Positions 1-64,000 of a stretch of 64,000 nt of DNA are shown one piece after another. The position numbers and the translations under genes are program-made. How positions within the stretch are numbered: position 1 is the first letter of the stretch; the number at the start of each line of letters is the position of its first letter. This DNA is from Euprymna scolopes. Lineage: Eukaryota. The notes under the pieces were generated by a model that made no database searches, was not told the origin of the DNA, and saw only the letters and a program-made list of their open reading frames with translations. The stretch lies in NCBI GenBank assembly GCA_053919585.1, contig CM132804.1, one strand, 5' to 3'.

Positions 1-14497: not shown

Positions 14498-15345
14498 TAC
14501 ATGAGGTGCCGTGAAAAGTTTCCAGATTTTTTGCACTGGCATTGAAGCTTGTCGTAGCTCTTCAAAATCCAGTATTTTATTGATATACACTTTACGAAGT
14601 GACTTAACACTTTTCATGATTTCAGTTTACTATAAACAGCTACAGCCAGAATTGAAATACACCTGACTAAAGCCTTATATTAAAAGATGGTGGCTTTCAA
14701 AAATGTTCCGGACGTAGGGACATTACAAAATTAAAAATGATTAGCAATAATAAGCTTGGAAAAAATGAAACAGAAATATATTGAATACGTCAGACTGTTT
14801 TTGACCAGCTTTCTGTAATCAAACATCAAGTTTTGAGTGGGAAAATATACAGGAAAAGCAGGGAGCTTGTGTGAATGATAAGGGATGTGGCGGTATAAGG
14901 AAGTCGCATGTATGATCTATATGCATTAGGTTTCCTCTGGACATAGGGTTAATAAGAGATACTGTTTAGGCTTCAAGGGAGTTCATGAACAGAATAGATC
15001 AGTGGCACTTTTACCAGGATAATGCATGTTCACAACTCCTTTGCGCACACTATTTGATGAAGATGGGAATCCAGGCAATTCCGCGTCGTCGCTGTACTCC
15101 AGCCCTTGCTCTCTGTGACTTTTGGTTGTTTTCTAAGCCTAAGGAAAACCTAGAGATTGTCATTATGAGACAATTGAGGTAGTGAATAAAGGCCATTGAT
15201 ACAATCATACAAGAGAACTTTCAGGTGGCCTACAAGAGATGGTTTGGCCGGTAAAACAAGTATATTGCAGGCGGAGATTACAATAAGTGAGACTAATTTT
15301 TTTATGTGTGTTCGACTTCGGGAAATTTACCGACATCACTTCGTA
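14498..15345 (+). mobile_element. Internally deleted, decayed Mariner element
   Basis: ORF 14985-15182 reads 'QWHFYQDNA...YLMKMGIQAIP...TPALALCDFWLFSK', matching the Mariner HDNA / YSPDLAP.D motifs. An N-terminal 'KLGKNETE' remnant lies at ~14752. The ends are degenerate inverted sequences (gaaaagtttccaga / cgggaaatttacc). Confidence 0.8.
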
Positions 15346-17274
15346 TGTTACCTTATTATAACTAAAATGTAGTTTTTTTATGATACTTGAATTCATGTAT
15401 TGAATACTGTAAAATTTTGTAAGTGAAAATGCAAAGTTAGACATAAGCTAAAGAGGTGGGTAATAAATTATAATCGAAATAATGCCTTTATTCCCGGATT
15501 TTGGCAGAAAATAATCAAATGCCCACTCATAAAATCCAATACAGATGTTAAACATCTGAAATTTAAACCGGCATATAATATCTATCTGATAGGGTGGAAT
15601 AGCCGTTTTAAAAATCTATCCAAACTAAAGTTCGGGAAAATTATTTATTTTTAATTCTACAAGCATCAGAAACATTCAAAATGTTTCGAAAAATCATCCG
15701 CCTTTTTTAACACGTTTTGCGTACAACCAGAAGCATAAACTAAATATAGTTCTCGTATTAACACTCTTTGCTACTTTATAATATAGCAATATGTATACAA
15801 ATGTACACTTATATTTAGAAACGAAAGTGTGTTACTGTTTTAATATCGATCAAAATTATGGAAAATAACATTTCCTCATGCGTGTTTCTTGAATAAAACA
15901 GGTAAATGATTCTATAAATGCACAATACGTTTGCTAAAATAGATAGTCATGTAAAGCGATTTAGGTCGATTACTTTATATAAACTGTTTGAATGCCTCAG
16001 GAAATCGGACAAATTTGAACTTTCCTTACACCAATTTAAAAGCAACTTTTCTCATTAAAAGCATACAATGAGGATGAAAGCTGAGGGGGAACAAAATCCC
16101 ATCAATGTCTTCATTTCATTATCACTTGAGCAAAGGTTTGCTCAACACCGGCTATGTCACCAAACAAAATTAATATAATGAGGTATAAAATCTATCAATT
16201 ATTTGACGAAATTGCATGCAAACAAACCAATCTCGATAAATAGGCCATTAAGTGAGCGCTAGGAAACGTATTAAAACTGAAATATATTACTTCGGTAAAT
16301 TGTGAAAACATGGGCTATACGTAACGCTACACCTCTAATATACGGCCTTAACAATCATTAAAAATAATGTCAACAGCAGTAAATAAAAAATCAAAATATT
16401 TTTTGTAATGTTCTGACGGTTTGTGTCGGATATATCATGTATCATTTCGTTGCTAAGCAACTGATGGAACATTCGCATTATTCTTTTATTATCTTGTTCT
16501 CATGTTTTTGTTTTTTTCTCACCTCTTATTTATCCAGGTAATTTAATTAAGAAAGTCCATTGACACAACATAATTCGCTTACGGCAAAAAAACGCTATTG
16601 TAATTTCAATAAACCAACGCCTCCTAAGAATGTAAATTATCTTTTGTTTACATTTGAATCAAGTTGGCACTTTCAATAATAAAGCCAATTGTTACATTTT
16701 ATTGTAGGCTAATCGGCATCAGTTCTCCAATAGCTTAATGTTTTTTTATGCACTATACAGTGGGGGGTGGTGTTCGCATACTTTCAATTAAATCAACTAT
16801 TCTCAAGTTAAAATTTTCAGTTTTATAATTATTATTAATAGTAGTTCAGCTAGTTGTATTCAATATTACAATATCTATCTTTCTTGTAGTTTTAAGAGAT
16901 AATTTCTCTNNNNNNNNNNNNNNNNNNNNNNNNNNNNNNNNNNNNNNNNNNNNNNNNNNNNNNNNNNNNNNNNNNNNNNNNNNNNNNNNNNNNNNNNNNN
17001 NNNNNNNNNNNNNNNNNNNNNNNNNNNNNNNNNNNNNNNNNNNNNNNNNNNNNNNNNNNNNNNNNNNNNNNNNNNNNNNNACAATTAAAAAATTGTCTGG
17101 GAACTAAACTAAGTCTGCAAGTTTTCTGCCTGTTCTCGATTTTCGGTCACTGCTGTATTTCACATTTAAAGTCCGTAATTTCGTCTATATTTCAATGGAA
17201 CTAAAGTAGCAATCGAACTTTCCGACATTGAATATTGCAGAATCATGAAACACTAGACTGCATGAAGTCGATGT

Positions 17275-18588
17275 AAAATATGCTAGCAGAAGATTGAGAA
17301 TTGAATGTGATAGGTAGGAAACATATACTAGTTGAAGACCCGAGGTTGCCCAGGATAAACTGAGAAATGTGTCTAAGATTTAATGAGATAGGAAGTGAAT
17401 ATATACAAGCAGAGGATCTGATTTTGTCTGGGATTAAATGAGATAGGTGCGAAATATGTTATAGCAGAGGGCCCAGCGTCGCACAGGATTGAATAAAATA
17501 GTAAGGGAATATATACTAGCAGTCGGCCCGACGTTGCCCAGGATGAAATGAGATATGTGGGAAATATATAGATGCAGAAGGCCTGTTTCCACCGGGATTG
17601 GGTGAGATTGTTAGGGAATATATATTAGCAGACGGCACGGCGTCGCCCAAAATTGAATGAGATAGGTAGACAACATACACTAGCAAAAGACCCGGTGTAA
17701 CACGGGATTGAATGAGATAGGAGGGAAATATATACATGCAGATAGTCCAGCATCGCCAGGGATTGAATAAGATAGTTGAAAATATATACTAGAAGATGAC
17801 CAAGCGTCGCCCGGGATTGAATGAGATTAGTGGAAAAATATACTAGCAGAAGACGCCGCATCGCCCAGGATTTAATGTAGATAGAAATATATAATAGAAG
17901 AGGATATCGCATTACCTGAGATTAAATGAGAAAATTAGCCGTGATTAAATAGGTAGGAAGTATATACTAGTATAAGGCACGGCTTGTTTGAGATTAAATG
18001 AGCTAGGAAGGAAATACATACCAACAGATGACCCGGCGTCTTCCGGGATTTAATGAGATATGTGGGAAATATATGCTAGCTCGAGGCCAGCGTTTTCAGG
18101 AATTGAATGACATTAGTGGAAAAAATATAGTAGCAGTAGACCAGGCATCACCTTGGATTGAATAAGAAAGGTAAACGTATATATTAGCAGAAGACACGGT
18201 GTTGCCTAAGATTAAATAGATGGGTAGCTGGGATTGAATAAGATAGCTATAAAATATCTACTAGTAGTAGATTCGACGTTGTCTGGGATAACATGAGATT
18301 GGTAGAATATATACTAACAGAAGGCACGGCGTATCCCGGGATTGAATGAGATAGGTAAGGAAAATATAAGCAGAAAGTCTGGCGTTGCTTATGATTGAAC
18401 GAGACACGTAAGAAATATACAGTACCTTATGGCCCGGCATCGCCCAGATTGTGTGAGATGGGTGGAAAAATATGCTAGCAGGAGACCAGCATCCCCCATA
18501 ATCGAATGAGAACAATGGAAATATGTACTAACAGATGCACGGCGCCACATGGGATTAAATGAGATAGGTAGGTGGATTGCGATAGGTA

Positions 18589-18590
<2 letters not shown>
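17275..18590 (-). repeat. Tandem array of ~23 diverged ~55-bp units, each a Helitron-type 3' terminus
   Basis: Plus-strand consensus TACTAGCAGAAGACCCGGCGTCGCCCGGGATTGAATGAGATAGGTAGGAAATATA, with a period of 54-55 bp (e.g. 17625, 17680, 17735, 17789, 17843). The reverse complement is a CCCGGGCGACGCCGGG hairpin, a short spacer and CTAG. Confidence 0.9.
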
Positions 18591-18640
<50 letters not shown>

Positions 18641-18644
<4 letters not shown>

Positions 18645-21626
18645 TTTCTCTTTTTATTAAATTTTCACTCCAAATAAGGCGCATTGCCACTGTGGTGTAG
18701 GGGGCTACTATCAGGGGCAGCAACTACTGAGCCACTATGTTGGGATTTAGGCAGCAAGATGTCAGTTCAGGTTACACTTGAACTTCTGCATGTCAGTACA
18801 GTTGTGGCAGCAGGAAACTGGAATGGCATTCCAGAGTCAAGCGCTTCTGGGGAAGAAACTACCAGAGTAGAAATATCTTCTACATCTATGGATCTCTACT
18901 GTGTGGGGGTGGGATTTAGCTGCCTGTCGGGTTTGTTGAGGATGTCTACGTCGTGGGGGCACAAGTGTCTGCAGTTCGCCTGAGCATTCACCATTAAAAT
19001 ACTTGTAGAACAGGCAGAGGGGTGCAACGTTTCGTCGATTGGACAGAGGCTGGAGCTTAGATACCAGTTCAGGGCCTATCAGATTGCCCACTCTCTTTTG
19101 AACCTTGTCTAGGAGCGAGAGACTAGCAGCAGATGCGCCAGCCAAAATGTGACAGTAATACTCCATACATGGGAGAATGGTCGTCTTATAGAGGTACAGG
19201 ATACTTTCAGGTGTCAGTAGTTTTCTAGAACGGTAGAAAGAGCCTACCTTCTTCGCAGCGGCTCTGGCAATGTTTTTAATATAATTGTTTCAACTTATGT
19301 TTTCTGTGAACGTTAGGTCAAGCAGTTTGAAAGATGTACTCTCAGAGAGGGAGTCACTGGCCATTGCTATTTGTGGCAGAAAAGGATTCTTGTAATTATT
19401 GAAGAACACTAGTGTAGTTTTGGCAGCATTGAATGTGACCATCAATTTTTGCCCCCATTCCACTACAGATTGGCTGTCATCCTCTAGTGTTTTTGCCATT
19501 TCTTTAGTTATGTGTTCATTTGTTTTCCTCTCATGCCTATTATAGAGTGTGGTGTCGTCAGCATATATATCCATCTCAGAGACAGTTTTGTCGGGGAGGT
19601 CATTAATAAATATTAGGAACAATAGAAGCCCAAGGATAGACCCCTGAGGCACTCGCGCATTTATATCACACTGTTTGGATATACGACCGTCGAGGACAAC
19701 CTGGATTTTACTTTTATCTAAGAAGGATTTAATTATGTTAAGTATTCTACCAGTTATACCGTATGATCTGATTTTCCTGAGGAATTCCTCATCCCATACC
19801 TGTCAAAACCCTTAGATATATATAGAGCTATCGCTCTGCCTTCTCCCGCTTTGTCCAGTGAATGGTATATACGTTCAGAGATTACAGTGAGGATGTCTGC
19901 TGTGGAACGGGCTTGTCTAAATCCAGATTTTTGGTCGGTCAGAAGTATAGCATCTGTAATGTGACGGACTAAAGTATGGTTAATTATGGTCTCAAATATT
20001 TTGGCGAAAAGTGGGAGAAGGCTAATGGGGCGATAATTTAATGGGTCAGTTCTTTCGCCAGAATTCTTGAATACTGGTACCACAGAAGCAGTTTTCCAAC
20101 AGCCAGGAAAGCATGATTCATGTTGGAGAGTTTGGAGAGAACTGGAGCTACTTCGGCGGATCACTTTTTTAATAGCATATCTGGGATGAGATCAGGTCCT
20201 CATGCTTTTGAAGTGTCAAGGTATTTTATGATAGCATGTACCCGAGCAGGGGCGATTTTTAGATCGTCTAGCGTGGCGTCTGTCCGCAAAGGAAAGTCAG
20301 GCATAGGGTGGTTGGAAGTGTCCAGTGTGGAGTTTGAGGCAAACCGACTGGCAAGCATATTAGCCTTGTCGGTTGCTGAGCAAACAACGTCGTGATTGAT
20401 GGTTAGTGGAGGAATTGTTGATTGCCCATTATTTACTACACTGTTGTAGATTTTCCAGAAGTCACGAGTTCCTAATTTTTGTACTTCGATGCGTTTTTAG
20501 TTCAGTAAATTCTCTCTTAGCTGTCGCTAGTTCTTTCTTTACGTTACTTCTAGCTTCTATATACTTATGTCTGTTTGAACTGGACTTATGTCGGTTAAAT
20601 CTGCGGTATGCATGCTGCCTTTGAGCAATGGCAGTTGCGCAAGTAGAAGTAAACCATTGGGGAGAGTGGGGATTGCTATAAATTTCAGCATGGGAACATA
20701 TGCTTCAATTTCTGTTTTTAACCATTCAGTGGTCCCATTTTCGCACTGTTCAGCAGGAAGAGAAAACATATTTCCCCATGGGACATATCTGATAATATCT
20801 CTGATGGCTTCCCAGTCAGCCTTTTTATAATATCTCGTTGTTTTGAGCACTGGCTCTTCAGTTGTGGGTCTAGAGTGTAGGACGATTTCGACCATTATCA
20901 CTGCATGAACAGCGTCCCCGAGTGGGCTGTCAGCATTTGTTATGCCATCCTCGGGAACTTTAGTCAGAAACAGATCTAGAAGTCATGCGTGTCAGTTGGA
21001 AACGTAACCATTTGTGATAGGGAGTGAGATATAGCGAAGCTATGTGTTGTGCTGTCCGCTGTATCTGTGTGAGTAGAGAATCCAAGCCAGTTTTTGTGGT
21101 GAACATAAAAGTCCGCAAATACATGTACTTGGGCGCTAGTGTCGAGGGAGAGTGCTGTGGCTATGCTGTCAGAGACTTTGTTTATTATGGTGCAGTCCTG
21201 GGTCGAGGGAGAGCGGTAGAGAAAATAAAAGTAGATTATGTTATGTTGTATGTTAAGTCTAAAGCACATTAAGACTCGGTCGTCCGTTTCTAGGGTTGTT
21301 TCTTTAGTTAGGGAGGGGGTGTAACGAATGTAGACTCCAATTCCGTGCATATGTCTGTCAGAGTCCTTACGGCAGAGTGGGAGATAGTCAGGCATGTTAA
21401 AGTAGTTAGAGGGGATTGGGGAGTGTAGGTTAGTCTCGCTTAGTGCTAAGATATCCGGGGTATTTGTTAGGAGAAATGCTTCAACATGAGCTAAATTAGT
21501 TCTAAGCCCACGGATGTTAGTGACTGCAAGCATCAAGGGAAGAGGCAAGTTGATGTGTTTGTCCCTAGGCCTGGTTTAAGCTTATTATTTTATTGTACTG
21601 TCATCATGTTTTTAAAGAGTTTCAGT
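18641..21626 (-). mobile_element. CR1/L2-group LINE, complete but decayed ORF2 (APE endonuclease + RT)
   Basis: APE domain 'LAVTNIRGLRTN...DILALSETNL' (20976-21548). RT blocks 'WKTASVVPVFK..DPLNYRPISLL', 'GFRQARST', 'PQGSILG..LFLIFINDLP' and 'YADD'. C-terminal 'MEYYCHILAGA'. Several frameshifts. The A-rich tail at ~18641 abuts (TA)n. Confidence 0.95.
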
Positions 21627-21945
21627 TAGGTATATATATTAGCAGAGTACCTGGTGATGCTCAGGATTAAATAAGATAGGTGGGAAATATATACTAGCAG
21701 AAGACCCGGCTTCGCTTGGGATTGAATGATATAGGAAAAAAAGATACACTAGCAGAATGCCAGGCTTCGCCAGAGATTGAATGAAATAGGTAGGAAATAT
21801 ACACTACCAGAAGTACCGGCGTCGTCCGAGATATAGTGAGATAGGTAGGAAATATATACAAACATAAGGCCTGGCGTTGCTCGGTATTTCAGGAGATAAG
21901 AATGAAAATACATACTAGCAGAAGACTTGATGTTGTCCGGGATTA
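21627..21945 (-). repeat. Continuation of the 55-bp Helitron-3'-end array (~6 units)
   Basis: Same consensus as 17275-18590, with units near 21640, 21694, 21749, 21803, 21858 and 21914. Confidence 0.88.
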
Positions 21946-23397
21946 TATGACACTTGTGAAATATAAAGTCAGTCCGGGAAGAAAATTAACTTATTTCATG
22001 TATATTTGTTATAGTTGTTTGTGTGTGAGAGGGGAATATGTAGTCAGTTTTGGGAAAAGTGCTGAAACAGTTAACGATATAAACATGTGTTTATTATATG
22101 TATAGTTGTAACAGTGAAGGAATATAAAGTCAGTTCGGGAAAGTGCTGAAACAGTTTACGATCAAAAAATAACTTTTATTCATATATATTATTGGCGTTC
22201 GGTGAAGTTAATTCAGGTAAGATTCTGTAGGGGATGATTGATATTTTATGAATGTTTAATGACTTCGTCCGGGAATGACGTCACAGTTGTAGTGGTGGAA
22301 AAATGCATGATTATGTTGTTTTTAAACGTGCTCTCGTGTTCTCTACGGCTTACCAAATCTTTTCTATATTAGTCAGCGTTGGAGGCAGTAATGTCCTTTT
22401 GGGGATCACAAAACCATCTCCTTCAATGTCATATTCCAAAAAATATAGAATATCTGTTGATTCATGCTCCGAAAATCAAGCCATTTCTCTTACTATCATA
22501 TGGTCAGTGGTGGGGTGGGGGGAAGAACTACATAAATATTGAAATTCCTGGTAAAGTAAATGTTGCTTAATACAATACGTGCTAATACATTTATGTAAGT
22601 ATATGGAAAACCTGTTGAGTTATTTTCAGGAAATGATGCGATTTTACTAAAAATAATAGTGTTGGTAGTCGGGAGCGAAAGAAGATAGTAATGTGGGATT
22701 TCATACTGAATCAAATGTTGCCTAATGACGAAGCTTCTCAAAATATTGTGTACTTCTTTGTAACACCTGCTAAGTAATCTTCCGAAAATGATGTATTTTC
22801 CCACAGGAAAATGATGTTGACAGTGAGGAAAAAATATGAAACACAGTAATGTAGAATTGTATAATGAAGCAAGGGTTGTCTAATAACTAACCGTGAAAAT
22901 GTATTTATGTATTAATTTTAAAATACTGCTGAGATATCCTCCAGAAAATGACATAATGTTTCATAAATTTATAGTGACGATAGTGGGAGATGAAAGAAAA
23001 CCAATAATGTTGAAATTTATAGTGAAACAACGGATGGCTGTTCATAAACCAATAGAACGTATTCATGTATTAACCTACAAATCTGTCTTTTACAATGACT
23101 TCATTTTATTTTCTTTAAATTATGGTTGCCTTCGTGGGAAGAGAAATTATTTCACATATGTTCTATATTACCTGTCGGGAGTAGGTTAAATTGTTTATTT
23201 AAATTACCCGTCCGAGAGTAGGTAAAATTATTTGAAACATGTGGTGTACGTTACCTGTCCTCGCGAAGTAAACTTATTTCATATACATGATGTAAATAAC
23301 TTATCGTAGGGAAGGTACAGTTATTTCATACATATGTTATATCCGTATCAGAGTGGATAAAATATTTTTTAGCTCGAAATAGCAACTGACATATAGA
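21915..23397 (-). mobile_element. Probable non-autonomous Helitron body feeding into the 55-bp array
   Basis: On the minus strand it begins A|TCTATATG at 23397 and ends in hairpin + CTAG at ~21915. It has internal short direct repeats (taaagtcagt.cgggaa; ttacctgtc..gagtagg). Confidence 0.45.
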
Positions 23398-24305
23398 TAT
23401 TAAAATTCCTCTACACGAATAATAACAGATATTCCCAAAATCAACTTCAGTTTTCTCATTGTTTTATACAGTCCTAAGCAACGCCGGATAACCCTGCTTC
23501 TCAATAATAAATAGATCAGTATATACGTAAGTCTAGATTTAAGGCAATATAATTTTAATATCGCTACATGATCGCTTCTTATTAGTTATATAATATTAAC
23601 CCACCGAATTAAACGACGAAAATGTCCTCACATGTTCACAGGCAACTCTCCAAATGAAAACTAAAAAACTAATTATACAAACATCGCTGTTTTAAAAGTA
23701 TTATGTTTCCTATGAAAACAAGAAACGGAAAATAGAGGAAAAGAAACGTTAGAGAAAAAGAGCGAAATAATAGGTCAGCAAATATACCTACTCAGAAACA
23801 GACTTTACTTCTGATGCTGCGCTAAGAGAAATAAGTAAAATAATCTGGAATGATATTTTAACATGTGGAGATGTGTTGAATATTTTGTTATATTTTATTT
23901 TATTTAGCTTCAGTTTTTGGAAGTTTTACTTTTCATTTCGTTAAAAATGAAACACTTGATCACTAACAACACTATATGCAGATATGTATGTAAAATTTAA
24001 ATAATATAAAATGGCGTCAAACAAATATGTATAATAACTTTAATTAAAAACTGTAAATAAAGGTTATAATAAATAATACTCAAAAGAAATATGTAACAAA
24101 AATTGTATGTTAAAGTGATTGAGGTTTAATACTAATTATGGTAAAAAATAAAAAAAATGATAAAAAAGAATAATAATGCAATAATAAAAGTTTTAATCGC
24201 TACATTATCTAAAAAAATAAAATAATTATCACTGTTCAAGTAGATGCAAATATTTGTATGTATCTATATATGTAGGAATCAGTAATAAAAGAAAATGAAG
24301 GTATA

Positions 24306-24380
<75 letters not shown>

Positions 24381-24908
24381 TTGTTTAAAATGTATATACA
24401 TCAATTGGAATATTTAGATAAAGNNNNNNNNNNNNNNNNNNNNNNNNNNNNNNNNNNNNNNNNNNNNNNNNNNNNNNNNNNNNNNNNNNNNNNNNNNNNN
24501 NNNNNNNNNNNNNNNNNNNNNNNNNNNNNNNNNNNNNNNNNNNNNNNNNNNNNNNNNNNNNNNNAACACATGTTAAAAACCACTCTGAAAAAGAGAAAAA
24601 ACATATTTAATCTGCGGAGGATACACTTAATAAGTGGATCGTCCTTAATCCGCGGAGTTTCTCATCAGAGGATAGGAATTACCAAATGCGGGATCGGATT
24701 TCGGAGACAAAAGTATTTGATGAAACTGCAATTTGATAACAAAAAGTGATGGTAAAATCCAAAAATGTAAATCCAGAAANNNNNNNNNNNNNNNNNNNNN
24801 NNNNNNNNNNNNNNNNNNNNNNNNNNNNNNNNNNNNNNNNNNNNNNNNNNNNNNNNNNNNNNNNNNNNNNNNNNNNNNNNNNNNNNNNNNNNNNNNNNNN
24901 NNNNNNNN

Positions 24909-27900
24909 TCGACGATGACCAAGGTATCAATCAGTTCGGCGTCGGGGGTTGGTGGGTTTTGAGATGGCTGATGAGGCCAATCAATGCTCGGCAGACTCTT
25001 CCACACTCTGGACACGTGAAGGCGGTATCGGCAGGCTGTGAACCGGCAGCTCTCTCCTTCCGCCTGTTGCGCTTTTGCTGGTCGTGTGTCATGCGTTGAC
25101 CCTCTGCCCTGTCGGCTCCTAGGCTGATGGCGCAACGCCAGGCAGAATATTCCGCAGCGCGACTCTCCCAAGACTGGGAGCTGATGTCAAAGTCTTTGAG
25201 GGAGGTTCTCAGGCAGTCTTTATATCGTCTGTTTTGGCCCCCTACAGTCCGCTTTCCCTGGCTGAGTTCCCCATAGAAAAGTTATTTGGGGATTCGGCTG
25301 TCATGCATGCGATAGACATGGCCTGCCCACCGGAGCTAGGTTTTGCGAGTTATGCTTGTAATGGTATGGAGCCCTGCGCGCTTCAGGACTTCTGTGTCAG
25401 GAATTCTGTCTTGCCAGTGGATGTTGAGAAGATTACGGAGGCATCTGAGGTGGAAGCCATTCAGCAGTTTTTCATGTGTTTTTTTATATGGCGTCCAAGT
25501 TTCACTGGCGTAGACTAGGATTTCAGGACGACTGCTCGGTATACTTTCAGTTTGGTTGCGAGTTTAATGCCTCTCCTCTTCCACACATTGTCTAAAAGTC
25601 TTCCAAATGCACTGCTCGCTGTGGAGGTCCTATGGTTAAACTCAATGTCAATGTTGGCTGTGCGGGAGAGGGTGAATTGCTCCACAGCATGGATCTTCTG
25701 CCCTTTGACAGTGATGCCGGGTTCATGGCATGCATCTCCTGGGGCGGGTTGGTACATAACTTATGTCTTATTTGTACTGATGGTGAGACCAAAGTAGTCA
25801 CAACTGGTGGAGAATCCGTCCATTTGACGTTGCATCTCTATCTCATTTGGGACATTAAGGGCGCAGTCATCGGCAAAGAGAAGGTCTTTGATGATGGTTT
25901 CCCTTACTCTCGTGACTGCCTGCATTCGCCTGATGTTAAACAATTTCCCGTCTCATCTGTACTTGATGGCAATGCCATAGTGACTGTCTTTGAAAGCGTT
26001 CTGGAGCATGGCAGAGAAAACCATGCTGAAGAGCGTCGGGGCTAAGATATAGCTCTGCTTGACTCCGTTGGTCACAAGGAGGGGTTCTGAGGGGTCGTTG
26101 TCATACAGGACACGGGCCGTTATGGCGATGAACCTGTTTGGGCAACCAACTTTTTCCATGATCCGCCAGAGGCCATTTCGGCAAACAGTGTCGAGGGCCT
26201 TGGTCAGGTCGACGAACGTGGTGTAGAGGCCCCGGTGCTGCTCGACACACTTCTCCTGCAGTTGGCGTGCAGCAAAGATCATATCAGTCGCCCCGCTGCC
26301 CGCTCGAAAGCCACACTGACTCTGGTTAAGACGACAATCTTCAAGGTGCACCAGCAGGCGGTTGAGAAGGACGCGGGTCAGGATTTTCCCGGCGATGATT
26401 GTCACATGAATGACGATTTCCTTTGCATTTGTAAATGTGAACAATAGTAGCATCACGAACATCTTGGGGAAGTTCTTCACTCTCCCACACAGATTGGAAG
26501 AGTTCTGCCAGTCTTACAAGCAGTGTAGGTCCACCAGATTTGTATACTTCTGCTAGAATTGAGTCAGGAGCAGGGGCCTTCCCAGAGGAAAGTTGCTTGA
26601 TGGGTTTCATTACTTCCTCTGACGAGGGTGGGATGTTCAGCTCCTCGTTGATAGGCTCCTGGCGTAGTCGGTCGATGGATTCATCGTTGATGGAAGATGG
26701 CCGGTTTAGCATGCAGTTAAAGTGCTCTGCCCATCTATCAAAGATCTGCTTTTTGTCATTCAATAGAGTTGTTCCATCGGAGCTAAGCAGGGAGGAGGAG
26801 CTAGAGGACTGGGGACCGTGGACAACTCTCAGCGCATCGTAAAACTTCCTCAAATCATAACTATCGGCATGCTCCCGGATCTCATCTGTTTTGGCGCTGA
26901 GCCACGCATTCTGCATGGAGCAGAGTCTGGCCTGAACCTTGCTGCGGATGTTGATGAAGGCAGCTTTCTTTGTGAAGCACTTCGGGTCACTCTGATGTGC
27001 ACGGAGAAGTTGGTGTTTCTCCTACAGGAAGGGTTGAATCTCAGAGTCATTTTCATCAAAGCAGTCCAGGTGAATCTTTTTCTTGGGTCCAATGATTTCG
27101 AGAGCGATGGAGTATGTGAAGTCTCTGAGGCGTGCCCACTTATCTTCAATAGTGCCCGAGATGGTAAGGGGGACAGATAGCTTGTCGTTGATTGCTTCCT
27201 GTAGCTCATGGATGACATCTGGAATTTTCAGTTTCTCCACGTCAAGGCGATTTGTGACTTTCTGGCCCTGAGGCCGCCTCTTGGTTTGGATGTAGAGGCA
27301 TATTTTGGATATCATCAGGCGGTGGTCTGTCCAACAGTCGGCACCACACACAACCTTGGTCAAACTTATATTTCTGCTGTTCCTTGCCCTGATGATGACG
27401 TAGTCGATCGGATGCCAGTGGTGGGAGCATGGGTGCATCTAAGACGTCTTGCTACGGGTGGGTAGGTGGAACATGGTGTTTGTGATGGAAAGGTCGTGTG
27501 CCGCCCGTTGCTATTGTACTTGCGCACTCCATGGTGGCCAAGGACCCGGTCCCAAGTGGAATGGTCCGTGCCAACGCGGGCATTGAAGTCGCCGAGGACG
27601 ATAAGCTTCTCTCTCTGCGGAGCAGCGGAGATGAGGCTTTCCAGATCTTCATAGAACTGGTCCTTGGTATCTTTGGGGTTAGTCATGGTTGGTGCGTAGG
27701 CGCTGATCAGTGTGGCGGTTCTTCCTTTGCTGAGCGGGAGTTGCATCTTCATCAGCCGGTCATTAATGCCGTCCGGGATACAGAACAACTTTCTTACGTG
27801 CTCAGTCTTGATGGCGAAGCCTACGTCAGCCTCTCTGCGCTCCTCGCTGCTGCGTCCACTCCAGAAAAAGGTGTAGCCGCCATCTGACTCTGTGAGTTGA

Positions 27901-28970
27901 CCCTTGTCGAGGCGAGTCTCACTTAGGGCTGCGATGTCTACCTTATAGCGGGCAAGCTCCCTTGCTACAAGAGCAGTTCTTCCCTCGGGTCGGTCAGCTC
28001 TGGTGTTGTCGAGCAAAGTACGAACATTCCAGGATGCTAAGGTAAGCACCAACCCTTTATTTCTCATGTCTCGACCGCTGTGAGAGAAACCCCGCCAGCC
28101 GCGGTATGCTGGCCAGGGGTGATGGTGAAGCAGCTATGTTTAGGGTTCCTTTTATCGCCCGTCCTCATGCTATGGAGGTGAGCAGAGTAATCCTGAAAAG
28201 GACTGTTCGCTCGGCCAGCCAGTTGCCTGCACCCCCTCACTGCTTCGGTCGAGTCGAGTACGACCAGTTTCTGGGCCGCCTGTGTGCAGGTTTGCAGCTA
28301 CAGCTCCCAGTGATTTCCACACCTGTTGCTTTGCCGCTCGCCCATCGCCACAGGGTTTGGTGTTGACGCAATGTTTGACACACTGACTTGCGCTTAATTT
28401 GGATTATAGCGAAGGGGACTTGTGCTGCATCAACCTCACGCTCTCGTCCTGACCCGCCCAATTCCAACGGCAAGACATAGTCGAGACGGCTGGGGACGGA
28501 CAAGGTGCAGGAGCTGCCGAAGGGAGGCAAGTATGTCGTCCAACCGCCTAAGGGGGCCCACTCCGTCGTTTTTGTACGGGTTGCTCCCCTAGCCTTATCC
28601 ATTTCCATGGCTCTCACAAGGCAGTGAGGTCATTTGATCCATGGCTGGGATAGGGATTGGTAATGTGTCAGGGCATGTCCACACGTCGGTGGGCCGTAGC
28701 ACAGTCCCTCTGGGACTCCCTACTGTTCCGAGATCCTCTACTGATTCAGCCTGGAGTCGCATGACAACCAGTTACCGTGTGTGACCAGGAGGAGGCACAG
28801 CAGAGGTCTTGATGATGGACAGGCTGTGTACTGGCAGGAGAAGACTTACGCACTCGGCTTCTCGTTACGTGCAAGGCTAGCCAGTGGTGGTTGCTGAGAG
28901 CGAGATGGTGAGTAAGCCAAGACGCTAGCTTATAGCTAACACACTTGCGCGTCACATCACCCTGTGTGCA
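24909..28970 (-). mobile_element. Near full-length decayed RTE-clade (BovB-like) LINE
   Basis: APE domain 'LTLASWNVRTLLDN..RPEGRTALVARELARYKVDIAALSETRL' (27366-28067). RT blocks 'SQCGFRAGSG', 'FVDLTKALDTV', 'NGVKQ..ILAPTLF' and 'LLFADD'. C-terminal C2H2 finger 'FTCPECGRVCRALIGLISHLKTH' (~25020-24950). The 5' UTR is ~900 bp. The element is clearly more GC-rich than its flanks and both ends run into gaps. Confidence 0.96.
28735..28944 (-). ncRNA. HDV-like (nested double pseudoknot) self-cleaving ribozyme candidate in the RTE 5' UTR
   Basis: On the minus strand: P1 5' GUGUGU (28944), a long J1/2, P2 5' CCUCUGCUG, P3 GCC, L3 UCCUCCU, P3' GGU, P1' CACACAC, P1.1 GG, P4 CUGG..GUC/GAC.CCAG, J4/2 GCUGAA, P2' CAGUAGAGG. 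Confidence 0.75.
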
Positions 28971-29555
28971 NNNNNNNNNNNNNNNNNNNNNNNNNNNNNN
29001 NNNNNNNNNNNNNNNNNNNNNNNNNNNNNNNNNNNNNNNNNNNNNNNNNNNNNNNNNNNNNNNNNNNNNNNNNNNNNNNNNNNNNNNNNNNNNNNNNNNN
29101 NNNNNNNNNNNGATATGTTCATCTAGCATAGTGTCAAATGCAAAATCTAGCTATTAGGAATAATTTTCCTCCATTGAATTTGATACGAACTTAACGAATT
29201 TAATTAGCATATTTACCGGAGTTTTGAATATAACACATTTAAGAATAGATTATGTACAGTGCATTGCGTTCTACGTTTACTACTTGAAAACAATGAGCTG
29301 ATCGTCATTGAATCTTCTTAACATAGAAGCATTTGATTTTTAACGAACTCAGTGTATAAGTAATCATTCATGCCCCGTTGTTGGATTAAGTCTGCTGTGG
29401 TTGTAATGTAAATATATTGGCATAGATATTGTCACCTTTACGTTAAACATCTGGTTATAGAAAACAAATTATGATTTCTAGAACGGCAAAAAATAAAGTG
29501 ACATAAGTTAATCAAAGTTTGCAAAATAGTATAATAAAATATGGAATTAAACAAA

Positions 29556-30436
29556 TCTATATCTATCTATGAAAGTAAACGTGTCTTTGTACATGCCTAT
29601 GTGTCGGTCTGTGTGTCTGTGTACATTTCCTTACGACATAACTCTGTCAATTTTAAGTCTACAGACTCGAAATTTGATATACACGGTATGAAAATTGGGA
29701 ACATTTTTGTAATCCATTCTCGGCAAGAAATTTTTCTGTTAAGGAGTCAAAGTTACACGATTTGACCTTTGAAAACTCTACCCAATTCCTCCGCCAATTT
29801 TGGCTCTGACCACTTTAAATTTTAGATATAGGTGTCATTGTCACGGATCCAACTTAATAACTTAATTTGAGCTCAAACCAATAACTCTTAAGTACATAAT
29901 AAGGGTCAAAGTACATAAAAAATGACCTTTGCGGGATCTACCAAATTACTCAGACAATTCCTGGTTTAAACATGTGAAATTCTACATAAAGAGTATTCAG
30001 AGATAGGGCAAGCTTCTAGTCGGTTTGGGTCGAAAAGCTTTAGTTACAAATATATAAGTGTACGTGTGTACGTGTGTTTGCATGTCTGCCTAAAACTTCG
30101 GACAGAGGCGACAGATTTTGCCAAGATCAGTATCAAGTTCGTCTTTCAGACGACAAATATCGAAAACTTGGCTAAAACATTAATATCTTCACCTTTAACT
30201 GGGCACTTTTCTACAGGGTGGGCTCGCTTTTTTCGGCGATATTTTTGAAAGTCATCCTCTCCTTTCGATTGTCTAGCCTTAATTAACACCTACGACACTT
30301 CCGGTTTTGCGGTGGCCGTGTTTTTGCCCGTTCTTTTCCTACTTTGCAGTACGGTTTCGATCCTGCATTCCTACTACCATTATTTTTCTGAACACACACC
30401 TACAAACACCCGGGCAACGCCGCGCTGAAATGCTAG
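29556..30436 (+). mobile_element. Complete non-autonomous Helitron (~880 bp)
   Basis: The 5' end is A|TCTATATCTATC followed by a GT-rich tract. The 3' end is CCCGGGCAACGCCGCG-CTGAAATG-CTAG|T. It is inserted between A and T with no TSD. Internal sequence is shared with the copies at 40.0-40.4 kb and 61.3-63.6 kb. Confidence 0.85.
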
Positions 30437-32765
30437 TTATACATAATTCAAATTTATCTAAGAAGGATGAACGTTATATAATTAGTAAGGNNNNNNNNNN
30501 NNNNNNNNNNNNNNNNNNNNNNNNNNNNNNNNNNNNNNNNNNNNNNNNNNNNNNNNNNNNNNNNNNNNNNNNNNNNNNNNNNNNNNNNNNNNNNNNNNNN
30601 NNNNNNNNNNNNNNNNNNNNNNNNNNNNNNNNNNNNNNNNNNNNNNNAGGCGGTGTTGGTAATTTATTTATTGTTATAGCTTGCAATACGCCACAAGGAA
30701 AACAGAACAACGGAATAGAGTTTAAACAATTTTACTGAAACAACATCGTAAAAAAGTTGCAACTGAAAAGAGTAGTAAACGTTACCGAGCAGGCGCGGGT
30801 CGCTCCGGTGTTTAATCCACACCTGGGATAAAAATGTCCATGGTTTATATAATGAATAGAACAGTCCATTTAGAGGGTCATTCCGCCACAACATTTATAT
30901 AAAAGAATAATATATTATCGTGATGTATTAGGTTACGTCTATACACTTCAAAATGCTAGTGTGAAATAAGTAAGGAAATACGCCTGAAAGTGTATAAAGA
31001 TACGAATATATAAATGCTGAACAAGTATACCCCCTTCTAGACCGTGTAAACAAATTATAAGAAACCATACATAATTTTTATATATTGCGATGAGCAGAGG
31101 AAAAGCGATGCGATAAATACGAAGAAGGAAAACTGCATGATTACATAACGTCTTACTCAAGAGACTGTAAGGGCCCCCTTAAAACAGGGGCATTCTCAAC
31201 CTGATGGGACTTAAATGCAATTCCCGATGAAACAAGAGTCCATTAAAAGCATTATAACCTTTATGAACTGTATTTTCCACGACTATAAATCGATATAAGT
31301 TTCAGATTCTCTTCATTTTATTCATTCGTTACTGCGTGTTGATTTATTCGTGGTTATGATAACCACATACTTACGTTGCCTCTCTCGTACACCCACCCAG
31401 AGTCACATAAATGAAGAATTTTAACCAACAGAGAAAAAGTAACAAAGTATACAGTAACAAAATAAAATTTCAAGGAACAACCTAGAAAGTCAGAGTCTCT
31501 GACTACGGACTGACCAAACGTAATTTCAAATAGAATCGAACTTCGTAAACTATTAGTTATTAAAAAAATACAAGACTAAAAACTGAATATAACTAAACGA
31601 TATAGACTGGATATATAAGTAGAATACTATAATATAAAATGTATCAAAAAATGTTGCACAACGAACTATTGTTGTACTCTCCTCTGGTTTTGACAGTTGC
31701 GATGTATCGAAAAGAATTGTGTATTATAAATATGATGCGGGATTAGTTGAGCTAAACGAGCATGGAAAGCACCTGGTATTGTTGAGATTTATTCGGACAC
31801 CAGTACAAGTAAAACGACAGATAAGTATTAAAAGAAAGGCAAGGGAATATCGAAGCTGATAGAAATTTAAAAAAAACTTGAAATTGTTGGGCTGTTTTGT
31901 CTTCTATACACTCGACAGGATAGAGCATCATCTCTCAACAGTAAGAGATAATGGTTATACACCAAGCTATTAAGAGATATGGAGAAAGTCTGGTTTATGG
32001 AGAGAAGTAGGCTGCCTAAGACAACTTTCAAATATTACAAAGTTAAAACACCTAGTTTGAATAAAAATATTATATTATCTTATTATATACAGATATTAAT
32101 GATATAGAACATAAAAATGACGACATATCTGTATGCAATTTAAAGTACATCAATACATAGTCTCAATTCTTGCCTATTCTTAGCATGCCGTATTTTAAAG
32201 TGTGTGAATAAATTTATCAAATANNNNNNNNNNNNNNNNNNNNNNNNNNNNNNNNNNNNNNNNNNNNNNNNNNNNNNNNNNNNNNNNNNNNNNNNNNNNN
32301 NNNNNNNNNNNNNNNNNNNNNNNNNNNNNNNNNNNNNNNNNNNNNNNNNNNNNNNNNNNNNNNNNNNNNNNNNNNNNNNNNNNNNNNNNNNNNNNATGTG
32401 CTTCAAAATATTAATATTACGATTAATAATGTGCATACACTTTATATGTCTTACAAGTTTTCTTTTCTAAATTTATCACTGATGGATATAATTGGTAAGT
32501 AATAAAGAGATGGATCTCAAAATCTTATTGAGCGTGATACTTCAATCATGAAACGGGCGATACTCAGATTAAAAGTACAAACTGTTTTAACCATATTTAT
32601 TATGACACTAGATATAAGTAGCAATGTGGAACAAACAAAAGGTTTGATTTAAAATTTCGTACTGATGCAAATGTTTAAAATATAAGATTCGATAAAATGC
32701 ACTTGGGAGAAGTTTAGAGTTTACACACACCGTGAATTTAACGTCACAGTTAATAACACAAGTAC

Positions 32766-32767
<2 letters not shown>

Positions 32768-32839
<72 letters not shown>

Positions 32840-32852
32840 TTAATAATAATAA
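32768..32852. repeat. (AAT)n microsatellite
   Basis: Directly visible trinucleotide run. Confidence 0.95.
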
Positions 32853-33039
32853 CTCAAATTAATACGTTATGTTCATATATTCTTTTTTTATATTAAACAA
32901 GTTTAATATAAAACATCTAAATATATAACAGTATTCTCAAACGTAATGTTATAGTAATTAGGTTTTAGAAAAAAATAAAATAAAACGCTTTTGTTAATAT
33001 TTAACTAATTGTTTTCATGGGTATAATTTACTAACCTCA

Positions 33040-33330
33040 CTTACGGCATAATCACGTTAGACCCATCGGTTCCTGTCAGATAACCGGAAGCAACGATTAG
33101 CCAGGCCAGTATCAGATGGATGATCATTTGGAACTTCCAGGTGCTTTATGTGATCTCCGTTCATCTCAGCATTGTTTCCCGTCCTTCGCGACTTCTCCTA
33201 AACACTTGGCTCAAGCAATGCCGATTAAAGAGATGGTTTATTTAGTATTATCAAGTAATTACACGCGCACCTGCTCCTACAGGGGGTATGCTTTGTCCTC
33301 CAAGACGGAACAGAGGCGTCCATAAATAGC
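33040..33330 (+). mobile_element. 5S rRNA-derived SINE (SINE3-like) or 5S pseudogene with a GC-richer body
   Basis: 33040-33145 (cttacggcataatcacgttagacccatcggttcctgtcagataaccggaagcaacg...ccagtatcagatggatgatcatttggaacttccaggtgct) is colinear with the metazoan 5S rRNA sequence, including box A and box C remnants. Confidence 0.7.
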
Positions 33331-35919
33331 ACCAAAGAATCAATGCATTTATGTATAGTCTAATAAGTGGCATAATGCATGTGTCTGGTACGTTTTTTTA
33401 ATGTTATGTATTTCTTAACTTAGCGTTAGTAAAGATATGTATAGCTTGGACTAAAGACTTATAGAACATTTCGACCAGAAGAACAGAAACTTACGAGTAT
33501 GTACAATGCAATGAACACAAATAAAATGCTGACCAACTCTTCCGTAAGAGAAGATGAGGAAAGAGAATTAGTGAGTATAGAAGACCGTTTGAAAGACACA
33601 AACAAATGAGAAAAATAGGTTAGTTATTACAGCAAGATATACTGTACATATAAACAATAAAGAGAGGAAAAGAATTTGGCTATAAATAAGCAAATTAGAA
33701 GATAAACAGTATTCATAACAATTAAACAAAAAGACGAAACTCACAAATTAAAAGGACATTGTAAAAAAAAACGAAAATAAATATTTAAGCACACCTAACG
33801 AGAGAACAATATTATGCAAATAGATAAATATATAAAAAACGAGATCAAATTAAATGAACTATATCAAAGATAGAGCAGACACAAGAAAACTAACAATGTA
33901 CAATCTGTCGACACAATGGACATGGCAAAATTTGAGATAATAAATGCAAGAAAATCGCTTGAGAAAAATAGAAAACTACGACACGGTTAAAAATGAGGTA
34001 ACCTGAAAATATGCAATACTACTACGTCTTGAACTTCTAAACTAATATTGCAAAGACAAAACGGTTTCATCACAGAAAAACTTAATAGAAAATGCTATTG
34101 AAGGTGAACTATGAACAGCCAGAACGAATCCAATTAAGGGGAAATCTTGCGATTAGAGTAAACCGAAGAAAAAAGAAGATACATCGTATAAAAAATAACA
34201 CTTATAGAATTTCTATATACACATCAACTATTTAAAGCGAAAACGAATACATATTTTATACCTAATAAGCGCATCATAATTTTTTTAAATTATTTATTTT
34301 CAAAAGTTCGGTGACGGACAGGAAAAACTACATGTCAACATTTGGGTATAACAAACGCCATTCGATCTCTTAAATCCACAATTACGGGGAAAAACACACC
34401 GAAAAAGAAGGACAACAATGTTTGATAAAACAGGATTTTACAAAGACGTCGTCAAAAGCTTAAACTTGCTATTAAAGAAGCGATAACCAACGTCACTCCG
34501 AGTTAAAACAATACTCATAAACAATTGCATTGAGATTTACTATTACTGAATCAATGATTCAATGTTTTCAGTGAATACTAAACATTTTTCATCTCTATAA
34601 ATGCAAGTGATTTGGAAAAAGTATGGTTTTACAAAGCATGTATGACTAATACTTCATAGGTACAAATGCATTAGCATTGGGAAAAAACGCACACAAATAC
34701 AGGTAGTAAATCATAGTATATTTTATTTTATTGGCTAAAGCGAGTATTCACACAAGAAAAAATACGTCCGATTTGAATCCGATTAAATAATTATTACCCT
34801 GATAGACGGACTGCACGTCAAAGAAGAAGAAAACACGCTAAGTACGACAAGAATAAATGTTAAAGAGAAAATATGATATTCTCTTGGACCAGAAACCGAA
34901 AAGAATAGACAATAGTAAGAAAATACTATAAAATTTATTTCTCAGATAAATAATTATTTATTTTAGTGAACAAAATGTGTAAAATACACAATGAATTGAA
35001 CTTAGTACCAACACGTTACGACAATTGAAACAAGGCAAACTAAATCTACTACTTTCTGTATAAACGTACACGTTGTATTATTTTCTCAGGTAAATTGCCA
35101 CACGAGGAAATAAATAAATGAAAGAAATATTCGTTCAATTACAAGGTTGCCGGCGGTTGTCCTTTATTTTTTGAGCCTATCTTTTTAATGCGAGCGATAC
35201 TTGTTTCCTCCATGTAATCAGGAATCTTGAATTACTTCCAGGAACGATAACACGCGAATATGTACAGGATGAAACGATTAACAGTTTCTATTAATGCTTC
35301 TTTAGAAATATTCAGTACATAGAAAAAACAATTATCTAATTTTAAAAGTAAAACCAGATCACATTTCACAAACAGCAAAATTTATCTCCGCAAAACGAAA
35401 GTGCCTATTAGTTTCATAGGCATAAGTACTATAAAACATAAATAGCTCTAGGGTGTCATACATTCGGAAATCATCTGTGCAGATATTCATGGTTACCGCC
35501 GAACGGGGGACACGAAATCGGCACAGGAGCCATGGTAGCTCCATTACCAAGCACAGAACAATCGGTCGGTGTGAACCGCAGCGAGAATATAGTTCAACCA
35601 ACAATTCATGAAGTGTAAACGTCATTACAGTTGCCTCAAGTGATCAAATGATTTTAACACCTCGATCTACGCGCATGAGTTAAGTGACAGTCCTTTATAG
35701 TTTCCAACGAAAATAACTCAGTTCCTAAAATGACATTTAACTATTACTTTTAAGAATTTAAATAATTACAGACAATATATATATATATATATATAATATT
35801 TATATACATCTAGGTAAACAGTATTAATCATTCAAAACAACCAATCGATTAATATGAATAAATCCGGATCATTTGACGTAAAAATACGTTCTTAGACTCA
35901 GCAATAAGCAATTTATCTA

Positions 35920-37045
35920 ATTTGCCTCTTTATTCTATACAATCTCATAAAACATTTAAATAACAAAATCATGGGACTATATAGAGACGCTGGCCTTATC
36001 CTAGTCCAAAATTTCAATGGCTCTAAATGTGAAAAAATAAAAAAATAACTAATGAAATTAATAGAATATGCCTAAAAGTAGATATCAAGTCTAACGTAAA
36101 AACTGTCAACAATCTCGATATAACTCTCAACATCTCGAATAACTCATATGATCCATACGCCAAAGATAATACTTACCCACTTTATATACACCTCGAATCA
36201 CTACACACAAAACATATCATTAAACATATCCCCCAATTAAAAAAAAACAACACAAATTCACCTAAACATGAAATATTAAATAAACATAAACTCTTCCATG
36301 AAAATAATCTCAGGAAAAGTGGATACCCAAACCCCACTATTAATTACACTAAACCGATTTCTTCAAATAAAGAAAACATTAAAAAAGAAAAATAAGTCTA
36401 AAAAAATATTCTCTCCCTTCCCCTTCAATATAATTGTCCAAACCAAACTAGGTAATTTTTTTTCAAGTCATAAACACCCACTTACCACTTAATCACTCGC
36501 TACACAAAATCACAATTAAAGTTCGCTACAGCTGTAAGATAACTTTGAAAAACAAGTAAGAAACATAATAGGAAGATGCTTGGCATGGATAACATTTCAA
36601 ACAACACTAACAACACTAATCGTAATTGCACAAACACATCGGAATACATAGTTATTCAACAGTGTCTGCTAACAGAAGTAGTATATAAAGCTTCAGTTGC
36701 TTTTACAGTAAACCCAAACGACAAAAAATATTATATTTCCCTGTCCGGCACCCATTCTAAATACAGATTTATAGTACATAAGTGCTCTTTTACAACACCC
36801 CGCAATCGTAACAAAACCCTACTTACTTAACACTACCTGCATGTAATCCAAAATAACACCACACACCCATTACTTGGGAAATAACTAAAAAGGCTAGCAT
36901 ATATAAATGTTTAAATTCTCGATGTCCATTTGCCTAAAAAAAAAACTTTTCATCTCTGATTTTACAGATAGATATAAATTACTTAATAGGAAACACAAAA
37001 CTGCCATAGACTGTCGTCATTATAAATCCAACGTTCTTAGCAAGT
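35920..37045 (+). mobile_element. Decayed Penelope-like element (RT C-terminus + GIY-YIG endonuclease)
   Basis: 'GLYRDAGL' (YRDDGL-like, ~35973), 'VNNLDITLN', 'PYAKDNTYPLYIH', 'QCLLTEVVYKA...KKYYISLS...KYRF..HKCSF', 'WEI' and a terminal 'LLNRK...CRH'. Many frameshifts. Confidence 0.8.
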
Positions 37046-37418
37046 ATGCACTTTTTAAATCATGCTCCAGACAAGATTTTTAATCTGACAAACCATACCC
37101 CCGGTACAGCCATCTACCACATAACACTAATTACTGTAACATCTACACAATTAAACCCTCTTACCCCACCCTCATTATACCAGACGCTATTCTACATTTT
37201 CTTCACCCTGTACATAAAATACGATTTCATTAATATTATTTGCAAAGTGATTACGTATTAACTTTTTCCTTGAAATTCGGCATCGGTTTTCGTTTAATTT
37301 TCTGTAATAAAGCCATTTGGAGGGTTAAGGAGGATTTTCTCAATCAACATTGTGTTTTCTCTAATGTTGAGACTTGAGTCGATTAATTGATGTAATCATT
37401 GATCGTTATTTACCTCTT

Positions 37419-37475
<57 letters not shown>

Positions 37476-37507
37476 GCTTGTATATATTTCTGTAAGAATA
37501 TATTTTC

Positions 37508-37545
<38 letters not shown>

Positions 37546-38144
37546 TATCAATCTTATTTAAGCAGCTCAATATAGTTACAGAGCAATATAGAAAAAAGCA
37601 AAAAGGTATATTCCGAAATTCATGATGACCATTTATAATTTATTCTTTTAATTCAGTTTACTTATTCAATTGTTTAGAGTATCTGCTGTTTTTTTAGCGC
37701 AAAATCTATCACTTAATTATTATATCAATCAGTGAATTTATTATGCCCTTAACTCATCAGAAGACATAGCAACATTCAATCCGTTCAAAGGAATTGCATA
37801 CTCGATAAATTGTGTATTATATTTCATAAAGACTAAAATAAATTTAAAAAAACATTNNNNNNNNNNNNNNNNNNNNNNNNNNNNNNNNNNNNNNNNNNNN
37901 NNNNNNNNNNNNNNNNNNNNNNNNNNNNNNNNNNNNNNNNNNNNNNNNNNNNNNNNNNNNNNNNNNNNNNNNNNNNNNNNNNNNCGGTAAACACTAATCA
38001 TTTGAACATTTATATCTACTTCTTACTAATTAAAAAAGGAGGAACGACGTTTCAATAAAAAACGTTTTTTTCATTCCTTCTTCTTGGCAGACATAAAAAC
38101 TCAGCCTTTTTCATACCATCTTTGAATATTGTATTCATGCCCCC

Positions 38145-38198
<54 letters not shown>

Positions 38199-38319
38199 AA
38201 GTTGAAAGATTGTGAGTGTGTCTGATCACGAATAGGCTCCTATATGGTTGACTATTATAGAAAACTGATCCCATATAATGATAGAAGATGTATCAGGATA
38301 CAGGCATGGGTATATTTGA

Positions 38320-38775
38320 TCTGGCATAATGATGATTCATTAAAATTGTGGGGTCTGCGTATGCGCCTGGTCCATAAAGTATGGGAGCAAAAAATGTATA
38401 AAAAAAGTTTACAAGTGTTTTTGATATAGATGTACATAATGATACTTTGATAAGTATGTTTTGACTTTAATAGGGATGGTATAATAACATTGAGGGGTCT
38501 GCGTTCGCGCCTGACCTCTATAGAACGGAAATAGGCACAAGCTTTAATAAAAACTTTTTATATCTATCTGCGTAAGTATAATTTGATAATTATCTTTCAG
38601 TTTGAAGAAAAATGGTATAATAAAACTATGGGGCGTTTGTTCGCACCTGACCTCCATAGAATGGAAATATGTCAGAAAGTTTAACACGGTTTTTTAATAT
38701 AAATCCACGGAATATTGTGATAAGTGTTTCAGTGTACACAGGTATGGTATAATAAATTATGGGGTTTATCTATTT
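38320..38775. repeat. Diverged ~140-bp tandem repeat (3+ units)
   Basis: The motif ggtataataa....ggggtctgcgttcgcgcctgacctc.atagaa.ggaa recurs at ~38345, 38490 and 38628, with a partial copy at 38757. Confidence 0.75.
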
Positions 38776-39126
38776 TATTTTTACTTTCAACGTATTTTGC
38801 ATTGGTTTTGACACCCCCAAATTCGAAGCTATCTCTTACCCCACTTCCTTTTCATAACCTATCATACTTTCATTAATCAGAGTCCATTTTCTGTACGCTG
38901 TTTTGGAACCCAGTAAACNNNNNNNNNNNNNNNNNNNNNNNNNNNNNNNNNNNNNNNNNNNNNNNNNNNNNNNNNNNNNNNNNNNNNNNNNNNNNNNNNN
39001 NNNNNNNNNNNNNNNNNNNNNNNNNNNNNNNNNNNNNNNNNNNNNNNNNNNNNNNNNNNNNNNNNNNNNNNNNNNNNNNNNNNNNNNNNNNNNNNNNNNN
39101 NNNNNNNNNNNNNNNNNNNNNNNNNN

Positions 39127-39692
39127 GCAAACTGCCACTTTGGTGTAGGGGGCTACTATCAGGGGCAACAACTACTGGGGTACTATGTAGGGATTTGGGC
39201 AGCAAGGTGTCGGTTCACGTTACACTTGAACTTCTGCACGTCAGTACTGTTGGGGAAGCAGGGACCTGGAATGGAATTCCAGAGTCTTGCGGTTCTGGGG
39301 AAGAAACTATTGGAGTAAAAAGATCTTTTACATCTAGGGACCTCTACAGTGTGGGGGTGGGATCTAGTAGCCTGTCGGGTTTGTCGAGGGTGCTCGCGTC
39401 GTGGGGGCACAAGTGATTGCAGTTCATCAGAGCATTCGCCACTAAAATACTTGTAGAAAAGGCAGAGGGATGCAACATTTCGTCGATGGGACAGAGGCTG
39501 AAGCTTAGATGCCAGTTCAGGGCCTATCAGGTTACGACTCTCTTTTGAACCTTGTCAAGGAGCGAGAGACTAGTAGCAGATGCACCAGCCCAGATGTGGC
39601 AGCAATACTCCATACATGGGCGAATGGTGGCCTTATAGAGGTACAGGATACTTTCGGGTGTTAGTAGTTTTCTAGCACGGTAGAGAGAGCCT
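39127..39692 (-). mobile_element. 5'-truncated copy of the same LINE family as 18641-21626
   Basis: Colinear with ~18680-19245, translating to 'LYKATIRPCMEYCCHIWAGA..SFFPRTARLWNS'. The 3' end runs into a gap. Confidence 0.93.
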
Positions 39693-40028
39693 TTTGTAAT
39701 AATTTGTAAGGTGTAGGCCTTACAAATTCCAAGCTAGAACGAGGCGCGGTATACTCTGTGTAGCTTAATTGCCATATATTTTTTCATAGCTTACTACCTA
39801 GCATAATCTGTTCTTAGCAGAGTGTAGGTAAACACTGACTATGTACCAATAAAATTATATCTTCATTCATGTATGTATGTGATTACATGAAGGTNNNNNN
39901 NNNNNNNNNNNNNNNNNNNNNNNNNNNNNNNNNNNNNNNNNNNNNNNNNNNNNNNNNNNNNNNNNNNNNNNNNNNNNNNNNNNNNNNNNNNNNNNNNNNN
40001 NNNNNNNNNNNNNNNNNNNNNNNNNNNN

Positions 40029-40377
40029 GCAATAATTCTGTCAATTTTTAATCTATAGACTTGAAATTTGAAATACCGGGTACTGAGATTTGGGAAAATC
40101 GATGTGACGGGTGTCAGCCAGAAATTTGGCTGTTATGGGGTCAAATTTCAACGATTTGACCTTTAAGAACTCTACCAAACTCCTCCGACAATTTTGGATA
40201 GGTTCCTTGAACCTGGATCTAACTTAATAAAGTGATTTGAGCCCGAAACTATAAATTTTAAGGGGTCATAATAGGGGTCAATGTTTTAAAAAATTAACCA
40301 TTTTTTTTGTTTTTTTTTGCTTTTTTTTGCACAGCATACACCTCCAAACACCCGAGCAACGCCGGGCACCCCTGCTA

Positions 40378-40378
<1 letters not shown>
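40029..40378 (+). mobile_element. Non-autonomous Helitron (3' part; 5' end in gap)
   Basis: Homologous to the 5' part of 29556-30436. It ends CCCGAGCAACGCCGGG-CACCCCTG-CTAG|T. Confidence 0.82.
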
Positions 40379-40454
<76 letters not shown>

Positions 40455-40457
<3 letters not shown>

Positions 40458-40969
40458 CTAAGAGTGAGGCAACGCTAACAACAACCTCCATAGGAGCTTA
40501 GGCCCTGTAAACTGCGGCATACATTACACACCAGCGTGTTGAATATGCTCTCGCGCCCAGCAAACTCACTCCCAATCATTAATCAAATGGTGTGATTGGT
40601 GGAGAGGGCAACCTCTTGGAGAAGGAAAACTCTGATATAAAACCTGCGGCAACTGCCTCATCCAATAGTGTTGACGTGCTCTTCTTTTTTGGTTCAATGT
40701 TGCAGTTGTTCAGAGAGTGGGATTGTCTCGGTGCAAACTCTTTCCTCACTTAAAAATCTTCAAGCACCGACATTACTTGATATGTAATGAAATACACATT
40801 TTACCATCAGTGTGCATTTCGATTATAAAAAGACCGGCGATAGTCTAAGAAGGCAAACGGACACCCAATGAGGACTGATGCGAATATGGGCGTCAATGGA
40901 ATTAAAGTCTCAGGAATATCCAAGTTCTGGTCCTGAAGGTGTTTAGGGCACCACCGCCTGGACCCGATC
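40455..40969 (+). mobile_element. Probable 5' region of another non-LTR (RTE-like) element
   Basis: GC-richer block starting abruptly after (TA)n. It contains ggcaacctcttggagaaggaaaactctg, which resembles a motif I recall from RTE 5' UTRs. It runs into a gap before any recognisable ORF. Confidence 0.35.
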
Positions 40970-54600: not shown

Positions 54601-55340
54601 TTTAACGAGGGTTGTAACCGAACATCCGGTTTGCAACTTCCGGTTGGGCATGTGTACATAAATATAAACCCATAACAGCCTAAACAAATAAACACAAATC
54701 GCTAGTTTCTCATATATTGATATGCGCACTGAAATATTAAGGTTTTTATTTAGAAATTATTATTTAATATGGGAAGAGTGAGGATGTGGATGGTTTGCAA
54801 CTATTCTGTATTACAAGTATACTGTCGCAATTTTCTTACAAATAAATCAACTTTGACCTGTTGACAACGTATTGTTTTACTGTGTACTTTTTCGACGCCC
54901 CAATTGATTTTTCGCGTTTTTATTATCTAAATACTTGTTAATACTTTCTGCATTTTTTACATCGCTCATTTCCGTATTAGGTTTAAGTTAGTTTAACGCA
55001 ATTTTCTTACAAATACATCTACTTCTACCTTTGACAAGCATAAGAACATTTTACAACCTATTGTTTTACTGTGTTCGTTTTCAGCGCCCCTATTGTGTTT
55101 TTTTTTTCGCGTTTAAATTAAACAATATATCAAAATGTGAATAGTGCAAATTTATATATAAGTATGGCAAACCACATATAATTCAATGGCTGCACGTTTG
55201 TTTTTTTTTCAAAAATAAACAAGTATAAACAGAATGACTCATAGAAATGTATCTCTGTTATTTTTTTCATTTTAAATATACTTTCATGGAAATGTTTCTG
55301 TTATGTCACAAAAACGAGCAAGTGCCCCATTAAGCTCATA
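54601..55340 (+). repeat. Unclassified ~750-bp interspersed repeat, copy 2
   Basis: Colinear with 41828-42590. Confidence 0.85.
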
Positions 55341-55416
55341 TATATTGCACTGACATTAATTTATAAATGTTTGTTTCCGTAAAACTTCGGATATTGAAAA
55401 CAAATATTACAATGAA

Positions 55417-55470
<54 letters not shown>

Positions 55471-55942
55471 CATGTATTAGAATATAATTTTAGAATTATT
55501 GCCAAAGTAACACATCTCTCGCCAATTATGATTCTATAGCACTAAACCTTTTTTTTATCTTTTATCATATTTTTTTTTTTTTCGAATCAAGAATTGAGTT
55601 TGCACCCTTGGTTCAGGAAAACACGTAAACGACTTTTTTTTTTTTTAATATAGATGCGTTTGGATTTTCCGTTTACATGGGTCATTTGCATGATTACTTC
55701 CTGAATTGTTGGCCAGATTAATGTGCGATCTTTTGTTTTTATCCTATATCCAGCGATCAGGAGAAAGCTGTTATCATAGAAGGGAACCACACAGTCATGT
55801 TCAAAAGTGTATTCAACGCATGCATAAGCAGTATATCATCTTCACTTAAAAAAAAGTTGGGGCACCAGATTTAAATATTAAGTGAGCACTTCCCGATACA
55901 ATTAAAACAATTGAAGAAAGCTAACATATTTCACGATAAATT

Positions 55943-56170
55943 ATAATCACCTTTACATACGTGTTCTCGCCAAATAACCGAAGCAGCGGTTAGCTTGACC
56001 CGTACCAGATGAGTTATCATTTGGCGCTTTTTGTACCGCCCGTGTGACAAAATATTTCACAGGTTGGTATATGTGGGCGCGTTTAAATCAATGTGATAGA
56101 GCCCCCCCAAACTATTCATTAAGGCATCTCTGGAAAGAAAAACCCTAATATAAATACGTGAGGCCTGCCG
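55943..56170 (+). mobile_element. Second, more decayed 5S-derived SINE-like head
   Basis: ataatcacc...gttctcgccaaataaccgaagcagcggttagc...gtaccagatgagttatcatttgg aligns with 33048-33130. Confidence 0.5.
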
Positions 56171-56776
56171 TCTACTATGTTTAGTTGCATCCATTTCATC
56201 AAGATTAGCATTTTTAACATCAGGTATGGTTGGATTTGCATAAAGTCCTCACGACTATGAAAATCATCAGTGAGAAATTCCGAACAACTGAGTGTTGTGT
56301 TGGATTAATGCATCACTTATGATAAATTTGAAAATATATAAAATAGTACAATGTTTAGATTTTATTTTAATAATAATAATAAATTGTTGTGTATTAAAAT
56401 TGATTTGCTTTGCTGTAAAAAAACAAAAGGAAACGACAAAACGAGATGCAAAAAATAACAACTTGCGAGACGTGTGGAAATTCACAGGGGACTCATTCAT
56501 ATGTAATATATTGATGTTGGTATTCATGGCGTAAATAAAGATGCTCTGATATTTTTGTAACTCTTGTTAAAACTGCAAAAGCATTTATCTAACTCGCAAG
56601 GACACCCGATGTAGCCAAGTCGTTTACTACGCTTAAATATGATATTTTAATTCTTGCAGATTTCTACTATATTATGATAGAGTGAATGTTCTATCGATGT
56701 TTATATATTGTAAAGTTGCGACTTCAAAAATAAATAAATATATCCATATGATTGTGTGCAACAGTTTGAGTTCATT

Positions 56777-57020
56777 CAGCTATAATAGTAAATGAAACCA
56801 AAATTTATGAAGAATTCTTGATAAAATTATGTATAAAAAATGGATATGGAGTTCCATCACCTATAATTGAAATCGACACACACATTTTTGAAGAAGTCTT
56901 GGGAAAATTATTTATGAGAAAATAAAGGACTTAAGTGCCACCAGCTATAATCGAAACCAAAACCAAAACAAAAACTTATGGAAAATTCTTGGCAAAATTA
57001 TAGATTATAAGAAATGGGAA
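56777..57020. repeat. Three diverged ~83-bp tandem units
   Basis: ca.ctataat...gaaa.c...ttt.tg.a.aa.tcttg..aaaattat at ~56777, 56858 and 56942. Confidence 0.7.
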
Positions 57021-57231
57021 TCCATAGTTAAACAATAATCACTCGGAAGTAATCGTGACACATAAAATAATTACCACCCCCTTTTATATTGGTAGAGAGG
57101 TTGGTTGATATCGGTTAGTAAATTAAGAAATAATCATAACGGAATAAGAAATAGTTTTTTTTTTAATCTCTTAAAGAACGCCTACGGCGAACGGTGAACT
57201 TAAATTACAATATAAATATGAAATCATGCAC

Positions 57232-60200
57232 CCCCTTTTGGCCTTTAGTGGGGTAATTCTTCCTTGTCCTACCACGTGCCCTAGGTATTTTACCTCGGCC
57301 TTACAAAATTTTCTTTTCGCTATATTTATGGTTAGCGTGGATGATCGCAGCCTTTGGAATACTTTCCTTATTGTTTCGACATGCTCTGCCTACGTGTCTT
57401 CATAGATCACTATGTCGTCTATGTAGGCATCTACATTTGCTATCCCAGCGAGACACGCATTCATTAATCTTACAAACGTGGCCTGCGAGTTCGTCATGCC
57501 AAAGGGTATCACTCGGTATTGATATATTTCCTCAGGGGTAACAAATGCCGATATTTGTTTGGCTCGTTCTATTAGGGGTACCGCCCAATACCCCTTCAAG
57601 CGATCGCATTTGGTGATATATTTTGCTCGCCCTACTATATCTATACAGTCGCCTATTCTGGGAAAAGGATATGAGTCGGCCTTGTTGAGCGCGTTTACTT
57701 TTCGATAGTAAGTGTAAAATCGCACTCTCACATCGGGCTTGTCTACTAGCACGCACTGTGATGGCCACTAACTTCGTACTGGGGTCTATCATCCCATGAT
57801 CTTACATATAGTCTATCTCTTCCTTTAGAACTGCTAGTTTTCTCGGACTTAGGCGATATGGGTGTTGTCTAATCAGTTTATCCTCTTTCAGTTCTACATC
57901 GTGCACTGCTGCATTGGTGCACCTAGGCGCATCTGAGAATAAGTCTCTGTACTCTGAGAGTATTGTTTTTAAACTTTCCTTCGAAGGTGGGTGGGCAAAT
58001 TTGGCATCTAAATTTCCCAAGACCGCTGAGTTGTTTAACTTCCTAGGTGGGTCCTTGGCCACACCGGCTTCCCTCTCAGCGCTGGTCAGTTCCAATTCTC
58101 CCTGGATACGTGGAGCTATCAGCACCGCTTTCTCTTCCGCCCTTCTAAAATATTTTCGCATCATATTAACATGAGATACTTGCGTCTTCTTTCTACGTTC
58201 TGGGGTATCTATTAGGTAGTAAAGGGAGCTAATCTTTTTGGCTACTGCATAGGGTCCCTGGTATCTGGCCTTAAATGCTGGCCGTTTAGGATAACAGTAG
58301 TAGAACTTCCTCCCCTTCTTTGAATTCTCTTTTCATCGTTTTCTTGTCGTATTCGGCTTTCATGGTTTTCTGACTATTCTCTAGGTCATCTCTGGCTAAC
58401 TCTCGCACTTCTGACAGTTTTTGCATTGAAGCCACATATTCCGACATATTGTTCGGCATGGGCTCATCGTTTACCCATCGTTCTTTTATTAGTTTTAATA
58501 ACCAAAAACTAACTCGAATGGGATGAACCCTAGTGATTCATGTACTGCTTCACGCGCCGCAAACAACACGAAGGGAATACCTCTGTCCCACTCGTCATCA
58601 TGTTGCACACAATTTGTTTTTAGCATAGTTTTGAGTGTGGCGTAAAAGCGTTCCAGCGCTCCCTGGGACTGCGGCTGATATGCGCTTGATCTGACGTGCG
58701 TGACTCCTAATTGTGTCGCCGTCTGCCTGAAGATCTTTGATATGAAATTAGATCCTTGGTCGGTCTGCTTGTTTTTGGTAATCCCACCTTTGTAAAGAAA
58801 GTTATCAGGGTGTCTACTATCCTTTTTCGCCGATATAGTCCGCAATGTGATCGCTTCAGGGGATCTGGTGGACGCACACATTATAGTCATTATATATTTA
58901 TGGCCGGATTTAGTTTTAGGCAACGGCCCAACACAGTCGAAAATCACCTGACCGAAAGGTTCCTCCACTGCTGGTATTGGTTTGGTGTGGCGCCAGAGGA
59001 ATCTTCTGGCTGGGGTTTCCTGTCACTTGGCATGTCTTGCATGTTCGACAGAACATTTTCACGTTCCCTATGATTCATGGCCAATCGAAGTGTCTCGTGA
59101 GCTGTTCGTGCATCTTAGTGACACCCAGCTTACCCGCCAGTGGTATCTCGTGTGCAAATTTTTGGCACTCCCTCCCTGTACGCTTTCGGCACCATCAATT
59201 GCTCGCGCACGCTCCGGTCTATCCCCTCCGTCACACTGGGCGGATTCCACCTTCTCATTAATACGCCGGTATTGAGGAAGTATTTTCCTGCCCTGCCATT
59301 GGATTCTTCATTTCTGATCCGCCCAAACAAGGGTTTCAAATCGACATCGTTTCGTTGTTCCCTAATTAGTTCTTTTCGCGGTATTAAAAGATTAGATCGC
59401 AACCCTATCTCTTCTTTTGCTTGGCCCTTGCTTTCTGGTGACCTAGTAGTAGACTTCTCCCTCGTCTTTACAATTGCCGATGCCTTATCTTCTGATGCCT
59501 TGAGTTCCCCAATGGATTAAGATTTCATTTGGCTCGAAGGTTTGATTCGGCTTTTGGCAATGTTGTTATCTACTATCATCGCCACGCCGGCCATAGGTAA
59601 GCTACTAATGACTCCCACGATGATCTCGCCTGATATCCAATCTGATTCTTGGTAAATTTTAACTAGAGGAATTTTCATAGGCTTATCTTCTATGCCTCTA
59701 ATAGTGACTGCCGTATTGAAGGTTGTTTTTATTCCCTTGGGCACGTGGTTCCTTAGCACTAAGGATTGGGATGTACCTGTGTCTCTTAGGATATTGATGG
59801 GCCTTCTCTGGCTCTTCGGGAAATGTATCCTCTCGACGTGAAGTGTGTATACGCCGCTTCTACATTTGCGTGTACCATCAACTATTGTTTAGTTGGGGGA
59901 TTTCGAATTTGTTCCAGGCCTCGCTTCGCCCAACAGTTTGCAGCTATGTTACCCAGCTTCTTACAGTTGAAGCACGCTTACCCTTAACCCCCTGATTTTT
60001 TGTTGGTATGCTCTTGGGATTAGTTAATACGCCTTAAAATCGCCGCCTTGGCGGTTTCATAATCTACGCAGCCCTCTGCTGGGAGCGCAACGTACGACCT
60101 TTGTGCTTTCCCATACAGCGTTTTTTGTAGTAGCATAGTCCAGCATTCCTTCGGCCAGCCCATATTAAGAGCTGTTCTTTCAAAGTGGGCGAAGTAATCG

Positions 60201-60410
60201 TCCACTTCAGTTTCGGCGAATTTAGGGACCAGCCTTACGTGTTTCTTCACGTCGAAGCTATTCAGTCTATTCTCGTCTGTTTGGTGTCTTATGGTTAGAT
60301 AACTCATCCGCGTGTCTTGTTCAATTCTGGCTTTCTCAATCTCCATCCTAGCAAATATTTTTGCCTTCTCTAATTCTACTTCGGCTGGAATCATAGTTTC
60401 CATTTCTGGT
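57232..60410 (-). mobile_element. Decayed Ty3/Gypsy retrotransposon interior with Gmr1-type order gag-PR-INT-RT; no LTRs seen
   Basis: Gag 'FDVKKHVRLVPKF.E.EVDDYFAHFERTA' (60020-60410), zinc knuckle remnant 'CFNCKKLGNIAANC', protease 'INILRDTGTSQSL' (~59800), integrase 'EPFGQVIFDCVGPLP..TDQGSNF..SAYQPQSQGALERF' (58495-58968), then RT 'RQHPYRLSP..YRKVNA..LKGYWAVP..PFG..AYIDD..YLGHVVG' (57900-57232). RNase H is truncated away. Confidence 0.92.
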
Positions 60411-61329
60411 GGCAATTCCTCTAGCGTTTCCTGCTCAAACATCCCAAGCGTGAATTTAAATTCCAAAAAAAAATAATAAATAATAATAACAAATAAATAA
60501 ACGCACTAGCGTTCGAGACGTACACACCTCCCTCTCCCTCCCTCCATCCCTCTGAAAATGCAATGCGCGAGAGGGCTCACTGTCAGCGAAGCTGATAAAA
60601 AGGAAAAGTGAAAGAAAAAGTGAAATCGACGCGGACGAATAAAGAAAGCAGATGTTGAACTGAGCGTTTTGTCAACGGTGAAAAACGATAGCGTTCGTAT
60701 AAAAAAATTAAGAGGCAAGAAAAAAGATAGAAAAGAAAAAAACGAGACTGTAGAGAGCAGTGAACGGTGTCAAATTGGCCGGTTGTTTGTTTACATTTGA
60801 GCGAATAATTAATAAAAAAACACGAAAACTCGCTATGAGCCTGTGGTGCTCAGGAATGCCCAACGCGCTGCGTAAACATATTTCCCTGAAATAAACAGGA
60901 GTTGAATTCTTTCGGCCGAGAATGGACATCATGGAAAGTTCACGGCGAAGACATTAAAGATGAATAAGAAGAGGGTTGCAACAAACAAAAATATCGTCAT
61001 GTTGACGGGCGTCCCCATCCAAGAAGAAACCAAACAGGAAAAATCTCGCGAATGATGAACTTTGCGGAGACATTATGAAACATGAAAGTCCAATTGGATA
61101 AAGTTAAGTGACTATTATGATTTCCCCATCCCGATATCCCCGCTCCGTTTCCTTGGCCAAACTGTCATACCATAATGGAAATAGTATATACATTATTTCT
61201 TTTATGATGTTTCTTTTTTATCATCCGACCTCACCCCAATCTATTGCGGTGTGATATTAAATTTAAGGATGTTGAATAAAATTCGTGGTTTTAGATTCTA
61301 GCGTTGTCATTTTGCTTTGAATTTGAATC

Positions 61330-61772
61330 GTTCGGAACAAAATGTGCAAATGAGCACCTCAGACAATGTATGTATGTATGTATGTATGCATGTCAGCATT
61401 AAACTTTCAATAGAGCCGACAGATATTCCACCGTCAGTATCGTTTTTAATTTCGACCTTACATACGACAAGTATCGAAAAATTGGCTAAAAACATTAATA
61501 TCTTCCCCTTCAACCAGACAGTTTTCTACAGGGGGGTAACTTTTACGCTGATATTTTTTAAAGTTATCCTCTCCTTTAGATTGTCGAGCCTTAATTTAAA
61601 AAAAAATGTCGCTTCCGTTTTGGCGATGATCGTAACAGCATAAACGTAAGGTTTTACCCCGTTCCTTTCCTACTTAGCGGTACGGGTTCGAGCCAGCCTT
61701 CCTAAGACAACTTTTATTTTTTGCTAAACATACACATCCAAACACATGGGTAACGCCGGGCTGAAATGCTAG
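61330..61772 (+). mobile_element. Non-autonomous Helitron (3' half)
   Basis: Homologous to ~30055-30436. It ends GGGTAACGCCGGG-CTGAAATG-CTAG at 61772. Confidence 0.82.
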
Positions 61773-62011
61773 TCTATGTATATTTATATAAAAGTGGGCG
61801 TGTGTGGGTGTGTGGGTGTCTGTGTGTGCGTGTCTGTCTGTGTGTCTGTGTATATCTCCCTACGCAATAACTCTGTCAATTTTAAACCTAGAGATTCGAA
61901 ATTTAATATACAGGGTACTGAGATGCGGGAACATCGATGTGATTCGGGTTCGGACAGAAATTTAGCGATTAATGGGGCATGATAGGTGTCAAATTTACAA
62001 AAAATTGACCG

Positions 62012-62043
<32 letters not shown>

Positions 62044-62070
62044 CAGCATACACCTGAAAACACCCGGGTA
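61773..62070 (+). mobile_element. Short non-autonomous Helitron starting directly after the previous CTAG
   Basis: The 5' end is TCTATGTATATTTATATAAAAGT plus a GT tract, as at 29556. The hairpin start CCCGGG lies at the gap edge. Confidence 0.8.
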
Positions 62071-62223
62071 NNNNNNNNNNNNNNNNNNNNNNNNNNNNNN
62101 NNNNNNNNNNNNNNNNNNNNNNNNNNNNNNNNNNNNNNNNNNNNNNNNNNNNNNNNNNNNNNNNNNNNNNNNNNNNNNNNNNNNNNNNNNNNNNNNNNNN
62201 NNNNNNNNNNNNNNNNNNNNNNN

Positions 62224-63069
62224 CCCGGGTGTTTGAATGTGTATGTTGGGCAAAAAAAAAGTGGTAGTAGAAAGGCAGGCTCGAACCCATATCGCAAAGG
62301 AGGAAAATAACGGGGTAAAACCTAACGTTTATGCTATTACGACCACCGCCAAAACGGAAGCGGTATTTTTTTAAAAAATTAAGGCTAGACAATCTAAAGG
62401 ACAGGACAACTTTCAAAAATATCAGCGAAAAAAGTGATCCACGCCCTCTAGAAAAATGCGTAGTTGAAGGGGAAGATATTCATGTTTTAACCAATGGTTC
62501 GATATTTGTCGTATGAAAGGTCGAACTTTAAAACGGTATTGATCTTGGTAAAATCCGTCGACTCTATTGAACGTTTAATGCAAACATGCAAATAGACATA
62601 CATACATACATTTATATATTGGTAACATAAAATTTTCGACCCAAACTGATGATGCCTGTTGCCATATCTCTGAATACCCTTTATGTAAAATTCCAAATAT
62701 TTTGACATGAAAATTGTCTGAGTGATATGGAAGAGAAGGCAGAGGTAATCTTTTTTTAACTGTTATGGCCCTTAAAATTCATTGTTTTGGGGTCAAATCA
62801 AGTTATTAAGTCAGATCCATGTCCAAGGAACCTATATTTAAAATGTCAAGCGCGTAGACCCAAGATTATCGGAGGAGTTTTGTAGAGTTCTCAAAGGTCG
62901 TATCGTTGAACCTTGCCCCTTTAATCGCCAAATTTCTGTCCAAAAACTAACCACTTCGATTTTCCCTAATCTCAGTACCGTGTATATCAAATTTCGAGTC
63001 TGTAGACTAAAAAATTCAAAGTTATTGCGTAGGGAAATGTACACATACACACACACAGAGACAGAGACG
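62224..63069 (-). mobile_element. Non-autonomous Helitron, long form, inverted
   Basis: The reverse complement is colinear with 29600-30415. Both termini lie in gaps. Confidence 0.82.
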
Positions 63070-63272
63070 NNNNNNNNNNNNNNNNNNNNNNNNNNNNNNN
63101 NNNNNNNNNNNNNNNNNNNNNNNNNNNNNNNNNNNNNNNNNNNNNNNNNNNNNNNNNNNNNNNNNNNNNNNNNNNNNNNNNNNNNNNNNNNNNNNNNNNN
63201 NNNNNNNNNNNNNNNNNNNNNNNNNNNNNNNNNNNNNNNNNNNNNNNNNNNNNNNNNNNNNNNNNNNNNNNN

Positions 63273-63636
63273 TTGCCTGGGTGTTTGGGTCTCTATTTTG
63301 AGCATAAAAATGGTCAATTTTGTTTAAAAAAGTGTACCCTTATTCTGACCCCTTTACATGTATTGTCAAGTTATTAAGTGTGAGCCATGTCTAAGGAACC
63401 TATATCTTAAACTTTAAGTGTTCAGACCAAAAATTGTCGGAGGAGTTTGGTAGAGTTCTCAAAGGTCAAATCGTTTATCTTGGACCCCTTAACAGCCAAA
63501 TTTTTGGCCTAACACGGATTACAAAGATGTTATCTAATTTCAGTACCCTGTATATTAAATTTCGTGTTATAGTGTAGGAAAATATACACACACAGACACA
63601 CCGTCACATACACATGCTCAATTTTATAGATATTGA
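63273..63636 (-). mobile_element. Non-autonomous Helitron, short form, inverted
   Basis: The reverse complement starts TCAATATCTATAAAA plus a GT tract, is colinear with 40029-40360 and ends in the hairpin start CCCAGGCAA at the gap. Confidence 0.78.
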
Positions 63637-64000
63637 CAAAAAAGGTATACGTATACACGATCATATGGAGACAATTTTGTGTTTACTGTTAACTTTTTAC
63701 GCAAATATTATGCAAGAATAAATCATGTAGAATATCTGCATGAATTACAGATAAAAGTTAACTAAAGATGATTATCCCATTAGAAAATCGAAAAACACTT
63801 ATAGGGAATTAATTGAAATGAATGTTCAAAAGAATATGCATATTAGCTAGATCTATTGCTAGTGAATGACATTCCACAACCCATATATTAGCAAATTGTA
63901 TTTTTTTTAATAAGTAGAATTTTTTTTTAATATGAATATCAATACATATAAAAAAATGAAATTATAGGATTATAGATATATTTTTTTGTGTAGATATACG

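What the first reader, a model, noticed from the sequence alone, without database searches (positions are those of the whole stretch)
17275..21945. Satellite made entirely of tandem Helitron 3' termination signals
Seen: ~29 units of ~55 bp whose minus strand reads ...CCCGGGCGACGCCGGG-TCTTCTG-CTAG. This is essentially the same hairpin + CTAG that ends the ordinary Helitrons at 30436, 40378 and 61772. The array extends from the 3' end of a putative Helitron body (23397-21915). Known: Helitrons move by rolling-circle replication, the 3' hairpin/CTRR is the terminator, and Helitron-derived satellites usually come from internal repeats. Inference: repeated terminator bypass, terminal duplication or rolling-circle copying of a tiny terminal circle built an array of stop signals. 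Such an array could offer alternative 3' ends or bind RepHel.
Basis: partly seen in the sequence, partly recalled or inferred. Interest (0 to 1): 0.7.

Follow-up and report, generated by a model that had tools for sequence, protein, structure and literature searches.

The report
Backwards Helitron stop-signal minisatellite
A 54-base repeat that resembles the stop signal of Helitron jumping genes sits backwards inside a widespread Helitron family, so it is likely silent cargo carried around the genome rather than a row of working stop signals.

Summary
The repeat is real: about 29 units of 54-55 bp, half of each unit a Helitron-type hairpin plus CTAG. The adjoining body is a dispersed non-autonomous Helitron whose true 3' end (hairpin, 8 nt, CTAG|T in 33 of 44 copies) lies at window 23500 on the + strand; its A|TC 5' end lies beyond the arrays. 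The units are internal and antisense (34 of 44 host ends have an antisense array, none a sense-only one), one block in a chain of minisatellites. They do not act as ends: 1 of 33 array breaks falls at CTAG, no solo unit was found, and the hairpin is the least conserved part, with no compensatory change or polarity. The unit also differs from working ends (7-nt spacer and CGAC loop, against mostly 8-9 nt and CAAC). Likely origin: an old Helitron end captured backwards, duplicated by slippage and spread as cargo. This is a variant of known Helitron-borne satellites; I found no paper with a terminator-derived monomer. No related earlier scan note was returned.

The parts
17257..18590 (-). Left block of the 54-bp minisatellite, about 23 units (hairpin, 7 nt, CTAG, then 27 nt of TA-rich and pyrimidine-rich sequence); fades out near 17257 into single-copy flank
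   Evidence: flank 17080-17275 has one genome hit, itself
18591..18639 (.). (TA)n run at the LINE 3' junction, in the TATATA part of a unit
18640..21631 (-). Frameshifted, 5'-truncated non-LTR retrotransposon (LINE) inserted into the array
   Evidence: ORF pieces; Pfam Exo_endo_phos E 5.9e-5 and RVT_1 E 1.5e-12; other copies run on beyond 21631 (loose ends)
21631..21945 (-). Right block of the minisatellite, 6 units; adjoins the body as in other copies
21946..23472 (+). Non-coding body of the host Helitron, itself made of about 85-, 157- and 47-bp repeat blocks; 73-78% identical to the best other copies
23473..23500 (+). True 3' end of the host Helitron: 16-nt hairpin (23473-23488), 8-nt spacer, terminal tetramer decayed to CTTC in this copy (CTAG in most others), followed by T

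Best explanation
The array is an internal 54-bp minisatellite of a dispersed non-autonomous Helitron family, lying antisense to that family's own ends; its unit likely arose from another Helitron 3' end captured backwards and then likely duplicated by slippage, and it is likely passive cargo that the transposase reads past. Shown: host ends, orientation, internal position, spread over many contigs, inheritance of unit order between copies, later LINE insertion, decay. Inferred: (a) a Helitron end once landed antisense at a TA-rich site inside an ancestral element; (b) the TATAT after its CTAG and a similar AT-rich word 25 nt before the hairpin allowed a 54-bp duplication, followed by expansion like that of the family's other repeat blocks; (c) the array persists because on the copied strand CTAG comes 27 nt after the hairpin rather than 8-9 nt, so it is not read as a stop. 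The window copy is a dead relic: its 5' part is missing and its terminal CTAG is mutated.
For: Host 3' end: 33 of 44 distinct body ends read CTAGT 8 nt after the hairpin, with unrelated flanks. Host 5' end: 17 of 27 far-end loci show the TATATAAAAGCG start, 9 as A|TC, and sharing stops there. Orientation: 34 of 44 host ends have an antisense array within 3.5 kb, 0 a sense-only array, 1 both, 9 none; 20 of 27 far-end loci have antisense units, one has a single sense unit. Internal: 77 of 110 array ends run on into shared sequence, mostly 158-, 78-, 39-, 83- or 85-bp blocks. Not an end: 1 of 33 remaining breaks at CTAG, about 1.2 expected. Neutral decay: across 711 units from 49 loci the hairpin is 75% conserved, CpG sites 67%, the other half of the unit 86%; compensatory changes are near or below expectation; no polarity in the window (rho -0.05). 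Cargo: unit position is inherited between 26 copies (0 of 200 permutations reach the observed identity); within-array identity 74.5% is close to between-array 71.8%. Working ends differ: 37,952 exact ends have the CAAC loop against 251 matches with CGAC; 95 of the first 100 CAAC ends have 8-10 nt spacers; of 30 CGAC loci, all 10 with 7 nt are array units and all 20 with 8-9 nt are solo.
Against: No donor element was found: the non-hairpin half of the unit is no closer to the sequence before genuine ends than shuffles are (223-268 of 300, five ends), nor is the unit closer to the 85-bp block (107 of 500 shuffles), and no leftover inner 5' end was seen. So steps (a) and (b) are inference. CTAG is somewhat better kept (89%; intact in 464 of 711 units) than other C/G positions (73-81%), although the profile used to find units favours that region. 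Seven-nt spacers do occur at genuine-looking ends (5 of 100 listed; L190 is one), so the spacer alone does not disable the signal. All genome searches score only the best candidates, so solo units could be missed. The window copy itself lacks the 5' part, so its orientation rests on its relatives.
Confidence: 0.74

Rival explanations
1. One reading: the array is the 3' terminus of a minus-strand Helitron, built by repeated terminator bypass or terminal duplication, and offers alternative 3' ends.
For: Body and array are adjacent in many copies; the unit has the hairpin-CTAG-T order on that strand; the window copy has single-copy DNA beyond the array.
Against: The proposed 5' end at 23397 is internal; the real termini are on the other strand; 77 of 110 array ends continue into shared sequence and 1 of 33 others breaks at CTAG; no solo unit in 23 inspected loci.
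Confidence: 0.05
2. The unit is a fossil 54-nt mini-Helitron: a tiny circle joining CTAG to a TATAT start was copied by rolling-circle replication into a concatemer, which then inserted antisense into the host family.
For: Head-to-tail tandems of whole 410-420 bp Helitrons in this genome also read CTAG|TATAT at the joint (L108, L119). Helraiser makes head-to-tail circles (PMC4778049, passages).
Against: The unit lacks the TC...AAAAG start of this genome's Helitrons; genuine ends are often followed by TATA anyway (10 of 30); neighbouring 39-, 47-, 78-, 85- and 158-bp blocks without any terminator expanded in the same way; no free unit copies seen.
Confidence: 0.12
3. The antisense array is used: because the hairpin and CTAG are both near-palindromic, the transposase pauses or cuts at array CTAGs on the host strand, or binds the hairpins, which generates shortened copies or favours the family.
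For: On the host strand 4 of 30 non-family breaks fall exactly after CTAG-like tetramers followed by T, against 0.56 expected. The block was retained, often twice, in most subfamilies.
Against: Two of those 4 are TG...CA insertions with the tetramer duplicated on both sides (L052, L082) and a third probably is (L042), leaving 1-2 of 30. The hairpin decays at CpG rate with no compensation.
Confidence: 0.09

Closest known systems
Non-autonomous canonical Helitrons (HLE1), as defined in PMC11417382 (passages read)
   Same: Host family starts TC, ends hairpin + CTAG, A before and T after, no coding capacity seen.
   Different: Interior is a chain of many minisatellite blocks up to about 11 kb (L043+L133), one of them made from an antisense terminator.
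Cg_HINE elements of Crassostrea gigas with central satellite-like arrays (PMC7492417, passages; review PMC12628747, passages)
   Same: Short tandem arrays dispersed genome-wide as cargo between fixed flanks, fixed orientation of repeats to flanks, more than one array type per element.
   Different: Cg_HINE are Helentrons with subterminal inverted repeats; monomers are 140-180 bp and are not described as copies of a terminus. Here the host has TC/CTAG ends and the monomer is half terminator.
Maize Helitrons with multiple (pseudo) 3' termini (PMC3288121, passages)
   Same: Internal terminator look-alikes, explained by nested Helitron insertion.
   Different: There 99 of 100 internal ends have lost CTAG and number a few per element; here CTAG is intact in 464 of 711 units, the ends are antisense and are tandemly amplified from 3 to about 100 times.
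Rolling-circle tandem arrays of truncated Helitrons (Xiong et al. 2016, seen only as summarised in PMC12628747)
   Same: Tandem arrays of Helitron terminal sequence.
   Different: Those have many 5' ends and one 3' end; this array has 3'-end motifs only and sits inside another element.
Xenopus Heli2Xen 166-bp minisatellites (PMC12001565, passages)
   Same: Minisatellites making up most of non-autonomous insertions.
   Different: Helitron2 class; monomer not reported as terminator-derived in the passages seen.

Membership tests
Non-autonomous HLE1 Helitron (host family) | 5' end begins TC | tested here: met
   17 of 27 far-end loci show the start motif, 9 as A|TC, sharing stops there. Missing from the window copy.
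Non-autonomous HLE1 Helitron (host family) | 3' hairpin followed by CTRR | tested here: met
   CTAGT 8 nt after the hairpin in 33 of 44 ends; decayed to CTTC in the window.
Non-autonomous HLE1 Helitron (host family) | Insertion between A and T without target duplication | tested here: inconclusive
   A precedes TC and T follows CTAG, but no empty site was compared.
Non-autonomous HLE1 Helitron (host family) | No RepHel coding; dispersed copies | tested here: met
   Only short frames in the body, no Pfam hit for its longest window ORF; copies on dozens of contigs.
Non-autonomous HLE1 Helitron (host family) | Autonomous partner with the same ends | not tested
   A broken RepHel lies at window 48126-51050 but was not linked to this family.
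Functional Helitron 3' terminus (the 54-bp unit) | Occurs as an element end, CTAG|T with varied flanks | tested here: not met
   0 solo units in 23 inspected loci; 1 of 33 breaks at CTAG.
Functional Helitron 3' terminus (the 54-bp unit) | Same strand as the element's 5' TC | tested here: not met
   Antisense in 34 of 44 and 20 of 27 loci; sense-only arrays 0.
Functional Helitron 3' terminus (the 54-bp unit) | Stops RepHel in a transposition assay | not testable with these tools
   Needs an assay of the Helraiser type.
Helentron-associated HINE | Subterminal inverted repeats, T-T insertion, no TC/CTAG ends | tested here: not met
   Ends are TC and CTAG; inverted repeats were not searched for.
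Classical satellite DNA | Long arrays homogenised within the array | tested here: not met
   Within-array identity 74.5% against 71.8% between arrays; 65% in the window; arrays mostly 0.2-3 kb. Larger free arrays elsewhere were not searched for.
Rolling-circle tandem of truncated Helitrons | Repeated 5' ends with one 3' end | tested here: not met
   The unit has no TC...AAAAG start.

The most novel reading that the evidence does not exclude
A Helitron family amplified dozens of backwards terminators as a RepHel-binding or pausing platform, or as the fossil of a 54-nt rolling circle, the smallest Helitron replicon; the array then supplies occasional alternative 3' ends on the host strand.
Probability: 0.12. 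Interest if true: 0.65.

Novelty: new variant of a known kind. Interest (0 to 1): 0.3.

Why it matters
It is a natural control for how Helitrons stop: a family has carried dozens of near-perfect terminators through many rounds of transposition without ending at them, which points to strand, loop and spacer as what makes a stop signal work. It also warns that hairpin+CTAG detectors will call false Helitron ends, on the wrong strand, in these arrays. As genome biology it is an old, decayed repeat with no sign of selection.

Tried and rejected
5' end at 23397: rejected, homology continues about 100 nt to a 3' end on the other strand. Selection on the hairpin, compensatory pairs and polarity: none (of 31 arrays 2 had p<0.05, in opposite directions). 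Seven-nt-spacer matches as a possible donor family: all 10 were array units. Second array near the far end as a true terminus: it continues into shared sequence. Kinship of the unit with the 85-bp block or with the sequence before genuine ends: not above shuffles. Host-strand termination at array CTAGs: the excess (4 of 30) is mostly TG...CA insertions. Folding single window units or single genuine ends: z between -0.95 and +0.89, uninformative. Expression: no RNA holder listed; two polyA runs read to about 12% gave 1 and 0 reads on the left block, which is no test for small RNAs. Joints in run contigs came from other family copies or were unclear, so they say nothing on circles. Earlier scan notes: two returned, both unrelated. 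Paper searches gave no report of a satellite whose monomer is a Helitron 3' end; subscription journals are not in the library, and Repbase/Dfam could not be searched. No supplements were read.

Full report
Observation. The hairpin motif is far above chance (10 matches against 0.01) and resembles the three ordinary Helitron ends of the window at 30409, 40351 and 61745. Between the two blocks lie a (TA)n run and about 3 kb of frameshifted LINE on the minus strand, inserted in the TATATA part of a unit and 5'-truncated. Contigs of two runs from two studies cover 26 and 23 of 30 bins of the left block, so the array is not an assembly artefact. The window units are old: 65% pairwise identity, CTAG kept in 13 of 28.

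A dispersed family. The right block matches arrays at about 38 separate places among the 40 candidates scored, of 1937, and the body 21946-23420 matches dispersed copies at 72-79% (4081 candidates, 40 scored). I fetched 38 plus 20 stretches. Body and array are adjacent in the same order in most of them.

Orientation. Homology among copies does not stop at 23397; it runs about 100 nt further and ends at a hairpin, an 8-nt spacer and CTAG followed by T on the opposite strand, after which flanks differ. In 44 distinct ends, 33 read CTAGT; 34 have an antisense array within 3.5 kb, none a sense-only array, one both, nine none. In the window this end is 23473-23500 on the + strand, with CTAG decayed to CTTC. 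Beyond the arrays the family continues through 158-, 78-, 73-, 39-, 83- or 85-bp tandem blocks, often a second 54-bp array, and a module with a U2 snRNA fragment. A search with that far part led to a sharp boundary at a Helitron start: 17 of 27 loci show the motif, 9 as A|TC and 4 directly after another Helitron's CTAG; 20 of the 27 carry units, all antisense to that start, and one has a single sense unit (three overlapping loci were dropped). The host is therefore a canonical non-autonomous Helitron read on the window's + strand, and the 54-bp block is internal and backwards. The window copy lacks everything 5' of the first array; its left flank has one genome hit.

Do the units act as ends? 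An exact hairpin-spacer-CTAG pattern from the array gave 20 matches; 7 lie in one known array and the other 13 loci are all inside arrays. With a free 7-9 nt spacer the CGAC-loop hairpin gave 251 matches; of the first 30, all 10 with 7 nt are array units and all 20 with 8-9 nt are solo ends. The CAAC-loop hairpin gave 37,952 matches; of the 100 listed, 5 have 7 nt, 73 have 8, 20 have 9 and 2 have 10 (my count), and the 30 inspected are solo. Of 110 distinct array ends on the unit strand, 77 continue into shared sequence; of the other 33, 1 breaks within 1 nt of CTAG and 11 in the following TATATATT, as expected for insertions at TA sites. On the host strand 4 of 30 breaks fall just after the CTAG position (0.56 expected), but two are TG...CA insertions with the tetramer duplicated and a third probably is.

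Is the signal maintained? Across 711 units from 49 loci, the hairpin is 75% conserved, its CpG positions 67%, the other half of the unit 86%, CTAG 89%. The profile favours the hairpin-CTAG region, so these figures lean towards conservation there. Compensatory changes are near or below expectation, and there is no consistent polarity. Within-array identity (74.5%) barely exceeds between-array identity (71.8%), while unit order is inherited among 26 copies (0 of 200 permutations). The array was thus copied as part of the element and has since decayed, mainly by CpG loss.

Mechanism. From the Helraiser work (PMC4778049, passages and section 12), one strand is peeled from the 5' end, the hairpin signals cutting at the following CTAG, and the loop sequence matters. 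On the strand this family copies, each unit presents the hairpin with loop GTCG and the next CTAG 27 nt later, so it would likely be read through (inference). The likeliest origin is a Helitron end landing antisense at a TA-rich site in an ancestral element, as proposed for internal ends in maize (PMC3288121, passages), then a 54-bp duplication between two AT-rich words and expansion like the family's other blocks. No donor was found and two similarity tests were negative, so this step is the weakest; a tiny rolling circle remains possible.

Comparison and novelty. Helitron-like elements carrying internal satellite blocks are known from oyster, Drosophila and Xenopus (PMC7492417, PMC12628747, PMC9659126, PMC12001565; passages only), and internal pseudo-termini from maize. 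What differs here is a monomer that is half terminator, antisense and amplified in tandem. Seven searches showed no such case, within a library that lacks most subscription journals.

Noticed in passing
L116:2077-2125, L100, L104, L127, L132, L051, L058 (host family, near its 5' end): The family carries a roughly 45-nt piece matching the 5' end of U2 snRNA, antisense to the host and often repeated (Rfam E 2.7e-5 to 8.4e-3, all below the gathering score; 7 of 10 loci scanned). A search for Helitron plus U2 capture gave 3 papers, none on this by title or abstract.
   Followed up: partly
L100 and L127, inside the U2-like piece: A roughly 210-bp sequence, tandem in L127, interrupts the U2-like piece at the same place in two copies; it may come from a U2-targeting retroelement (recalled, untested).
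   Followed up: no
L052:5337-6292, L082:482-1246, L042:5208-9535: Insertions with TG...CA ends sit exactly at the unit's CTAG, with the tetramer duplicated in two clear cases; possibly solo LTRs with a CTAG target preference.
   Followed up: partly
L102, L108, L119: Head-to-tail tandems of whole 410-420 bp Helitrons with CTAG|TATAT joints, 2-3 copies.
   Followed up: no
whole genome G000: One exact hairpin plus 6-10 nt plus CTAGT occurs 37,952 times across several spacer families; many such ends abut the TC start of another Helitron.
   Followed up: partly
window 48126-51050 (-): Broken autonomous Helitron remnant: Helitron_like_N E 5.8e-31 and PIF1 E 6.4e-17; not linked to the family studied.
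   Followed up: partly
window 57390-60505 (-) and 24900-28130 (-): Broken reading frames that look like an LTR retrotransposon gag/pol and like an RTE-type LINE, from my reading of the translations; not scanned.
   Followed up: no

What the first reader, a model, noticed from the sequence alone, without database searches (positions are those of the whole stretch)
28735..28944. HDV-like ribozyme with a long J1/2 insert at the 5' end of the RTE element
Seen on the minus strand, in the correct order: P1 GUGUGU (from 28944) pairing with ACACAC; P2 CCUCUGCUG (28806-28798) pairing with CAGUAGAGG (28743-28735); P3 GCC/GGU closing L3 UCCUCCU; P1.1 CC/GG; a P4 hairpin; and J4/2 G-C-U-G-A-A with the candidate catalytic C at 28749. 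J1/2 is ~130 nt and has its own helix (UUGGCUU/AAGCCGA). Known: HDV-like ribozymes process the 5' ends of R2, L1Tc and RTE retrotransposons, and some RTE ones have large J1/2 domains. Inference: cleavage 5' of G28944 defines the element RNA start. J4/2 has one extra nucleotide and the seventh P1 pair is mismatched, so this copy may be impaired.
Basis: partly seen in the sequence, partly recalled or inferred. Interest (0 to 1): 0.72.

Follow-up and report, generated by a model that had tools for sequence, protein, structure and literature searches.

The report
Ribozyme-headed RTE retrotransposon, decayed copy
This is the worn front end of a common jumping gene whose RNA is predicted to fold into a known type of self-cutting ribozyme; the likely cut site is the element's very first base, about 40 bases upstream of where it was first placed, and this copy has likely lost activity.

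Summary
Real HDV-like ribozyme fold, wrong cut site, wrong defects. The core (P2, P3, L3, P1.1, P4, C28749) is at the stated places and heads an RTE-type LINE family (146 exact core matches). But 57 of 60 pattern-chosen copies extend 5' of 28944 and none ends there. The P1 partner is the element's first 7 nt, GUGUGUG (7/7 pairs), which falls in the window's N stretch. A sister family starts at GUGAUGU with P1' ACAUCAC (four compensatory pairs; 33 of 40 copies start at that G). Terminal P1 is 97.6% paired across four families, the 28944 site 65.9%. J4/2 is a normal 5 nt; the extra U is a P2 bulge. The real lesion is private: L3 G25-equivalent to C at 28788 (44 of 45 siblings keep G). J1/2 is about 170 nt with covarying helices. 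Cleavage was not shown; RNA reads were too sparse. HDV-like ribozymes at RTE 5' ends are known, and this scan noted similar cases on other DNA. One small twist: the GT-repeat P1 leader seeds (GT)n tracts at 5' junctions.

The parts
28976..28982 (-). Likely true P1 5' strand (GUGUGUG); predicted cleavage 5' of its first G. Reads N in the window. This copy has a 9-nt GT leader (28982-28974); the family mode is 13 nt, which would put G1 at the 28986 equivalent
   Evidence: L001, the genome's own copy of this place returned; family leader length; 7/7 pairing
28963..28975 (-). Small 5' hairpin of J1/2 directly after P1 (7 bp in 13-nt-leader copies, 3 bp predicted here)
   Evidence: Predicted in A, B, C, D and L286; 91.5% of cells paired
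28955..28961 (-). 5' strand of the basal J1/2 helix (P1.2-like), pairs with 28817-28811
   Evidence: 4 of 7 pairs with two-sided changes, 89% paired; coordinates
28938..28944 (-).
28831..28884 (-). Conserved J1/2 sub-domain: stem 28884-28880 / 28835-28831 enclosing hairpin 28862-28839 with a conserved 14-nt loop
   Evidence: 93.8% paired each, 3 pairs with two-sided changes; also seen in L286, L308, L331
28811..28817 (-). 3' strand of the basal J1/2 helix, followed by an invariant AAGA linker to P2
28797..28806 (-). P2 5' strand (10 nt)
28784..28796 (-). P3 / L3 / P3'; C28792-C28791 form P1.1; C28788 sits at the G25-equivalent position (family G)
28777..28783 (-). P1 3' strand CACACAC
28775..28776 (-). 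GG of P1.1
   Evidence: invariant in 13 of 13 distinct rows
28751..28771 (-). P4 hairpin
28746..28750 (-). J4/2 GCUGA with candidate catalytic C28749
   Evidence: GCTGA in A and C, GCTAA in B and D
28735..28745 (-). P2 3' strand with bulged U28744
24934..28133 (-). Decayed single ORF (APE endonuclease, RT, C2H2 finger): 4 frame segments and 6 stops against the stop-free 1095-aa frame of sibling L101
24909..24933 (-). Start of the short 3' UTR; siblings end about 20 nt later in an (AAG)n tail

Best explanation
This is a decayed copy of an RTE-type LINE whose first 250 or so bases are predicted to fold into an HDV-like ribozyme that likely cuts the element RNA out of read-through transcripts at the element's first G, and this copy is likely inactive because it carries C in place of the conserved L3 G. 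Shown: the fold's elements, their covariation across four families, and that family 5' boundaries coincide with the terminal P1 strand. Inferred: cleavage itself (5' of G1, C28749 as general acid, Mg2+ at U20-G25, by analogy with HDV), that the structured J1/2 brings P1 and P2 together as in drz-Agam-2-1, and loss of activity in this copy. In families A, C and D the P1 5' strand is a GT repeat that belongs to the element, not to the target.
For: Family: 146 exact core matches against 0 for the reversed control. 57 of 60 A copies extend 5' of 28944. Nine copies with a non-simple TSD of 7 nt or more ending within 20 nt of the leader's end give leaders of 7, 12, 13, 13, 13, 15, 16, 16 and 19 nt (four further calls at 29-67 nt were left out as likely spurious). 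Family B: 33 of 40 copies start exactly at GUGAUGU, the complement of its P1'. Family C has GUGUGUG then a spacer A, which fixes the register. On alignment A1 (13 distinct rows) the core is 96.1% paired, with 7 pairs changed on both sides (0/500 shuffles); slid controls give 30-48%. J1/2 helices: 91.8% paired, covariation 0.305 vs 0.169. Outside relatives L286 and L331 also pair 7/7 at the terminal site. G25: 44 of 45 siblings keep G. G25A gave no cleavage in 60 s (PMC13635239, passages). In PMC3386971 (passages) only four listed mutants of this pair stayed active and eleven were inactive, so U/C is among the inactive by subtraction. Loss of this G coincided with inactive R2 ribozymes (PMC3774820, section 12).
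Against: No cleavage was observed: the two raw RNA runs gave 14 and 77 reads on A and 10 and 83 on B, with no pile-up of ends, and some reads and contigs run through the B junction. P1 covariation rests on one contrast (B against A/C/D), and cells count sequences, not events. In A1, family B is out of register by one column in P2 and two in the 5' helices. J1/2 folding energies are not unusual (z -1.2 to +0.8). Rfam hits none of the four family representatives. The internal site also pairs 6/7 in A and B and could compete. RTE membership was not tested on a tree.
Confidence: 0.82

Rival explanations
1. Cleavage at G28944 with a 6-bp P1 defines the RNA start.
For: 6/7 pairs in A and also in B; duplex -6.8 against -8.8 kcal/mol for the terminal site; the heptamer is only about half paired inside J1/2 at most positions.
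Against: 0 of 60 copies end there; 65.9% paired across families; 3/7 in D, L286 and L331; cutting there would drop the conserved 5' hairpin and the 5' strand of the covarying basal helix.
Confidence: 0.05
2. The fold is real and selected, but the 5' end is set by transcription initiation at G1; the structure serves translation or protein binding and does not cut efficiently.
For: No cleaved ends seen in sparse reads, and read-through RNA exists. IRES-like roles are described for such ribozymes (PMC6765202, passages).
Against: Catalytic C, L3 U/G and P1.1 are kept in all four families while helices covary; the 5' boundary tracks the P1 partner base for base. Capped starts were not tested.
Confidence: 0.1
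3. The (GT)n at the 5' junction is target DNA borrowed into P1, as 28S sequence is in many R2 ribozymes.
For: Copies often sit in simple repeats (17 of 52 A 5' flanks against 19 of 320 background); R2 precedent (PMC3774820).
Against: The leader lies inside unique TSDs; 12 of 14 copies with tracts of 15 nt or more have no GT run in the 3' flank; GT targets are 6 of 44 in A against 1 of 36 in B, p = 0.12.
Confidence: 0.03

Closest known systems
HDV-like ribozymes at the 5' ends of RTE-clade LINEs (Ruminski et al. 2011, not held; seen only as cited in PMC3774820, PMC6765202 and PMC5786205)
   Same: Double-pseudoknot core at the element's first base, upstream of an APE-RT ORF; cleavage site coinciding with the 5' junction is stated for RTE in PMC3774820 (Discussion).
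   Different: Different host and family; P1 is a GT repeat in three of four families. Whether the paper lists similar elements could not be checked.
drz-Agam-2-1 (PMC4908430, abstract, introduction and early results read)
   Same: Large structured J1/2 with a basal helix, short linker and long P2 (10 bp here, 12 bp there).
   Different: Here an extra hairpin follows P1 and J1/2 is 170-240 nt; no Rfam drz-Agam match; rate enhancement untested.
R2 ribozymes (PMC3774820, abstract and three sections read)
   Same: Same core; cut site set by whichever 7-mer pairs with P1'; P1 strands 23 to over 700 nt apart; L3 G loss marks dead copies.
   Different: R2 borrows target 28S sequence in many lineages; here the P1 5' strand is element-borne and insertion is not site-specific.
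RTE elements as microsatellite progenitors (PMC2887409, abstract; PMC6007223, passages)
   Same: Short 3' UTR ending in a simple repeat ((AAG)n in A, mostly (ATG)n or (ATGT)n in B); association with microsatellites.
   Different: Those concern 3' tails; here a second repeat is carried at the 5' end as part of P1.

Membership tests
HDV-like ribozyme | Nested double pseudoknot P1, P1.1, P2, P3, P4 in the right order | tested here: met
HDV-like ribozyme | Compensatory changes in the helices | tested here: met
   P1 4 pairs (one family contrast), P2 2 pairs plus the terminal pair, P3 1 pair
HDV-like ribozyme | Catalytic C in a C-N-R-A J4/2 | tested here: met
   GCTGA or GCTAA in all four families; the consensus wording is recalled
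HDV-like ribozyme | L3 U20-G25 reverse wobble, family level | tested here: met
   44 of 45 A siblings found by BLAST keep G; B-D were found by a pattern that requires it
HDV-like ribozyme | L3 U20-G25 reverse wobble, this copy | tested here: not met
   C at 28788; so this copy is filed as a decayed member of the family, not as a working ribozyme
HDV-like ribozyme | G1 of P1 coincides with the element 5' end | tested here: met
   B 33 of 40; A modal 13-nt leader; not met for 28944
HDV-like ribozyme | Match to an Rfam HDV-type model | tested here: inconclusive
   No match for the window or L101, L172, L191, L212; a long J1/2 would defeat these models, and short-J1/2 relatives L306 and L291 match below gathering
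HDV-like ribozyme | Mg2+- and C75-dependent self-cleavage | not testable with these tools
   reads too sparse
RTE-clade LINE | Single ORF with APE endonuclease and RT | tested here: met
   1095-aa stop-free frame in L101 with Exo_endo_phos and RVT_1
RTE-clade LINE | Very short 3' UTR ending in simple repeats; TSDs | tested here: met
   definition from PMC2887409 abstract
RTE-clade LINE | RT phylogeny groups with named RTE/BovB elements | not tested
   Homologues carry no clade labels

The most novel reading that the evidence does not exclude
Because P1 is a GU repeat, the ribozyme can cut in several registers along a (GU)n leader, so the element writes and lengthens its own GT microsatellite at each new 5' junction: a ribozyme that breeds microsatellites. 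Extra GT upstream of G1 occurs in 20 of 52 A copies against 3 of 59 B copies (p 1e-5), mostly without GT in the target; ordinary slippage after insertion explains this equally well so far.
Probability: 0.2. Interest if true: 0.5.

Novelty: new member of a known kind. Interest (0 to 1): 0.3.

Why it matters
It adds a set of natural large-J1/2 HDV-like ribozymes (four families in one genome plus outside relatives) that Rfam misses, with a natural P1 swap showing that the element's 5' end follows the P1 partner. These are ready substrates for testing the peripheral-domain activation described for drz-Agam-2-1 and for asking what the conserved J1/2 loop does. If register-slipped cleavage is real, it gives a 5'-end route for microsatellite birth. 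The window's own copy is an ordinary dead insertion.

Tried and rejected
Rfam at gathering and E up to 10: nothing. Whole-region and J1/2 fold energies: not distinguishable from shuffles. RNA reads for cleaved ends: two lays on 2 raw single-cell runs and 2 contig sets, too sparse, no verdict. Searches for more families with other P1' or L3: 1, 38 (control 38) and 6 hits; no new family among the 25 loci and the one unfamiliar locus that I read. Only the first 100 of 277 and of 313 hits were listed, so rarer families may be unseen. GT target preference: not significant. T at -1 in 26 of 33 B copies may only reflect AT-rich targets; not used. Homologue search gave no clade label. Paper searches listed no paper on mollusc RTE ribozymes or on a repeat-based P1; the key paper (Ruminski 2011) and Webb and Luptak 2011 were not held, so absence from print is not established. 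The taxon word was a guess.

Full report
Setting. The finding lies on the minus strand at the 5' end of a LINE of about 4.1 kb. The window copy holds APE and RT remnants in four frame segments with six stops against sibling L101, whose stop-free frame of 1095 aa carries Exo_endo_phos, RVT_1 and a weak C2H2 finger. Siblings end in a short 3' UTR and an (AAG)n tail (49 of 60 had the 3' end in range). This is the RTE anatomy given in the abstract of PMC2887409; I did not test the clade on a tree. The genome is 5.9 Gb; RNA runs that hold the element are labelled mollusc or invertebrate.

Observation. All named pieces are at the stated places. A descriptor of my own finds this single core in the window, against 0.013 per shuffled window; it needs L3 relaxed, because with G25 required the window has no hit. 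Rfam and fold energy say nothing.

Where copies start. The canonical core has 146 exact matches in the genome, control 0. I fetched 60 of the first 61 listed (two neighbours share one locus), which were chosen without regard to their 5' ends: 57 extend 5' of 28944, 0 end at 28941-28947, 3 stop further in. The shared sequence continues into a GT leader. Non-simple TSDs place the leader inside the element with a mode of 13 nt (9 copies: 7, 12, 13, 13, 13, 15, 16, 16, 19; four calls at 29-67 nt set aside). That explains the misplacement.

Sister families. Looser patterns found family B (P1' ACATCAC; 277 hits, 43 in the control) and families C and D (clusters). B begins sharply at GTGATGT, the exact complement of its P1': 33 of 40 copies start at that G (two of them with one internal change), 1 at base 2, 3 slightly further in and 3 are truncated or rearranged. 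C begins with GTGTGTG, a spacer A and a hairpin, which fixes the register: 7 nt P1, 1 nt, hairpin, the same 13 nt as in A. On alignment A1 the terminal P1 is 97.6% paired with four two-sided changes; the 28944 site is 65.9% paired. Two outside relatives (L286, L331) pair 7/7 at the terminal site and 3/7 at the internal one. Caveat: the P1 changes come from one contrast, B against the rest, and B's internal site still pairs 6/7.

Corrected anatomy. J4/2 is GCUGA (A, C) or GCUAA (B, D), five bases. P2 has 10 pairs, unbroken in C and D and with a bulged U in A and B; the innermost pair is U-A or C-G. So the 'extra nucleotide' is a family-wide P2 bulge. J1/2 is 173 nt in A (169 here), 195 in B, 207 in C, 175 in D. 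It holds a small hairpin after P1, a basal helix ending at an invariant AAGA linker, and an inner stem with a 14-nt-loop hairpin; these are 91.8% paired with covariation 0.305 against 0.169 in shuffles, though I derived them from these same sequences. J1/2 energies alone are not unusual.

This copy. It differs from its siblings at 28788, the G25-equivalent of L3: 44 of 45 distinct BLAST-found siblings have G, one A, none C. G25A abolished visible cleavage at 60 s in a nematode HDV ribozyme (PMC13635239, passages). In a full scan of this pair four named mutants stayed weakly active and eleven were inactive, so U/C is inactive by subtraction (PMC3386971, passages; trans-acting antigenomic construct). 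Loss of this G went with inactive R2 ribozymes (PMC3774820, section 12). With the broken ORF and about 90% identity to its closest siblings, this is an old dead copy. Impairment is inferred, not measured.

Mechanism. Shown: fold elements, covariation, and 5' ends that follow the P1 partner. Inferred by analogy: read-through transcripts are cut 5' of G1, freeing element RNA with a defined start, which reverse transcription copies into the observed 5' junctions; the structured J1/2 likely brings P1 and P2 together as in drz-Agam-2-1 (PMC4908430, first part read). RNA data gave no verdict: 14 and 77 reads on A, 10 and 83 on B, no pile-up of ends, and some read-through across the B junction.

The GT leader. 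Extra GT upstream of G1 is seen in 20 of 52 A, 5 of 22 C, 3 of 11 D and 3 of 59 B copies (A against B p 1e-5, A against C p 0.28). Of 14 A copies with tracts of 15 nt or more and both ends, 12 have no GT run in the 3' flank, and GT targets are not clearly enriched (6 of 44 against 1 of 36, p 0.12). So the element seeds GT tracts at its 5' end. Slippage after insertion is the plain reading; cleavage in slipped registers is the bolder one and is untested. Copies also favour simple TA/TG flanks (A 17 of 52, B 12 of 59, background 19 of 320).

Known and new. Ribozymes at RTE 5' ends are reported (Ruminski 2011, not held; cited in PMC3774820, PMC6765202 and PMC5786205, passages), as are J1/2 spans of 23 to over 700 nt in R2 (PMC3774820, Discussion) and microsatellites from RTE 3' tails (PMC2887409, abstract). 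My paper searches listed nothing on a repeat-based P1, but the key paper and its supplements could not be seen. Earlier scan notes on other genomes describe similar RTE-headed ribozymes (unchecked); none was on file for this genome. Verdict: real fold, corrected cut site, decayed copy, new member of a known kind; interest 0.3.

Noticed in passing
L373-L412 (family B copies): 20 of 36 family B copies with both ends are 721-1077 nt, internally deleted and still ribozyme-headed; the other 16 are all 3881 nt. The short forms have many different lengths. Bipartite RTE derivatives are known (PMC5786205).
   Followed up: partly
L158, L165, L175, L391 at the family B 5' junction: Some copies carry a tandem duplication of the element's first 7-20 bases upstream of G1, which in family A would read as a longer GT tract.
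   Followed up: no
L185, L194, L201, L240: Other decayed HDV-like cores with short J1/2 and no APE hit in the three tested; L201 has a weak Rfam HDV-type match (E 0.037). L185 and L201 share a short upstream motif that I recall as resembling the 28S R2 target; not verified, and no long ORF followed.
   Followed up: partly
L291 and L292 (one 1352-nt metagenome contig): The same short HDV-like ribozyme occurs at both ends in direct repeat, as a circular or tandem unit would give; Rfam E 0.006-0.02, below gathering.
   Followed up: no
L306:1178-1247 (-): Compact HDV-like ribozyme with short J1/2, Rfam HDV-F-prausnitzii E 5e-4.
   Followed up: no
window 28852-28844 and equivalents in C, D, L286, L308, L331: The 14-nt loop of the inner J1/2 hairpin is conserved in sequence while its stem covaries; a candidate tertiary contact or protein site.
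   Followed up: partly
L015, L019, L021, L099, L121, L123, L187, L197: Several family A copies are inserted into other copies of the same element, in either orientation.
   Followed up: no
window 18760-21575 (-), 48126-51050 (-), 57802-59022 (-): A second decayed LINE (APE, RT) with no HDV-like core in my scan, Helitron remnants (PIF1, Helitron_like_N) and LTR-type integrase remnants.
   Followed up: no
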